DNA of 64,000 nucleotides, taken from positions 1 to 64,000 of the IMG/VR virus record IMGVR_UViG_3300020050_016625, one strand, 5' to 3'. This DNA is from a virus. Its lineage: Duplodnaviria; Caudoviricetes. Under the pieces are notes generated by a model, which was not told the origin of the DNA, did not search any database, and saw only the letters and a program-made list of their open reading frames with translations. Within the stretch, counting starts at the first letter, position 1, and each line of letters opens with the position of its first letter. A program made the translations under genes and the position numbers. This document shows positions 1 through 64,000 of this stretch, piece by piece.

Positions 1-69
1 GGTACGCGCATTTACATAGAAAGAATAAGATTCATTTCCTAATCTATATTCGGTTAAATAATGCTTCAT
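1..69 (-). CDS. 5' part of a cassette-borne ORF running off the window (MKHYLTEYRLGNESYSFYVNART...)
   Basis: ATG at 69-67, 23 open codons to the window edge, starting just after the attC-like site at 84-181. Confidence 0.5.
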   Translation of the reverse strand, partial: MKHYLTEYRLGNESYSFYVNART

Positions 70-83
70 AAATTAATAAAAAA

Positions 84-181
84 GCATAGAACATGTGCAT
101 GAGCGCAGAGGGCAGCGAATCGGCACACAAGGCAAACGCTCCGCAGCCCCCTCGCTCATGCTGGTCGTTATATGAAATGCC
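84..181 (+). other. attC-like recombination site 1
   Basis: GCATAGAAC (84-92), 4-nt spacer, GCATGAGCG/CGCTCATGC stem with unpaired C106, TGGTC spacer, GTTATATG (167-174). Confidence 0.7.
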
Positions 182-245
182 TTGCTGACCGTTTCTAATT
201 GAAGTTTCGTGAAGGAAAAACAAAAAGAAAAAAGCCACCGCACAT

Positions 246-884
246 TTAAAACAATACAGTTTGAGCATGTTCATTTTCAATTCTTTTTTTTGCTATCTTA
301 AAGTATTTCTCATCAATCTCAAATCCAATAAAGTTTCTATTCATATTTATTGCGGCAATACCAGTCGTTCCGCTTCCCATAAAACAATCAAGGATGGTAT
401 CACCTTCTTTTGTGTAATCCTCAATTATTTTTTTCATAAGTCTTATTGGCTTTTCGGTTGGGTGGTATCTTTTACCTCCATTGTCATTCACAAATCCACC
501 GTGCATTACTCTATACATTTTATCATATCCGCTTTTTCTACTTGTCCAAGCAAGTTCAAAAGGGCTTCCAAGTGCTTTGTCTGCACTTTCGTTTGTTCTT
601 TTATCCCAGCAAATCCACCTTCCTCTGTGTGGCAGATATTGAGAAAAACAATTTGCTCCAAAAACAATTTGCTCCATTTTCAATTCAAATAAGAAACTCA
701 AATCCATTCCTTCATCGCCTTGTATATCTCCATAGTCATTGAATGTCGGCAAATTGTTTTTCACAGCATTGTATCCAATTCCATAAGGTGGGTCTGTAAG
801 CAATAGTTTTACATTGCTTATATCAACCTTTGATAGTAGTTCTCTACAATCACCTTTATATATTTCAAAATTTCCTTTTCCCAC
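246..884 (-). CDS. DNA methyltransferase, N6-A/N4-C family (beta class), orphan
   Basis: DPPY motif IV near the N-terminus, HPTEKP, then LDCFMGSGTT motif I and GFEID. Confidence 0.92.
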   Translation of the reverse strand: MGKGNFEIYKGDCRELLSKVDISNVKLLLTDPPYGIGYNAVKNNLPTFNDYGDIQGDEGMDLSFLFELKMEQIVFGANCFSQYLPHRGRWICWDKRTNESADKALGSPFELAWTSRKSGYDKMYRVMHGGFVNDNGGKRYHPTEKPIRLMKKIIEDYTKEGDTILDCFMGSGTTGIAAINMNRNFIGFEIDEKYFKIAKKRIENEHAQTVLF

Positions 885-934
885 GCTTTTTTTTTCTTTT
901 TAGTGTTCCAATTAGGCTTTATCGTAAATAAGTC

Positions 935-1003
935 GGCACTTCATATAACAGCGGTTTGGCGGCATTAAAACGACCGCCAAGCCGCAAAACGTTCTTGGCA
1001 ATT
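935..1003 (+). other. attC-like recombination site 2
   Basis: GGCACTTCATATAAC (935-949), GCGGTTTGGCGG/CCGCCAAGCCGC stem, GTTCTTGGCAATT (991-1003). Confidence 0.7.
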
Positions 1004-1013
1004 AGTGATTTTA

Positions 1014-1463
1014 TTAGTTTGCCAAATCCCTAATATTTGAGAGTTCAAAACCGTACCACATTTTAGCTTCTGTTAAATGTTTCAAAGCGTAGTCAATTTC
1101 TTTTTTCCCTAAATCTCTATCGCCAAGATTGTCCGAATAAGGCTTAAACGATACAATAAGATTTTCAATTTCGCTCCTCATAAAATTGATGTCTTTCAAT
1201 TTATCGCCGCTAAGATTCAGCTCTCCCTCGTAATACTCTGCTGTTTTAGGAATGTCCTTCGCATCTTGTGCTGGTGTATAAGGGTTTGTTTCTCCAAAAG
1301 CAGCCTTGACTTTTCCTAACCATGCTTTTCCCATTTGAAGGGAACGCCAAGCAAGTGTTGTTTCTGCTGAACTTTTTAAGCCTGATAATGATGCTGTTTG
1401 AATCAATTCATCGCATTTTAAGCGAGAATCGTCAATAAATTCAATAAAATAATTCATAATCAA
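1014..1463 (-). CDS. Protein with two Acb2/Tad1-like helical-hairpin motifs (candidate anti-defence protein)
   Basis: SAETTLAWRSLQMGKAWLG and KEIDYALKHLTEAKMWYG both resemble the RExSLAxTKLEEAxMW hairpin pattern; resemblance judged by eye. Confidence 0.45.
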   Translation of the reverse strand: MIMNYFIEFIDDSRLKCDELIQTASLSGLKSSAETTLAWRSLQMGKAWLGKVKAAFGETNPYTPAQDAKDIPKTAEYYEGELNLSGDKLKDINFMRSEIENLIVSFKPYSDNLGDRDLGKKEIDYALKHLTEAKMWYGFELSNIRDLAN

Positions 1464-1489
1464 AAAATATTAAAATGTGAAATAAAATA

Positions 1490-1580
1490 AATTGCCAAGA
1501 ACATTTATATTGCCTCACATGCCGCCTAACCAACGCTACAAATCCAACAGGCGGCACGTAGTCAATATTGGTCATTATTT
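1490..1580 (+). other. attC-like site 3 with degenerate R' (ATT for GTT); right end of the cassette array
   Basis: AATTGCCAAGAAC (1490-1502), 4-nt spacer, ATATTG..TGCCGCCT/AGGCGGCA..CAATAT stem with an unpaired C, TGGTC spacer, ATT at 1574. Confidence 0.6.
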
Positions 1581-1793
1581 AGCGTAATTGATTCAATCAT
1601 TTTTGTTTATATGACAGTTTTTTTTAAACCTACTTGTATTTCTTTTTTCGCATATCGCTACATTAAGTAAAGTTAAGCTAATATACTTCTCACCGCCCTG
1701 CCATAAGATAATGAAATTAGTTTTTGAAATCTACATAGCGTGGGAGTTTTTTATCGCTAAGGTATTTATCTATCATTTCGATTTGTGCATTTG

Positions 1794-2255
1794 TCATTCT
1801 ATTTCTTGATTAGTTTCTTTATTTTCTTGCTCGTCTTGGTTTTCTTCATTAGTTTCAATAGGTAGTATTTCCATATACGCTACGTTTAATTTAGCGCAAT
1901 GTATTATCCTATTTTTTTCATGTAGCCTATTGATAGTATCGTATAATTCCTTAATCCTATCAATATAGTTAGTACCAACAAATTGAACTAAAATAGCCTG
2001 TATTTGCATTTCATTCAATCTGTACAAAGAATCTAAATACCAAGTTTCAGGCTTGTTTTGCTCCCAAATTTTAGGGAAATTACCCCTTACTTCAACAAAA
2101 GCATTACCTGTTTCATTTTTGTAATAATCTTTTTCATCTACATTTATAATATCGAACATAGATTCTTTTACATCTAAATGAAATGGTCTATAACTACCTG
2201 CTAAACAAATTTCGTATCTATAATATTTTTTCATATAGTTAGTTTTAAACAACAT
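1794..2255 (-). CDS. hypothetical protein
   Basis: ORF coupled to its upstream neighbour in a minus-strand operon. Confidence 0.7.
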   Translation of the reverse strand: MLFKTNYMKKYYRYEICLAGSYRPFHLDVKESMFDIINVDEKDYYKNETGNAFVEVRGNFPKIWEQNKPETWYLDSLYRLNEMQIQAILVQFVGTNYIDRIKELYDTINRLHEKNRIIHCAKLNVAYMEILPIETNEENQDEQENKETNQEIE

Positions 2256-2707
2256 TTTTTGGCTTTTTTGCCGCTACCACAAATACACAAACTATTGCGC
2301 CCGTTCTTTTCTACTTGTTTCATAATTTCCTTTATTTCCCTTTGCCGTTCCGCTTCTTTTTGGGCGTTTGCTTTTTGCTTTGCCTCAAAATCTGCTAATA
2401 CTTTAGCATAACCACAATCGTCTTCAATTATATCAAAATTGGTAGGAATAAGCATATTATCAAAACCCACAATAGAACCAAGCGTAAATAAATCAAAATC
2501 TCTCATTTTGCGGCTTTCTTTTGAAAGTTTATAGCGTTCAATTTGCGCCAAAACTTTTTCGGGTGCAACCTCACTTACATTGTAGGTATCGTCAGGATTT
2601 ACAGATGTATTGCAGGTATTACAGATATGCACCTCTTTCTTTTGGGAGAACAAAGTAAAATCATCGTATGTTTCACAATAAGTCCTTATCTTTTGTGGCT
2701 TATTCAT
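2231..2707 (-). CDS. SEC-C motif protein
   Basis: C-terminal GRNSLCICGSGKKAKKCC; N-terminal CxxC. Confidence 0.75.
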   Translation of the reverse strand: MNKPQKIRTYCETYDDFTLFSQKKEVHICNTCNTSVNPDDTYNVSEVAPEKVLAQIERYKLSKESRKMRDFDLFTLGSIVGFDNMLIPTNFDIIEDDCGYAKVLADFEAKQKANAQKEAERQREIKEIMKQVEKNGRNSLCICGSGKKAKKCCLKLTI

Positions 2708-3149
2708 TGAAATTATATGTTAGTTTGTATTTTATTAGTACATTTATTATGTTTTGTAATTCATGTATATATTTCGGAAACGGTACGCTAATTGTTTGCA
2801 CTCCATAAAAAAAATAGCCTTTATCTGTTTTATTATGGATTAAATGAAACATTGTGCCATTTGCGTTACATATAGGCTGCATATTTTTGTGGATAAAACC
2901 ATTTTCTGTTTTGCTATACCCTAAACCGATTAAAGTACTATCTGTAATTTCAATAGCACCTATTTCTGGGCGTATTGCACTTTTAAACTGTGAATTATCG
3001 GTAAAAGGTATCTGCGAAAACAATTGAACATAACGCTTACCTATATCATTCACAGTTACTAACATATTTTCAGGTTTATATAAAACCAAATTATCTAACA
3101 TGAAATCCATACTGCAATTATTAGTGATATAATAGCTAACAAAAAACAC
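2700..3149 (-). CDS. hypothetical protein (start probably about 3110)
   Basis: ORF overlapping the next gene by 8 bp. Confidence 0.6.
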   Translation of the reverse strand: MFFVSYYITNNCSMDFMLDNLVLYKPENMLVTVNDIGKRYVQLFSQIPFTDNSQFKSAIRPEIGAIEITDSTLIGLGYSKTENGFIHKNMQPICNANGTMFHLIHNKTDKGYFFYGVQTISVPFPKYIHELQNIINVLIKYKLTYNFNE

Positions 3150-3314
3150 AATGAAAATGTTTTAATTCTCATTGTTTTACCCGAAAGTATTACATCTATG
3201 CCTGTTATTTGCTCTCTATCTCTATTCATTTTCAGTAAAGCATAAACCCTACTTAGATTTACATACGAAATAAAGAACAAATAAAGTAGAAAATAAAAGG
3301 TATCGTTACTTTGC

Positions 3315-4124
3315 CTAATACTTATTTTGTCTGTTGCATAATTCAATATGCTTATCTTGTACTGCATTTTCTTTAATGTAAGAATGTAACATATCAAATA
3401 TTTCAAACATATCATCGTCCTTTGGTACTTCAAATAAAACCTTTATCAACTCGCCTTGTGGCATGTATGAAAGAAAATCCCATTTGTTTAACTCGCAAAT
3501 ATACATATTAAATTGCGTTTGACAATACCAATCAAACTTTGTTTGCCGCAACATATCTGCATTTTCGCATTGTAGCATATCCAAATATGAGTTTTCGCTT
3601 TGTGGGCATTTCATTTCAACACCGCTAATAATTTTACCACCTCTTGAATGAAAACCATAATCTACATAATCAGGACTACAACCCATTGTACTATCTGCAT
3701 TTTCCACAAACGCCACATCTCTATAACCTGCATACTCATTTTGCTTTGTGTTCACATACCAATCTTTTGCAAAGTCTTCGTAATAAGAACCCTTTGCCAT
3801 ATCCTTAGTTTGTACCTTTGGTAAATGTACACTTAATGGCTTACCTATCCTACGTTCCTCACATAAACGCAAACAAAGCCTATCTAAAACCGTTTTGCTT
3901 GCTAATTTATACTTATTTGGCTTTTTAGGAATAACACCTGCTTGGATATTATTAAGACTATCAAAAAAAGTAGTCTTTTTCTGCATTTCCTTTATATCCT
4001 TTTCAGTAGTTAAATTTATGTAATTATAAACCTCACTACCTGTTACTTTACCTGCACGCAAAGCAAGCCATTCTTTTGTGCGTTGCTCTACGTGCAGATG
4101 TATTTTATACTTAGTTAGCTGCAT
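3315..4124 (-). CDS. YqaJ/lambda-exonuclease-like recombination nuclease
   Basis: EQRTKEWLALRAGKVTGSE, GCSPD, EMKCP, QTQFNM motifs. Confidence 0.88.
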   Translation of the reverse strand: MQLTKYKIHLHVEQRTKEWLALRAGKVTGSEVYNYINLTTEKDIKEMQKKTTFFDSLNNIQAGVIPKKPNKYKLASKTVLDRLCLRLCEERRIGKPLSVHLPKVQTKDMAKGSYYEDFAKDWYVNTKQNEYAGYRDVAFVENADSTMGCSPDYVDYGFHSRGGKIISGVEMKCPQSENSYLDMLQCENADMLRQTKFDWYCQTQFNMYICELNKWDFLSYMPQGELIKVLFEVPKDDDMFEIFDMLHSYIKENAVQDKHIELCNRQNKY

Positions 4125-5265
4125 TTTCAGTTTTTTCAGATGCTAATTTTGCGGCTGCTTTTTCTGCCGCTAATTTCTCAAATCTTTGCTTTTCAATCAC
4201 TATCTTATCTGCAATTTCATTTTCAAGTGATGTAATTTCAGGAGACTTATTCATGTCAATATAAGCCAAAAACTTAATCTCATCTAAACCCCTACCTTGT
4301 AATTGATATGCAAATAAATTCCTTCTTATTGCATATAAGTAAGGATTCTCACTATCCTGTAAAGAAGCCATTACTTCGTTTTTATAAGTAGTATCAAATT
4401 GCTTGTTACTATTTGCAATATTGTCTAATTTAATATGTCTTAATAACTCATTAATATCTACAATAACCTTTTCAGTAATGTTTTCTGCCAATCCTGTTTC
4501 TTTATCGAAACCTTCGGGGATAGTATCGCTATAATCATTATCTAAATCGTATTGCGCCAAATCACTAAACATATCACTAAACACAGTACGGCAAAGGTGC
4601 AATAAGCTGCATTTTAAAGCCATTGATTCGTACCATTCTACCCAAAAAGAATCTTTTGACTTGGATTTACCCATACGTTTCAATACGTCTTCATTTGACA
4701 TAATTTGTGCGTATGTAGCTACAATAATACCTTTTTCATCTCTCACAATAGCATTTGTGTAGTAGAAATTAATATCATTACTATCTTTTGTAAGTTCACT
4801 AAAATTGCCACGTTTTCCTGTTACAAGTTCGCCTAATGCAGTCAAATCACTTGAAAATGAATCGCCATGTCTTGAAACGCCTGGCGTTAAATAAATACCT
4901 TTATCCCTACCTGCATTAATATAAGCATTGTAACCTATGATAATTTGCAACTTACCACCATACGGAACGGGGTGCGCTGTTTTCTCATGTGGATTAAATG
5001 AAAGATATTTGTTAGTACATACAATCCACAAGCAATAACGGTAAGAATCTATTGAGGCTGCTACCAATGCTTGGTTTTTCCACACCGATAAGGCAGAAAT
5101 TCTTTGCCAAAGGTATTCAATTTCTGCTTTTAATTGCAAAGGATTTAAGGCTTTTTCCTTAATAAAAGCCTCGTCATTTCCTATCTCAAATAACTTTATT
5201 TTGAACGCATCTACAACGACTTGCATTTGCTGTTCTTTCGTTAAAGGAACGGTATTTTGTGTCAT
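4111..5265 (-). CDS. RecT-like single-strand annealing protein
   Basis: HPVPYGGKLQIIIGYNAY and FWVEWYESMALK motifs; adjacent to the exonuclease. Confidence 0.8.
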   Translation of the reverse strand: MTQNTVPLTKEQQMQVVVDAFKIKLFEIGNDEAFIKEKALNPLQLKAEIEYLWQRISALSVWKNQALVAASIDSYRYCLWIVCTNKYLSFNPHEKTAHPVPYGGKLQIIIGYNAYINAGRDKGIYLTPGVSRHGDSFSSDLTALGELVTGKRGNFSELTKDSNDINFYYTNAIVRDEKGIIVATYAQIMSNEDVLKRMGKSKSKDSFWVEWYESMALKCSLLHLCRTVFSDMFSDLAQYDLDNDYSDTIPEGFDKETGLAENITEKVIVDINELLRHIKLDNIANSNKQFDTTYKNEVMASLQDSENPYLYAIRRNLFAYQLQGRGLDEIKFLAYIDMNKSPEITSLENEIADKIVIEKQRFEKLAAEKAAAKLASEKTENAAN

Positions 5266-5311
5266 TTATATATTTGATTATTAATTAATTACCTGTAAAT
5301 ATAACAAAATT

Positions 5312-6937
5312 TTAGCTATTTTGTTTGTTTTTGCTATGTTTTTCTGCATATTTTAACCAATCAGCATGTTGCAAATCTACCCATTGTTTAGAATAGCCTA
5401 ATTTTTTAGCAATAGCCTTTAACTCTTCCAAATTTGGATAGCTATTATCAGCTTTTAGCACCTCACAGAAATTAGCATAAATCTTATAATTACTAATATT
5501 ATGCTTTTTGCCTAACAATAATTCTCTATTGAAAATATCTATCCTGAAAATACCATTTACCACAATCAATCCAACGCCTTCAACTCCATTAGGATATTTC
5601 TTTTCAAACTGTTCTTTTGTTAGTATTAAGGTTAAATCGTCTTCTTTTACCTTAATACCTTCCATGAACGGTTTTTTGCCCTTCTTTTTTCCCATACCTT
5701 CAAAATATTCATACCAATCATGTTCTGCATTTGGCAAACCATGTTCTTCATAACAGTTTGCTAAATCAATTAGGATATAATGCGTTTTTCCTGTATCAGG
5801 ATTAGGACGAGAACCACGTCCGCACATTTGCAGGTATAGGCTTAATGACTTTGTAGGACGTGCTAAAATGACACATTCGCATATTGGTAAATCTGTGCCT
5901 TCTGAAACAATACCTACATTTACAACTACTTGGTAATTTCGTTTTGAAAAGTCTTCAAATATTTTCTTTCTTGAATCTTTATCCATACTGCCATCAACAT
6001 GCACCGCAGAAATACCTTTACTAAGGAATTTTTCTACAATATGCTTGCTATGCTTTACATCAACTGCAAAACAAATAGCTTGCTTATTATTAGCATATTC
6101 TATGTAGGATTGAACTATGTCTGCTGTAACCTCGCCGTTATCCATCAACTCACTTAACTCCTCTTTATCGTAGTCTCTCATTCCTTTCATTTGGGCATTT
6201 ATACGGTCAAACGCTGACTTATCAATATCAGGTATATGCAGCAAAGAAGGGCAAAGATGATTGTGTTTTTCTAACCAATAAACCGATTTACCGCAAACTA
6301 AGGTGTCATACAAATCCGTAAAGCCTAAACCTTCTAATCTGTATGGAGTTGCTGTTAATCCTAATATTTTACAGCCATGTTCTTTATGGGCTTTTATGAT
6401 TTTTTGGTAGGAATTTGAACGGCTGTGATGTGCCTCGTCTATGACAATTAAAGTCCATTGTGTTTTTACTTGTCTATCTGTGTTTTCTTTGTCTGCTTTT
6501 TTGCCTGAAAATAAATCTACCTTTGCTTTATGTTTATTTTTCTTTGTATAAAAGGTATCATCTGTATAAACTCTATTTACGTAGGTATCAACACTACCTA
6601 CTTGCACCATTGTATCCAAATTGGTAACACCTGACTGCACACGCCCACAAGCAACGCCCTCACTTAGTAGTGTATCTGCTATTTGGTCAATAATTTCACT
6701 TCTATGTGCTAATACAAGCACCTTTGCTTTAATGCCCTTTTTCTGCATTAATTCGCAATGGTCTAATATTAGTTTAGACATAATCACCGTTTTGCCTGAA
6801 CCTGTACCTGACTGTATCATAACAGCAGCAAGTTCCTTTATAAACATAGCATGGTTAGCGGAATCTATAACGCTTTGTTGATAAGGGCGTGCGGTTTTAG
6901 GCTTTACAACCAGTTGCTTTTGTATGGCTTGTTTCAT
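5312..6937 (-). CDS. SF2 DEAH-box helicase
   Basis: GTGSGKT, IDEAHH, GLTATP, EGTDLP, QMCGRGSR. Confidence 0.93.
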   Translation of the reverse strand: MKQAIQKQLVVKPKTARPYQQSVIDSANHAMFIKELAAVMIQSGTGSGKTVIMSKLILDHCELMQKKGIKAKVLVLAHRSEIIDQIADTLLSEGVACGRVQSGVTNLDTMVQVGSVDTYVNRVYTDDTFYTKKNKHKAKVDLFSGKKADKENTDRQVKTQWTLIVIDEAHHSRSNSYQKIIKAHKEHGCKILGLTATPYRLEGLGFTDLYDTLVCGKSVYWLEKHNHLCPSLLHIPDIDKSAFDRINAQMKGMRDYDKEELSELMDNGEVTADIVQSYIEYANNKQAICFAVDVKHSKHIVEKFLSKGISAVHVDGSMDKDSRKKIFEDFSKRNYQVVVNVGIVSEGTDLPICECVILARPTKSLSLYLQMCGRGSRPNPDTGKTHYILIDLANCYEEHGLPNAEHDWYEYFEGMGKKKGKKPFMEGIKVKEDDLTLILTKEQFEKKYPNGVEGVGLIVVNGIFRIDIFNRELLLGKKHNISNYKIYANFCEVLKADNSYPNLEELKAIAKKLGYSKQWVDLQHADWLKYAEKHSKNKQNS

Positions 6938-6981
6938 TGATATTCTTTTCCTAATAACAAAAAAAGCAGTTGCATTGTTTG

Positions 6982-7983
6982 TTATTTGCCCTGTAAAACA
7001 CTCTTTGCACTTGCGTTATTCATTATGTTGAAATTTCTGTCAAGTATGATATTTTCTATATTACAAATGCCATTATATGTTTCTATATAGATAAATCCGT
7101 TTGTCCAATTATTTACGCCTGTATAGCTTGGTGATAAGCTACACAAACAGCCGCCTATATGTACTTCTACTATTTTGTCGTAAAAAGGCACTATTGCATG
7201 TTGCGACCTATGCAAATGTTGATAGATAAGATTTACCCCTGCATTTACAGCCGTTTGTCTTGCTGCATTAATACCACCACGTAGAAAAGATTTTGATTCA
7301 TGCCCATGTGCAATATAGAAATTCCCTACCTGCATTAATTGATTGCTTGGCACATACTCAATACCAAAGTTTGCATGTTTTAGTAGATTTTTCAATTCAA
7401 ACTCCTCAACGCCTAAAACGGCTGTATTTTGCTGTATATATCTTTCATGCCTGTATTCATGGTTTCCAAATTTATGTATGATTGCGGCTTTTGGGAATAG
7501 CTGGCGCAAATGCTTGAAAAAGGTTATACATACTTGCAACTCCTCACTAAAAGAACGGTGGTCGCTACTTTTTTGAAAACTACTTTGTTGATAGCAGTCT
7601 ATTAAGTCTCCATTAAGTAAGATACAATCAACATTTTTATATTTGCCGTATTTTAAGCCTATTAGTAGGGCTTTTAATTCATGGTAAGGGAAATGTATAT
7701 CACTTAAATCTAAGATTCTTTCATAGCTTAAAACAAGATTTTTAGGCGCAATATCGCAAGCCTCACCTTGTGGAAAATCCATGAATGTAAGTTCAATATC
7801 TAAGATAGATTCATTTTTAACTACAACATCTGCTACTTTTAATACATTTAATTCCTTTGCCGCTAATATAAAACTTTCCGCAGTACTACGTGAAACATTA
7901 AATTCTTTCATTACTTTTTCCCTACCAAATAGACCCTGTCTAAGTTTTTGAGCTATGATAGCTATAATTTGTGAATTTTCCAT
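6982..7983 (-). CDS. calcineurin-like metallophosphoesterase with N-terminal HTH-like segment
   Basis: SDIH, NGDLID, GNHE, HGHE, HLH motifs. Confidence 0.85.
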   Translation of the reverse strand: MENSQIIAIIAQKLRQGLFGREKVMKEFNVSRSTAESFILAAKELNVLKVADVVVKNESILDIELTFMDFPQGEACDIAPKNLVLSYERILDLSDIHFPYHELKALLIGLKYGKYKNVDCILLNGDLIDCYQQSSFQKSSDHRSFSEELQVCITFFKHLRQLFPKAAIIHKFGNHEYRHERYIQQNTAVLGVEEFELKNLLKHANFGIEYVPSNQLMQVGNFYIAHGHESKSFLRGGINAARQTAVNAGVNLIYQHLHRSQHAIVPFYDKIVEVHIGGCLCSLSPSYTGVNNWTNGFIYIETYNGICNIENIILDRNFNIMNNASAKSVLQGK

Positions 7984-8077
7984 ACAAAATAATTTATTTA
8001 GATGTGATTAATACCACAAATATATACTATATATCAATACATTACAATATATTTACAAATAAATTATCTTTTTTAAC

Positions 8078-8103
8078 AAAAAAAGCCCGTTTCACAACGG
8101 GCT
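8078..8103 (-). terminator. intrinsic terminator with UGUGAA loop
   Basis: AGCCCGT-TGTGAA-ACGGGCT followed by a T-run on the minus strand. Confidence 0.75.
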
Positions 8104-8194
8104 AATATGAAAAACAATAATAAAACAGAAAAGATGTATTTTTTTCAATGTGCGGCATATTGTCGCAACATAACGCACAATGAAAAAAAACCTC

Positions 8195-8791
8195 CTAACT
8201 AAATCCTAAAATCCTATCAATGAATCTTTCGTTTGGATTTAAACCAAAATACTTTCCTTTTACGGTTACTGCATTTTCATAGCAGCCTTCAAAGAAATTA
8301 GCAAAATGAGAAGAATAGCATATACCTAAATAAGGCTTTTTACTTGCCGCTACCATTGTCTCAAAAGAAGTACTTCCTGTAATAGGTAAGCCAAACATCT
8401 TTTTTTCGCTATAATGGTCTAAAAATAAAACATTGTCGTAATTTTTAATGACTTTTACAAGGGAATCAAATGCGATTTCATGCGCTGTTTCGTGCCAAAA
8501 TGCCACTTGGATTTGCGTAAAATGATGCTGTAAATAAGGCTGCATACGCTGTATCTCTAATCCAAAGTCGCTATTATCTGCCGTTATAGTATTCCCATTT
8601 ATATCTGTATTGGCAATAACGCACGAATCACATTTGAAACCTTGCAAAGAACTGCATTTCGTTTTGCGCACCCGTTCCATTTCTTTCTTGATAATGCCGC
8701 TAAAAGACGTATGATTTGCGACAATAAGAAGGGATTGCGGAAAAACGATAGAAAAATTAAGCATGAGAACCGAAAATAATAGCTTTTTCAT
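8195..8791 (-). CDS. exported hypothetical protein
   Basis: signal-peptide-like MKKLLFSVLMLNFSIVFP-Q. Confidence 0.7.
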   Translation of the reverse strand: MKKLLFSVLMLNFSIVFPQSLLIVANHTSFSGIIKKEMERVRKTKCSSLQGFKCDSCVIANTDINGNTITADNSDFGLEIQRMQPYLQHHFTQIQVAFWHETAHEIAFDSLVKVIKNYDNVLFLDHYSEKKMFGLPITGSTSFETMVAASKKPYLGICYSSHFANFFEGCYENAVTVKGKYFGLNPNERFIDRILGFS

Positions 8792-9009
8792 ATTTTCTTT
8801 TGGTTACAATGACTGAATAATCTTATGCGCAATAGACTACACAGAAATGCACTTGCGTTTAATTTTCAACTTAGTACCATGCAAGACTAATATCCAAGTT
8901 ATTTTCTTTCTAAGTGCCATAATAGGCTGTGATTTGCTGCGAGTTTCCATTTTCAGGAAATGGCAGATTTGAACTACATTTGAGGCTCTCATGCGAAATA
9001 TACTACTAT

Positions 9010-9033
9010 AACGGATTGAGCAATGAAAAGGTT
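9010..9033 (-). promoter_or_regulatory. ECF-type promoter AAC-N17-CGTT
   Basis: minus strand AACCTTTTCATTGCTCAATCCGTT. Confidence 0.55.
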
Positions 9034-9731
9034 TAGATTCTTGAAAGAAAAAAGTAAAATTTTTCTGCAATTTCTCTATCCTGAAAAGTAACGGTATATT
9101 TGTCTCCCGATTTTGGGATTGTTACATCAAAATTAGGATATGAATAAGAGAATTTCCGATTAGTAGTTAATTCATGTTTGACTTTGTTGTCTATATCTGA
9201 AAACCTATTTCCGCTAATGTAGATATTGATTGTTTGGATTAACTCGTCAATCAATACTTTTTTGTAAGGCACGTATAAATATACAGATTTGCCCCTAATG
9301 TCATTTAGCCTACTTTTGAATGTTTTTGCGATACTCATATTTTTATAGTGAGCAAATGATTTACCTAATAACATCTTTTCTATTTTTTCAAGTAAGTCAT
9401 TGTAAGAAATAAAAAAATCTTTATCTGCTTTGTCTCCTACATTATAAAAGCCTTTTATTGGATAAACGTGATAATTAGCCATTAAATCCCTTACATTTGA
9501 TAATAAGTTAAGGCTTAATTTCTCTAACATCTCATTATAGGCATTAGGCTTTATAATCGAATTAACGCTTATTTCTGTTTTATGATTCATAATAGCCTTA
9601 ATGCCGCTTATATGACTGTGTAAGTCTAACACCTTATCCTTAATAGGAATAAGTAAGTCAAAATCATCTGCATAATTTTTATGCAGGTCATTAATCTTTT
9701 CGATTAACTCACTATTTTCTAAGATTTTCAT
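9033..9731 (-). CDS. hypothetical protein, C-terminus resembles that of the upstream gene
   Basis: YTVTFQDREIAEKFYFF versus ITIYFTDYEKALNFYNF. Confidence 0.7.
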   Translation of the reverse strand: MKILENSELIEKINDLHKNYADDFDLLIPIKDKVLDLHSHISGIKAIMNHKTEISVNSIIKPNAYNEMLEKLSLNLLSNVRDLMANYHVYPIKGFYNVGDKADKDFFISYNDLLEKIEKMLLGKSFAHYKNMSIAKTFKSRLNDIRGKSVYLYVPYKKVLIDELIQTINIYISGNRFSDIDNKVKHELTTNRKFSYSYPNFDVTIPKSGDKYTVTFQDREIAEKFYFFLSRI

Positions 9732-10551
9732 ATATAAAATTATAAAAGTTTAATGCTTTTTCGTAATCTGTAAAGTAAATGGTAATTTTACCACGCTTAT
9801 CTATTTTCAACTCACTTGCATGTTGAAATGAAATATGGTATAATTTGTTTGCCTCAAATTCTGTATCGTTAAAAATAAGACCGCTAATATCCTCTAATTT
9901 GCCGTTCTCAAAGAAGGATAAAATAGCGAGTATAGCAAAAAATGTCTCCTTACCCTTCCAACAGAAATGCTGGTTAATGGAATAGCGAGTTTCTACATTT
10001 ATAGATTTGATAGAAAGTGCATTTTTAGCCACATTCAAATCTTTGTAATTGAACGTTTCTTTTATATAAGCCAAAATCGCCTTATCTTTGGTGTATTGCG
10101 CAAAGGTTTTGCCGTTTAGGGTAGAAATGACATATTCGTATAAGTCTTTAAAGAAAAGCGGTTGTATCATATCTGCTACTTTCTTGCTGCAAATAATGTC
10201 GTTTATTTCTATTTCTGCATATTGTTCTATTGTGGCGTTAATAGCAGATAAATAATATTTATTTAGACTTACTATGTCATATTCTATGTTATCCAAATTG
10301 ATACACCTTTTCAGGTAATAGCCCGATAAGTGCAACTTTTTACCTTTTGGACAAACAACTGCGTTATTGCCTATTGCAATATCATTTATTTCCTTCTGAA
10401 ATGCTTTTGCTTTGTCTAATACTTGTGAATACCTTACAAAGTTCTCATTATATTCCTTTTCAAGTGAAATAAGATATTGCTTATCGGTTTCGCTTATCAT
10501 ATCTAAAAGATTGATTTTAGCGATATTTCCAAATTTTTGTAGTAAGCTCAT
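9712..10551 (-). CDS. hypothetical protein (start uncertain, 10500-10551)
   Basis: long ORF; the 5' extension in the track overlaps the divergent gene. Confidence 0.65.
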   Translation of the reverse strand: MSLLQKFGNIAKINLLDMISETDKQYLISLEKEYNENFVRYSQVLDKAKAFQKEINDIAIGNNAVVCPKGKKLHLSGYYLKRCINLDNIEYDIVSLNKYYLSAINATIEQYAEIEINDIICSKKVADMIQPLFFKDLYEYVISTLNGKTFAQYTKDKAILAYIKETFNYKDLNVAKNALSIKSINVETRYSINQHFCWKGKETFFAILAILSFFENGKLEDISGLIFNDTEFEANKLYHISFQHASELKIDKRGKITIYFTDYEKALNFYNFIYENLRK

Positions 10552-10594
10552 ACAGCATAAACAAAAAAATACCTGTATTTGTTTATACGGCATT

Positions 10595-11146
10595 ATGGCA
10601 AAAAGACATTTTATAACTATTCCTAAAAAGGTACTTGTGGACAAAAGTATCACAAAAATTCATGCAAATGATTTACCTAAGAAAAAGGCTGTGTTTAATT
10701 CCTACACAACGCCACCACCACAAGAAGAACATGACTTGCAGGTGCTTTGTCATAACTTTATAAGGGATAAGTACCCAAATATCAATAGTTATTCAATTCC
10801 AAATGGCGCAAAAACACAAGTTTCGATAACCAAAGCAGGTAAGGAAATAAACTTTGAAAGAATGTGGCTTGTGGCAGAAGGATTGACAAAGGGCGTTGCT
10901 GACTACTTCGTGGCAAAGGCTAAAAAGACAAATAAAAATAGTGATGGCTTTTGGCATGGATTATATATAGAATTTAAGTTTGGAAAAGGTAAGCAGTCAA
11001 AAGAACAAATAGCATTTGAAAAGATGTGTACAAGGGATAACTATCTTTATATTGTCGTTTATGAGAATAACAGTATTTTAGATGCAAATGGTAGCATAGA
11101 CCCGTTATTGCACTTTAAAAAGGCTTTTTTGGAATATATAGAATAG
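10595..11146 (+). CDS. VRR-NUC (PD-(D/E)xK) nuclease, Holliday-junction-resolvase-like
   Basis: EHDLQ, IPNG, AEGLTKGVAD, LYIEFK..KGKQSKEQ; ATG at 10595. Confidence 0.85.
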   Translation: MAKRHFITIPKKVLVDKSITKIHANDLPKKKAVFNSYTTPPPQEEHDLQVLCHNFIRDKYPNINSYSIPNGAKTQVSITKAGKEINFERMWLVAEGLTKGVADYFVAKAKKTNKNSDGFWHGLYIEFKFGKGKQSKEQIAFEKMCTRDNYLYIVVYENNSILDANGSIDPLLHFKKAFLEYIE

Positions 11147-11185
11147 AAAAAACGCTGCATAACTTATAATTATGCAGCGTTTTTT
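11147..11185. terminator. bidirectional intrinsic terminator
   Basis: AAAAAACGCTGCATAA..TTATGCAGCGTTTTTT between convergent genes. Confidence 0.85.
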
Positions 11186-11204
11186 CTTATTTTGATAATT
11201 CTTT

Positions 11205-11564
11205 TTATGCTAAATAATAACAATCAGAACCTATTCCTGTCGCCACTTTTACCACAACCTCCTCAATAATTTCAACACGCATGTTCTCGCTATCCTCAAT
11301 TTCGCTATCTCTTTCATTGCCTAATGCAAAAACGCCTGTTGCAAAGAACGAATCAACAAAACTACTTAAATCATGTGTAAATTCAAGTGTTTCAAGATTA
11401 ACACTACCTATATAGTTATCCGTATCATTATCATAAATAGGATAAATCCCATTGTATTGCATACCAAGCCTTACATCGTCAAGGCTTAAATTAACGAAAA
11501 TGGTTTCGATTGCCTGTTGCGCTTCTGTGCTAAGTGTAAAGTCGTTGTTATTAAAGATAGACAT
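11205..11564 (-). CDS. acidic hypothetical protein with its own promoter cassette
   Basis: ATG at 11564 follows a TAnnTTTG box and a leader hairpin. Confidence 0.7.
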   Translation of the reverse strand: MSIFNNNDFTLSTEAQQAIETIFVNLSLDDVRLGMQYNGIYPIYDNDTDNYIGSVNLETLEFTHDLSSFVDSFFATGVFALGNERDSEIEDSENMRVEIIEEVVVKVATGIGSDCYYLA

Positions 11565-11659
11565 AATAAAAAGATAAGTTTGTTGTTTTGGCACTATTGC
11601 CGTTTGATTATGAGACAAATGTATGTGGTTATTTTCATATAAAAAAATATTTATATAGA

Positions 11660-11678
11660 AACTACATGTTTATGTAGC
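11660..11678. promoter_or_regulatory. palindromic operator CTACAT-N4-ATGTAG
   Basis: AACTACATGTTTATGTAGC, exact reverse complement of 44871-44889. Confidence 0.65.
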
Positions 11679-11681
11679 GGA

Positions 11682-12278
11682 CTATTGCTTTTCATCTAAT
11701 TTCAACACATCTAAGATGTTCTTATAGGCATTTGAAGCGGCATCAATTCCAAGTCCCATAGATGCAAGAATAATCTCTATTTTTTGGCTAATAGGAATGT
11801 TTATTAATGTGGGCTGTAACTTCAAATAGCAGTATAAGTAATTGCGCTTAAATTCTTCTGAAAAACCACCTACGGCTGTTCTTTTTAGGATATTAGCCAT
11901 TTTATCAAGTTCACTTTCATGTAATTGAACAGATTTAGGAAACTCCTTTTTAGGCTTTCTATGTGTATCGTCTATTGCGATAATTTCCCAATTTAAGATA
12001 CAGTCGAGGTCGTTGCTATCTATTATGTTTCTCAATACATTATTTTGCTCACTTACCCAACTATCTGCTTTTTCCCATTTCGATAAAGTATGTGCAGGTA
12101 ATTTGTATGCACCATTATTTACAGGCATTTCAGGAATAACCTCGTCTTCAAGTGTAATATCACATGCGATATAATGATTGAATTTACAACGCTCGCCCCT
12201 ACTAATGGCTTTGAATAATACTTTTACTAAGTGCATGATAAAATTATTTATGAATATTAGTATATATACGCAATACAT
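11682..12278 (-). CDS. hypothetical protein (start probably about 12236)
   Basis: ORF downstream of an ECF-type promoter. Confidence 0.65.
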   Translation of the reverse strand: MYCVYILIFINNFIMHLVKVLFKAISRGERCKFNHYIACDITLEDEVIPEMPVNNGAYKLPAHTLSKWEKADSWVSEQNNVLRNIIDSNDLDCILNWEIIAIDDTHRKPKKEFPKSVQLHESELDKMANILKRTAVGGFSEEFKRNYLYCYLKLQPTLINIPISQKIEIILASMGLGIDAASNAYKNILDVLKLDEKQ

Positions 12279-12289
12279 ATAAAAAGGTT
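12267..12289 (-). promoter_or_regulatory. ECF-type promoter AAC-N16-CGTA
   Basis: minus strand AACCTTTTTATATGTATTGCGTA. Confidence 0.6.
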
Positions 12290-12294
12290 TTTAT

Positions 12295-12332
12295 AAAAAA
12301 ACGCTATGTAAGTAATATACATAGCATTTTTT
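12295..12332 (-). terminator. intrinsic terminator
   Basis: AAAAAACGCTATGTA..TACATAGCATTTTTT. Confidence 0.7.
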
Positions 12333-12333
12333 C

Positions 12334-12588
12334 TTAACTAAAAAATTCTTTAAATTTTTCCATTGTCTTCATACTTGCTATTTTTTGATTCAACTTGTTT
12401 ATTTCTATCTGTTTATTCTTTTCGTTTGTTTCAAATTTATTTATATCATAAAAACTTGCTGCCCTACAATCGCTTTCATGGCAAAACTCATTATTTTCTT
12501 TGAAATAAATCGTTTTATTAGAAATATTGTCTATTGTGCGTATTGTGTAGTTATCGCTTAATATAACTTTTTGTCCAACTGCAAACAT
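12334..12588 (-). CDS. hypothetical protein
   Basis: ORF in a small-gene cluster. Confidence 0.65.
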   Translation of the reverse strand: MFAVGQKVILSDNYTIRTIDNISNKTIYFKENNEFCHESDCRAASFYDINKFETNEKNKQIEINKLNQKIASMKTMEKFKEFFS

Positions 12589-12597
12589 AGTATTTTT

Positions 12598-12846
12598 TTA
12601 AAGTTGTGTACTTTCTGTTTTTAAGCTAACAATGACTGTAATCATGCCTGTTTTAATATCGGTAAATATTTCCCATATCGTATAGGCTTTTCCTTCAATT
12701 AGTATATGGCTATGCTTTGGAATAAGCACAATGGTAGGGTCGTGTTCTATTAAGGCTACCATTGTATATTTCTTGCCTAAAAAATCAAATAAGCCATTTA
12801 CACCACCTTTACCCTGAAACTCTTTAATAAATTGTATTTCTTGCAT
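12598..12846 (-). CDS. hypothetical protein
   Basis: ORF in a small-gene cluster. Confidence 0.65.
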   Translation of the reverse strand: MQEIQFIKEFQGKGGVNGLFDFLGKKYTMVALIEHDPTIVLIPKHSHILIEGKAYTIWEIFTDIKTGMITVIVSLKTESTQL

Positions 12847-12848
12847 AA

Positions 12849-13244
12849 TTATATTTCGATTGAAATTGTTTGGATATTTACTTTTTTGCGCAACTCATAC
12901 GCTTTTTCCCACGACTTATATAATTGAGGGTGTTTTTCTTCCATAAAAGACAAAATAGTAAATAAGTCATTTACAGTAGTAGGCATTAAAAAATAACACA
13001 AGCAAACCCTTACTATAACGCCATTTACTTCTGAAAACGAATATATGAAAAGATTATCATCTTGACCATCTTTTTCTCGCATAAACATAAACCCTTCTCC
13101 TACAAACTCATTTCCATTTAATATACCAAAGAAAATATCCTGCAAGTTTTTGAAGTAAAAACTTCGTGTTGTTTGTAGAAAATATTCATAAACAACGTCA
13201 GGCTTTGTGCTATTTTTCCCGTAAAACTTAACAAATGTCTCCAT
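12849..13244 (-). CDS. hypothetical protein
   Basis: ORF preceded by AAC-N16-CGTT (13275-13253). Confidence 0.65.
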   Translation of the reverse strand: METFVKFYGKNSTKPDVVYEYFLQTTRSFYFKNLQDIFFGILNGNEFVGEGFMFMREKDGQDDNLFIYSFSEVNGVIVRVCLCYFLMPTTVNDLFTILSFMEEKHPQLYKSWEKAYELRKKVNIQTISIEI

Positions 13245-13340
13245 AATTTAAAAACGAATTAGTGTTAAAATTGTTTGCAAAAATACAAATTAGTTTTTTA
13301 ATCACTACCTTTGTATTTTTTATGTCAAATGTTTATACGC

Positions 13341-13363
13341 AACCTTTTATTTTTAGTTACGTA
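13341..13363 (+). promoter_or_regulatory. ECF-type promoter GCAAC-N16-CGTA
   Basis: AACCTTTTATTTTTAGTTACGTA. Confidence 0.65.
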
Positions 13364-13395
13364 TAGGTTATTATTTTACAATTAATTATATAATT

Positions 13396-14001
13396 ATGTG
13401 TGATTCGGTTATTAAAAAGCTATGCTTTTTAGCCTTATTATTAGGCGTTTTTCAAAGTTCTTTTTCTCAAAAAGAGAATAATAATATTTGCTACTTTGTT
13501 CAAGAAAACCAAAGTTATGCAAACTTAGTTCCTGCAAATGATTATACTACATTTGTAGATTCGATAAAATTCTATGCAGGAAAATTAGGCGTACCTTATA
13601 CGTGGTTATTAGCCATGACCTCACATGAAAGTGAAAATACAGCAAACGCAAAAAACCCATACAGTACCGCAACGGGCATATTGCAATTCACAAAAAGCAC
13701 CGCTAAATTATTAGGTACGTCTATTTATGCTATTAAACGCATGAACAGAATACAGCAGGTACGGTACGTGTATAAGTACTTTCTAATCGGTAAGGAGAAA
13801 TACGGCAACTACCAATCATTAACACAAATGTATGTATTTGCACTACTACCTAACCAAATGCCTTTTGCACTAAAACCAAGCCATGTATTAATGAAAAAAG
13901 GCGATTTGTATTATGCAGGTAATAGCGGACTTGATACAGATGGAAATGGTAGTGTACAAGTCTTTGAAATCACCAATCGTATCAATAAAAGGCTAAAATA
14001 G
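13396..14001 (+). CDS. lytic transglycosylase/lysozyme-like protein with signal peptide
   Basis: SHES catalytic Glu, AKNPYSTATGILQF, EF-hand-like DTDGNGSVQVFEI, N-terminal hydrophobic stretch ending SFS-Q. Confidence 0.8.
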   Translation: MCDSVIKKLCFLALLLGVFQSSFSQKENNNICYFVQENQSYANLVPANDYTTFVDSIKFYAGKLGVPYTWLLAMTSHESENTANAKNPYSTATGILQFTKSTAKLLGTSIYAIKRMNRIQQVRYVYKYFLIGKEKYGNYQSLTQMYVFALLPNQMPFALKPSHVLMKKGDLYYAGNSGLDTDGNGSVQVFEITNRINKRLK

Positions 14002-14063
14002 CTGCATGAAAGTGTAGTAAATATATAAATATTTTTTTATTCCAAAAGAACCCGTTACCTTTG
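14001..14063 (+). promoter_or_regulatory. operator variant plus TAnnTTTG promoter
   Basis: GCTGCATGAAAGTGTAGTA (14001-14019) and TACCTTTG (14056-14063). Confidence 0.55.
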
Positions 14064-14110
14064 TTTCGACAAATAAGGAACAGGTTCTTATTTGAAATAA
14101 TTTATTCGTT

Positions 14111-14311
14111 ATGGAAAATAATCTTATAATAAGGATAATTAATAAAGGTGTTTATTATCAAATAGCAATAATACAAATACATGCTACATGGGAATCTACA
14201 ATACTTGCCTTTGGTAAGGAGTTTTTATTAGAATCAGATGCCGAAAAATTCACAAAAAGCAAGGGTGCAAAATCTGTTTTAAAAGCAGCCCAAAAGCTAA
14301 TTGAAGCATAA
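14111..14311 (+). CDS. hypothetical protein
   Basis: ORF after the promoter cassette. Confidence 0.65.
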   Translation: MENNLIIRIINKGVYYQIAIIQIHATWESTILAFGKEFLLESDAEKFTKSKGAKSVLKAAQKLIEA

Positions 14312-14363
14312 CCCTTTCAAAAACTTATCGTATAAACCATAAACGGCAATAGTGCCAAAACAA
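14310..14363 (+). promoter_or_regulatory. ECF-type promoter and repeated 5'-leader hairpin
   Basis: AAC(14310)-N16-CGTA(14329); AAACGGCAATAGTGCCAAAACAA (14341-14363) identical to 11605-11583. Confidence 0.65.
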
Positions 14364-14384
14364 TCAATAATCATTTTTTTAGTA

Positions 14385-14753
14385 ATGGAGACTTACAAAA
14401 TCAAAAATTACATCTTAGCTTTTATCTTAAACTCACAAGCCTTTAAAGATAACGGTAACGTAGATTATCTTATAGACGAGAATTTGCAGGAAATCAACTA
14501 CCTAAATAAAGGTATAATTTCTATCATTGAGGCTGTAAAGGCTACAAACGCTACCAAAATAGCACTTCAAAAAGCCTTTGGGTTTTTAAACGGTGCGTTT
14601 ATTGATATGGAAATTTTGGATAAGCAGATAGAAATCTGCGAAAACGAAAAGAAGTTAGCAGAAAAAGAAGTAGCTAATAGAAGTAAATTAGATGCGTTTT
14701 TAGCTACATTAGACCCCGAAATGCTGTTATCTGAAATTATCAATAATCAATAA
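14385..14753 (+). CDS. hypothetical protein
   Basis: ATG at 14385 after the leader. Confidence 0.7.
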   Translation: METYKIKNYILAFILNSQAFKDNGNVDYLIDENLQEINYLNKGIISIIEAVKATNATKIALQKAFGFLNGAFIDMEILDKQIEICENEKKLAEKEVANRSKLDAFLATLDPEMLLSEIINNQ

Positions 14754-14758
14754 GATGT

Positions 14759-14794
14759 AAAAAACCGATAAGCACTTAAACTTATCGGTTTTTT
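14759..14794. terminator. bidirectional intrinsic terminator
   Basis: AAAAAACCGATAAG..CTTATCGGTTTTTT. Confidence 0.85.
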
Positions 14795-14795
14795 C

Positions 14796-15167
14796 TTACC
14801 CAAAAATTGCAAGCAACATACAAATAATAAAGCTAATCACAACAAACATTAAATATCTAACTACTAATTTCAATAAACGCCTACTATCAAATCTGTCTAT
14901 ATTTAATAGTATTTCACTTATTGTATTTACCTTATATACCAACGTCCCGAAATCGCCTGTTAAACAAGAAATAATCAACTTGTAATCATTCCTATCTATT
15001 CCTACTGCTTCGGCAATAATATCGTTTTTCTCCTTTAATTTTGCGACAATTAGCGGCGTTTGTGATATAGTCTTTTGCCAAAATACTTCTTTGTACTTGC
15101 TGTATTTTGTAAAGCCATACTTTTCTAAGTTTTCGGGCGTTATATCTTGATTGAAATATTTTAGCAT
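14796..15167 (-). CDS. hypothetical protein with C-terminal transmembrane helix
   Basis: hydrophobic C-terminus. Confidence 0.7.
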   Translation of the reverse strand: MLKYFNQDITPENLEKYGFTKYSKYKEVFWQKTISQTPLIVAKLKEKNDIIAEAVGIDRNDYKLIISCLTGDFGTLVYKVNTISEILLNIDRFDSRRLLKLVVRYLMFVVISFIICMLLAIFG

Positions 15168-16987
15168 AATATATATTTTACTTTTGATAATTGTTTTTCT
15201 TTTTCCTTAATCGAATCAAACAAGGCTTTAACTGTATTTTTGGTTAATTCATAATCGCTATTTTCCGTAATAGATTCAACTATATTTTGCAACTCACTAA
15301 ACTGCTTACTTCTTATATAATCAATAATCGTATTTTTCGCAATTTCTAAAATCATACCTTCTGTTTTTTCGCCTGTTTCCTGCATAATTTGAATTTCAGT
15401 ATCCAAACTATTTAACTCATAACTCAAATCATCTGCTTTTTTTGATAGGCTTTGTATGTATTCAATAGAGTAAGGACATTCATTCCTGTATTGCGAAATA
15501 AGCGACTTTCTTATCATCTCATTTAATTCATTACTAAATGATACATTTTCGATTGCGCCTACAATAAAGTCCATTAAACAACTACTTTCGCCTATTTGCG
15601 TTTCTCCATACTTGCACATGAGTTCTATAATTACCAATTCAGTAATCATAATTTCGCTTATATCCCTACTTACTGTATTAGCTTGTTTTTGGATAAATTC
15701 AATCGGTGTAGCCATATATGCAATAGGGCTAATCTTTGCATTTACAAGGGCTAAAACACTCTTTGAATCTACCTGCATTTGCGCTGCTACTTCTTTGCTG
15801 TATAATTCCCTATCCAAGTCAGTAGGCATTTTGGCGATTGTTTCTGCAATAGATTCAATTTTAGCCTTACTTTCTGCTGCCGTACCTGCTTTATTACCTA
15901 AACTGTATTCGACAAAAGATAATGCTTTGCCTTCCATTTCTGCATACTTATCTTTGCCGTATTTTTTGATGTAAGAATCAGGGTCTTCTCCTGCTGGTAG
16001 TACGCAAATTTTTACATCTATGCCATATTGCACTAAAATTTCAATAGCTTTTACATTTGCTTTTTGCCCTGCACTATCACTATCATACACAAGCAAGACA
16101 TTCGTAGTATGTTTGCGTATCAATGCAGCCTGTTCAGGCGTAAATGCAGTACCGCAACTACAAACCGTATTGTGAAAACCATTTTGATACAATGAAATTA
16201 CATCGGTGTAACCTTCTGTGAGACGTACAAAGTTCAATTCCCTAATCGCTTTTTTCGCATAAAATAAACCATACAAAATATTTTTCTTATTATATAGTTT
16301 AGAATCAGGGCTATTAATGTATTTAGGTTCGTTTTCTGTTTTTTCTCCCAAAATACGACCGCCAAAACCTACCAATTTGCCGTAACCGTTACGAATAGGA
16401 AACATTAATCTATTCCTATACAAGTCATACAACTTTGTTTTTTTGGCTATCAATCCTACTTGTATCGCTGCATCTACATTGTACGCCCGTTCAATCTCAT
16501 TCGACAAACTTTGCCAATCATTTTTGGCTATGCCTATCTCAAATAAATCAATACTTTCTAATGAAATACCACGTTCTTCTGTATATGCCTGAAAATCGCT
16601 ATTTCTATTTGCAATAAAGTGCTTTAAAGCGACATTTGATACAGTATTTAGGTTTTCTAATACTAAATCCGTTTCTGTTGCTATTTCGGGGATAACCACC
16701 GAAATACAAGGCATAACAGCAAGTAATTTGATAGCTTCTACAAAATTGCAGCCTTGTTCCATTGCAATGATAAAATCAACTGCATTGCCTCCTGTTGAGG
16801 TAGAAAAACAACGCCATTTTCCCATTGTAGGATTAACAGAAAAAGAAGCGGTTTTCTCTTTGGCAAATGGAGATAAAGCCCAAAAGTTGCTACCCTTTTT
16901 CTTTAAAGGCACGTAGCTTGCAATAACATCTACGATATTGTCGTGTGCTTTGCGCTTAATTTCTTCTATAATGCTTTTATCAATCAT
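15161..16987 (-). CDS. dnaG: DNA primase
   Basis: LSPFAKEKTASF zinc-finger region (Bacteroidota-like), RLMFPI, GFGGR, KYINSP, EGYTD, TOPRIM YDSDSAG, GEDPD. Confidence 0.95.
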   Translation of the reverse strand: MIDKSIIEEIKRKAHDNIVDVIASYVPLKKKGSNFWALSPFAKEKTASFSVNPTMGKWRCFSTSTGGNAVDFIIAMEQGCNFVEAIKLLAVMPCISVVIPEIATETDLVLENLNTVSNVALKHFIANRNSDFQAYTEERGISLESIDLFEIGIAKNDWQSLSNEIERAYNVDAAIQVGLIAKKTKLYDLYRNRLMFPIRNGYGKLVGFGGRILGEKTENEPKYINSPDSKLYNKKNILYGLFYAKKAIRELNFVRLTEGYTDVISLYQNGFHNTVCSCGTAFTPEQAALIRKHTTNVLLVYDSDSAGQKANVKAIEILVQYGIDVKICVLPAGEDPDSYIKKYGKDKYAEMEGKALSFVEYSLGNKAGTAAESKAKIESIAETIAKMPTDLDRELYSKEVAAQMQVDSKSVLALVNAKISPIAYMATPIEFIQKQANTVSRDISEIMITELVIIELMCKYGETQIGESSCLMDFIVGAIENVSFSNELNEMIRKSLISQYRNECPYSIEYIQSLSKKADDLSYELNSLDTEIQIMQETGEKTEGMILEIAKNTIIDYIRSKQFSELQNIVESITENSDYELTKNTVKALFDSIKEKEKQLSKVKYILC

Positions 16988-16988
16988 T

Positions 16989-18377
16989 TTAATTGTATTT
17001 TGGTTTTGGTGGTGAGTATTTACCCTGTATATAATAAACAGCCTCAACGTAGTTAGGGTACATTTCAGTACCTAAATTTTGTGGCGAAAACATTACAACT
17101 TCTTTTGTATCGAAAATTAGCGGCAAAACCACATTTGTAGGTTCGTTTTTATATTTACCTACAATTAAGCTAACATCTAAGAAGTCTCCATTGCCCGTTC
17201 CATCTATTTTAAAGATGTTTTTATTATCAAGTAGCAACATTACATCTGCACTATCAGGTAATGCTTTACTGCCAAATACATGTACCAATTTAGGCGTTTT
17301 GTCCTTTGCACGTTCTAACTCTTTTGTTAGCTGTGTAAGAACTATAATACACAAGTTATAGCGTATTGTAAGGTCTTTTAAACGGCTTATTGCAAGTCTT
17401 ATCGGTTTATCCTCACTTAGTGTACCATTTTTCTTATCTATCAAGTCATTTATAAAGTCAATCGTTACAATCGCAGGTTTATTTAAGTCAGTATCAAATT
17501 TGCGCCATGCTATTATCTTACTTATCAATACATCAACATCTTTTAATGTAGTGATTTTCATATTCATGTTGCTATCATCACTTTTTAAGAACTTGACAAT
17601 ACGCCTATGCTCATCATCTGTTGTACGCCCCTTTAAAACTTTGCCTCTTTCTATGCCTATTAAGGGGGATGCTAAATTAATAACCAAACCTGCTGCACCT
17701 ACTTCTGTGCTTACAAATAATTGACTAACATTAGCGTTCTCTCTATTGATTGCATAAGTAAATGCAGATTTGCCACCTTTTGAAGATGCCGCAACGCCTA
17801 CTAATGCAGGGCATGGTAAACCAATAAACGCATCGTCAAAAGAAGTTATACCTGTCCTAATGTAATGTAGCAACCTTGTTTCAGGATTGCGTACATCTTC
17901 AATTCGTTTTATAGCCCTAATTTTTGCCTCCTCATATTCAATCAATTCATCTGTTGAGATATTTGTTTTCATGCTATTTGAAATCGTTTGCGCAGATAAC
18001 GACATAGCACGTTCCATTTGTCTGTTTTTCGCAAATAAAATAGCGACTTCCATTTGCAGGATAAAATCTCGTCTTGTTTTTTCTTCTAATAAAACCTCAA
18101 TAATATTCGTTTGAAAGTCGTCTCCAAGAAAAAAACCATTTTGTATAGCATTTTGATACATATCCGTATCATTCGTAAATCCTACCATATCAGGTAAAAC
18201 CCTTACACCCGATGTGTACAAATTACATACTTTTACAAAGCACTCTCTTGTATCTTGAAATGTAAAGTGTTCTATGCTAAGGTAAGCAATGGCAGATAGT
18301 ATTTCCTTGCTATCTTTATCCCCCCAAATCATAGAAAATAAACAGCTGCATTCTGTGTTTCTTTGAATATCTATCAT
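16989..18377 (-). CDS. divergent DnaB-like replicative helicase
   Basis: TGITSFD, Walker A-like AASSKGGKS, STE, IDF, LTQL, ADVMLLL; adjacent to the primase. Confidence 0.8.
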   Translation of the reverse strand: MIDIQRNTECSCLFSMIWGDKDSKEILSAIAYLSIEHFTFQDTRECFVKVCNLYTSGVRVLPDMVGFTNDTDMYQNAIQNGFFLGDDFQTNIIEVLLEEKTRRDFILQMEVAILFAKNRQMERAMSLSAQTISNSMKTNISTDELIEYEEAKIRAIKRIEDVRNPETRLLHYIRTGITSFDDAFIGLPCPALVGVAASSKGGKSAFTYAINRENANVSQLFVSTEVGAAGLVINLASPLIGIERGKVLKGRTTDDEHRRIVKFLKSDDSNMNMKITTLKDVDVLISKIIAWRKFDTDLNKPAIVTIDFINDLIDKKNGTLSEDKPIRLAISRLKDLTIRYNLCIIVLTQLTKELERAKDKTPKLVHVFGSKALPDSADVMLLLDNKNIFKIDGTGNGDFLDVSLIVGKYKNEPTNVVLPLIFDTKEVVMFSPQNLGTEMYPNYVEAVYYIQGKYSPPKPKYN

Positions 18378-18976
18378 AGATTCTCTATAAATTGGTTAAT
18401 TTCCTTAATTGCATTTTGAAAAGAAAAGTCAATATCGCTAATCATTGCGATTGTGGTCAAAGGTAGCTTTGTTTTCAAAGTAGCTTTTAAACTACTAATC
18501 TTATTGCTGCCAAAAAGCCATTCTTTTTTTTCTTTTGTTTCGCCTACAATATAGCCATATTCAGTTTTTGAACGTAGATACATAGCAAGGTTCTTTTCTT
18601 TGCGAAATGAAAATACAGCCGATTGAATTTCCGTATCTACACTATTTATCTTTGAAATGTACCAAGCAGGTATAGCATTTTTGTAGGATAGGTTGTATTT
18701 ATCCAATTCGCTTATAAGAGAATCAAAAGTACTGCTACTACTAATCACTAAATATCTTTCGCCTTCGATAATTTTGTAGTAAGCCCAGCGAAATTCCAAA
18801 ACAGTTTCAGTTTTTCCGAAAATTATACGGGGGAAACGCATAATACTTGGAAAGACAGAATCAAAGTTATCTTTTAGTATATAGAAGCCTTCATTGTTTG
18901 CCTCGAAATTTGAGGCTAATAAATGCTTTTTAGGCACATATACTTTTATCTTACTATTGTCGCTTGTAATAGGCAT
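18374..18976 (-). CDS. hypothetical protein in the replication operon
   Basis: coupled between the initiator and the helicase. Confidence 0.7.
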   Translation of the reverse strand: MPITSDNSKIKVYVPKKHLLASNFEANNEGFYILKDNFDSVFPSIMRFPRIIFGKTETVLEFRWAYYKIIEGERYLVISSSSTFDSLISELDKYNLSYKNAIPAWYISKINSVDTEIQSAVFSFRKEKNLAMYLRSKTEYGYIVGETKEKKEWLFGSNKISSLKATLKTKLPLTTIAMISDIDFSFQNAIKEINQFIENL

Positions 18977-18978
18977 AA

Positions 18979-20418
18979 TTAATAATCATTATCTCCAAAC
19001 TTACTCTCCCACCATTGATATTTTGTTTGTTTTCCAACTGTATCATCTAAGTACATTTCGCTACGTCTATCAAAAGCATAATGGTATTGTTTATCCTCTG
19101 GATTTGTACGTGGGTCATAGCTTTCGTTATTTGTATCATGGTCTGCATAATAGATTCCATTTACCATTCCATCTTTTTCATATCCCATATTAGTTTTAGG
19201 CTTTTTAGATAGAAACGTTTTTGTCGCTTTGAATGTTTGTGTAGTTGTATTTTTACTTTTCCAAATATTGTATTTTTCTGTAATATCCTCCCAAACGATT
19301 TGTCCCCATTTCTTTTCAAGACACATTTCAAGTCTATCAATTACAAATCCTATATCAAACTTGCAAAGTGTATTAATTTGCTTTTCTTTCTCAAAAGAAG
19401 GCTTATATTTCATTCCTGTATTGGTTAGCACATCTTCCCACAATCCCATTGCAATATTGATTTGTTTTTCAAATTCAATCTTACTGCTATTTTCGGGCAT
19501 AGTCTCTAATTGCTTATCAAATACACCTGGAAATTGAACAGAAGTATTTGTATTGATTCTTTTAAGCCTACTTTGTTGCTGCTGTTCTTTATATGCCTTA
19601 TAATCTGTATTTGTATCTTTTGAATATTGAACAGGAATAGAAGCAAAATCATTTTCATCTGCTATATTATTTGCATTTTCGGTTTCTTGACTTGAAAAAT
19701 CTTTAAAATTTTTGATTGCCGAAAAATCGCTTGCTCTCTCTCTCTCTTCTTCTTTTTTTTCTGTTGTAGTCTCTGTTGTAATCTTTGTAGTAGTATATGT
19801 ATAGTCCCTCATTTGACTGACCCCTATCCCTGAATTGAGGGATAGGGGGGTAGGTAATTCATTGATAGGGCTATCCTCATTTGAAGTATAGCTATCCTTT
19901 GGGTTATCCACACCTTTGCTTTCATTAGCAGACACCTTTTCTTTTTCAATCTTTATAGGCTGCAATACTTCTTTACCAATAGTAGCCTTTTCTACCATTT
20001 GTGGGAAAATTTGAATAAACATAATATTGCCTACATTTACATCTGCTATCCTAATAGTTCTAAAAACTCGCTTTATTAAGCCTACACTTTCAAGAAAAGC
20101 CACAGCCTCACGACAATCAGTGTCGCTGCAACCAAATGTTTCAATCATAGCAGCGTAAGAACGTTGCAATAAATCAGATTTGAAACGTTTTTTTATTTCG
20201 GTTACTTCGCCTGTAACCTCGTCCCTAATGACTATATTTCGATACCAATATACAATATCTGCTAAAATATTAATAGCAAGCAAGTGCGCTTTAGGCTTTA
20301 CTTTGCCATTTGAAGAACCTTGTTTTTGGATAGTCTTATACCATTGAGGAGGTATAATATTTCCTATTAAGTGGATTTTTGAAACCTCATTAGTTTCTTG
20401 TGTTGTGTCCAAAATCAT
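18979..20418 (-). CDS. phage replication initiator/organiser (N-terminal winged HTH)
   Basis: GNIIPPQWY, LLAINILADIVYWYR, LQRSY motifs, YTYTTTKITTETTT linker; ATG at 20418; upstream of helicase and primase. Confidence 0.75.
   Translation of the reverse strand: MILDTTQETNEVSKIHLIGNIIPPQWYKTIQKQGSSNGKVKPKAHLLAINILADIVYWYRNIVIRDEVTGEVTEIKKRFKSDLLQRSYAAMIETFGCSDTDCREAVAFLESVGLIKRVFRTIRIADVNVGNIMFIQIFPQMVEKATIGKEVLQPIKIEKEKVSANESKGVDNPKDSYTSNEDSPINELPTPLSLNSGIGVSQMRDYTYTTTKITTETTTEKKEEERERASDFSAIKNFKDFSSQETENANNIADENDFASIPVQYSKDTNTDYKAYKEQQQQSRLKRINTNTSVQFPGVFDKQLETMPENSSKIEFEKQINIAMGLWEDVLTNTGMKYKPSFEKEKQINTLCKFDIGFVIDRLEMCLEKKWGQIVWEDITEKYNIWKSKNTTTQTFKATKTFLSKKPKTNMGYEKDGMVNGIYYADHDTNNESYDPRTNPEDKQYHYAFDRRSEMYLDDTVGKQTKYQWWESKFGDNDY
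19802..19884. repeat. candidate replication origin inside the initiator gene
   Basis: perfect 11-bp inverted repeat CCCCTATCCCT/AGGGATAGGGG (19821-19848) flanked by two CCTCATTTGA copies. Confidence 0.45.
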
Positions 20419-20440
20419 ACTGTTAGTATAAAATAAAAAT

Positions 20441-20537
20441 GGCTTTGATTGCATGTTTTGAGTTAAGTAGTATGCCAAACCATACAACCATATAAGAAGC
20501 ACCACCTTCCTAAACTCGAAAACACGCAAGCAAAGCC
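20441..20537 (-). ncRNA. C4/CI-like structured RNA in the leader of the replication operon
   Basis: about 23-bp closing stem and two hairpins whose loops are complementary to upstream leader elements. Confidence 0.6.
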
Positions 20538-20654
20538 TACGAATATGTAATATCTTTCTGTTGATTAGAATAGTCTTTTTAGCTGCATATTTGGCACAAT
20601 AAAAACAATAGCGTGGTGTTCTATTATTTCGCTAAACTAACTATAAAAACCTCA

Positions 20655-20688
20655 CAAATTTACAATTTTAAGCATGTACATTGTACAT
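20655..20688 (-). promoter_or_regulatory. TAnnTTTG promoter with TGTACA-N-TGTACA palindrome
   Basis: TAAATTTG (20662-20655); ATGTACATTGTACAT (20674-20688). Confidence 0.55.
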
Positions 20689-20822
20689 ATTTAGTTATTA
20701 ACAAAAATACAACTATTTTGTTTAAAAATGAAATATATTTTGTATTTCAAAAAAAAAATAGTTTCTTTGCAAAATATTAGATATTGGGAACTATCTAAAA
20801 TAGGCGGCATAATATTAAAGAT

Positions 20823-21338
20823 ATGCCAAAAAAGGCAAAGGAAACCGCAATATATTGGGCTTGTTATAGCGAATGTATTATTTACCATAGCAAGCCAAAG
20901 TTTTGTGTAAGCAGTAAAACGCCTACACAAAGTAAGTATGTGGCTATATCGAAAAAGGAAATACACAACAAAGTATTGCTTGTTAGAAAAAAGTATGCAG
21001 GTAGATTAGCCTTTAATCAATCGAAACGGAAAAGGAAATACAAGGCAATTATTTTAGCTGTATTGAATGATAAGCTAAAGGCTAAAATGTATCAGTTAGG
21101 CATATCTGCACTTGAAAAATACGTGCCTATTTCAGAAATACAAGCCAAAAAACATGCTACTGAAATTAAGCGACATTATGTATATACAGATTTTAGTGCC
21201 TACGAATGGAGTATAATTGATTGCCCTATACTAAGGAAAATACAAGCAGATAGCAATAAGTCAGGTTATCAAATAAGCATGTTGAATGTTGATAAGTATA
21301 ATATTAACGAATCTAAGAAGGTTTACAGAAGGAAATAA
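20823..21338 (+). CDS. basic hypothetical protein
   Basis: ORF ending at a terminator. Confidence 0.65.
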   Translation: MPKKAKETAIYWACYSECIIYHSKPKFCVSSKTPTQSKYVAISKKEIHNKVLLVRKKYAGRLAFNQSKRKRKYKAIILAVLNDKLKAKMYQLGISALEKYVPISEIQAKKHATEIKRHYVYTDFSAYEWSIIDCPILRKIQADSNKSGYQISMLNVDKYNINESKKVYRRK

Positions 21339-21378
21339 AAAAAAACACCTGCTAAAATCAATTAGCAGGTGTTTTTTT
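21337..21378. terminator. bidirectional intrinsic terminator
   Basis: AAAAAAACACCTGCTAA..TTAGCAGGTGTTTTTTT. Confidence 0.85.
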
Positions 21379-21851
21379 TATTTGAAATACTCTTTTTTTC
21401 TTGCTTTGCCGTAACCTTTGTTTATCTCTATATAAAACTTTAATTTTTGCTTATTGAAAAGCCTAATGTATGTAGCCTTGCATTTTGGCGTTTGTTTCAT
21501 TAGATTTTTAGCGATTCTTTCAACTTGGTTGCTACCTTCGATTGAATCTAAGATGTAAGTCTTACATTTGTTATCGGTAGTTTTTATGGTTATCATTGCG
21601 TTATCAATGCCGCTATCTTTGTTCACTCTTTCATTATAGTAGGCTGTATATTCTTTCTCAAACTGCTTAGATTCCATGAATTTAGCCACTTCAATATAGT
21701 CTTTGTCTTGACTTTGATGTGAATTATATAAATCAACACCTCTTTGCGTAATAATGCCTTTTTCTAAGGCTTTATCAACTACAAATTTCATCGCTATTTC
21801 TATTCTTTTCATTCCTGAAAGAAGGTTAAAATCTGTTGCTGTATTTGACAT
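21378..21851 (-). CDS. hypothetical protein with its own promoter cassette
   Basis: preceded by leader hairpin, TAnnTTTG box and operator. Confidence 0.7.
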   Translation of the reverse strand: MSNTATDFNLLSGMKRIEIAMKFVVDKALEKGIITQRGVDLYNSHQSQDKDYIEVAKFMESKQFEKEYTAYYNERVNKDSGIDNAMITIKTTDNKCKTYILDSIEGSNQVERIAKNLMKQTPKCKATYIRLFNKQKLKFYIEINKGYGKARKKEYFK

Positions 21852-21873
21852 AATTCAAAAGTATTAAAAATTA

Positions 21874-21963
21874 TTTTGGCGTTATTGCCGTTTGTTGAAG
21901 CAAAGATAAATGCTTATTTCGGATATGCAATAAAATTATACATAAACTACATACTTATGTAGC
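21874..21963 (-). promoter_or_regulatory. operator, TAnnTTTG promoter and leader hairpin
   Basis: AACTACATACTTATGTAGC (21945-21963), TATCTTTG (21908-21901), AAACGGCAATAACGCCAAAA (21893-21874). Confidence 0.6.
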
Positions 21964-22242
21964 CTTATTACACATAACACCTACTTTTATCCTACTAACA
22001 TTCAATTTCGACTTACTCAATAGATACCTAAAAACACGTTTTTTCTCACTATGCTGTGTAGTGAAAATTACATTATACTCATTCAAACGTTTTTGAATAA
22101 GCGTATCAATATCTTTTAATCTGTAATTTAGCGGTACATTTACGCCTATTCCATACGTAGTAGCATAAACCCAACCACCGCACAAATCTAAGCCATTGAA
22201 TAACTTGACTATGTCTATTTTTTCAAAAAAGTTATTTTCCAT
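21955..22242 (-). CDS. hypothetical protein
   Basis: coupled ORF. Confidence 0.65.
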   Translation of the reverse strand: MENNFFEKIDIVKLFNGLDLCGGWVYATTYGIGVNVPLNYRLKDIDTLIQKRLNEYNVIFTTQHSEKKRVFRYLLSKSKLNVSRIKVGVMCNKAT

Positions 22243-22484
22243 TATTTGCTATTTAAACATTTATCTGCATAACTAAACAATCTGCTATGCAGGTTCTCAC
22301 TTTGCAGGTATTTAGGTAAATTACCCCAAAATCCCCTACCTTCTGCAATACACCACAAATTTACGCAAAAGTTACCATTTTTATCGAACCCTATCAATAA
22401 GCGATAAGTTTCTAAATAAACGATTTCTATGTGTCTATTTGTGGCGTATTTTTTAACAAATGATATAGTTCTTCTGCGTTCCAT
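22242..22484 (-). CDS. hypothetical protein
   Basis: coupled ORF. Confidence 0.65.
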   Translation of the reverse strand: MERRRTISFVKKYATNRHIEIVYLETYRLLIGFDKNGNFCVNLWCIAEGRGFWGNLPKYLQSENLHSRLFSYADKCLNSK

Positions 22485-22489
22485 ATAAA

Positions 22490-22822
22490 TTAATCTTGAA
22501 AAGCGGCTTCAACATCTAAGTATCTTACCAAAAAATTTGTATCTAATATCATAAAATCCCTACCCTCAAATGTTTCTACGATATTCTCAATAAAAAGTTC
22601 TATACCATTTCGTATTGCGCCTTTTCTTGTGAATATTGCAGGGCAGCCCTCCTCGCCTAAATACATAGCCCTATACTCACTTGATGGTGTTTCAAACCAA
22701 GTTTCAAACAAATGTTCTACACACTTATAAATTGTAGAGCTTGTTTTTGCTTTTATCGGTTCGTAGGTTTCAGTATCTACGAACTCAATACCGTACAATT
22801 TTGATATAAACTTTATTTTCAT
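22490..22822 (-). CDS. hypothetical protein
   Basis: ATG about 22822 after the ECF-type promoter. Confidence 0.65.
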   Translation of the reverse strand: MKIKFISKLYGIEFVDTETYEPIKAKTSSTIYKCVEHLFETWFETPSSEYRAMYLGEEGCPAIFTRKGAIRNGIELFIENIVETFEGRDFMILDTNFLVRYLDVEAAFQD

Positions 22823-22843
22823 AATTTGGAAGTTTTGAGTATA

Positions 22844-22869
22844 TACGAATCTCCTTTGAAAAGGTTGCA
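22844..22869 (-). promoter_or_regulatory. ECF-type promoter TGCAAC-N16-CGTA
   Basis: minus strand TGCAACCTTTTCAAAGGAGATTCGTA. Confidence 0.65.
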
Positions 22870-22884
22870 TTTAAACAAAATAGG

Positions 22885-23451
22885 GTGTTTTTTGTTACTG
22901 TAAAAATGAATAAGCAAATCCTACATTTAGATATTCCTATTCTACATAGTAGCCATATTTCAATAAATGCCATTAAATTACATAGTGGTATAGATATAAG
23001 GCTGCTAAATAATGCTATTTTCAATGAGATTAGTAATAAAGTAGCTATATTTAAATCCATGCAGAAATGTAGGAATTATGCAGATATAGTAGGCTATTTA
23101 ACTGGTTTTGAATTTATCTATACAAGTAATGATTTGGGCGGTTATTGCGATTTAAGAAACGATATTATTGCGCTTAATGCAAGTAGCGACAAAGATACGC
23201 ATATTCCTATTCTATGCCATGAAATAGCGCACACTATACAGCGTGAATTAGGCTTTTATTCAATCAATACAGACGTTATTACAAAAGCCTTACAATTAGA
23301 ACAGCAAGCAGAAACAATAGCTTTTTACCTACATAAAAATCTATTTGGATATGCAGATAAAAGCAAGTTCAATTCATATATGAGTAAAGGCGATTGGTTG
23401 TGGCTTGCAAATTATTATAAAGGTTTTATAGAGAATGATTTATTTTTATAA
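22885..23451 (+). CDS. zincin metallopeptidase (ImmA/IrrE-like)
   Basis: LCHEIAH (HExxH) and downstream EQQAE. Confidence 0.7.
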   Translation: MFFVTVKMNKQILHLDIPILHSSHISINAIKLHSGIDIRLLNNAIFNEISNKVAIFKSMQKCRNYADIVGYLTGFEFIYTSNDLGGYCDLRNDIIALNASSDKDTHIPILCHEIAHTIQRELGFYSINTDVITKALQLEQQAETIAFYLHKNLFGYADKSKFNSYMSKGDWLWLANYYKGFIENDLFL

Positions 23452-23492
23452 TTTCAAATATTTTTCTTATTTTTGTACATAAATCACAAACG

Positions 23493-24614
23493 ATGCAATT
23501 TACAATTAATTCACAAGTGCTGCTAAGTTTAGCACAAAGGGCGAGCGTTATTTGCCCTTCAAAAAGTATGCTACCTATTATAGAAAACTTATTAATTTCT
23601 GTAAATGGGGCAGATAAAAAAATAACAATCACAGCTACAAACTTAGAGGATAGTATCGTAATTAGTAGCGACATTCTTACATGCGATTTCGACACTACAC
23701 AACATGTTGCTATTGCGCCAAAAATTACGGAAGATTTATTAAAATCTTTGCCGCAACAGGAATTAACTATTATCTTTACAGATAATAACGGCGTAAAATT
23801 GCAAACCGAAACGGGCTTATACTCAATTAGCGGCGAGGCTGCGGACAACTTTCCACCAGTTGCTGATTTTGAGGCATTAGATAGTTTTGAGTTGCAAAAA
23901 AAGACTTTCATGCGTGGCTACGAAAAGGTTGGATTTGCGATAAGTACAGACCCAGATAGAATGGCACTTAATTGCATGTATGTAAGACTTTCAAAGGGGG
24001 AAATTACATTTGTAGGAACAGATGCACACAAATTAGTAGCATTTGCAGTTGATTTTGAAACGGAAAAGGAACTTAATTTTTTATTGCGCCAAAAAGCATG
24101 TGATTTCATTAAGAAATCGCTAAATGCAAACGATACAATAAAAATTTCGCTTTCTGAAAACAACATTGTTTTTGAATCCGAAAATAGTAAAATTATCATT
24201 CGTGCGTTGCAAGAAAAATACCCTAAATGGGAAAATGTTATCCCGCAAAACAATGATAAGCGTGTAAGTATCGCAAAAGAGGATTTATTGCGTTCTATCA
24301 AAAGAACAGGCTTTTTCGCTAATAAGGTAAGTAACCTTATTCAATTAAATATAGGCGAAAATAAAATGGATATTCAATCGGAAGATTTAGACTTTGCAAC
24401 AGAAGCAAAAGAGATACTTAGATGTGTTTCAGATAGCGAAATTGCAATAGGCATGAACGCTGTGAATATGGCTGCTTGTTTAAACATTATTGATACTGAT
24501 ATTGTTAATATAGAACTTGGTGAGCCTAACAGGGCTGTGCTTTTAAAGAATGAGAAAGATATTTTAGGCGAAACATTGACAGTATTGGTTATGCCTATTA
24601 TGCTCACAAATTAA
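23493..24614 (+). CDS. dnaN: DNA polymerase III beta sliding clamp
   Basis: LPIIENLL, ATNLE, VGTDAHKL, YPKWENVIP, VLVMP; 373 aa. Confidence 0.95.
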   Translation: MQFTINSQVLLSLAQRASVICPSKSMLPIIENLLISVNGADKKITITATNLEDSIVISSDILTCDFDTTQHVAIAPKITEDLLKSLPQQELTIIFTDNNGVKLQTETGLYSISGEAADNFPPVADFEALDSFELQKKTFMRGYEKVGFAISTDPDRMALNCMYVRLSKGEITFVGTDAHKLVAFAVDFETEKELNFLLRQKACDFIKKSLNANDTIKISLSENNIVFESENSKIIIRALQEKYPKWENVIPQNNDKRVSIAKEDLLRSIKRTGFFANKVSNLIQLNIGENKMDIQSEDLDFATEAKEILRCVSDSEIAIGMNAVNMAACLNIIDTDIVNIELGEPNRAVLLKNEKDILGETLTVLVMPIMLTN

Positions 24615-24636
24615 TTGTAACTAATAATATTTTTAT

Positions 24637-25035
24637 ATGACAGCAACAGGAAAATTGCACGCAAAGTATGATGCGATAGCAGTATCGGATAAGTTCACAA
24701 AAAGGGATTTTGTCTTAATGATTTCAGACAATCCTACTTATCCACAATACGTATTATTTCAACTTACACAAGACAAGTGCGGTCTTTTAGACTTGGTGGA
24801 ATCAGGGCAAGACGTAGCAGTTGATTTCAATTTGAGGGGTAGAAGTTGGACTTCTCCACAAGGCGAAACGAAGTACTTTAACACCTTAGAAGCGTGGCGC
24901 ATTTCGCCTATTGCAAGTGGTGGTACGGTAACAGCACCGCAAAATGCAGCTATTCCTAACTTACCTGCTGCGGTAAATGCACCTACGGTAAATTTAGGCA
25001 GTGGCGATGATGGCGGCGGGGATTTGCCATTTTAA
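24637..25035 (+). CDS. DUF3127 single-stranded DNA-binding protein
   Basis: KRDFVL, YPQYVLFQL, FNLRGRSW, YFNTLEAWRI, acidic C-terminal DLPF. Confidence 0.9.
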   Translation: MTATGKLHAKYDAIAVSDKFTKRDFVLMISDNPTYPQYVLFQLTQDKCGLLDLVESGQDVAVDFNLRGRSWTSPQGETKYFNTLEAWRISPIASGGTVTAPQNAAIPNLPAAVNAPTVNLGSGDDGGGDLPF

Positions 25036-25108
25036 AATGGTAGTAAATAAATTTCCGTTTTAAAACACTTTTTCGTATATTTGCATATTAATTACTAATA
25101 TCTAATAT

Positions 25109-25627
25109 ATGAAAAGGTGTTTTAAGTGTTTACAAGTAAAGCAGTATTCAGAGTTTTACAGGCATAAACAAATGGCAGATGGTTTTTTAGGCAAATGTAA
25201 GGATTGCACTAAAAAAGATTCCAAAGAAAATCTTGAAAAGAAAATGCAAGATTCAGACTTTGTAGAAAAAGAAAAGGATAGACATAGGCATAAATATCAT
25301 AGGTTAGGATATAAATACATTCACAAACCTACAAGGGAAGATAAAAGAGAATCGATGAAACGATATAATGAGCGATTCCCTGAAATGGTAAAAGCAAAAA
25401 AAGCGGCAAATAGGCTGCCTAAGAATGAAAAAGGATTGCAACGCCATCATTGGTCGTACAATCCTGAACACTATCAAGATGTTATTATATTGTCAATAGC
25501 AGACCACAATACAGCACATAGGTTTATAAGATACGACCAAAGTTTTTACATGTATAGGGATTTAGAAGGCAATTTATTAGACACAAAAGAAAAACATCAA
25601 ACGCACATAAACAAATTTATCAAATGA
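25109..25627 (+). CDS. HNH-like endonuclease with N-terminal zinc finger
   Basis: CFKC..CKDC, RHHWSY..HNTAH; own TATATTTG box just upstream. Confidence 0.65.
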
Positions 25628-26454
25628 AACAATATCACGATTTAGGGCGATTCATTTTACAAAACGGTACGGATAAAAGCGACCGTACGGGAACAGGTAC
25701 ACGTAGCATTTTTGGCTATCAAATGCGTTTTAATTTGCCGCAAGGTTTCCCATTAGTTACAACAAAGCGTGTACCCTTCAAATCACTTGCAAGTGAATTG
25801 ATTTGGTTCTTAAAAGGCTGCAAAGGTGGCATAAAAGAACTAAGAGAGAAATACGGTTGTACGGTTTGGGACGAGTGGGAAGACTTAGAAAAGCGGGGTA
25901 AGGTTGTGCCGTATGGTAATATGTGGCGCAAATGGAAAACAAACACTTGTGATTTTTTACAAGGTGCGGAAATAGACCAACTAAGCGACCTTATACAGGA
26001 ATTACAAAAAAATCCTGATTCACGTAGATTGATTTTGGAGACTTGGAATGTAGGAATGATTAAGTCCTTTGTTTTGCCACCATGCCATAAAACAGCGCAA
26101 TTTTATGTAGCAAATGGGAAATTGAGTTGTATGTTAGATTTGAGGTCGTCAGATTTCTTTTTAGGTTTGCCATTCAACATAGCGCAATACGCCTTATTTA
26201 CGCACATCTTAGCAAATGTATGTGATTATAGTATAGGCGATTTGATTGTAAATTTGGGCGATTCTCACATTTATAGCAATCATTTTGAACAAGTGCAAAC
26301 AATGTTAAGTAGGGATTTTAGGGAATTACCTACACTTACATTAAATCGTAAATTAGGCAGCGATATTTCTGCTATTGATTCACTTGAATTAAGCGATTTT
26401 ACGCTAACTAACTACAATCCACATGCTAAAATATCTGCACCCGTAGCTGTATAA
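25624..26454 (+). CDS. thyA: thymidylate synthase
   Basis: [42 protein letters not shown]-terminal VAV. Confidence 0.97.
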
Positions 26455-26459
26455 GCAAA

Positions 26460-26860
26460 GTTAATAATTTTCAATAGAATTTTATAGAAAAGTTTGGTAT
26501 TTAATAAGATAATATTTATCTTTGCATTAAAATAGAATATATGACATATAAGAAATTATCAGACTATGCAAAAGAAAGGGCTATTTGCTATAAAACAGCC
26601 CACGATAAAAACAAGTTTTCTTGACAAAGAAAGTCCTACGAAAAAGGATAAATACAAAGGTCGCAGGGTAAAAAGGGGTTTATTCAAAAGTAGTAGCGGT
26701 AAGGTTATTAATGCAGACCTAAATGGTTCTTTGCAGATACTTAAAAATGTAGCATCAAACGTTTTTAACAATGGTGTAGAGGGCTTAGTAGTTAGCCCAA
26801 TAGTTTTGACTATAAAGTAATGGCATAGTCTTCTATGGTATTACGAACTATAGTAAACAT
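26460..26860 (+). mobile_element. internally deleted IS607-family element (tnpA 5' end joined to tnpB 3' end)
   Basis: MTYKKLSDYAKERAICYKTA at 26540 resembles the IS607 TnpA HTH start; GRRVKRGLFKSSSGKVINADLNGSLQIL is a TnpB C-terminus; ends approximate. Confidence 0.75.
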
Positions 26861-26916
26861 TTTCTGCATAAACACGTTATATAGGCATAGATAAGACTTT
26901 ACTTATTTATGCCTAT
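26856..26916 (+). promoter_or_regulatory. ECF-type promoter followed by a 15-bp hairpin
   Basis: AAC(26856)-N16-CGTT(26875); ATAGGCATAGATAAG/CTTATTTATGCCTAT. Confidence 0.5.
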
Positions 26917-26925
26917 TAATTTTTT

Positions 26926-27210
26926 ATGAGAGAAGATAAAGACATTGTTTATGTGTTTAGAAAAGGCAATAATCATAATAGCCATATAGAAGGAACTTAT
27001 TGTCAAATTGTGAGCAAAGAACCCGAAATAGAGCAGGGCGCAATATCGGTGCAGCGTTTGGGCGATGCTTTTTCAAGAAATGAAAGCGTTTTGTTAGCAG
27101 GTGATTATGTAAAACTAAGGAAAAAGTATTTGCATAAATATCTCACATTCCTGTTAGAAGGCTTGCATAGGGCTGAAAATAAGGAATCATTTTACAGATT
27201 GTTTTCATAG
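26926..27210 (+). CDS. hypothetical protein
   Basis: ORF in a plus-strand cluster. Confidence 0.65.
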   Translation: MREDKDIVYVFRKGNNHNSHIEGTYCQIVSKEPEIEQGAISVQRLGDAFSRNESVLLAGDYVKLRKKYLHKYLTFLLEGLHRAENKESFYRLFS

Positions 27211-27252
27211 TAATATTTACCCTATAATAATCATAACTATATTCTACAAACT

Positions 27253-27444
27253 ATGAATGTTCAAAAATACTACGATAATCGTGCGTTTATAGATAAGTGT
27301 AATCGTTTAATAACTTTCTTTAAAAGTAGGGCAAGAGATAGTAATAACAATATACACGCTATAAACGCTATTATTTATCTGCAATTAGTTGCAAGGGTAA
27401 TAGCTGTATATAAGTCTCACTTATTACGCAATAATTCAATCTAA
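27253..27444 (+). CDS. hypothetical protein
   Basis: ORF. Confidence 0.55.
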   Translation: MNVQKYYDNRAFIDKCNRLITFFKSRARDSNNNIHAINAIIYLQLVARVIAVYKSHLLRNNSI

Positions 27445-27448
27445 TCAA

Positions 27449-27757
27449 ATGAAAAATATCATTACCATAGGCACATTAACGCACGTAATATTCAATCCAA
27501 ATGCTTGCACATTTTCGCAATCGAATAAGCAAGAAAAAGCACCGTTATTGCCAGAAATTGCATATAGAAAACCTTCAAAAGAAGTGAAAAATGGTATTGC
27601 TTCTACATTATCTGAAATGGTCTTAAAAGAAAAAGAAGTGAAAAATACTACTACTTTTGATATTTTACGACTACCTTCAATGGAATACGCTTTTCATAGA
27701 GAAAGTACTCAAAAAAAGCGTTACAATCGAAATAGCAAACAAACAAAATTTTTCTAA
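27449..27757 (+). CDS. hypothetical protein
   Basis: ORF; internal repeat KEVKN. Confidence 0.6.
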   Translation: MKNIITIGTLTHVIFNPNACTFSQSNKQEKAPLLPEIAYRKPSKEVKNGIASTLSEMVLKEKEVKNTTTFDILRLPSMEYAFHRESTQKKRYNRNSKQTKFF

Positions 27758-27768
27758 TTGTAAATAAC

Positions 27769-28503
27769 ATGCAAATAACTTTCAAATATTACGACACAAA
27801 ATATCCTGACTATCTTTTTAAGGTCGTAAAAGAAGTTTTAGGATTAACGCCTACATTTGAACATAGTAATAATACAGGTAATTTCTCCTTTGGCAATTCT
27901 GAAACAGACTTAGAAACGCTTATCAAATGTGCTGCACTTTGCGATGCAATTTGGCATGGCGATTCTTTTTATAGGAAATGGAAAATAAGCAGTGGTTATA
28001 ATTATGATTCATTGAATGAGATTGATATGATATTATATGAATCACTATTTAATAGTTACGAAAATGGCTATTATTCTCTTATTTGGCAAAATATGTTACT
28101 TGCAGAAAAGGAAGGTGGTAATGAATGGCTAAACAAGTTAAATGGGGATACAAAGGTAAGGCAAATCAATAAAGAGCCTTTTATATTGCCTGAAAAAGTT
28201 TGTTATATTGCTTGCAATAAATACGGCTGTGTAGTTATTTTCGCATGTAGTAAGACTGTATTTGATACTTGGATAGGTAGTGCCGAAGGCGATAGCGGTG
28301 AGGTTAGTAGTGAGTTTTGGATATTTATGCAAGAAAATAAAGACATTGCAAGAGATTCGTTTGATAATTGGAAAAATAACTGCTACGATATAAATGCAGG
28401 TGATTTATGTGGTGAGGGAGATTGTACTTGTAAACCTTTTGGATATATGGGTTGGAATTACGGAGCATACGATTTAGGCGAACTAATGGAAAGATTTTAT
28501 TAA
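27769..28503 (+). CDS. hypothetical protein, Cys/Trp-rich C-terminus
   Basis: 244-aa ORF. Confidence 0.7.
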   Translation: MQITFKYYDTKYPDYLFKVVKEVLGLTPTFEHSNNTGNFSFGNSETDLETLIKCAALCDAIWHGDSFYRKWKISSGYNYDSLNEIDMILYESLFNSYENGYYSLIWQNMLLAEKEGGNEWLNKLNGDTKVRQINKEPFILPEKVCYIACNKYGCVVIFACSKTVFDTWIGSAEGDSGEVSSEFWIFMQENKDIARDSFDNWKNNCYDINAGDLCGEGDCTCKPFGYMGWNYGAYDLGELMERFY

Positions 28504-28517
28504 AAAAGTGATTTTAT

Positions 28518-28543
28518 TGAAACCTTTTCAATTTAGTTGCGTT
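28518..28543 (+). promoter_or_regulatory. ECF-type promoter TGAAAC-N16-CGTT
   Basis: TGAAACCTTTTCAATTTAGTTGCGTT. Confidence 0.65.
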
Positions 28544-28837
28544 TAAGTATTGTATAGTGCGGTTATGTGTTTAACTACTCGGTTATAAGGCATACATTTA
28601 AAGGTTACAAATCTACGCATTTTTCTTTTTTTTATTTCAATCAATTATTTTATTATTTATTATATCCATGAAATAGGTCGTGATAGATTTTCAAGTTGCC
28701 ATTACAGGCTTCCGCAAGGCGATGATGTTGAAAAAGGGCTATATAATCAATACTTAAATTGCCTATATAACGTCAAATGGGAAAGCGTAGATAAGGAGAA
28801 AATAAAGCAGATTTACGACCTACTTACTAAATAAAAT

Positions 28838-29305
28838 ATGCAGCCGTTAAATACAATACTCAACTTAATGATTCAAGGCAAAGTACTTATCTTTGAATCT
28901 GAAATTTTGGCTAAAAAGATATTTTGTAATTATTCATTTGTTAATTGCAACTCATTTTATAGTTTGGATAGTTTGAAAGATAGTAGTTTTAATGTGGCAG
29001 ATTTACACAAGCCAAAAGTTTTTATCTGCGAAAACCCAAATATTGATAAGTCAATACTTATTAAGCGACTGCCCAAAGATTCTATTTTCGCTACTTATAT
29101 TGTAGATAAAGATTCTACCTTACTTGAGTATGTAGGCAAAGCAAAACATAGCGATATTTTTCGCAAAAAAAATGAAGGTGGTGGGCATACTTATTACAAT
29201 GAAAGTAACGGTTGTATAACTCCTTTTTTAGACACAAGCATTTGCGATATAACAGAAATTCAATTAGTATTAAATTATGAAAAGACTGCCACGCCCAAAG
29301 GATAA
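28838..29305 (+). CDS. hypothetical protein
   Basis: ORF. Confidence 0.65.
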   Translation: MQPLNTILNLMIQGKVLIFESEILAKKIFCNYSFVNCNSFYSLDSLKDSSFNVADLHKPKVFICENPNIDKSILIKRLPKDSIFATYIVDKDSTLLEYVGKAKHSDIFRKKNEGGGHTYYNESNGCITPFLDTSICDITEIQLVLNYEKTATPKG

Positions 29306-29762
29306 TGTTTCCGCTATTAAGCAATTTGATATATATTGCTTATATTCGTATATAAATCAAGGCGACTTATTCAATATCAAGTTGCCTACATTTCAAAGGG
29401 ATTTTGTTTGGAGTGAAAAACAAAATATGTCTTTTATTGAAAGTGTAATCATGCGTTTACCAATTGGCGTTTATATGGTAAATGATATTTTTACAAATAC
29501 AAATCTTGAATATAACCACTACCTAAACAACATTCTTATAGATGGAAAACAAAGGTTAAACGCATTGCATCTGTATTTTAATGATAAATTTAGAGTTTAT
29601 GACCTTCTTTGGAGCGAATTAGATGTAAAAGATAGACGTTGGATATTAAGTACTCCATTCCATTGTATTGTCTTAAATGAGCAAAACGAGGGTAAATTAA
29701 GGGATATATATAATCACTTGAATTTTAGCGGTACACCACATAACGAAAACGAAAAAGCATGA
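29277..29762 (+). CDS. stand-alone DUF262 (GmrS/ParB-Srx fold) protein
   Basis: PTFQRDFVW, IESVI..PIG, IDGKQRL. Confidence 0.85.
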   Translation: MKRLPRPKDNVSAIKQFDIYCLYSYINQGDLFNIKLPTFQRDFVWSEKQNMSFIESVIMRLPIGVYMVNDIFTNTNLEYNHYLNNILIDGKQRLNALHLYFNDKFRVYDLLWSELDVKDRRWILSTPFHCIVLNEQNEGKLRDIYNHLNFSGTPHNENEKA

Positions 29763-30157
29763 ATAGTCTAATCACAAACATTTCAAATAATATAGACTTG
29801 CTCACTATGTGCAAAAAGCAGGTAATGGGAAAATATGCAAATCACAGGCATATAGAGTACAAAGGTTTTGATAATGCAGTATTTACAGACTTGTTAGCTA
29901 CTATCAATAACGCTAATATTTCGGGCTTAAAAACGATTATCTTTATAAACATTGATAATACTTGCGAAATAAATACAGGTGTTTTAGTGGTGCTTAAAAG
30001 GCTACTGTGCGGAAATGTGGGTGTTGTATTTCTATTACATAGCGATGTAAGCGAATTTGAAACAAATTATTTTCCTTTGCACTTAAATAGCTTATTCAAA
30101 CAAAGCGAAAAAGTGTTTTCTATTGATATTAATGGTAAATACAAGCGATTAAGATAA
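29759..30157 (+). CDS. hypothetical protein, probable paralogue of 30473-30880
   Basis: similar length and hydrophobic pattern (VLVVLKRLL / VLGVLKGIL). Confidence 0.65.
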   Translation: MNSLITNISNNIDLLTMCKKQVMGKYANHRHIEYKGFDNAVFTDLLATINNANISGLKTIIFINIDNTCEINTGVLVVLKRLLCGNVGVVFLLHSDVSEFETNYFPLHLNSLFKQSEKVFSIDINGKYKRLR

Positions 30158-30492
30158 TGGAAAATCAAACAATAATAGCCTACTTAGATAGCGAAATAAA
30201 CAGACTATCCAAAGAAAAGGAAATTTTACAGGCTATACTGATTAGAAAACCGTATGCAGAAATAATAGAACTGCAAAGCGAAATGTCTGAAAAATACAGC
30301 ATAGCAGATACGGAAAAGCAATATGACAAAATGGAATATCTATTGAAAGATTTTGATGCAAAGAAAAAGGATTTATTAGCGATTGCAGATAAGCAGAAAG
30401 ATTCAAAGGCTTTAATAAAGCAGATATTAGAAATTGATACGTTGCTCACATTTTTAAACACGCAAAAATTCAATGAATCAATTAAAAGGTAA
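30157..30492 (+). CDS. coiled-coil hypothetical protein
   Basis: coupled ORF. Confidence 0.65.
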   Translation: MENQTIIAYLDSEINRLSKEKEILQAILIRKPYAEIIELQSEMSEKYSIADTEKQYDKMEYLLKDFDAKKKDLLAIADKQKDSKALIKQILEIDTLLTFLNTQKFNESIKR

Positions 30493-30880
30493 ATTGATAG
30501 TCAATATCACAAGCGACTTAAAAACAGAACAAAACGTTATCGCTGGTACTAAAATAAAATACTATGATAGTGAGCATATCGAAATGGCTACTACTTATTT
30601 TTATGACACTATTCAATGGTTAGCATTAATTGCAAACATTTCACAAGAAAGAGAAGTTAATGCTATCTATTACATCTACATTTCGCCAAATACGGCAACG
30701 ATAGGCAAAGATGTTTTAGGTGTTTTAAAAGGCATTTTAAGCTATTCAAATGTAAGTCTTATATTTATGGCTAATGTAGAAAGTGTAGTTTCCTTTATTG
30801 AAAAGCAGATAGATTTAATAGAAGAAAGTAACGCTTGTTTTTATTTCAATAGTAATATGAAATATGAAAAAATAAAATAA
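30473..30880 (+). CDS. hypothetical protein
   Basis: coupled ORF. Confidence 0.65.
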   Translation: MNQLKGKLIVNITSDLKTEQNVIAGTKIKYYDSEHIEMATTYFYDTIQWLALIANISQEREVNAIYYIYISPNTATIGKDVLGVLKGILSYSNVSLIFMANVESVVSFIEKQIDLIEESNACFYFNSNMKYEKIK

Positions 30881-31003
30881 TTTTGTATTTATAAAGAATA
30901 CTATTAAATTTGCGATTTAAAGTTTAGTAATTAGGGGCAGCAAACCACGTAGGGGCGCACCTTTTTTTAAATACAAACCTTTTTCTTAAATTTAAGTTAT
31001 ATA

Positions 31004-31198
31004 ATGGAACACATAGATGTTGTTAGCACAAATATTGCTTATATCGAATATGATAACGGCACATTGAAAGTAGGATTTACAAGCGGCAATAGTTACGAAT
31101 ATAAAGACGTACCGCAGGAAATATTTGAGGCTTTTAAAAATAGTGAATCAAAAGGAAAATATTTTGCAAAGCACATAAAAAATAAATTTTTGTTATAG
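31004..31198 (+). CDS. KTSC domain protein
   Basis: STNIAYIEYD..L.VGF..G..YEYKDVP..SESKGKYF..HIK. Confidence 0.9.
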   Translation: MEHIDVVSTNIAYIEYDNGTLKVGFTSGNSYEYKDVPQEIFEAFKNSESKGKYFAKHIKNKFLL

Positions 31199-31226
31199 GT
31201 CTCGTAAAAATTGGTTAGATAGGATT

Positions 31227-31254
31227 AGGTTCGCTGAGATAGCGAACCTTTTTT
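31227..31254 (+). terminator. intrinsic terminator
   Basis: AGGTTCGCT-GAGAT-AGCGAACCT plus T-run. Confidence 0.8.
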
Positions 31255-31267
31255 ATATGCCTACATA

Positions 31268-31549
31268 TTGTATATATTTGCAAAAAATAATAGTATGAAA
31301 ATATTTGCATTTATTTCAAAGTGGTTTGTTTATCCCTTATTCTTTTTTGCAGGATTGCTGCAATTTGAATATCTTTCATTTAAAGAGTATAATGAATTTA
31401 CAAACGAAAGTAAGTTTCCTATTTATTTAGGCATGGCAATAATTAGCGTTGCGTTCATTTACTTTATTTATTACTTACTCATGCTAAATATAGAAGTATT
31501 TTTATTTAGATTAAATGAAATAAAAATAATTGCTTATATACGTAAATGA
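31268..31549 (+). CDS. small membrane protein (2 TM; start probably about 31295)
   Basis: two hydrophobic segments. Confidence 0.6.
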   Translation: MYIFAKNNSMKIFAFISKWFVYPLFFFAGLLQFEYLSFKEYNEFTNESKFPIYLGMAIISVAFIYFIYYLLMLNIEVFLFRLNEIKIIAYIRK

Positions 31550-31638
31550 AGTTATGATTAATCTAAATGATATATTTATTTATCCTTAAATAAACAAATC
31601 GTATTAGTCTTTTGTTTAGTAGCAAATAAATAAACAAA

Positions 31639-31830
31639 ATGATTAGAGATTTTATATTTTTCTGTTTAGGTGGCGCAACTATGTTTATAGTGGCATTTAT
31701 ATATTTTGTTTATATATCCTTTGTAGGTGGTTTTATGCGACCTTTTCATCGTCAAGGCACAGCTATTAGCGGAGGAGAAGGCGATGATACAATTATCAAT
31801 ATTAACGTTCCTGATAAAAAGAGAAAATGA
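31639..31830 (+). CDS. small membrane protein
   Basis: N-terminal TM, coupled to the next gene. Confidence 0.6.
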   Translation: MIRDFIFFCLGGATMFIVAFIYFVYISFVGGFMRPFHRQGTAISGGEGDDTIININVPDKKRK

Positions 31831-33218
31831 AAAATATTCAAAAGCAAAAATCCGTTATAGACTTAATTACGAGTAATTTAAGGGCTAATAATACAAGCGA
31901 AAGAGATATAACTATCTGCGAAAGCGTGCTTAATGGTGTACCACAGGGCAGTGTAAATTTTGGCAATACAGCCGTAAATAGCGCAATTGTAAATACTGTT
32001 TTAAAGAAGTATTTACCCTACATTTCATTTAGTGTAAAGAACGAAAAAATAGTAAATGAATCTATTGCGCCTAAATGGTTAATAGAATCAAGTGCATATA
32101 AGTCAGTAAGTGAAAGTGATACAAAATTAAAGTCATTTAATCTAAATGCAGGTGGTAATGCTAATTTATTTGCATCAAATGAAACTATGAATAAGCATGA
32201 AATAAATGAATTGAATGATAAAATAAATAAACTTGAGAAACTAAATAAAGAATTAAACGATAATATTTTGTTTATATCTCAAGACAAACAAAATATAAAC
32301 GCAAGCGAAAATGAAAAAATAGTAAATGATTTGAGAGATTTATATAAGCAGAATGAAATTGCGTTGCAGGGTAAATACGAGGCGTTACTAAATGACTTGG
32401 ATAAGAAATATAGGAATGAGTTAAACAAGCGTATAAATGATTTACTTGAAAGTACAGAAAAAGAAAAGCAAAATATTTTAGTAAGTAAAGAGAAAGATAT
32501 TAGTAGCGCAAAGCAAACTATACAAATGGAGACTGCGAAAAAGAACGCTGCTATTTTACAGAAAAATGCAGAAATGATAAGCACTTTGAATGACAAAATA
32601 AATGAAACAGCAAAGGAAATTAGCTTGCTCACTTCAAATAATACTACATTACTAAATGAAAAAAAGGCATTAAATGAAAAATTAGCGTATTATTTAGGCA
32701 AAGAAAATAATGCTACACAAGCCGCAACTACTACAAAAAGGGTAGTTGTAGGGCTTATTTTGTTTGGATTAGCTGCTATTTCTGTGTTTGTTATTGGTAA
32801 TATGATTACTCTATTCAATACAGTTTGCTACTACCCCGAAGCAATTTTGCTTGCTGTGTTTATCGAAGTACTTCTTTGGGGCAATAATATTACCATTTAT
32901 GCAAACGACAAAGAAGACATTTCTAATACACAAATAGCAATTACATTCATTACACTTAGTTTTCGATTTGTGGCAAGTGCGTTCGGTGGTTATTACATGG
33001 CAGCCGAAGCAATAGAATTAGCGAAAAAAAGTAACCTAAATAGTGATTTACTTGAAAAATTTACCAATATAGATTTAATTTATTTTGGGTTTGAAGTGGG
33101 AAATGCTGGCTTAATTACTACTGCTTTGTTTATTGCCTTGTTTATGGGATTGATAGAGTTTTTGGCTTTGCCGTATGCGATTAACCAATGGTATTTAAAA
33201 TTTATCAAAAATGTATAA
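31827..33218 (+). CDS. coiled-coil protein with about 4 C-terminal TM helices
   Basis: long heptad region followed by hydrophobic segments. Confidence 0.75.
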   Translation: MKNIQKQKSVIDLITSNLRANNTSERDITICESVLNGVPQGSVNFGNTAVNSAIVNTVLKKYLPYISFSVKNEKIVNESIAPKWLIESSAYKSVSESDTKLKSFNLNAGGNANLFASNETMNKHEINELNDKINKLEKLNKELNDNILFISQDKQNINASENEKIVNDLRDLYKQNEIALQGKYEALLNDLDKKYRNELNKRINDLLESTEKEKQNILVSKEKDISSAKQTIQMETAKKNAAILQKNAEMISTLNDKINETAKEISLLTSNNTTLLNEKKALNEKLAYYLGKENNATQAATTTKRVVVGLILFGLAAISVFVIGNMITLFNTVCYYPEAILLAVFIEVLLWGNNITIYANDKEDISNTQIAITFITLSFRFVASAFGGYYMAAEAIELAKKSNLNSDLLEKFTNIDLIYFGFEVGNAGLITTALFIALFMGLIEFLALPYAINQWYLKFIKNV

Positions 33219-34026
33219 TCATTTATTACAAAATATAATGAGTTCAAAGAAAGCCATTTACGTGGCTTTACTTTGCTTTTTTCTCATATTTATGTTTATT
33301 TGGCAGGGTGTTGAAACAATGTTAATCGGTGCAGTTGAAACAAAAAATACAGTTGTACGTATATTTGTCATAATTGCCTTATTCGTTTCAATATTTGGCT
33401 ATGTAGCGTATTTATGGGTATGCAGTATGAGAGAAAAGATAGATGTGTTCACAGACTATGTAGCAACGGTAACGGACGAGGCAGAAATAAAGGCAAATGA
33501 GGCATTATTCGACAAAGAAAAAGCATTAGTTAGTGAAGCAGAAAGTGTTTTGGAAGAGTTATATTTACATAAAAATAACTACGAAAAACTCATTAAAGAG
33601 GCATTAAATAAGCGCAAAAAAGATGATAAAATAGGCGAAATTACGCTACCTTTTGACTATTCTTTTAATAGGGATAAATTTGTCCTTACACAGCAAAAAG
33701 GTGCAAATGGACAAACGGTTTATAGTTATGCTTACTACGAATTGAAGGGTAACAAACTAACAATAGGTAAGGCTAATTTCGACAGGGTAATAGATAGTGT
33801 AAACTTTGCGCAAAAGATAGATAGTGATGTTTGTAAACTAAAAATCTATACACAAGCTATCTATAATATTGACTTAATTCCTTCTCCTTACAAAGAAGCA
33901 ATACAGTTAGGCATCTTACAGACTGAAACGGTTTTAACATTGTGCAAGCAATGGAATTGCCAAATAACAGATAAAAATATAGAAGTAGGGGACGTAGATA
34001 GTCAGGACACTATCTTTTTAGAGTAA
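33211..34026 (+). CDS. membrane protein (2 N-terminal TM plus soluble domain)
   Basis: hydrophobicity pattern. Confidence 0.72.
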   Translation: MYNHLLQNIMSSKKAIYVALLCFFLIFMFIWQGVETMLIGAVETKNTVVRIFVIIALFVSIFGYVAYLWVCSMREKIDVFTDYVATVTDEAEIKANEALFDKEKALVSEAESVLEELYLHKNNYEKLIKEALNKRKKDDKIGEITLPFDYSFNRDKFVLTQQKGANGQTVYSYAYYELKGNKLTIGKANFDRVIDSVNFAQKIDSDVCKLKIYTQAIYNIDLIPSPYKEAIQLGILQTETVLTLCKQWNCQITDKNIEVGDVDSQDTIFLE

Positions 34027-34230
34027 TAAACTATTGATATGTATATTTTTGTAGTAAAAAGTTTGCAAAAACTATATAAAAATATATAGGTATCCCCTAC
34101 TCTTATAAATGCTAAAATTACCCTTATTTTCAACTAACGGGAGGTGTATTTGCACCACCTACTAAAAATGAAAATAGGGGCTAAAATATAGTTTTAATAA
34201 CCAATTATTCATTTACATTATTTTTAATTT

Positions 34231-34737
34231 ATGGAAAAGCAAATCGAACTAATCAAGAATTTAATCGCACTTTCTAAGAGTACAGATAGCGAAGCGGAAG
34301 CGCAAAATGCCGCAAATACGGTAAGGCTTTTAATGAAAAAACATGGCGTTACAGAAGCGGATTTGCAAGAAACAAAGTGCGAAAAGTTTAGATTTACATA
34401 TCAAAAAGACTACGAAAAAAAGTTGATTATTCAAGTTTGCGCAAAGGTTTTAGATAGTAGTAGATTTGATATTTATGTGAATAAAGATGGTAGGACAAAG
34501 CCTTTTCTTGGCATAGAAATGACACATTACCAATTCATGCAAGCAATGTCAATGATTGACTTTTACAAGCCGATTATGGAGAAAGAAATGTCTAAGGCGG
34601 CATCTGCTTTTTGCCTTGCGCAAGGCTTATCTGCAACGCCCGTAATAGTAGATAAATTAAGTGAAAAAGACTTGGAGTTGCAATTACTTACAGGTAGCTT
34701 CAAAAAACACAACTATAATAAAGCCTTAAATGAGTAA
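34231..34737 (+). CDS. DUF2786-like protein
   Basis: IKNLIALS..EAEAQNAA..LMKKHGVTEADL. Confidence 0.75.
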   Translation: MEKQIELIKNLIALSKSTDSEAEAQNAANTVRLLMKKHGVTEADLQETKCEKFRFTYQKDYEKKLIIQVCAKVLDSSRFDIYVNKDGRTKPFLGIEMTHYQFMQAMSMIDFYKPIMEKEMSKAASAFCLAQGLSATPVIVDKLSEKDLELQLLTGSFKKHNYNKALNE

Positions 34738-34987
34738 AATATTTGATTTGCAAAATGGTTACAAAGTAGTTATACAACGCTACGAATTAACCGATATTGA
34801 ATTAGAAGAACGATATTTCAAAGATTTTAAATACTGTTTACTTCTATCTTTCAAATATAATGGCTATAACGTCTATACAGACGAGTTGCGCTATGCCAGC
34901 GATATGCAAAGAGATATAGATTATCATAATTTCACAGAAGTAAAAGCAAGGCAATTTGCTAATACCGCTTATTTATTGACAAAATGA
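34730..34987 (+). CDS. hypothetical protein
   Basis: coupled ORF. Confidence 0.65.
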   Translation: MSKIFDLQNGYKVVIQRYELTDIELEERYFKDFKYCLLLSFKYNGYNVYTDELRYASDMQRDIDYHNFTEVKARQFANTAYLLTK

Positions 34988-36066
34988 CAATAGACTTAAA
35001 AGATAGATTTAATACTTTACTTGGAGACAAAAAAGAACAGGATATAATTCCTATTTTTTTCATGTATATGTTTCGCAGGTTTGGTATGCCACATGAAAGT
35101 AAGGATATTTTAGGTAAGTGGGTGATTTACCACCCTTGTAAAATTGTCGTATCATTTACCGATTTTAGCAATATAGAAATATTGTATGTAAATCATATTA
35201 ACAATATACCTACAATGGCTAATACAGTAGAATCTTTCATGCAATCACTTTTACATAGTGTAGATTTGCAAGAAAATAGATTTAATATATTTGGGGAGTG
35301 CACCCAAACTATACTACCATACTTTACATACGAAAATACAGTAGAAAATAACGAACTTATTAATTACTTGTTTTTCAGACAATCGCCTTACTATTTTAGG
35401 TCTTTATTAGAAACTGCTTTGTTTGGCGAGTGCCGTTACAATATTCCCATATACAGCGTAAATGAGAACTTTGTAGATAAGTGGCATTTAGTTGCGCCTA
35501 CCTTTTTCTGCTATTTATTCAAAAGGTATGGCATAGATGTAAATACGATAACAGACTATTGTATTTGCACATTTAAAGTGCCTACCAAAATGCAGGGCGT
35601 TTATTTAAGAATCATATTCAAAACGATTGACTATGTACATGTAGATTGTATTATTGATAATGAAATTTCTGTCAAAACAGACAAAGAACGTGTGCAATTA
35701 AACCGTTTATATAAACGAAATTTTAGGCAATTTTGTATTGATAATGATTTGCCTATTAAATTAGATTGTATGAATAAAGCTGATTTAATAGCTGCATACG
35801 AATCATACTTGGAAACACAAGGCTTTGCTAAAGATGTAAAACTAAGTAGGAAAGACAATGATAAATATAGTGATTTGTTTTATGAGTACTACGAAAATAA
35901 ACAAATGGCAAGTTTTGAGAAGTTTGCAGTATCTGAAAAATATATTGATAGGATAGGCGAGACAAAAACCGTAACCAAAGGAATAAAAGCATGTAAAGAG
36001 TTGATAGATTCTTTCTTAGATTCAATACAGGTAGGCAATACTTGGATAAATGCAATAGGATTATAA
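34984..36066 (+). CDS. hypothetical protein with internal domain duplication
   Basis: PIFFMYMFRRFG/PTFFCYLFKRYG and QSLLHSVDLQENRFNIFG/DSFLDSIQVGNTWINAIG. Confidence 0.7.
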   Translation: MTIDLKDRFNTLLGDKKEQDIIPIFFMYMFRRFGMPHESKDILGKWVIYHPCKIVVSFTDFSNIEILYVNHINNIPTMANTVESFMQSLLHSVDLQENRFNIFGECTQTILPYFTYENTVENNELINYLFFRQSPYYFRSLLETALFGECRYNIPIYSVNENFVDKWHLVAPTFFCYLFKRYGIDVNTITDYCICTFKVPTKMQGVYLRIIFKTIDYVHVDCIIDNEISVKTDKERVQLNRLYKRNFRQFCIDNDLPIKLDCMNKADLIAAYESYLETQGFAKDVKLSRKDNDKYSDLFYEYYENKQMASFEKFAVSEKYIDRIGETKTVTKGIKACKELIDSFLDSIQVGNTWINAIGL

Positions 36067-36122
36067 GCAAACATTTTCCTTACAGATAAGTTACTATATA
36101 TAAACTGCTAACAACTATAAAA

Positions 36123-36434
36123 ATGACATATATTCATAATAACCTAAGATACCTATTTGCAGACTATATAAAATATAGTTATACAGGCATAATGAAAAGC
36201 TACGACATGCCTTTTGCCAAAGCAGATGCAAGTGTTTCGATAAGTTTCAAAACTTACCTGCAATACAGATTTAGCAACGAATGGTGCAAAATTTTAGCTA
36301 CTGCGTGGGGTATCAACCAAAGGGAATTGGCTATACAGGCAAAGATGTTTAATGAAATTGCAGGGGTTTTAGATACGGGTATATCGCTTAGTAATGACTT
36401 CTATACAAAAAATCTAATCAATGAAAAAGTTTAA
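36123..36434 (+). CDS. hypothetical protein
   Basis: ORF. Confidence 0.6.
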   Translation: MTYIHNNLRYLFADYIKYSYTGIMKSYDMPFAKADASVSISFKTYLQYRFSNEWCKILATAWGINQRELAIQAKMFNEIAGVLDTGISLSNDFYTKNLINEKV

Positions 36435-36648
36435 ATCATTCATAGGAAATCTTCTTTGCAGCTTCGGTTTTCATACATGGGTAATTTGCCGTATGGTAGA
36501 TAACAAGGGTAGATTAACAAACTATCATAGAGATTGTGAGTATTGCAACAAAGAACAAAAATTGCAACGTCCCGAAAAGTATCACCCTGTCAAATACATT
36601 TGGGTAGATGTTGATACGCCTATCAAAAATAATGACCAATTAGACTAA
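36421..36648 (+). CDS. small Cys/His protein (DUF1660-like)
   Basis: LLCSFGFHTW..CEYC. Confidence 0.6.
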   Translation: MKKFKSFIGNLLCSFGFHTWVICRMVDNKGRLTNYHRDCEYCNKEQKLQRPEKYHPVKYIWVDVDTPIKNNDQLD

Positions 36649-36902
36649 TGAAAGATAAATCACTAAGGGAGTTGCGCCTTCAAAAATGGAATAAGCAACT
36701 CAAAGAAACGGAAAAGGAAATCCACAAGCAAATGCGAAAAGCAGATAATGGCTTAAAAGATTTGTTAGGATTTAAAGGTTACAAAAAAACGCCTAAAAAC
36801 TTTACGAAAACTCAAAGAAAAGCAATGAAGAAAGTGCATTTTCTCATACAAAAAGAAAGTAGATTAATTGAAAAAATACGCAATATTGACTTAATAAAAT
36901 GA
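36648..36902 (+). CDS. basic hypothetical protein
   Basis: coupled ORF. Confidence 0.6.
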   Translation: MKDKSLRELRLQKWNKQLKETEKEIHKQMRKADNGLKDLLGFKGYKKTPKNFTKTQRKAMKKVHFLIQKESRLIEKIRNIDLIK

Positions 36903-37630
36903 AAGAATATAAATTCCCTTTTGGTAATGGCTACTTTATATCAAACGAAATAGAATTTGAGGCTACAAAAAACCTAAAAGGCTATTTTATGGTAGCCAAA
37001 GAACCGTATGATTGTACTAATGGTTATGAATCCAATTTATATAAAATAGGCGAAAAGATAACTTGTGAACAAAATACATTTAAAGGCTTATGTAGTGCTT
37101 TTTTTGACTATTGCCAAAAATATCTACTATCTATTTCGCCTAATGATTTTATAGGATTGTTCTTAAAAGCAGGTACGCACATTACAGATAATGCGTATAA
37201 TGACTATGAATTTGGATTGACACAAGGGATAAGTGGTATAAATTATAGCGAAATGAGATGTGAGTTAAAAGTTGATTTACCACCGTACAACTATGTAAGC
37301 CTATGCTTATTATTCATAGAAAAAGAAGCTATCGAAATAGGTAAATTATCTAATGAGTTAATAGAAGTAGAATATGACGATAATTCAAAAGAGGTATTAA
37401 ATGTAACAGCTATTCAAACACGCAAAGAAGCGATTGAATTATGTAATAAATTCACAAAGGAAGCACTAAAGAAAGATAATGCCTTTGAATATTTGGATAT
37501 ATTCAAGAATAACTTTGATAGCTGTAGGAATTACGAAATAGAAACATATTTAGAAAAAATTACAGGAAATTTAACTTATAGGATAGTTGAAAAGTGTCCT
37601 TTTAATAACTTTTCATGGTTCGATGCTTAA
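36899..37630 (+). CDS. hypothetical protein
   Basis: coupled ORF. Confidence 0.7.
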   Translation: MKEYKFPFGNGYFISNEIEFEATKNLKGYFMVAKEPYDCTNGYESNLYKIGEKITCEQNTFKGLCSAFFDYCQKYLLSISPNDFIGLFLKAGTHITDNAYNDYEFGLTQGISGINYSEMRCELKVDLPPYNYVSLCLLFIEKEAIEIGKLSNELIEVEYDDNSKEVLNVTAIQTRKEAIELCNKFTKEALKKDNAFEYLDIFKNNFDSCRNYEIETYLEKITGNLTYRIVEKCPFNNFSWFDA

Positions 37631-37697
37631 TAATAGCGTGGAGTTTTTGAGATGTATTTTTAAGGCAAAATAAAAAGGGGTATTTTTGAAAACAAAG

Positions 37698-37729
37698 AAA
37701 AAGGCACTTAGTAAAATAAGTGCCTTTTT
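37698..37729. terminator. bidirectional intrinsic terminator
   Basis: AAAAAGGCACTTA..TAAGTGCCTTTTT. Confidence 0.85.
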
Positions 37730-37730
37730 C

Positions 37731-38618
37731 TTATATAGCTATCGTATATTCCTGCACAAACGTTATTTCGCAACGCTCCCCTGTCTTTAGCTGTACCTTG
37801 ATATTTGGGATAGTTACCCTATATAATTCCCCGTCATATACAGCACTCAAAGCATCATCTGTATAAATCATTACATTATTTGCAGGATTTATACTAACAA
37901 AATCAAGTGTGCCAGGAGATATGCCTGGAGGTATAATTCTTTCAATTATAGCAACGGGGTGGTCTAAGAAATATTCAATTAAACCATTTGTAGCAAGTTC
38001 TACATATACAATAGAAATGAAGTCGCTATAAATAGTGCTGCTTATTACAAATGGAGCTAATGCAAAATCATACATACTCAACCGCTTACATGGTGCAATA
38101 TCTAACGGGTCAATAGCTTCTTTTACTAATATAGCCACAATGCTATTCTCGCCACTCAATACACCTACTGTATCTTGTGTACTATCTATTGCAGTGCTAT
38201 TCATTTGAACCGCTGCATATTCAAATGTTACAGATTGTGTAGTTATCCCATTAGGCGTATAAGCTATATCGTGTGGGAAATTAGGTATAAAAGAACGGTA
38301 ATTATAAAATGTAAATGATACATTTGCGCCTTGCCTTAAATAAGCAAACATTATCAATACCTTTTGCCTTGTTTCTGCGCTGTAATTAGCATTGCAATTA
38401 AAAGAAAATGACAAACCGCTGTATTTTGGGGTACTACTACTTTTACCTAATTCACTTGTATATATTTCAATATCTATTCCATCATTTTGCATTACTTCCC
38501 AAATCTCATAACTACTAAACATAATTGTTACAGGAGGAGGCGTTACTATGCCTACGGGTGGTAATTGGAACGTAAATGAAATATACTCTTTTACAAATTT
38601 ATCTATTCTTTCTAACAT
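37731..38618 (-). CDS. putative virion (tail-tip) protein
   Basis: beta-rich composition; last gene of a three-gene operon. Confidence 0.5.
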   Translation of the reverse strand: MLERIDKFVKEYISFTFQLPPVGIVTPPPVTIMFSSYEIWEVMQNDGIDIEIYTSELGKSSSTPKYSGLSFSFNCNANYSAETRQKVLIMFAYLRQGANVSFTFYNYRSFIPNFPHDIAYTPNGITTQSVTFEYAAVQMNSTAIDSTQDTVGVLSGENSIVAILVKEAIDPLDIAPCKRLSMYDFALAPFVISSTIYSDFISIVYVELATNGLIEYFLDHPVAIIERIIPPGISPGTLDFVSINPANNVMIYTDDALSAVYDGELYRVTIPNIKVQLKTGERCEITFVQEYTIAI

Positions 38619-39496
38619 GTTTTGAATAATTTACAGTTTAAGCCATATAATCCATCACTATTCATGTCAAAATCCTGATACCCTGTATTACAAACCCAAA
38701 GAAAATCGTTATTGTAATAAGGGTCGCTTGTGGACATCGGGTCATAAGGTGCTTCATTCCACATAGATATTATAATCCAGTCTTTTGTTGTCTCTCCTGC
38801 AATAGGCGTTATTGGTAATACTATTTCCTTTTGAATATCTGTTATAGTCCAAATAGGGCAGTCGGTATCGTCAAATATAAGTGTTTTTATAGGAGGAAAC
38901 ATACTACCACTTGGATTTTCCTGCATATACCAACACTCAATATGTTGCCTATAAGCTAAGGAATAAGCATTATCTTCTTTAAACTCCCTTATATCCATAT
39001 AAGAAGAGTTGGTTATTTCTGTATTGTCAATATCGTGCCTTTGCCCACGCCTTACCGTTGCAAATATTTGAGCATGAGTATAACCTGCATTTTCAAATTG
39101 CGCAATTTTATATTGCTTGCCACTTATTCCATTATCTACAATAGGGCTACCGTATAGAGAGCCATCGGGTGTATTGCCTGCGTATAAGTTGCTACAATGA
39201 TTGTATCTTGGAAATGCAGGTTGAAACCTAATATAATCTGTCTCGTATTTCCATTTTATAAGCCTACTTGTATTATTGGAATAAGAATGAATCATATTCC
39301 AAGTATTTCCTATAATTGGGGTTACTAAATTTCCATCTATTGTACTAAATAAACTCACGACATTATCGCCACGCTCAAAAGAACTTTGCCCTAAATCCCT
39401 TACAGCATTTCCCCAAACGGCTTCAATTTGTTCGCCGCAAAATACTGTGTTTATGCAATGCAGATTTTTTAAACCTACTCTTATTGGGTTTGCCAT
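38612..39496 (-). CDS. putative virion (tail-tip) protein
   Basis: coupled to the 613-aa gene. Confidence 0.5.
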   Translation of the reverse strand: MANPIRVGLKNLHCINTVFCGEQIEAVWGNAVRDLGQSSFERGDNVVSLFSTIDGNLVTPIIGNTWNMIHSYSNNTSRLIKWKYETDYIRFQPAFPRYNHCSNLYAGNTPDGSLYGSPIVDNGISGKQYKIAQFENAGYTHAQIFATVRRGQRHDIDNTEITNSSYMDIREFKEDNAYSLAYRQHIECWYMQENPSGSMFPPIKTLIFDDTDCPIWTITDIQKEIVLPITPIAGETTKDWIIISMWNEAPYDPMSTSDPYYNNDFLWVCNTGYQDFDMNSDGLYGLNCKLFKTC

Positions 39497-41337
39497 TATT
39501 TGAATCTTGAATTAATTCCACACCAATTAGTCTCGCACCAACGGCAAGGCAAAATAGGTTCTGGAACTGACATACATTGTATTGTTACTATACCACCTAT
39601 TTTCTTACTTATAGAATAAATCATAAAGTACTTAGCAAGCGATTTATCCACATTTGGCAAAATAGGGGCTAAATTAAAATCGGCTATGAATTTATCGCCT
39701 ACATCTAATGTTATGCCAAATTGGGGAAGTACATTTGCAGATAGTCTAATATGTGATAACATTACCCACTTCCATAAATAGGCATTTATTTGCTCCACTA
39801 TTAAATCTGAAACACCTAACTTATAATAAGGCAAAGTTACTTTATATACATTAGCTTTTGTAGATATGAAATATTCTGCCGCAAATGATTCAATCGGCTT
39901 ACCTACACTTTCTGTAAATTCATTCGTACCGTAATAAAGCTCCATGCTATTAAAAGGTTGCGTACCACTTACAGTATGAGAACCTTCCACTTTTGCGCCT
40001 ATACTACCCACGTGATTGCTGCCTATTCTTTGTAAAAGTTGTGATTCATTATAATACCAATTTGTATTTATTGAAATCCTACCTTGTGTATCGAAAGTTA
40101 ATTGGCAGCCTATATGGTCTAATACCTTTTGTGCTATATTTTTTACCTGCAATGGTTTTTCATTAGAGCCATATCTAAATTTTTCATTAGATTTATTCCA
40201 TTCATTTATATATAGTTTTACAAATGAAAAACTTTCTTCTAATTCGAGAAATCTATCATAATCAATTGGCAATGCAGGGTCTAAAACAGATACAGCACTA
40301 TTATTCCATGTATTCGTGTAAGACCGTATAATCATATCTAAAACAATAGAAATAGGATTACCCTTTACTGTGAATGATAAGTAGAAATCAACTGTTTTAT
40401 TCCTTATATCTGTGAATGGATTAGGCTCTTGCGGATTAGTTACATAGACAATTATTTTATCAACACCTATTTCATCTTGATAAGCTAATGGAATATCAAT
40501 ATCTAAATAGCCACTCGCTAAAATAGGCGCATGTACTATTTTTATTGACTTAAAAACGGGCGTTGTAAGTGTTACGGTGTAATGATTATCCCATTTTAAG
40601 GTATATTTACCAAGTTTTGCGTTTTTTGTTGTATTTAGGTTTACGCTATAAATATCCACAGCATTATCCTTTGCATCAACTAATGCTTTTAATGTTGCTT
40701 GCTCATTAAAATATAATACAGGGTGATAATAGGTAATGTTTTGAAAAGGTGTTGATACGCCTATATAGCTATTATTTGTTTCTGTAATAATACCAGAACC
40801 ATAATCGCTATAAGCATGAGTTCCATATTGATTTGTACATAACTCCTTATCAATCATATCCCACAAAGACGATTCAATATCGTATGTAACCGTATCAAAT
40901 GTTTCAGTTGGTGTAAGATTTACTTTGCCTGTATAAATAGGAATATCAGGCACATTTTGCGTTTTTGCGTAAATCTCAAAAAGCATACTGCTTATATCTG
41001 TGATACCTGCACCCTGCCCTACAAACTGCCAAAAGTCGCCGTATATCTTTTTTAATTGTATCTTAACTGCGCCGTATTGTGTACTTATAGCCTCGCCATT
41101 AAATGTGGGTAATTCAGGAATAGTCTTATTGATAACTATACTTTCATTATTCACAGCATTTGAAACATCAAAACAATGATTTTCTGTTTCGCTTGTGTCG
41201 TAAGTAAAAATACCACCTACTACACTTGTTATTTTGTAACCCTTTGCATATAGCAATACCTTTGCGCTAATACGTGCTGTATTGTGCTTATTTAGTGCAT
41301 CTATGATTGCTTGTGTAGTATTTAATATATGTGGCAT
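39496..41337 (-). CDS. putative tail hub/Tal-like protein
   Basis: PIYTGKV, GNPISIVLDMI, LTFDTQGRISI, LDVGDKF, typical hub patterns. Confidence 0.6.
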   Translation of the reverse strand: MPHILNTTQAIIDALNKHNTARISAKVLLYAKGYKITSVVGGIFTYDTSETENHCFDVSNAVNNESIVINKTIPELPTFNGEAISTQYGAVKIQLKKIYGDFWQFVGQGAGITDISSMLFEIYAKTQNVPDIPIYTGKVNLTPTETFDTVTYDIESSLWDMIDKELCTNQYGTHAYSDYGSGIITETNNSYIGVSTPFQNITYYHPVLYFNEQATLKALVDAKDNAVDIYSVNLNTTKNAKLGKYTLKWDNHYTVTLTTPVFKSIKIVHAPILASGYLDIDIPLAYQDEIGVDKIIVYVTNPQEPNPFTDIRNKTVDFYLSFTVKGNPISIVLDMIIRSYTNTWNNSAVSVLDPALPIDYDRFLELEESFSFVKLYINEWNKSNEKFRYGSNEKPLQVKNIAQKVLDHIGCQLTFDTQGRISINTNWYYNESQLLQRIGSNHVGSIGAKVEGSHTVSGTQPFNSMELYYGTNEFTESVGKPIESFAAEYFISTKANVYKVTLPYYKLGVSDLIVEQINAYLWKWVMLSHIRLSANVLPQFGITLDVGDKFIADFNLAPILPNVDKSLAKYFMIYSISKKIGGIVTIQCMSVPEPILPCRWCETNWCGINSRFK

Positions 41338-41473
41338 TTAAGGCTATTTAAGTGCAAAAATAGCTGTGTAGTACGTAGTTTGTTTTTTTATGTAAAAATT
41401 GTAAACAAAATTTAGGCTTAAAGGTTAATACAATATAATTTTATACAATTCTCACTTTTGATTATGAAAAAAA

Positions 41474-41956
41474 ATGATTAATTCTACACTTGATACAACA
41501 AAAACAAAGGCTGCTGGCATAATGCAAAGCCTTGTAAATAATGTACCTAATTTAGCTTTATGGGTAGGTTTTGCATGTTTCTTAGTATTTGGTATATTTG
41601 AAATGATATACTATTTTAGCGCATTTCACGAAGGTTTAAATTGGTTTTTAAGCGTATCGTTGTGCATTATTGTAGCCTTTATTATTGAAGCAGGGCGTGT
41701 AGTGCTTTTGCTTGCGACAATGGCAGATACAAGCAAGGTTTCAAAGGATAAAAAAATAGCTGCTATAATTCCTGTTGCAGGTCTTTTATTGACTGCATGG
41801 TTGGTAGCTTACCAGTATAATTCAATTGATTTAATGGCACAAATGTGGGCGAATAAGCCTAACTTTGTAAAGACGTTGAAACACTTACTATATTTCTTAA
41901 ACTTATTTTCTTTGTTACTTGAAATTAGGATAGCATTTGTTTTAGTAAGAATGTAA
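41474..41956 (+). CDS. 4-TM membrane protein
   Basis: four hydrophobic segments. Confidence 0.7.
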   Translation: MINSTLDTTKTKAAGIMQSLVNNVPNLALWVGFACFLVFGIFEMIYYFSAFHEGLNWFLSVSLCIIVAFIIEAGRVVLLLATMADTSKVSKDKKIAAIIPVAGLLLTAWLVAYQYNSIDLMAQMWANKPNFVKTLKHLLYFLNLFSLLLEIRIAFVLVRM

Positions 41957-41978
41957 ACATATTGTCTTGCTTTTTGTT

Positions 41979-42014
41979 AATGCTTAGTGTGGTATTCACA
42001 TTAAGCATTTTTTT
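41979..42014 (+). terminator. intrinsic terminator
   Basis: AATGCTTAGTGTG..CACATTAAGCATT plus T-run. Confidence 0.7.
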
Positions 42015-42245
42015 ATGAAAATAAAAACAAACTTTGGTGTAATGAAAATTAAGGCTGTTAGTTTGCCTAATATACGCCTTATTATAAAGCGTAATAAAGG
42101 TAAGACAAATGTAGTAATAGCGCAAAGAAAGCCTTTATTTTACCTGTATAAAGATAAATCAAAGAAGGGTAAGGATAGAATAAAAGTGCAAATATCTTAC
42201 AATCCTATTTACGGCATTTCAAAATTATTGAATTTATTTCAATGA
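42015..42245 (+). CDS. basic hypothetical protein
   Basis: ORF. Confidence 0.5.
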   Translation: MKIKTNFGVMKIKAVSLPNIRLIIKRNKGKTNVVIAQRKPLFYLYKDKSKKGKDRIKVQISYNPIYGISKLLNLFQ

Positions 42246-42279
42246 GAAATCTAAGCAAAAACATATTAAACAATAATAT

Positions 42280-42534
42280 ATGCTCACTACAATCAAACAT
42301 TTTATCGAAGGCTTTTTCGCTACGTTAGGCGAAAAAGAAAAGCCTGTTGCAAAAGAAGACAATGCTATAAAGGAGTGTTGCAAAATAGCTATCAATAAGG
42401 CTATTAAGAACAAAGAACACCAAGATATTTTCGCTAATAACCCAAACAAGACAATAATCGTTTCTGCTTATTGTGAGGCATGTAATTCTACACTCAATAT
42501 TGCCGTAAAATGCAAATCAACAAATAATTCTTAA
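42280..42534 (+). CDS. small Cys-containing protein
   Basis: CC..CEAC. Confidence 0.6.
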   Translation: MLTTIKHFIEGFFATLGEKEKPVAKEDNAIKECCKIAINKAIKNKEHQDIFANNPNKTIIVSAYCEACNSTLNIAVKCKSTNNS

Positions 42535-42577
42535 TATAACTATTTACATCACAAAGTGGATTTTAGTACATGGTTTC

Positions 42578-42859
42578 ATGGAAGTAGAAATAGGAAATAA
42601 TTTCCAAGATAAAGGAAATTATTGTTTCGGGTCAGTTGCAAAAGGTTTCGTAGATGCGCCTTACTTCAAAAATATAGATGCTTTTGAAAATAAGTTAGCT
42701 GCAATAGGCGACTGCGAAACACGCCTTATTAAAAAAATAAATGCGATTGAAAAAAAAGCACAAAAGTTTCAAAGTGATTCAAAGGAATACATTAAATATC
42801 AAAAGGCTATAAAAACATGGCTAAATAAAATTGACAAAGTAAAGGCACTTGCTAAATAA
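42578..42859 (+). CDS. hypothetical protein
   Basis: ORF. Confidence 0.6.
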   Translation: MEVEIGNNFQDKGNYCFGSVAKGFVDAPYFKNIDAFENKLAAIGDCETRLIKKINAIEKKAQKFQSDSKEYIKYQKAIKTWLNKIDKVKALAK

Positions 42860-42889
42860 TTCTATATATTTGCCAAAAAAAACAAAGTT

Positions 42890-43234
42890 ATGGCATTTTC
42901 AACAAAAAGAGATGGCGTAAAAATAACGATTGAATTAAATGAATCTCTTTCAATGGAGTTTGAAGGTGGTGCTTGCTACGTTTATGTAGATGATGTTTGG
43001 ATTTATTTGGGATTTGATATTTATTCTATAATAGATATTCAGACTATAATCAACCAAATCATTTGCAGTAAAAAACCAAGTAAGCTATTTGGTGATTTAC
43101 TTGAATTATCAAGAATAAAAATAAAAGAAGGCAGAAAGTTAGAAATAAAGGCTTTAAATACTGCAATAGGTATAGCAAAAATAATATACTCTTATTATCA
43201 CGATACACCAACTAAACAAGCTAATGATAAATAA
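42890..43234 (+). CDS. hypothetical protein
   Basis: ORF after a TATATTTG box. Confidence 0.65.
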   Translation: MAFSTKRDGVKITIELNESLSMEFEGGACYVYVDDVWIYLGFDIYSIIDIQTIINQIICSKKPSKLFGDLLELSRIKIKEGRKLEIKALNTAIGIAKIIYSYYHDTPTKQANDK

Positions 43235-43682
43235 AGCGGAAAATTTGACCATTTTAGGCTATATCACTTATTCACTTGCAAATTATAGTATGTTGAATAA
43301 AAGTGGGATAAATCTTATAAACACAAGTAACGCAAGTGAGTTAGGAAGTCTATTCGATAAGCGTTATTTACGTATCTATTTTGCTAAAATAAACAAGTAT
43401 GCAGAAATGTATATAGAATCAGGCATGCCAAAAGATATGTATTGCGACACTAATGTAAATTTGTGCGCAAAATTAGCACGTAGCACATTATTTCTATTAT
43501 CTAAACATTCTATGCTATCTGAAAAAACAATGAAAATATTGATAAAATTACAAGATTCAAAGGATAGTAATATAATATTTGATTTGCTTACTAAGGACGA
43601 GTATGAAAATATTTTTGCATCACATTTTACGATTGAAATAAGAGAAATTATTGAGGATAGAAAAAATATCGAAAAAAGTTAA
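43224..43682 (+). CDS. hypothetical protein
   Basis: coupled ORF. Confidence 0.65.
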   Translation: MINKAENLTILGYITYSLANYSMLNKSGINLINTSNASELGSLFDKRYLRIYFAKINKYAEMYIESGMPKDMYCDTNVNLCAKLARSTLFLLSKHSMLSEKTMKILIKLQDSKDSNIIFDLLTKDEYENIFASHFTIEIREIIEDRKNIEKS

Positions 43683-43704
43683 ACCTTTTGAGTTATATTA
43701 CGTT
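43682..43704 (+). promoter_or_regulatory. ECF-type promoter AAC-N16-CGTT
   Basis: AACCTTTTGAGTTATATTACGTT. Confidence 0.6.
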
Positions 43705-43985
43705 AAATATATTATATTCGGGCTGCTAACGGGTTTTAATCCAAACGCTCGCCTTCTTCTATCATAGATTTTTCCACATTATTACCAATAACTATATGCA
43801 ACAAACAAGAGCTGCACCGTAGTATAAAAAAATATCTCTTACAAGACCACGTGTTAAAAGTTGTGGCAACAAATAGAATCAGGCTATTAGCAAGTGCCTT
43901 TAAGTAGTAAAATAAACGCCCACAGAAGCGAAATTTTGTGTAGAAACTAATGTAGATAAATAACTTTACTATTCATATTATATAT

Positions 43986-44020
43986 AAAACGCTACATTTT
44001 ACAAATTGTAGCGTTTTTTT
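43986..44020 (+). terminator. intrinsic terminator
   Basis: AAAACGCTACA..TGTAGCGTTTTTTT. Confidence 0.8.
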
Positions 44021-44051
44021 ATTTGTAAAATTGTAAACAATTTTCATATTT

Positions 44052-44318
44052 TTGTGTTATATGAATATGGGAAAGAATAAAAAACAATTTAAGCAGGTTT
44101 TCTATTTTGGCAAGTTGAAGACTATAAAAATTGCGCCAAAGTGTAAGTGTTGTAATAGGATAGACGTGAGTACGAATTTATATAAAACCATTGTCGATAA
44201 AATAGCAAAGTATGATGTTTTAATAAAAGAAGCGCAAAATGCAGGTAATAAAGAGGCTGCGCAAAACGCTTTTGAGAAATTTAAGTTGTTGGCTGAAATG
44301 GTAGAATGGGATTTTTAG
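44052..44318 (+). CDS. hypothetical protein
   Basis: ORF with CKCC. Confidence 0.55.
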   Translation: MCYMNMGKNKKQFKQVFYFGKLKTIKIAPKCKCCNRIDVSTNLYKTIVDKIAKYDVLIKEAQNAGNKEAAQNAFEKFKLLAEMVEWDF

Positions 44319-44477
44319 TGCTTCAAATAAATGAAATACAATCAAAATAGCATGTACTTTTGTCAATAGACCATAATTCTATTGATATACAATTTGTAAA
44401 ACAAATCATTTTGGCGCAACTCAAAAAAGAGTATGAAACAAAAGTAGAAATTGTGGAAAATATTTACAAGTAAGCAC

Positions 44478-44500
44478 AACCTTTTAAATTCACAGCCGTA
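44478..44500 (+). promoter_or_regulatory. ECF-type promoter AAC-N16-CGTA
   Basis: AACCTTTTAAATTCACAGCCGTA. Confidence 0.65.
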
Positions 44501-44532
44501 TAAGTATCTATTATCATTAATCAAATTTTATT

Positions 44533-44835
44533 ATGACTTACGACCAATTTCAAGAAAAACTGCAAAAGGCTGCAAACGGAGAAGCCTTACAAGATGAGTT
44601 AAATGAGTTGTGGGATTATCAATCTGTAAACAAAGTGGAATTAAACGCAGACGAGTTAGCTTTGATTATGCCTGTAATACCAACACGTAGCGAAACAGTA
44701 CACTTACAAATGATTGGTAGGGGTTTGCGAAAACAAAGCAATGGCAGCAGTAATGTAGAAGTTATTTCAGTAATTAGTTTACCGAAATTAGAATCTTTTT
44801 CCGATTCAAAATTTGAAAAATGCGAAAAATTGTAA
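44533..44835 (+). CDS. small protein containing an SF2-helicase motif VI-like peptide
   Basis: PTRSETVHLQMIGRGLR. Confidence 0.65.
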   Translation: MTYDQFQEKLQKAANGEALQDELNELWDYQSVNKVELNADELALIMPVIPTRSETVHLQMIGRGLRKQSNGSSNVEVISVISLPKLESFSDSKFEKCEKL

Positions 44836-44840
44836 CAATC

Positions 44841-44870
44841 AAAAAAGCAAGCTAAATAGCTTGCTTTTTT
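44841..44870 (+). terminator. intrinsic terminator
   Basis: AAAAAAGCAAGCTA/TAGCTTGCTTTTTT. Confidence 0.8.
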
Positions 44871-44926
44871 GCTACATAAACATGTAGTTATCGAAATAAT
44901 CAAAACTTTCTCAAAATACAGTCGTT
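44871..44926 (+). promoter_or_regulatory. operator plus ECF-type promoter
   Basis: GCTACATAAACATGTAGTT; AAC(44904)-N16-CGTT(44923). Confidence 0.65.
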
Positions 44927-44956
44927 TAAATCAATATTACAATTAATCAATTTATT

Positions 44957-45373
44957 ATGTCATACACTTATTTTACACCGATAAATGCAGATGATATACT
45001 CGCAGATTCTATGCAAGCGACTGCACAACAAAAGGTAGTTGATTTATACGCAACTACAAGCGATATGTACACTATTGAAAACGGTATAGTTTACGCAATA
45101 GGAGATGATAGCGAAACGCAATTTTTGGGTACAGATAGTTATCTTTATTTCAAAAGAGACAATACTATCATAAAAACAGAGGAGCAGGTGATAGACGAGG
45201 AGACAATGCAAGTAATTGATACACTTGCATACTTCAAAGAATTAAGCGAAATAAAAAATAACGACATAATAAAACCTATTATGCAGGTAATAGTTACTAA
45301 AACCCTAAAACAACTACCTACATTTAGTATAGATACGTTTATTGAGGGTTTTGTTTGTATTGTAATGCCTTAA
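44957..45373 (+). CDS. acidic hypothetical protein
   Basis: ORF between promoter and terminator. Confidence 0.7.
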   Translation: MSYTYFTPINADDILADSMQATAQQKVVDLYATTSDMYTIENGIVYAIGDDSETQFLGTDSYLYFKRDNTIIKTEEQVIDEETMQVIDTLAYFKELSEIKNNDIIKPIMQVIVTKTLKQLPTFSIDTFIEGFVCIVMP

Positions 45374-45385
45374 AACAAGTGCAAG

Positions 45386-45422
45386 AAAAAGCCCGTTAAA
45401 ATTGACTTTAACGGGCTTTTTT
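45386..45422. terminator. bidirectional intrinsic terminator
   Basis: AAAAAGCCCGTTAAA..TTTAACGGGCTTTTT. Confidence 0.85.
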
Positions 45423-48400
45423 TATTTAATCCTTTGTTGCGTAAACGCCTGTTGCTGTATTGTATTCAAAACTATGCCATCTATACCTGTATTTTGAATG
45501 ATAACAGTCATTTGGGTATTAATTACGGGTTCACTACCGCTAATGCCACCAAGCCCCATTGGGCTATTATTTGTTGCGCCTACATTCCCACTTGAAAGTG
45601 TTTGGTTTGCATTTGGCGTACTACTCGTACTACTTTTTGGGCTATTATTTGTTGCGCCTACATTCCCACTTGAAAGTGTTTGGTTTGCATTTGGCGTACT
45701 ACTCGTACTACTTTTTGACTTATTACCTACACTACCTAATAGACTACCAGCAAGACCGCTCGCCCCTAATAAAGCCAAACCACCTACTAATAATGGTATC
45801 ATAACGGGCAATGATGCAGGAAAAGTAGCTATGTTTGCAGGAGAAAATGCAGCCTGTACCAATCCCATTCCTATAACCTTTGGTATTTCTACTAAGATAG
45901 TTTTACCTAATGAAATTAACGCCTGTTCTAATACATCTTCAAAAGAAGCAACACCCATAATCATATCGCCTATACCTTTGCTAAACATTTCTGCTGTCTG
46001 CCCTAATCCTTGCCCTAATGATTGAAATGCTTGGTTCTTAATTTCCTTAAATGTTTCAGTCAATGTCTCCGCAGCATCAATAGATTGTATTTTGGTTGCG
46101 CCCATTGCCTCAAAAAATGCAGATAAAGAAGCCGTACTGCTTGTTATTGAATTATTGACTGCATCAAAACTTCCCACAATATCTGTACCTATATTTGGAA
46201 TAGAGGGGATTGTGAAATCTGTATCATTTGAAGGCATAAGACTTTGTGGCGCAATAGTCTTACCTACTACTTGACTACCTATTGTTTCCCCAAAACTTAC
46301 GCCCTCAAAAGATTTTTCAAAAGATTTTATTTGGTTCTCTAAACTACTAACATCTAATTTTAATTTAAGATTAGTTTCAATATCACTGCTTGCTTTTAAT
46401 TCAGATAACTGCTTTTTAAGTTCCGTTAATTTATCTAATTCAGGCTGTGATAGAATTTTAACTATATTACCCTTTGCAACATTTTCAAAAATAGTAACTA
46501 TATCTTTTGCTTTATTTTCAGATTCTTTTAGCGATGTGATATAAATTTGAAGGTTTTTTAAATGTTCAAAATCTGCGCCTGTTTGTGGTGTATCTAATTC
46601 ATTAATCTTTTTTTGAACTTCTGAAATTTCATTACCTAATCCTGTAATAGAATTAAATGCAGGTACATTGCCTAATTCTATGTTAAGTAATTTTATTTGA
46701 TTATTAAGCAATTCTATTTCATAGCGTACATTTGCAGTTTCCGCACTTCCTAATGATTGTTTTTGAAGTTTCTCATTTAATACAGAAAGTTCAAAATTAT
46801 AAGATTCTAAACTTTTAGGATTAAATTCTAAACGCTTAATATTATTTTGAAACTCTTTTATTTGAGCATTTAAGGATACACTTTGCATTACAAGCGAAGG
46901 AATTAAGCCGCTATTTGGTGCTTGCTTATTGATTTGATTATTAATAATCTGTATTTGAAAATTCAAATCATTAATACTACCTTTTACGTTCTCAAATGCC
47001 TTAATCCTATTTTGAAGTGCCTCAATTTCATCTTTAAATTTAACAACCCCTTGCGCTAATTTATCAAAAGTACTACTACTTGCACTGGTTTCACGTAATT
47101 TAGATTCCATTTGCGACAAACGTAGCTGCAAACCTTCTAAACTATTACTATTTGTGGACATTAAAGCAAGCCTATCATTTATAGCCTTTAATTGCTTTTC
47201 AAGTGCAATAGATTCTTTTGCAACTGCCGCAAATGCGCCGCTACCTGCGCCAACTTTATTTAGCCTGTCTTTTGCATCTGTTAAACTTTGTGAAATAGCC
47301 CCTATACTACCTGCTGCAAATTCTGCGGCAGGTGGTATTTTAGTAGCAGCAGTTGTAACAGCATCTCCAACAAAACCCCATGTATCTAATACAGCTTTAC
47401 CCTCCGCAGAAAGTTGCGATAAATCCGTTTCAGTTAATGTAGTTAAGCCTCTTTCAAGTTGTGTATAAGACTCCTCTACTTTTCTATAATTATCATTTAT
47501 TTCTTGCGTTTTTTTCTCAACCTTACCTAAACCCTGTAATACATCTACCCCCATTGTAAGGATAGGAAAATTTGCATACATAGTTGATTTTATCGCAGTG
47601 CTGTAAGGCGATGTATTGTCTTGCGTGCCTGCCTTAGCTTTACTTTTCTCTTTTTCAGAAGCCGTTTCAAGCAAATCAAAACTCTTAACAACAACCTTTA
47701 CACCTGCCGCTAAATTAGAAAAACTTTCTGCAACTCCATTTACCCAATTCTTAAATCCATCTGTTTGTGTTAGTTGTACAATACCATTGATTAAATCGGT
47801 AATAGTAATTACAACTTCTTTTGCTAATGGTAATAACGCTTGACCTAATTGCGCCCCTAAAATCTGAAAACTATCCTGCATTGAAGACCATAAACCTTCA
47901 AATGTATTTGATTGTGTTTTCATCATTTCAAAGAATTTACCACCGCTACTTGTCATATTAATTAAAGCAGCATCTATTTCTTTAAAACCTATTTTACCTG
48001 CACTTGCAAGTTTCTTTATTTCTGCTTCTGGCTTACCTAATACCTTCGCAAGCTCCTCGATAATTGGTACACCTGCATTAATAAATTGAGATAAATCGCC
48101 AGCCATTGCTTTGCCTTGCGCCTTAATTTGCCCATACGCATAAACAATTGAAGGTAATTTTTCCCTACCTACACCTGCCGCAACGTCCCCTATCCTACTT
48201 AAACGATTAGTTACATCGTCAATAGGTATCCCCATTGCAAGTAACTTTGTCCCCTGTTCCGCAACATCATCAAAATTAAAAGGGCTTGTACTTGCAAGCG
48301 TTTGAAACTGTTGAAATAATTTACCACCTGCGGCTGTACTGCCTGTAATTACATCTAAACTTGCACGTAAACTCTCAAATTGCGCTGCACTATTTATTGC

Positions 48401-48940
48401 AAATTTCCCTACATCGAATATTGCTTTTCCGATTTGGGCCGCCCCTGCTACGATTGCGCCACCTGTAACAGCACCTAACAACATGCCTTTAAAGTCTGTT
48501 GCTTCTCTAATTGCACCACCAAAAGCACCTTTTAACTTTTCCGTAAAAGACTCTTTTGAGACTGCACCCATTTCTACCCTTAAATCTTTAAGGCGTTCTC
48601 TTACCTTTATTATATAGGTAGCATCGCCACCCGAAAATTGTTTTTGTAATTTAGTCAATTCTTTTTGTAACTCCCCTACATTTGCAGTCGCTAAACTGAA
48701 TGATTTTGTAGGTATGGGGCTTTCAGGGATTTTAGGCATTTTAATTCCTGAAAATCCCTTATTTAGGTCGCCTACTAACTTATTGATATTTTTAAGCATT
48801 TCTGCCTGATTCCCTAATGACAAATCAGGAATTTTAATAGATGCAAATGCACTATTTGTAGCAGACACTAATTTTGATGTTTGGGCTATCCAAGCATCAA
48901 CCCCTGTCATCTGCACGCTAAATAATATATCTTCTGCCAT
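45422..48940 (-). CDS. tail tape measure protein
   Basis: tape-measure domain (SPFNFDDV..RIGDVAAGVG..AYGQIKAQGK..NAGVPIIEELAK), helical, follows the chaperone genes. Confidence 0.92.
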   Translation of the reverse strand: MAEDILFSVQMTGVDAWIAQTSKLVSATNSAFASIKIPDLSLGNQAEMLKNINKLVGDLNKGFSGIKMPKIPESPIPTKSFSLATANVGELQKELTKLQKQFSGGDATYIIKVRERLKDLRVEMGAVSKESFTEKLKGAFGGAIREATDFKGMLLGAVTGGAIVAGAAQIGKAIFDVGKFAINSAAQFESLRASLDVITGSTAAGGKLFQQFQTLASTSPFNFDDVAEQGTKLLAMGIPIDDVTNRLSRIGDVAAGVGREKLPSIVYAYGQIKAQGKAMAGDLSQFINAGVPIIEELAKVLGKPEAEIKKLASAGKIGFKEIDAALINMTSSGGKFFEMMKTQSNTFEGLWSSMQDSFQILGAQLGQALLPLAKEVVITITDLINGIVQLTQTDGFKNWVNGVAESFSNLAAGVKVVVKSFDLLETASEKEKSKAKAGTQDNTSPYSTAIKSTMYANFPILTMGVDVLQGLGKVEKKTQEINDNYRKVEESYTQLERGLTTLTETDLSQLSAEGKAVLDTWGFVGDAVTTAATKIPPAAEFAAGSIGAISQSLTDAKDRLNKVGAGSGAFAAVAKESIALEKQLKAINDRLALMSTNSNSLEGLQLRLSQMESKLRETSASSSTFDKLAQGVVKFKDEIEALQNRIKAFENVKGSINDLNFQIQIINNQINKQAPNSGLIPSLVMQSVSLNAQIKEFQNNIKRLEFNPKSLESYNFELSVLNEKLQKQSLGSAETANVRYEIELLNNQIKLLNIELGNVPAFNSITGLGNEISEVQKKINELDTPQTGADFEHLKNLQIYITSLKESENKAKDIVTIFENVAKGNIVKILSQPELDKLTELKKQLSELKASSDIETNLKLKLDVSSLENQIKSFEKSFEGVSFGETIGSQVVGKTIAPQSLMPSNDTDFTIPSIPNIGTDIVGSFDAVNNSITSSTASLSAFFEAMGATKIQSIDAAETLTETFKEIKNQAFQSLGQGLGQTAEMFSKGIGDMIMGVASFEDVLEQALISLGKTILVEIPKVIGMGLVQAAFSPANIATFPASLPVMIPLLVGGLALLGASGLAGSLLGSVGNKSKSSTSSTPNANQTLSSGNVGATNNSPKSSTSSTPNANQTLSSGNVGATNNSPMGLGGISGSEPVINTQMTVIIQNTGIDGIVLNTIQQQAFTQQRIK
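45559..45717. repeat. perfect 78-bp tandem duplication in the tape measure 3' end
   Basis: two identical copies encoding KSSTSSTPNANQTLSSGNVGATNNSP. Confidence 0.9.
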
Positions 48941-48954
48941 AATACTCTTTCATT

Positions 48955-48988
48955 AAAAAAGGGAAAAGACTATTATATCTTTCCCCTT
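48955..48988 (-). terminator. terminator-like hairpin between chaperone and tape measure genes
   Basis: AAGGGGAAAGA..TCTTTTCCCTT plus T-run on the minus strand. Confidence 0.55.
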
Positions 48989-48993
48989 ATATA

Positions 48994-49350
48994 CTAATCG
49001 TCCCAAAGTGCTTCTGAAAATGTATCTAAATCATGGTTGTTTTTTTGGGGTTGTACTTTACCTTTATTTTCCAATTCAATAAGCATAGTAGGCTTTAATC
49101 TTTCTGCCATACCTGATTGATAATTTGAGTTAAACATACCTAAAATACTATCTACAATAGCACCTAATATATTTATTGCCCATTGAAAATAAAGCGTGTG
49201 CCTCACTTGTATATCATGCTCATCACTTAGTTGCTCATCAACACATTGCCGTATAATCTTACCTGCATCACTTCCCATTACTGCCAAAAAGCTATTATCT
49301 ACTATTGATAGATTCATAAACTTTGCGTACTTTGAATAAGCCTTATACAT
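48994..49350 (-). CDS. tail assembly chaperone, gpT part (reached by -1 frameshift)
   Basis: lies in the -1 frame of the upstream gene at A-AAA-AAG. Confidence 0.8.
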   Translation of the reverse strand: MYKAYSKYAKFMNLSIVDNSFLAVMGSDAGKIIRQCVDEQLSDEHDIQVRHTLYFQWAINILGAIVDSILGMFNSNYQSGMAERLKPTMLIELENKGKVQPQKNNHDLDTFSEALWDD

Positions 49351-49377
49351 CGCAACATGTTGCGTTATTTCTTTTTT
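49351..49377 (-). other. programmed -1 frameshift signal
   Basis: A AAA AAG (49377-49371), 6-nt spacer, palindrome CGCAACATGTTGCG (49364-49351). Confidence 0.8.
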
Positions 49378-49904
49378 CTGCTATCTGAAACCTCCTCTTT
49401 TTCGGGCTTTTCGATATTAAGTAAAATATACTGATATTCTTCCATAAAGCCGTTAGCACTAAGCAATTTAGCATACAAAGAAGCCCTGTTTTCTAATATT
49501 TCGCCACGTACTTCTATGTAAGGACAAATCGGTTTGCCTTCGCTATCACAAATGAAAATAGTATGTAAAAACATAGCTGCATTTGTGAGGGTAGAACCAT
49601 GCAATTCCGCTTCGTATTCAGTTTGCGGTTTTGCCTTGTAAGTCCAAAAGCCTAATGGGTCTTTAAATTCAGTTTCTTTTGGAATAGGCACATTCAAGTC
49701 TTCTTTCAAGTCCGCTAACTGCTTTTCTGCAAGTTTGAACGCACTTAAACGAATTTCCTTCTTAATATTCTCATACTCAAGAATTGAAATTTTAGGAATG
49801 AAAATATCGCCTAACGATTTATTTGTATCAATATTCCCATTCCTAATAACCTCATGTTTGTAAGGTACTAATTCGTACCCTGAAAAGTCTGTGATTCTTA
49901 ACAT
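49365..49904 (-). CDS. tail assembly chaperone gpG
   Basis: between major tail and tape measure genes; ends RKKK at the slippery site. Confidence 0.8.
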   Translation of the reverse strand: MLRITDFSGYELVPYKHEVIRNGNIDTNKSLGDIFIPKISILEYENIKKEIRLSAFKLAEKQLADLKEDLNVPIPKETEFKDPLGFWTYKAKPQTEYEAELHGSTLTNAAMFLHTIFICDSEGKPICPYIEVRGEILENRASLYAKLLSANGFMEEYQYILLNIEKPEKEEVSDSRKKK

Positions 49905-49922
49905 TTTGCGGTTGTTAATTTA

Positions 49923-51131
49923 TTATAGTTGTTGATTTTTGAGTGTCCATGAATAGCCCATGAATGTAGGATATGTTGGATTTTCCATTGTTCCCGCCCC
50001 TTTTCCAAAGTTATGCGGTCTCCATTCAGCACCCACATAAGGCAAAGTAATTACAGTCCAATTCAATGCAACCCATGCGCCTGCATACGCTGTATTACAT
50101 GTATAGTAGTCTCCATTATATTTCACAGTTTCTCCCACATAGTAGTATTGATTTGGCTTAAATGCAGGTGCGCCAGTTGGTAGAATATATACAAGTGTAA
50201 GTGAATCGCCATCGGCAGGAGCAACTGCTAATGTAAGTTCGCCCGTTGCGTAATCATAGCTAACAACCTCGTCTTGTGTAAGCGGTACGCCATTTCTGCA
50301 TATCTCTACAAACCAATAAAAGGGGTCTGTTACATCGTAAGGATTTACGCCTAAAGGTGTTTTTTTATCATTAATAGGACATAATGGCAAACCTGTACCA
50401 GATGGCAAAGATGCGCCTAATAAAGATTCATTCCCATTACCTACTTTAAAAACAGTAGTAGTGCCATCTGGCGCAAAAGCATTGATAATTGTACCGCCTA
50501 AATTCTGATTGTCAAGAAAGTTTTCCATAACAACCATTTTTCCGTTTGCAGTAGGAATAGCACGCCCTTTTGATTCGATTTCTACCGTATATGTCTCTTG
50601 TTCCGTAGCCATATTTGTAATCCAAACACGACATTGTGTAAGAACCTTTGATGTTCTCATTCTTTTTGAATCATTTGTGCTATGCACAATTAAACACCCT
50701 CTAATACCATAATCACCTGCGATAGGCATACTTCCACTACTTAGAAAACCACCGTAGGGACTACCTGCATGGCTTGAAAAGTCAAAACCTACAATAGCTG
50801 CAATACCTTGTATAGCATCACCCTTAACTGTTAATGTAGTTTTGTAATTATACCCCCTATTTGATTTGTAATTTTCTTTCCCAACCTCAACACTTTCCAT
50901 TTCATCTAATGCCTCACCTGAAATGGGGGCAATTTCTGCTAAATGACAAAGTATGCCTTGCGTAAAAAGCAAGTTAGGGTAACGTCTTGATTGAAAACCA
51001 CCATAAAGACCAAACAAAACGGCTGCATTTTGCTTTTTAGGGGTGTAATTATCACTTGCTATATTTGGGGTAGGCTCAAATGTTGCGTAATTATCATACG
51101 GCGTTATTTGGGCTGTATCTTGGTTTGTCAT
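49923..51131 (-). CDS. major tail protein with C-terminal accessory domains (CBM5/12-like)
   Basis: synteny; PAFKPNQYYYVGETVKYNGDYYTC..W resembles CBM5/12. Confidence 0.65.
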   Translation of the reverse strand: MTNQDTAQITPYDNYATFEPTPNIASDNYTPKKQNAAVLFGLYGGFQSRRYPNLLFTQGILCHLAEIAPISGEALDEMESVEVGKENYKSNRGYNYKTTLTVKGDAIQGIAAIVGFDFSSHAGSPYGGFLSSGSMPIAGDYGIRGCLIVHSTNDSKRMRTSKVLTQCRVWITNMATEQETYTVEIESKGRAIPTANGKMVVMENFLDNQNLGGTIINAFAPDGTTTVFKVGNGNESLLGASLPSGTGLPLCPINDKKTPLGVNPYDVTDPFYWFVEICRNGVPLTQDEVVSYDYATGELTLAVAPADGDSLTLVYILPTGAPAFKPNQYYYVGETVKYNGDYYTCNTAYAGAWVALNWTVITLPYVGAEWRPHNFGKGAGTMENPTYPTFMGYSWTLKNQQL

Positions 51132-51134
51132 ATA

Positions 51135-51647
51135 CTAATTATGAAAATAAAGTTTAAATCTTATTAAAAACTCGAAATTAAAAATACCACACTCATCACT
51201 TTGCTTTGCTGTACTACGAATATCTATATTATTTATACCAAAATCTCCAAGCATTGCATTTGTAACTGTAACTATTCCATTCGTGAGCGTATCGTAAGTA
51301 AATGATAATGCAGATTCTCCAAACAAATAAGAAATTGCAGATTTTACAGTATTAAATTCAGGAATAAAAATATCTTTCTTCCTAATAATACCTATGATAA
51401 AATCAGATTCTGTAAATATTTGGCAATTTGAATCACTGTCTTCATTTACATTATCACTATACAAGTAAAGTTGTATATTTGACTTGTGTTCGCACTTATA
51501 TAACTTTCTGCCGTTTACAACATTATACATTCTTTCTGGATTTGGCAATCCTACAAAAGCAGGGTTCGGAGGGTTTATTGCATCGCAATTTAATACAGAT
51601 TCAATAACCTTACCTAACTCACTATCTAATTGCCATCTATTAATCAT
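51135..51647 (-). CDS. putative tail terminator
   Basis: size and position before the major tail gene. Confidence 0.55.
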   Translation of the reverse strand: MINRWQLDSELGKVIESVLNCDAINPPNPAFVGLPNPERMYNVVNGRKLYKCEHKSNIQLYLYSDNVNEDSDSNCQIFTESDFIIGIIRKKDIFIPEFNTVKSAISYLFGESALSFTYDTLTNGIVTVTNAMLGDFGINNIDIRSTAKQSDECGIFNFEFLIRFKLYFHN

Positions 51648-52036
51648 GTAAACGGATTTTTATAAACATATTTTTTGCCGTAAATCTTTTTCGCCTCCTC
51701 TTGTACTGTTTTTACTATATTGCCACCGTATAAGGAAATTGCCATATCTAAATAGCTTTTTCCATACTTACCTTCCGACCATGCAAGAACATACTTTGTG
51801 TAGTCCATTTCAGAAAAAACAACTGCTTTGTAGTCGTGCGTTTCTGCTTTTGTACCTTCTCTTAGTCTGCCTGTCCTTACACCTACATACTGACCGCTAA
51901 TAATATCCTCACGTATCTTTCTTGCTAAATATTCGCTTGCATCTGTAATCATCTGCTTTACAAAAGCATTTTGATTCACTCTTATTCGTGCCTCAAATTG
52001 CTCTGTATTTAGCTTAAATTTAGCCCTCAATGCCAT
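51644..52036 (-). CDS. HK97 gp10-like tail completion protein
   Basis: VRTGRLR and YTKYV motifs; ATG at 52036. Confidence 0.65.
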   Translation of the reverse strand: MALRAKFKLNTEQFEARIRVNQNAFVKQMITDASEYLARKIREDIISGQYVGVRTGRLREGTKAETHDYKAVVFSEMDYTKYVLAWSEGKYGKSYLDMAISLYGGNIVKTVQEEAKKIYGKKYVYKNPFT

Positions 52037-52127
52037 ATCTGTATGATTATAAGCGCAAAAATATAGTGCTTGCTTGTACATTGTACAACTTACAAGCAAT
52101 AGCTATAATTTTGCATTAAAAAATACC

Positions 52128-53477
52128 ATATTTCAATTTATTAGATTTACAAATAGGCTGCTTAGATACCTAACAAGTGTCGATATAAGCAATATTATGG
52201 CAAATATGCAAGCCACATACTTTGATGACTTGCCTTTTAGTGAGGATAATAGGGTAGTATATTGCTTTCCAAAGGAATTAGCATTGCAAATATCTGGTAT
52301 AGAAACAGCCGCTTTGGTAGGACTTGCTACAAAGAATGGTAATTTTGAAACCCTTAGCGCAATTGGTACGCCTAACAATGCAGAAATAAAAACCTTTAAC
52401 TTCGGAAATAAGCGAATTGAGGCTGTAATGTTTGATACAGCCCCTTTGAGTGCTTTTCAAATAGAGTTTAGCCATTCAAATTACGATACTTTATCTGCAT
52501 TTTCAGATTATATTAAGCCTAAATTAGCAAGTGGGAATAGTACCGTAATAAATAATTTCTCCTCAAATGGAAATATAGTTTATTTCGATTTAGCTGCAAA
52601 TACTTCTATCCCATCAAGTGCTTTTGGGGAAACCGCAGACGTTATTAATGTTATTGATAGTGCAGGGCAAATAACGGCAATAGGTGATTATTGCTTTGAT
52701 AGTTCTTATATTGTTAGCGTAAATCTTCCTTCTGTAACTGAAATTCCTGTTGGTGCTTTTTCATATTGCGATAGACTAACAGATGCAACTTTTGGTGCTG
52801 TAACGGATATTAATACTACTGCATTTGCGTATTGTACAGCCCTACAAACACCTACTTTTTTCAATACAGTAGTTACAATAGGTGCGGAGGCTTTTTTGAA
52901 TTGCACTACGATTGATTATGCAGTTTGTCCTTTACTTGAAACGGCGGGCGCAAGTGCCTTTAAAGGTTGTACTACATTAGAAGGTTTCGCATTTGATGTA
53001 TTGCAGGTGTTTGAAAATAATGTATTTGAGGATTGTACTGCATTGTTTGAACCTACGGCTGATAGCATAATAGAAATTAAACATAGTGCATTTAAGGGCT
53101 GTACAAGTGCAAACGTTTTTCCGTTTGATATGGCACAAAATATTGGCGATTCTGCATTTGAAGGCTGTATTTCATTAGATAACGCACACTACACAGCCGC
53201 AAGTGCAATAGGCGCAAGGGCTTTTCATAATTGTAGTGCCTTAGAAGTGATTAATATTGAAGCTGCTACATCGGTGGGAAATAATTGCTTTGATGGGTGT
53301 ACAAGTTGTACGCAAATACGCATGAACTCCGTAACATCTTGTGGTAATAATTCTAATAACAATAGCGTATTTGATAATATGACTTACGTAGGATTAGCGG
53401 TTTATATTAATAGTGCTATTGCTTCTGATTTAGATATAACTCAAATACAATCAGCAGGGGCAAATGTGTTTTATTAA
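52128..53477 (+). CDS. BspA/LRR_5-type leucine-rich repeat protein, paralogue 1 (start codon uncertain)
   Basis: repeated IGxxAFxxCxxL units; N-terminal domain shared with paralogues. Confidence 0.85.
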   Translation: MFQFIRFTNRLLRYLTSVDISNIMANMQATYFDDLPFSEDNRVVYCFPKELALQISGIETAALVGLATKNGNFETLSAIGTPNNAEIKTFNFGNKRIEAVMFDTAPLSAFQIEFSHSNYDTLSAFSDYIKPKLASGNSTVINNFSSNGNIVYFDLAANTSIPSSAFGETADVINVIDSAGQITAIGDYCFDSSYIVSVNLPSVTEIPVGAFSYCDRLTDATFGAVTDINTTAFAYCTALQTPTFFNTVVTIGAEAFLNCTTIDYAVCPLLETAGASAFKGCTTLEGFAFDVLQVFENNVFEDCTALFEPTADSIIEIKHSAFKGCTSANVFPFDMAQNIGDSAFEGCISLDNAHYTAASAIGARAFHNCSALEVINIEAATSVGNNCFDGCTSCTQIRMNSVTSCGNNSNNNSVFDNMTYVGLAVYINSAIASDLDITQIQSAGANVFY

Positions 53478-53576
53478 TAGAATAATGTAAAAATAAACGC
53501 AAAAGATATATTGCTTATATGTGCGTTGTACAACTTGCAAGCAATAGATATACTTTTGTATAAAAAATATAATACT

Positions 53577-54935
53577 ATGCAATTTTCAAGATTTGTTGAT
53601 AGGGCTATTAGGTATGTAGGGCATGTTCCAGTTGCTGACTACCTCGAAAGAATGAGAGATGTTTATGACGAGGATTTACCCTTAGACGAGAATAATAGAG
53701 TGCTTTACTTTTTTCCGCAGGAAAAAGCACTTGAATTAGGCGGTAAGTCTGATAGTGTATTAGTAGGATTTGCTTCAAAAAATGGTAAATTTGAACGACT
53801 ATCAAATTTAGGTACGCCTAATGAGGGTGAAATAAAAACAATGCGAATAAATAGAAAAACTATTGAAACAGTATTGTTTACGCCCTCTTATACAGAAGGC
53901 GCAATTTACATGTCATTCACAAGTGGCGATTATAGTACACAATCTGCATTTGAGGCTTACATAAAACCAAAACTCAATTCTGGTAATGAGGCTGTTATAA
54001 TGAATTTTAGTAGCGAGAGTAATATGATAGCCTTTAATTTACAACGTCCTACTGGCTTTAGGGTAAATGCCTTTTTGAATGATACGGAAGTAATTGAAAT
54101 AGTTGATTGGGCGGGACAAATACAGTCATTAGGCGAAAATTGCTTTAGAAATGCAACATCGCTAACTGGAACATTACTACCAAGTCTTACATCTATTCCA
54201 AAGAACGGATTTTTAGATTGTACTAACTTTGTAAATAACTATTTTGGCGAAAATTTAATATCATTAGGCGACAATGCTTTTAAAAACTGTATAGGCTTTA
54301 TTCCTTCTCCAAGTTTCGGAAAAACAGCAACTATTGGCGTTTCTGCATTTGAAGGCTGTAATGCAATAGAAACAATAAATATGCCTAATTTGGTCAAAAT
54401 GGGTGCAAGGGCATTTAAGGATTGCGGCGCTTTACTTTCTGTTGAATTTGAATCATTACCAACTATTAGCGAAAGTGCATTTGAGGGTTGCATATTGCTT
54501 GAAACCGCTAATGTAGTGAACGCAATTACTACACAGAAGAATTGCTTTAAAAATTGCTATGACTTGCACGTTATAAACATGGCTAATTTGGAAAATGTAG
54601 CGGAATCTGCTTTTGAAGGTTGTAGTTCTATGACTGCTTTTGATTTTACGGTTGCTTTAACGGCAGGTGTAAACGCATTTAAACGCTGTACATCTGTTAC
54701 TAATGTAGATTTACAAAATGCCACAAGTATAGGTAATAGTTGTTTTGAAGGCTGTACTGCCGCAACCTTAATCACTATTTGGGCTGCTACTACATTAGGC
54801 ACAACGACCGCAAACAATAGGGTTTTTTACGGTTGCACTTATTCAGGATTAAGGATAAATATAAATAGTTCTATTCAAAACGATAGCGATATTTTAGATG
54901 CGCAAGCAGGGGGCGCAAATATCGTAATAGACTAA
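53577..54935 (+). CDS. BspA/LRR_5-type leucine-rich repeat protein, paralogue 2
   Basis: repeated AFEGC units; ATG at 53577 after TACTTTTG. Confidence 0.88.
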   Translation: MQFSRFVDRAIRYVGHVPVADYLERMRDVYDEDLPLDENNRVLYFFPQEKALELGGKSDSVLVGFASKNGKFERLSNLGTPNEGEIKTMRINRKTIETVLFTPSYTEGAIYMSFTSGDYSTQSAFEAYIKPKLNSGNEAVIMNFSSESNMIAFNLQRPTGFRVNAFLNDTEVIEIVDWAGQIQSLGENCFRNATSLTGTLLPSLTSIPKNGFLDCTNFVNNYFGENLISLGDNAFKNCIGFIPSPSFGKTATIGVSAFEGCNAIETINMPNLVKMGARAFKDCGALLSVEFESLPTISESAFEGCILLETANVVNAITTQKNCFKNCYDLHVINMANLENVAESAFEGCSSMTAFDFTVALTAGVNAFKRCTSVTNVDLQNATSIGNSCFEGCTAATLITIWAATTLGTTTANNRVFYGCTYSGLRININSSIQNDSDILDAQAGGANIVID

Positions 54936-54949
54936 TTTTGCTTAGATAT

Positions 54950-54985
54950 AAAAAACGCTGCATAAATCAATATGCAGCGTTTTTT
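54950..54985. terminator. bidirectional intrinsic terminator
   Basis: AAAAAACGCTGCATA..TATGCAGCGTTTTTT; arms match the terminator at 11147. Confidence 0.85.
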
Positions 54986-55028
54986 GTTTACGTGTTTCTT
55001 AGAATCAATACAGACTTTTATGTAGCTA

Positions 55029-55334
55029 TTATCTCAATTTAGATACATGACTTGTTTTTTCTTTTGCGCAGAAATGTGTTGATTTGACTACACCATCGCC
55101 CTGCTTAAACTCCCTTATTGCAAATGTATGCCCATCGTCATTTGTTTGTGTATAATGGCAGTCATACCAAGTGCCATCGTTAAAATGTACACGTTCCCTA
55201 TATTTACCATTACGTGTATCATTCCCCAAAGAATCTGTACCAAACAATTCGTATGTATCGCTATTATCTATATAGTTTTGTGAGAACCCCGAAATAGCGA
55301 AAAACAAAAACATAATAAACAAATACTTTTTCAT
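55029..55334 (-). CDS. small exported protein
   Basis: MKKYLFIMFLFFAISGFS-Q signal peptide; AAC-N16-CGTT at 55390-55368. Confidence 0.7.
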   Translation of the reverse strand: MKKYLFIMFLFFAISGFSQNYIDNSDTYELFGTDSLGNDTRNGKYRERVHFNDGTWYDCHYTQTNDDGHTFAIREFKQGDGVVKSTHFCAKEKTSHVSKLR

Positions 55335-55421
55335 AAAAATGGTTATTAAGTGTGTAATAAGCATTTTAACGAAAAAGTATTTGTTTTGTTTTTAAGATAA
55401 TTATATCTACATAAATATGTA

Positions 55422-55913
55422 TCAATATAAAGGTAGTTCTAATTTTGCTTCTTTAAAATATGCAGCATATTTATTTTTACCCTTAAATACAAAATCAACA
55501 TGCTTATTAACGTAGTTTGTGCGGAAAATACGTACATTATCATTTGAAACATCGCCAGTTACTTGCATTAACTCTAATATCTTTTGCTCAAAAATAGGAC
55601 GTATATGTGCAGGTATTTCTGTAATTCTATCACCTTTGAATCTATCAATAGGATATTCAATATTTAAACCCGTTTTTGCGCCTAATGCCTCAAATATCTG
55701 AAATAAACGCTCCAAAGAAACGCTGCGAATAGCAACGCCTTTTTTGTTTTTGGTAGTATTTGCGCCCTTAATAATATTTGCCACTGTTGCAGCAGAAATA
55801 TTAATACCCTTATCCTGCATGACTTTTGCTACTTTCACATACGTTGTACGCTGTTCCTTATAGCATGTTTGTATTTTAGCGGTTAAACCTGCTTTTGTTT
55901 CTTCTATATTCAT
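55422..55913 (-). CDS. XRE/Cro-like HTH transcription regulator
   Basis: VAKVM..ISAATVANIIKG..SVSLERLFQIFEALG. Confidence 0.7.
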   Translation of the reverse strand: MNIEETKAGLTAKIQTCYKEQRTTYVKVAKVMQDKGINISAATVANIIKGANTTKNKKGVAIRSVSLERLFQIFEALGAKTGLNIEYPIDRFKGDRITEIPAHIRPIFEQKILELMQVTGDVSNDNVRIFRTNYVNKHVDFVFKGKNKYAAYFKEAKLELPLY

Positions 55914-55936
55914 TTTGTAATTAAATTAAACCTTAT

Positions 55937-56022
55937 AACGAAAAGCATATAAATAATGTTTTAGACTACATGTTTATGTGGTTTCAATATAAATACAAAA
56001 CCTTCTGCATAGTTAAGTCGTA
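55937..56022. promoter_or_regulatory. divergent ECF-type promoters flanking an operator
   Basis: minus AAC-N17-CGTT (55960-55937); GACTACATGTTTATGTGGT (55964-55982); plus AAC-N17-CGTA (55999-56022). Confidence 0.6.
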
Positions 56023-56046
56023 TTAGTATCATAATCAAATAATATT

Positions 56047-56451
56047 ATGACAAAGTCGCAAATTTTTACAACTGCATGGGATAGAGTGCGCAATACAGGT
56101 TGCACAATAGGATATGCACTTAAACGTGTGTATGGTAGCTTGCGTTGTAAGAAATTTGCGACTGTATATAGCAGCAAATTGTTTGATATGTTTCATAGTG
56201 TTGAAAAGGGAATTGCTAAAAATAATGTTGCTGCTTATTCAATTGCGCAAAAAAATGTAGTTGCTGCAAAAGAAGTATTAAGAAATATGTATAAGTACAT
56301 GATTACAAATAGCGATTTGGCAAATATCGTAATCATAACAGCCCTAAATACAATAGCAGGTATAGTAAAAAGCATCGAACTACCTTCTATTGAAAAGTTG
56401 TACAAGGCTGTAAACACCGCACTTAGTGAGGGTTTTATTTGTCAATTTTAA
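56047..56451 (+). CDS. hypothetical protein
   Basis: ORF after the promoter. Confidence 0.7.
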   Translation: MTKSQIFTTAWDRVRNTGCTIGYALKRVYGSLRCKKFATVYSSKLFDMFHSVEKGIAKNNVAAYSIAQKNVVAAKEVLRNMYKYMITNSDLANIVIITALNTIAGIVKSIELPSIEKLYKAVNTALSEGFICQF

Positions 56452-56716
56452 TAAATGTTTTCCTTACGTAGCCTACCCCTTTGTACTCCTCAAAAGTGTA
56501 GGTTATTGCCTCGCCCCTATATATTTCGTGGCACAAAATAGCCCTGCCATTTGCAATAACCTCAACAGTAGGTTTTCCAAAAACAGCATCAAATTGATAG
56601 ATAGTTATGCTATCCATAACAATTTCAGATGTTGCGCCCACTTTTATGGTAGTAGGCGTTTGCGCTGCACAACTAATTGTAGCAAGAGATAAAGACGTAA
56701 AAATAAATATTTTCAT
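56435..56716 (-). CDS. putative lipoprotein/exported protein
   Basis: MKIFIFTSLSLATISC-AAQ. Confidence 0.6.
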   Translation of the reverse strand: MKIFIFTSLSLATISCAAQTPTTIKVGATSEIVMDSITIYQFDAVFGKPTVEVIANGRAILCHEIYRGEAITYTFEEYKGVGYVRKTFIKIDK

Positions 56717-56764
56717 ATTTGTATAATTATATAGGTATAACCAAGTAGTAGGCAATTTGTTTGT

Positions 56765-57022
56765 ATAAAAAAAACACACGACCTACACAGCCGTATGTTT
56801 CAGAAATAGAAAAAAATGAAAATTCCAAAAAAGCGCAACCCTGCGAAGGGTTGTTTTATTTACATTGTGTAAGGTAACTTACACAGTTATATGTTTCAAA
56901 AGTGAAATGCAAAGACACCTAAAACTTTTTATGAAAAAACATACAACCTACACAGCCGTATGTCCTCTATATAAAAAAAATTATGAAACGAAAAAAAACA
57001 GAAAACTCAAAGCACAAAGATA
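56765..57022 (-). ncRNA. candidate array of small hairpin RNAs
   Basis: TATCTTTG promoter (57022-57015); three copies of ACATAYRRCTGTGTARGT; U-rich units. Confidence 0.4.
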
Positions 57023-57109
57023 CGACTTTTATCTGAAACACAAAAAAAACATCAAAATAAATATAAACAATATTACATATATAGCTGTTATATAAGTAAA
57101 TATAGCATT

Positions 57110-57655
57110 ATGACAAAATATATATATCATAGCACATTAATAAATAGGGGTTGGACAAAGAAGTCAATAGACTTATTTCTACCAACACCCGATAAAACCG
57201 TTCCTAATCCAAATTACAAGAAAACGACTTCAAAGTTATACGACCTATCAAAAGTTGAAAGTATTGAGAAATCGAATGAGTTTAAGTTATTTCAAGAAAA
57301 GAACGCAAAAAAAGTACTTGGCAGCCAAAAGGCAGTTGAAACAAAAAGGGTTGCATTAATAAAATACATAAAAGATTTAGTTATAGAAGTTCCGCAATTC
57401 GATAAAGAAACCATTACGCAAAAGGCTTGCGACCATTACAATAGTGGTTACAATCGCTATGTAAATCAACCTGCAACGCCTGATTCAGATACGGGTTTCT
57501 TGAATAGAATCACATTGAATTTTTTGAGGCATACTATGACTGACTATGAAAAACAATTAAATACCATTTGGGGCAAAGTAGGGAATAGTGAGGCATATCA
57601 ATTATTGAAAGAAAAGGTAAATAACGCTATCAAAGAAAAATATAATTGGTTATGA
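57110..57655 (+). CDS. hypothetical protein
   Basis: 181-aa ORF. Confidence 0.75.
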   Translation: MTKYIYHSTLINRGWTKKSIDLFLPTPDKTVPNPNYKKTTSKLYDLSKVESIEKSNEFKLFQEKNAKKVLGSQKAVETKRVALIKYIKDLVIEVPQFDKETITQKACDHYNSGYNRYVNQPATPDSDTGFLNRITLNFLRHTMTDYEKQLNTIWGKVGNSEAYQLLKEKVNNAIKEKYNWL

Positions 57656-57930
57656 AAGAGTTTTTTAAACAACTATGTAAGAAATATCCTGACTTAAAAT
57701 TAGGATTGATTATCGAAAGTAATAAGGCTTTATGTATCGAATCTTTGTCTTACAAAGGTAATTTACATACTGCCATTACAAGCGAAATTATAGCCTATTT
57801 TAAGACACTTAATTTAGCTGCCATAATTATAGTAAAATGCGATTTTGATTTAACCTTGCATGGATTTACATTGCTGCAAAATAATTCGTATGAATACACT
57901 AATAAACTAAATTTCACATGGAACAAATAA
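57646..57930 (+). CDS. hypothetical protein
   Basis: coupled ORF. Confidence 0.6.
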   Translation: MVMKEFFKQLCKKYPDLKLGLIIESNKALCIESLSYKGNLHTAITSEIIAYFKTLNLAAIIIVKCDFDLTLHGFTLLQNNSYEYTNKLNFTWNK

Positions 57931-58766
57931 CCGCTATTGCTATTATAGAAAATAGCAAAATTGAAGTAAGTCAAAAACAATCGCTTATCGAAACCATACA
58001 ACCGTATATCGAAACTATACAGGAATGGAAAAAAAACGCATTTCTTTGTGTAGTAACAGATGTGTCGCAAACTGACTACATAGATGTCGCAAAACAAGGC
58101 TGTAAAGAAATTGTAAAAATACGTACTACCTTAGAATCGTTGCGCAAAGAGAAAAAAGCAACTGCACTCGAATATGGTAGAATTATAGATGCAATCTTCA
58201 AAACGATTACAAGCGAAATAGAACCAATTGAAACGCATTTAAAAACACAAGCTACTTTTATAGAAACCGAAAAGAAGCGTAAAGAAAAAGAAATATATGA
58301 TTTACGGATAAATCTATGTGAGCCATATAGAGATTTTTTTCCATACGGTTTTTGGGAACAAAACCAAATCGTTGTAATGGGAAATGAATATTTTGAGCTT
58401 ACCCTGCAAACCGTAAAAGAAAAATATAATGCTGCGCAAATAGAAAAAGAAAGAATTGAGAATGAAAGAATTGCAGCAGAAAATCTACGTTTGCAGGAAA
58501 TTGAGGCGCAAAAGAAAGAGTTTGAACGATTAAAGTTAGAAAATGAAAAACTGAAAAAAGAAATCGAAAAACCAAAGGCTATTGAGCTCCCACCTTTACC
58601 TGAAATAAAAGACAGTACCGAAAAAGACTATTGGTTAAAGGTTGCTGATAATTACAGGAAAATGCAATTTCAGGACTTTGGCACATCACTAAGTAAAAAG
58701 GTTATAGCTGATTTAAGTGTATTAAATGAGAAAATAGCTACACATATTGAGAAGATAATAGGATAA
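57918..58766 (+). CDS. coiled-coil phage protein (DUF1351-like)
   Basis: KIRTTLESLRKEKK..IEPIETHLK pattern. Confidence 0.6.
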   Translation: MEQITAIAIIENSKIEVSQKQSLIETIQPYIETIQEWKKNAFLCVVTDVSQTDYIDVAKQGCKEIVKIRTTLESLRKEKKATALEYGRIIDAIFKTITSEIEPIETHLKTQATFIETEKKRKEKEIYDLRINLCEPYRDFFPYGFWEQNQIVVMGNEYFELTLQTVKEKYNAAQIEKERIENERIAAENLRLQEIEAQKKEFERLKLENEKLKKEIEKPKAIELPPLPEIKDSTEKDYWLKVADNYRKMQFQDFGTSLSKKVIADLSVLNEKIATHIEKIIG

Positions 58767-58770
58767 AAAG

Positions 58771-58803
58771 AAATGCGTTATAGCTTCACAGCCGTAACGC
58801 ATT
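58771..58803. terminator. hairpin between convergent genes
   Basis: AATGCGTTATAGC-TTCACA-GCCGTAACGCATT. Confidence 0.7.
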
Positions 58804-58823
58804 GTTCTTTAAAAATACAAATA

Positions 58824-59465
58824 TCAATATTTTCTCAATAAATTAATCAATTTCTCGCAAGGGAAGCAATCAAATTTATCTTTTCTAAAATTTGTGTGCG
58901 TATAAATATTCCTACCCTTTAAAAGTCCTTTATTTAGGCTTGGGATAAAATCAAACCAATCACTATCTACACTTCCTGATTCGGGCTTAAACTTCATAGT
59001 AGTGCCTATATAGTCTATCAATTGCCCCAAAGATTCTACTTGCTTTTCTGTATATGTCTCCCAAAAATCAAAACCCCTAAACTCACATGTTTCAACTATC
59101 TTTGCATCTACTTTCTTTTTCGTAACAGGGCTAATATAATCGTTTCCTTTTTTCTCCAAATATCCTAAACTGCAAATTTCGATACTTACAGCTTGTGATT
59201 CTAATGCTATTCTATTTGGATATTCCTTTGTTTTTAAGCCTAAATGATAGCCATAATAAAGCATAGACATTGTTTGATAAATGTCTCCATTTCTATCTAT
59301 GATAAAATGTGTAGCTACCTTATCGCTATTTGATTTCCAGTATTCAATAGAACTCATTGCACTGCCACCTGCGGTGTGGTGCAAAGCAATGTATTTCTTT
59401 TCCGTTGTCTCATGTACATATTGAGAAACAGGTAGAATATTTCTAATAATTTGTATGCCTTCCAT
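58824..59465 (-). CDS. endolysin, N-acetylmuramoyl-L-alanine amidase (Amidase_2)
   Basis: IALHHTAG, THFIIDRNG, SIEI, HTNFRKDKFDC. Confidence 0.9.
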   Translation of the reverse strand: MEGIQIIRNILPVSQYVHETTEKKYIALHHTAGGSAMSSIEYWKSNSDKVATHFIIDRNGDIYQTMSMLYYGYHLGLKTKEYPNRIALESQAVSIEICSLGYLEKKGNDYISPVTKKKVDAKIVETCEFRGFDFWETYTEKQVESLGQLIDYIGTTMKFKPESGSVDSDWFDFIPSLNKGLLKGRNIYTHTNFRKDKFDCFPCEKLINLLRKY

Positions 59466-59748
59466 GTCGTCTAATTGCTAAATAGGTTATATATGTTACT
59501 ATAATGAGTAGTAAGTCAATGATTATATACGAATTTGAAGCAAATAATTTAAGCATTTCATTGCTCGGATTAAATGCCATTACAAGACTATGTAGTCCTG
59601 CTATAAAATTAACAGTACACAATGATAAATCTTTTACCAATAGTACTTTATCAATCGTATTATAATACTGCCAAAGAGAAACTATTACAACGAATGAGCT
59701 AACAAGTAATACTGTCCCTATTGTAATATTAGTAATATTTATAATCAT
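59443..59748 (-). CDS. 3-TM membrane protein (holin-like)
   Basis: three hydrophobic segments, basic tail, adjacent to the endolysin. Confidence 0.55.
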   Translation of the reverse strand: MIINITNITIGTVLLVSSFVVIVSLWQYYNTIDKVLLVKDLSLCTVNFIAGLHSLVMAFNPSNEMLKLFASNSYIIIDLLLIIVTYITYLAIRRHGRHTNY

Positions 59749-60044
59749 TATTCTTTATTTTTTAAGCCTAAAAACTTACGTAGTATTTCGGGCATATTTG
59801 AATCCACAAATGTATATACTTTTTTCGCAGATAGCGCAATTAATACAGTTACTAATATTTCATGTTGTTTAAGTAGTTCAAATTCAATCCCTATAAATTG
59901 CACTAAACATGCCATTATACCACTTGCAAGCCATTCAGAAATGGCGGTACGAGCGTTTATATCTTTCTTATCCCTAACTGAAAATAAAATACGTACAATC
60001 GGGGCAAAAAAACTTATTGCTATTAAGAAGTAATTTATATTCAT
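59748..60044 (-). CDS. holin-like membrane protein
   Basis: 2-3 TM, charged C-terminus; TATCTTTG promoter at 60068-60061. Confidence 0.6.
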   Translation of the reverse strand: MNINYFLIAISFFAPIVRILFSVRDKKDINARTAISEWLASGIMACLVQFIGIEFELLKQHEILVTVLIALSAKKVYTFVDSNMPEILRKFLGLKNKE

Positions 60045-60309
60045 GTTAGTTATTTATTCGCAAAGATATGTTACTTTTAGGCTTGTGGTTTCTACTCATT
60101 CAATGTTTTGTAATATTTTTTATAAAAACGAATAAAAACGGCTTATTTTTACTTAAATGCTTAATTATTTAGCACATATTGTGCCATTTTTTTATATATA
60201 TACTTGTAAGTAAAATAGGTAATTAGCCTTTTTATACGCAATATAATTGAAATAGCAAACAATTTATTACAAAATGAGTTATAGCTATATTACTTTTAAT
60301 CATTAATTT

Positions 60310-60489
60310 ATGAAAAAACTTATTCTTAACTGTTTGAAACTGCAAAGTGCAGGGCTTGTAACGATTCAAAATTATTTGAAACAAAACGGTTACAATGCTA
60401 CTATTAATGAGGTGCAAAGCGAGGCTAATAGCTTGGTTGCGGCAGGTAACGCAACACTTAATGCAGGGGTTTATGAATTTAATAATTAA
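60310..60489 (+). CDS. 59-aa protein missing from the ORF track (winged-helix-like)
   Basis: MKKLILNCLKLQSAGLVTIQNYLKQNGYNATINEVQSEANSLVAAGNATLNAGVYEFNN; stops 3 nt before the next ATG. Confidence 0.65.
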   Translation: MKKLILNCLKLQSAGLVTIQNYLKQNGYNATINEVQSEANSLVAAGNATLNAGVYEFNN

Positions 60490-60492
60490 ACC

Positions 60493-60921
60493 ATGAAAAT
60501 AAAAGTATTGCTTGTTAGTAGAATATCTCACCACGACATATTTTGGCAAAATCAAATACGATGTGCAGTAGATGTTAATGATAGCATTTTTCATTCAGTA
60601 GATAATAGTAATGAAAATCCTATCTTTCATTCTATTTCTGCATACGAATTAAGTCAAGAAATGAATCTACCTTTTTTGACTGAAAAGCAAATAAAGTACG
60701 TCTATCAAAATATGGCAGATAGCAATGTTTATATGAAAGATAGATTTGACTACATAATGTGCAATCTGTTTATATTTGAACCTGACAATGGTATAGAATA
60801 CAAAACGGTAAAGCAAAACATACAATCACTATATGATTTGTTTTTTGAGATGCAAGAAATTGAACAATACAAAATACTTGAAAATATTTTTAACAAAAGA
60901 TATGCTGAACAAAATAGTTGA
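60493..60921 (+). CDS. hypothetical protein
   Basis: ORF. Confidence 0.65.
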   Translation: MKIKVLLVSRISHHDIFWQNQIRCAVDVNDSIFHSVDNSNENPIFHSISAYELSQEMNLPFLTEKQIKYVYQNMADSNVYMKDRFDYIMCNLFIFEPDNGIEYKTVKQNIQSLYDLFFEMQEIEQYKILENIFNKRYAEQNS

Positions 60922-61336
60922 AACACTAAAACAATTAACCGCAACTGAAAATGTAGTAGTAGGCGGTGCAAGAAATCCAGAAATGATAGTATTTTCAGAA
61001 AGATACTACGATGGCATTTCAGATAATGACTATAATGAGAAATTACGAGAAATTGCGCAAGAAATTCTTATCGGCATTGTAGGTAATATAGATGTAACGG
61101 AAATTACAGATATATATAATGACTATACATTATGTGTAGTTTCAGGAAGTACCGTTGGAATATCAATAGAACAGATACAATATATTGTAGGATTTGATAA
61201 TTCAGAAAAAGAAGTATTTGTCAATATATTCAATTTATTGCCTGAAATTAAGAAAAAAGAGTTTGTCAAAAATATTTTAGTAGTAGGCAAAATAAAAGAG
61301 TTATTGATAGAACCTTTTACAAGCAAATCCGTATAA
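60902..61336 (+). CDS. hypothetical protein
   Basis: ATG about 60902 overlapping the upstream gene end. Confidence 0.65.
   Translation: MLNKIVETLKQLTATENVVVGGARNPEMIVFSERYYDGISDNDYNEKLREIAQEILIGIVGNIDVTEITDIYNDYTLCVVSGSTVGISIEQIQYIVGFDNSEKEVFVNIFNLLPEIKKKEFVKNILVVGKIKELLIEPFTSKSV
61311..61333 (+). promoter_or_regulatory. ECF-type promoter AAC-N16-CGTA
   Basis: AACCTTTTACAAGCAAATCCGTA. Confidence 0.65.
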
Positions 61337-61358
61337 GTACATATAACCAATAATTATT

Positions 61359-61469
61359 ATGCTAAAAATTAAACTTTTATTACCACCGTTAAAAAGAGAC
61401 ATTAATGTATGTGGAAATTGCGGAGCTACATTAGTAAAAGGACTTGTTTTCTGTCCTACATGTGGCTAA
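61359..61469 (+). CDS. 36-aa zinc-ribbon microprotein (not in ORF track)
   Basis: MLKIKLLLPPLKRDINVCGNCGATLVKGLVFCPTCG; CxxC-x10-CxxC. Confidence 0.7.
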   Translation: MLKIKLLLPPLKRDINVCGNCGATLVKGLVFCPTCG

Positions 61470-61477
61470 TCTTTAAC

Positions 61478-61506
61478 AAGTGCATGGTTTTACCTTGCAC
61501 TTTTTT
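61478..61506 (+). terminator. intrinsic terminator
   Basis: AAGTGCATGG..CCTTGCACTT plus T-run. Confidence 0.65.
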
Positions 61507-61516
61507 CTTTTATATC

Positions 61517-62023
61517 ATGGAACTAAAACAAGCGCAAGAAATTGCATATACATTATTAGACCCGCTTTCTCCTTACTGCGATAAAATCGAAATAGCAGGT
61601 TCTGTAAGGCGAAAAAAGGGTTTTGTGAAAGATATTGAGTTAGTGTGTATCCCAAAGAAAGATTCAATAAAAGATTTATTTGGCAATGAATCTGAAACAA
61701 TACATTCTTTTCATGGTATATTAAGTGAATTTACCATAAATAAGGGCAATACAAGAACTGGAAAATACATTCAATTTCAAACACAAGGGATAAATGTAGA
61801 TTTATTTACAGCAACAAAAGAAAATTTTGGATTAACACTTGCTGTAAGGACAGGCTCTGCAAACTTTTCACATACAGTTTTAGCAAAGGGCTGGGTAAGG
61901 AACGGATATACAAGCAAGGAAAATATATTGTATAAAAATGGAATTGCTCACCCTATCTATACTGAAAAAGATTTGTTTGATTTAATAGGGGTTGATTTTA
62001 TTGAACCCGAAAATAGGGCTTAG
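61517..62023 (+). CDS. minimal X-family DNA polymerase (palm plus C-terminal domain)
   Basis: IAGSVRRKK..KDIELV, VDLF, RTGSANF, TEKDLFDLIG..FIEPENR. Confidence 0.85.
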   Translation: MELKQAQEIAYTLLDPLSPYCDKIEIAGSVRRKKGFVKDIELVCIPKKDSIKDLFGNESETIHSFHGILSEFTINKGNTRTGKYIQFQTQGINVDLFTATKENFGLTLAVRTGSANFSHTVLAKGWVRNGYTSKENILYKNGIAHPIYTEKDLFDLIGVDFIEPENRA

Positions 62024-62031
62024 TATCTATA

Positions 62032-62066
62032 ACAAACACAGCTAATAATATCATTGGCTGTGTTTG
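62032..62066. terminator. hairpin between convergent genes
   Basis: ACAAACACAGC..GCTGTGTTTGT. Confidence 0.65.
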
Positions 62067-62282
62067 TTATTGTGCCTCATTAGCAGATATATCAACATAT
62101 ACGGCTGTATGCCCCCATTCGCTAATGATAGCTTTAAACGCATCGTCCCTATTTACTGCATCTTTGCAAAATACAGTAAAAGTTCTACCTATTGCAGAAA
62201 ACACAAGGTTTGAATCTCCTTGCTTTATAATTTGTATTATATTTTCGCTATTAATAATAGATTTCTTTGTTTCGATTATCAT
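62067..62282 (-). CDS. hypothetical protein
   Basis: ORF. Confidence 0.6.
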   Translation of the reverse strand: MIIETKKSIINSENIIQIIKQGDSNLVFSAIGRTFTVFCKDAVNRDDAFKAIISEWGHTAVYVDISANEAQ

Positions 62283-62296
62283 ATAATTATATTTAT

Positions 62297-62330
62297 AGTA
62301 GTAGTACCTTATCTATAAGGTACTACTACT
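62297..62330. repeat. perfect 15-bp inverted repeat
   Basis: AGTAGTAGTACCTTA-TCTA-TAAGGTACTACTACT. Confidence 0.8.
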
Positions 62331-62336
62331 TGATTG

Positions 62337-63842
62337 TTACACTACAATATTTGCTCCTGCAAATTGAGAATCTGTAATATCTAAGTCCGTAAGGATAGTT
62401 GTATTAACATAAATAGTTAGGTCAGATAAAACACAGCCTAAAAACACGCCGTCATTACCTGTTGTACTACCACATGTTGCCGCTAAATTACTAATATTTA
62501 CATTCAAAAGAGCAGAGCAATTTTTAAAAGCACTATCCCCTAAAGTAATAGCATTTGGCAAATTTGCATCAGTTAAACTCAAACAACCCTCAAATGCGTT
62601 TCGATTCACATCTAATGCAAATTGCAAGGTAATTGTTTCTAATGCCTCACAATCAGTAAAGCAATAATCACCCACTAATCCAATAGGGCTTAAATTTAAA
62701 ATGCTGAATATGTCCATGCTTGCACATAAAATACAGCCCATAAAACACTCCGTACCTGCACTATTTAATTTAGGGAATAAAAATGATGTAATTGCCTCGC
62801 AACCATAAAAACACCTATATCCTGCTAACTGTAAAGAATGTATATCAATAGTTGTTGCACTTGTACAGCCCTCAAATGTACTATTTCCACAAGATGTAGC
62901 AGATGGGAGAGTAAAGGTTGTAGCACTTGTACAGCCAGAAAACACATTATCTTGCAACGTAAGTGCGTTATTAAATTTAAATGATGTACAAGACGAGCAG
63001 TCCTTAAAGGTTGCATTAGGAATATTTGTCAATAGCGGCAAATCAAAAGAAGTAACAGATGAACAGCCCGAAAAAGAACCTTCGCCTACTTGTGTACAAT
63101 TTAAAAAACTAATCGCTATTAAATTGGTACAGTTTTGAAATGCAAAAGCACCCATTTCTGTTAGTGCTATTAAGCTGGCAGATGTAAGAGAAGCGCAACC
63201 CATAAAGCTCTCTTGCCCTAAAATAGTACACCCAGAGAATGTTACTTCTGTAACTACCGAGTTTTTGAAAGACTTATCTCCTAATGCTACTATTTTTGAA
63301 GAACTATCACTTACTTTTAGAACTTCTGTATCGTCCGAAAAAGCACTTGCATTTATTGAGATATTATTAAGTACATCAAATCGTACAGTATTTGTAACTA
63401 CTGAAAAGTTTATAATATCAGAAATACTTGATAAAGTGGAAACCCTTGTACTTATAAAATTATAAAAAGCCTGCTTAGTATTATAAGCATTGGTATTAAA
63501 CTCAATAACTATACCGCCCACAGGAATAGGTGAAAACAGAACAGCCTCAAATGTATTATTACCTACACTTACGTTTACAATTTCGCCACCATTAGGAACG
63601 CCTATACCGCTAAGCTCGTCAAACTCTCCATTATGATTTGCAATACCAATCAATGCGCTATCTGTAACGCCACCAACATCATCTACAATTTGCTTTGGAA
63701 AGAAATATGCCACCTTATTTTCAGTATCAAGTGGTAAATCTACGTTGTAGGTATTTACCATTTCATCAAAGTAAGATAATGCAAGCATTTCGCCTATATA
63801 ATAGGACGCTCGTTCTATAAATCTGTATAAGTAGTTTGCCAT
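62337..63842 (-). CDS. BspA/LRR_5-type leucine-rich repeat protein, paralogue 3
   Basis: same N-terminal domain, FxGC repeats and AGAN C-terminal cap; ATG at 63842. Confidence 0.88.
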   Translation of the reverse strand: MANYLYRFIERASYYIGEMLALSYFDEMVNTYNVDLPLDTENKVAYFFPKQIVDDVGGVTDSALIGIANHNGEFDELSGIGVPNGGEIVNVSVGNNTFEAVLFSPIPVGGIVIEFNTNAYNTKQAFYNFISTRVSTLSSISDIINFSVVTNTVRFDVLNNISINASAFSDDTEVLKVSDSSSKIVALGDKSFKNSVVTEVTFSGCTILGQESFMGCASLTSASLIALTEMGAFAFQNCTNLIAISFLNCTQVGEGSFSGCSSVTSFDLPLLTNIPNATFKDCSSCTSFKFNNALTLQDNVFSGCTSATTFTLPSATSCGNSTFEGCTSATTIDIHSLQLAGYRCFYGCEAITSFLFPKLNSAGTECFMGCILCASMDIFSILNLSPIGLVGDYCFTDCEALETITLQFALDVNRNAFEGCLSLTDANLPNAITLGDSAFKNCSALLNVNISNLAATCGSTTGNDGVFLGCVLSDLTIYVNTTILTDLDITDSQFAGANIVV

Positions 63843-64000
63843 ATATACGATATTTTTCTGCAAAGTTATACCTTATATATGTAAGTCGCTATATTAGCTA
63901 TTTTTAGGCTGTATTTCGCTATCTGTAATACAATGCGATTCTTTTATATCACTTTCTAAAATAGTGTATAAATCGGTTAAATCTGCTAATAATGAAATAG

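Follow-up and report, generated by a model that had tools for sequence, protein, structure and literature searches.

Positions 1-1580 of the window, the 64,000-nt stretch that we analysed from the start of a 134,863-base viral record (IMGVR_UViG_3300020050_016625), are probably the outer end of an integron-like cassette array carried by a large phage from wastewater or freshwater, whose host group is probably Bacteroidota. The case is comparative: the units of this array also occur, with the borders predicted for them, in phages of unrelated kinds and in samples from wastewater and lakes, and from these comparisons we infer both cassette movement and the enzyme responsible. A first-pass annotation of the same DNA had proposed excisable one-gene cassettes of integron type, a reading that comparison with other DNA supports.

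In this region, minus-strand genes are separated by three imperfect, G+C-rich, attC-like hairpin sites, all present where the annotation had placed them: site 1 at 84-181 (98 nt), site 2 at 935-1003 (69 nt) and site 3 at 1490-1580 (91 nt). All are imperfect palindromes within the size range of attC (~57-141 nt) and are bounded by AAC and GTT, site 3 having ATT (1574-1576) in place of GTT. Read on the plus strand, site 1 consists of AAC (90-92), a 4-nt spacer, an imperfect hairpin, a TGGTC spacer and GTT (167-169). Site 2 consists of AAC (947-949), a 12-bp stem (951-962/974-985) around an 11-nt loop (963-973) and GTT (991-993), and site 3, the last recognisable site, of AAC (1500-1502), a hairpin, a TGGTC spacer and the ATT. 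Sites 1 and 3 share the plus-strand layout described for them (triplet, 4-nt spacer, 9-nt arm, single unpaired C, TGGTC spacer). In both of them the unpaired spacers measure 5/4 nt and one G is extrahelical; in site 2 the spacer is 5/1, and a bulge is absent. When folded, as the annotation had suggested, the minus strand, which is gene strand and folding strand alike, folds better than the plus strand at all three sites (z of -3.0, -2.4 and -3.4 for sites 1, 2 and 3 vs -1.4, -2.3 and -2.1). Site 1 is the G+C-richest island of the entire record, where site-type hairpins are rare, and no further sites were found beyond site 3 or elsewhere in the record. An Rfam scan of the window returned no family at gathering score. 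A loose motif scan gave hundreds of matches in A+T-rich DNA and was uninformative, and across the site family the hairpin lengths are too variable for a clean alignment.

The ends of neighbouring sites are complementary to each other. Arms 167-181 and 935-949 pair at 14 of 15 positions, as claimed at first reading, and arms 987-1003 and 1490-1506 at 16 of 17, a longer match than the 13 of 13 originally claimed; both offset inverted repeats were also found independently. A chance origin was rejected: in 1000 shuffles of the three sites, 14/15 was never reached for either arm pair. Arrays of these sites are also present in L008, L018, L019 and L020. Counting only pairing beyond the triplets, adjacent sites match at 10.35 of 12 positions, whereas non-adjacent sites match at 6.41 and single sites with themselves at 6.65 (p = 2e-8). 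Together with compensatory changes in L010, this is the offset complementarity of attC cassettes. On the gene-sense strand, the 11 end pairs contain 12 G.T and no A.C oppositions, and position 11 of the pairing is G.T in every pair. The unit ends are complementary and co-varying over ~15 nt, and their invariant G.T wobble is confined to the gene-sense strand.

Comparison among contigs delimits the cassettes as discrete units with borders at AA|C (G|TT or A|TT on the plus strand). On the gene-sense strand, a cassette runs in the order C of AAC/AAT, spacer, inner hairpin, spacer, GTT, 5'UTR, gene, 3'UTR and AA. The methyltransferase cassette (168-991, minus strand) comprises the inner hairpin of site 2, a 5'UTR, an ORF and a 3'UTR. 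Its gene (246-884, minus strand; 212 aa, GTG start) encodes an orphan N6/N4 DNA methyltransferase, an identity proposed at first reading and borne out by matches to PF01555 (E 4e-30) and phrog_67 (E 2e-51). Protein P0050 is 97% identical to it; an exact look-up of the product gave no match, and among GenBank phages no relative was found past the methyltransferase core. Contigs from four metagenomes (four studies) cover 166-993 only, with unrelated sequence beyond and loose ends at 166 and 993, and the unit recurs in other contexts in L008, L009 and L010. In these three and in the metagenome contigs, its homology stops at site 1, where the crossover position lies between 167 and 168. Gain or loss of exactly 168-991, as the annotation had predicted, is therefore what the four metagenomes and L008 and L010 display. 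Compensatory changes in L008 and L010 keep the end-to-end pairing of the unit.

Cassette B (992-1574, minus strand) consists of the site 3 hairpin, a 5'UTR and gene B, followed by a 3'UTR of 22 nt. L005, L006 and L007 carry it at 100% identity between flanks that are different past both borders, and the block 992-1576 is letter-identical in L006 and L007. The window diverges from L006 and L007 at base 991, the base before the TT of site 2, which places the crossover of this site between 991 and 992 with single-base resolution, at G|TT (AA|C on the bottom strand) as in attC. At site 3 the crossover position lies between 1574 and 1575, and L007 departs from the window directly past the ATT, that is, beyond 1576. 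The prediction that exactly 992-1574 would be gained or lost was thus confirmed, with flanks diverging at G|TT or A|TT. The suggestion that site 3 is a fixed array end was not, because L007 carries different DNA beyond it.

Single genes flanked by 15-17-nt inverted repeats, with many cargos between the same ends, could also be read as non-autonomous transposons with terminal inverted repeats and a passenger gene. We rejected this reading, which we consider barely credible, because the units are not surrounded by target-site duplications and are strictly arrayed: every unit borders a hairpin site, and all follow one another head to tail with the same orientation. Moreover, the inverted repeats are not conserved but change from one cassette to the next and co-vary, and no transposase was seen.

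Folding also bears on the state in which a cassette would move. When its ends are joined as in a circle, the junction of the methyltransferase cassette forms one long hairpin (z -6.7), and the junction of cassette B reaches z -7.2. In the former, the 3'UTR (170-245, minus strand), which ends in the 15-nt arm 167-181, contributes a T-rich tract that pairs with the A-rich leader; the 5'UTR (885-949, minus strand) begins with GTT (949-947). The G.T wobble on the sense strand would fit mRNA pairing equally. An RNA-only role, in which the hairpins are terminators or processing sites, 5'/3'UTR pairing closes the mRNA and unit mobility is incidental, would suit a folding strand that is also the sense strand, wobbles that are all G.U-compatible, pairing that spans stop codon to start codon, and cassette genes that lie in an early operon in a single direction. 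Such a role seems very improbable to us: it leaves unexplained both the DNA-level borders at triplets in many contexts and the recombinase that adjoins related arrays (see below), and the hairpins have no T-run directly behind them. In the array, the neighbour's hairpin follows each 3'UTR, and therefore the long hairpin exists only after circularisation.

The two UTRs of the methyltransferase cassette are halves of a non-coding frame that is shared by many cassettes. In four metagenomes the depth over the 3'UTR half (170-245) is 20-130x that over the ORF. Its first 34 nt (949-916) occur exactly in 21 viral and 78 metagenome contigs, with a start codon 65-77 nt after the frame start before many different ORFs; the distance from stop codon to AAC is ~79 nt in most of 54 distinct units and 92 nt in a few. 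These 54 units, in about 100 contigs and on 21 unrelated phage backbones, carry about 40 cargo clusters, and the limits of the frame coincide exactly with the start and stop codons. The frame was not found in 401 genomes sampled from the phylum of a Chitinophaga metagenome-assembled genome (MAG; L122) with a related array. Identifiable cargo consists mostly of DNA-modification enzymes (N6/N4, MT-A70 and EcoRI-type methylases, Mom, Tet/JBP, TAGT), and the methyltransferase cargo is anti-restriction. The anti-defence cargo proposed by the first-pass annotation is therefore upheld at the level of the family, while its Acb2/Tad1 assignment for gene B stands unconfirmed.

Gene B (1014-1457, minus strand) encodes 147 aa with a predicted four-helix bundle (pLDDT 87) and has 49 homologues. 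PF24729, the Acb2/Tad1 hairpin domain, scores below threshold in 5 of 27 homologues (best E 3e-4), the single homologue score seen being 15 bits against a 27-bit cut-off, and the window's own protein has no match to it at E <= 1. Fold searches gave no PDB or BFVD match at E <= 0.001 and, like a PDB profile search, returned generic helical bundles only; the PDB fold matches listed include no Acb2 or Tad1 chain. Scanning IMG/VR with single proteins, gene B and the gene beside it, found no matches. An Atlas lead for an Acb2/Tad1 likeness of gene B scores 0.84, and in L001 a gene B homologue adjoins an Acb3 gene. With neither PF24729 at its curated cut-off nor a matching fold, an Acb2/Tad1 identity is weakly supported.

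An identical frame around about 40 cargos, with borders at start and stop codons, is also what one would expect if no site-specific enzyme acted and the hairpins and UTRs were regulatory modules that serve as homology patches for RecT/YqaJ/ERF, as in T4-type promoter-stem-loop modules. The inner hairpins are reassorted relative to cargo, and recombination genes are close by: RecT and YqaJ lie 2-4 kb from the array within the window, and ERF and Endo VII adjoin the L019 array. We nevertheless find it distinctly unlikely that homology is all there is. Cassette B joins sites that share the triplet only, with a switch resolved to a single base; exchange driven by homology does not require end pairing that co-varies and has an invariant, strand-specific wobble; and in two unrelated genomes the distance between the array end and a tyrosine recombinase is fixed.

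These two genomes point to an enzyme for the cassette array. In the complete related phage G010 (L027), a 277-aa tyrosine recombinase is encoded ~50 nt after the last TAAC, and the Chitinophaga MAG has a tyrosine recombinase at its array end in the same layout, with the cassette ORFs pointing toward the recombinase side. The G010 protein is best matched by an Xer model (199.5 bits vs a 220-bit cut-off) and scores 168 bits against the integron-integrase model TIGR02249 (cut-off 265) and 102 bits against NF011946 (cut-off 435). The expectation of an IntI-type recombinase was not borne out, as the array-adjacent enzyme of relatives is Xer-like and below the integron-integrase cut-off. The absence of an integrase from the window, also noted at first reading, extends to the entire record, in which PF00589 has no match. 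An IntI with its specific insertion beside an attI, as in an integron platform, was not found; three attC-type sites within 1.5 kb, integrase-free, agree with the definition of a CALIN (at least two such sites within a few kb). Among 25 related viral records, one has a tyrosine recombinase, and none is present in five records with a completeness rating of 90-100%.

Because the contig ends within the array, an integrase could lie further out. On the gene-sense strand, site 1 is followed by gene C, of which the first 23 codons (1-69, minus strand) are present before it runs off the contig start. This fragment has no family match, and as the N-terminus of the Xer-like recombinase family it scored 0.3 bits, which does not exceed shuffles, and was rejected. 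Attempts at leftward extension left the first 39 bases unmatched in viral contigs and the gene C start unmatched in metagenome contigs. The record is 88% complete; it lacks a terminal repeat, and one end does not connect to the other. On the other side, non-cassette DNA (1577-1793, minus strand) follows the last site, with a 26-codon ORF at ~1717-1797 and then SEC-C, YqaJ, RecT and helicase genes.

Phage CALINs, that is, attC clusters without an integrase, are already published from virulent phages, methyltransferase cassettes included (Qi et al. 2023, PMC9892861), and the sites described here could likewise be classical attC sites in a true CALIN that a host's bona fide IntI moves during infection. 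The sites agree with attC in their AAC/GTT triplets, the length of their hairpins, the crossover at G|TT and the offset complementarity; most site-bearing phages lack any recombinase; and among the phage sites predicted by Qi et al., recombination by IntI1 was positive for 5 of 6 (PMC9892861). The exception, P12002L_attC1, predicted by HattCI only and not verified with IntI1 (PMC9892861), is the tested site nearest to site 2, a relative with the same loop and the same layout (L021, 30012-30055). The adjacent recombinase falls well short of the 265-bit cut-off and is short, the genes occupy the folding strand, the reverse of the arrangement in integron cassettes, and the R arm pairs over ~15 bp instead of 7 bp. 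For these reasons we hold movement by a host IntI to be unlikely.

We instead favour an integron-like cycle that uses a different recombinase. A cassette would leave the array as a circle, in which the whole non-coding region, as single-stranded DNA, would fold into one long hairpin. A tyrosine recombinase would then cleave at AA|C and join the cassette either to a second site of this type or to a site at the end of an array. The likeliest candidate is the Xer-like family found past the last site in G010 and the Chitinophaga genome; it could be encoded in the missing ~12% of the phage genome, past the contig start, where the array points, or be supplied in trans. As a second layer, phage RecT/YqaJ-type recombination would probably swap cargo from start codon to stop codon via the identical frames.

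Several observations count against the cassette model. Five different inner hairpins precede the same methyltransferase, so that hairpin and cargo are unstably linked, and phage contig L123, which has no recombinase, carries the inner hairpin of site 1 with other DNA on both sides. Neither the five hairpins nor the L123 flanks are predicted by a single AA|C crossover. The site that adjoins cassette B in L006 and L007 has no GTT; the 233-aa gene after this odd site in L006 was considered as an integrase and dropped, as it had no family match. The record itself and most related viral records also lack a recombinase gene, and neither a circle junction nor a deletion junction was seen.

If the cassette model is true, phages possess a site-specific means of storing and exchanging anti-restriction genes, mirroring bacterial integrons, which were recently found to store anti-phage defences. 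Because about 40 unrelated cargos are enclosed in one identical frame that meets them at start and stop codons, the origin of integron-type cassettes would become testable in a simple system. An enzyme that is Xer-like rather than IntI would add to the kinds of recombinase that are known to use folded single-stranded sites, and the conserved frame could serve as a probe for phage counter-defence genes in metagenomes. There is roughly an even chance, in our judgement, that this is an independent, phage-centred system of integron-like type and not a stray piece of a bacterial integron: an Xer-type recombinase and folded single-strand sites would move cassettes whose genes lie on the folding strand, and a universal stop-to-start frame would allow phages of freshwater and wastewater that are not related to trade genes for DNA modification and other counter-defence functions as plug-in units.

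Compared with known systems, the array resembles integron attC cassettes and phage CALINs in its 69-98-nt imperfect hairpins, AAC and GTT triplets, G|TT crossover, one-gene units with ends complementary across the crossover, integrase-free phage and methyltransferase cargo. Unlike the promoterless top-strand ORFs of integron cassettes, which read away from attI, the window genes lie on the folding (bottom) strand, and each gene of this type has its own conserved 65-77-nt leader. The outer arm is paired over ~15 bp with an invariant G.T at position 11, unlike the 7 bp of integron attC, and the recombinase beside relatives' arrays is Xer-like and below the cut-off for IntI. Sedentary chromosomal integrons with near-identical attC repeats, such as the VCRs of Vibrio, offer a parallel in that many unrelated ORFs are set in a single conserved non-coding site sequence (about 40 clusters in the present case). 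Such repeats, however, are contained in one chromosome, whereas the phage frame is spread over about 20 unrelated backbones and reaches exactly to the start and stop codons. The promoter-stem-loop (PeSL) elements of T4-type phages are mobile regulatory modules whose exchange is thought to be homology-driven; like the sites described here, they are stem-loops among small early phage genes, tied to modular gene shuffling. PeSLs are not known to carry conserved AAC/GTT triplets, to show co-varying end pairing or to be linked to a tyrosine recombinase. Finally, in Xer-dependent integrating elements such as CTX phage, with XerCD at dif, an Xer-type tyrosine recombinase acts on a hairpin of single-stranded DNA, which would be a mechanistic parallel if an Xer-like enzyme is the catalyst here. 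Such elements integrate whole genomes at one chromosomal site, whereas the phage array joins small cassettes head to tail.

The window belongs to a single record of 134,863 bases, which has no terminal repeat and a completeness rating of 88%. Every gene in its first 8 kb lies on the minus strand: a partial ORF that runs from 69 to 1 and off the record start (gene C), an N6/N4 DNA methyltransferase of 212 aa (246-884), a 147-aa protein of no known family (gene B, 1014-1457) and, beyond gene B, SEC-C, YqaJ, RecT and helicase genes. Three G+C-rich imperfect hairpins (site 1, 84-181; site 2, 935-1003; site 3, 1490-1580) separate the first three genes, as the first-pass annotation had described. 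They stand out against a genome of 32% G+C, with site 1 as its strongest G+C island, and all three fold better on the minus strand than on the plus strand. The offset inverted repeats claimed for these sites were also borne out: 14 of 15 positions match between 167-181 and 935-949 and 16 of 17 between 987-1003 and 1490-1506, and none of 1000 shuffles of the three sites reached 14/15 for either arm pair.

Contigs for comparison were found through identical or closely similar copies of the gene B protein and the methyltransferase. In two of these, L006 and L007, the gene B cassette is letter-identical to the window across plus-strand 992 to 1576. At base 991, in site 2, both change to unrelated sequence, with an A instead of the window's G before the common TT; at site 3, L007 changes directly past ATT. 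The methyltransferase unit recurs with other neighbours in L008 and L009 (97% amino-acid identity) and in L010 (82%), where homology ends at the site 1 triplet and the inner hairpin of site 2 accompanies the gene in diverged form. Compensatory changes in L010 preserve the 15-nt end-to-end pairing, with the G.T wobble in an unchanged place. Contigs from four metagenomes of four studies (wastewater, activated sludge, freshwater) span 166-993 only, with differing sequences joined at 166 and at 993. Together, these comparisons recover the borders that the first-pass annotation predicted for the two cassettes, 168-991 and 992-1574, and show at the level of sequence that each cassette is a discrete unit bordered by the triplets. 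The methyltransferase ORF also contains a perfect 16-nt tandem duplication (644-675) that leaves the reading frame open and is kept in L008, L009 and L010. Mosaicism of the same phage population extends outside the array in L006 (1-564 and 2274-2972), where a GH18-type gene on the other strand takes the place of the window's genes and the gene B cassette is followed by an unassigned gene of 233+ aa.

The same site layout, read on the gene-sense strand as TAAC, G, 4-nt spacer, stem, T and GTTA, recurs elsewhere: L008, L018 and L019 have arrays with five to eight such sites, and L017 and L020 carry them as well. L019 is clearly phage, with VapE-type primase-helicase, ERF, Endo VII and Mom genes. 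In the 12-nt stretch beyond the triplets, 10.35 of 12 positions pair between the right end of a site and the left end of the following one; the value is 6.41 for non-adjacent sites and 6.65 for a site with itself (Mann-Whitney p = 2e-8). Eleven well-paired ends contain 12 G.T and 0 A.C pairs on the gene-sense strand, and position 11 is G.T in 11/11; therefore, the fold is selected on one strand, the one that carries the genes. When the two window cassettes are joined into circles, all of the non-coding sequence between stop and start codon folds as one long hairpin in each (z-scores of -6.7 and -7.2). The fold is thus strand-specific and co-varying, and exists only with the cassette ends joined.

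Other loci show further arrangements of these sites. In the IMG/VR contig L037, a sequence resembling the T-arm and 3' end of a tRNA lies ~40 nt upstream of the first site and leads straight into its ...CTAAC; the array of that phage may start right at a tRNA gene. In G010, a complete 62.9-kb phage, a 236-aa methyltransferase ORF (2763-3526 of locus L027) has its start within the loop of the hairpin site ahead of it, and site and coding sequence therefore overlap. Phage contig L123 (2910-5489) encodes an 859-aa fused restriction-modification-type protein with HSDR_N, N6_Mtase and Eco57I domains; its gene directly follows a copy of hairpin 1 and lies on the opposite strand.

In the four metagenomes, positions 166-249 and 887-993, at the two ends of the methyltransferase unit, reach 20 to 130 times the depth of its ORF. 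Exact copies of the 34 nt that open the 5'UTR of this unit (949-916) are present in 21 IMG/VR and 78 metagenome contigs. The shared non-coding frame opens with GTT and a ~75-nt leader, which in the window measures 65 nt. At its other end is a 3'UTR, in most units ~79 nt long, and the final 15 nt of this 3'UTR form the arm closing in AAC. We found 54 distinct complete units with this frame, holding one to four ORFs each and ~40 protein clusters overall. Their Pfam families include several N6/N4 methylases, MT-A70, an EcoRI-type methylase, Mom, Tet/JBP with an FkbM methyltransferase, a TET-associated glycosyltransferase and a PAPS-reductase-like protein, which shows that the frame units carry DNA-modification cargo. 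One unit (L043, 1365-2971) combines a Tet/JBP oxygenase with an FkbM-type methyltransferase and other units carry the TET-associated glycosyltransferase, which suggests that whole base-hypermodification pathways travel as cassettes. Shared sequence makes up a median 1.7% of flank length across the 21 viral loci; therefore, the backbones are unrelated and the frame is widely spread among unrelated phages.

Gene B has 49 homologues, one of which adjoins an Acb3 gene. In that relative, L001 (5215-7424), which has no G+C-rich hairpins, Acb3 (PF25187) is followed by the homologue of gene B (79%), an additional gene of 90 aa and, last, a different N6/N4 methyltransferase; the genes differ but the neighbourhood persists. 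The structure of gene B is modelled with confidence (pLDDT 87) as a four-helix bundle, for which PDB and BFVD gave no significant match. The Acb2/Tad1-like label given in the first-pass annotation is possible but unproven: a language-model look-up points to this family with a score of 0.84 and counts as no more than a lead, and 5 of 27 homologues reach the Acb2/Tad1 hairpin domain with scores under the curated cut-off, but the window's own protein does not match it.

The first-pass annotation placed no integrase in the window, and we found no tyrosine recombinase there or in the rest of the 134,863-base record. The same holds for 24 of 25 related viral records, five of them rated 90-100% complete. 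The exception is G010, in which the last cassette closes in TAAC and a 277-aa tyrosine recombinase begins ~50 nt on, on the same strand. This protein matches Xer models best, scores under the cut-off of integron-integrase models and belongs to a large, well conserved family. A Chitinophaga MAG repeats this arrangement: a chain of three sites closes in a last TAAC, and the recombinase follows after 50 nt. The window array is directed towards the contig start, so a recombinase gene, if present, would fall in the missing part. No contig extending the record past position 1 was found, and the part of gene C that is known, 23 residues, shows no match to this recombinase.

We propose that cassettes would be excised as circles by a tyrosine recombinase, most likely of the Xer-like family, and that homologous recombination within the shared frame could act as a second layer that swaps cargo. 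The conserved sequence ends at AAC with 53 distinct right junctions, and the inner hairpin upstream of the frame occurs in 75 distinct versions. The reassortment of inner hairpins and cargo, and an odd site in L006 without GTT, count against a single crossover at the triplets as the sole process.

The only paper we found on phage attC-like cassette arrays reported 17 clusters of attC sites lacking an integrase (CALINs) and five methyltransferase cassettes in phages, with IntI1-mediated recombination for five of six tested phage sites (Qi et al. 2023, PMC9892861). The integron-like reading of the first-pass annotation stands in that the array behaves like an integron, but it misses two defining features, gene orientation and IntI, and is therefore classed as a variant. 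Site 2 of the window shares its layout and 11-nt loop with P12002L_attC1, the one tested site without verified recombinants (Qi et al. 2023, PMC9892861).
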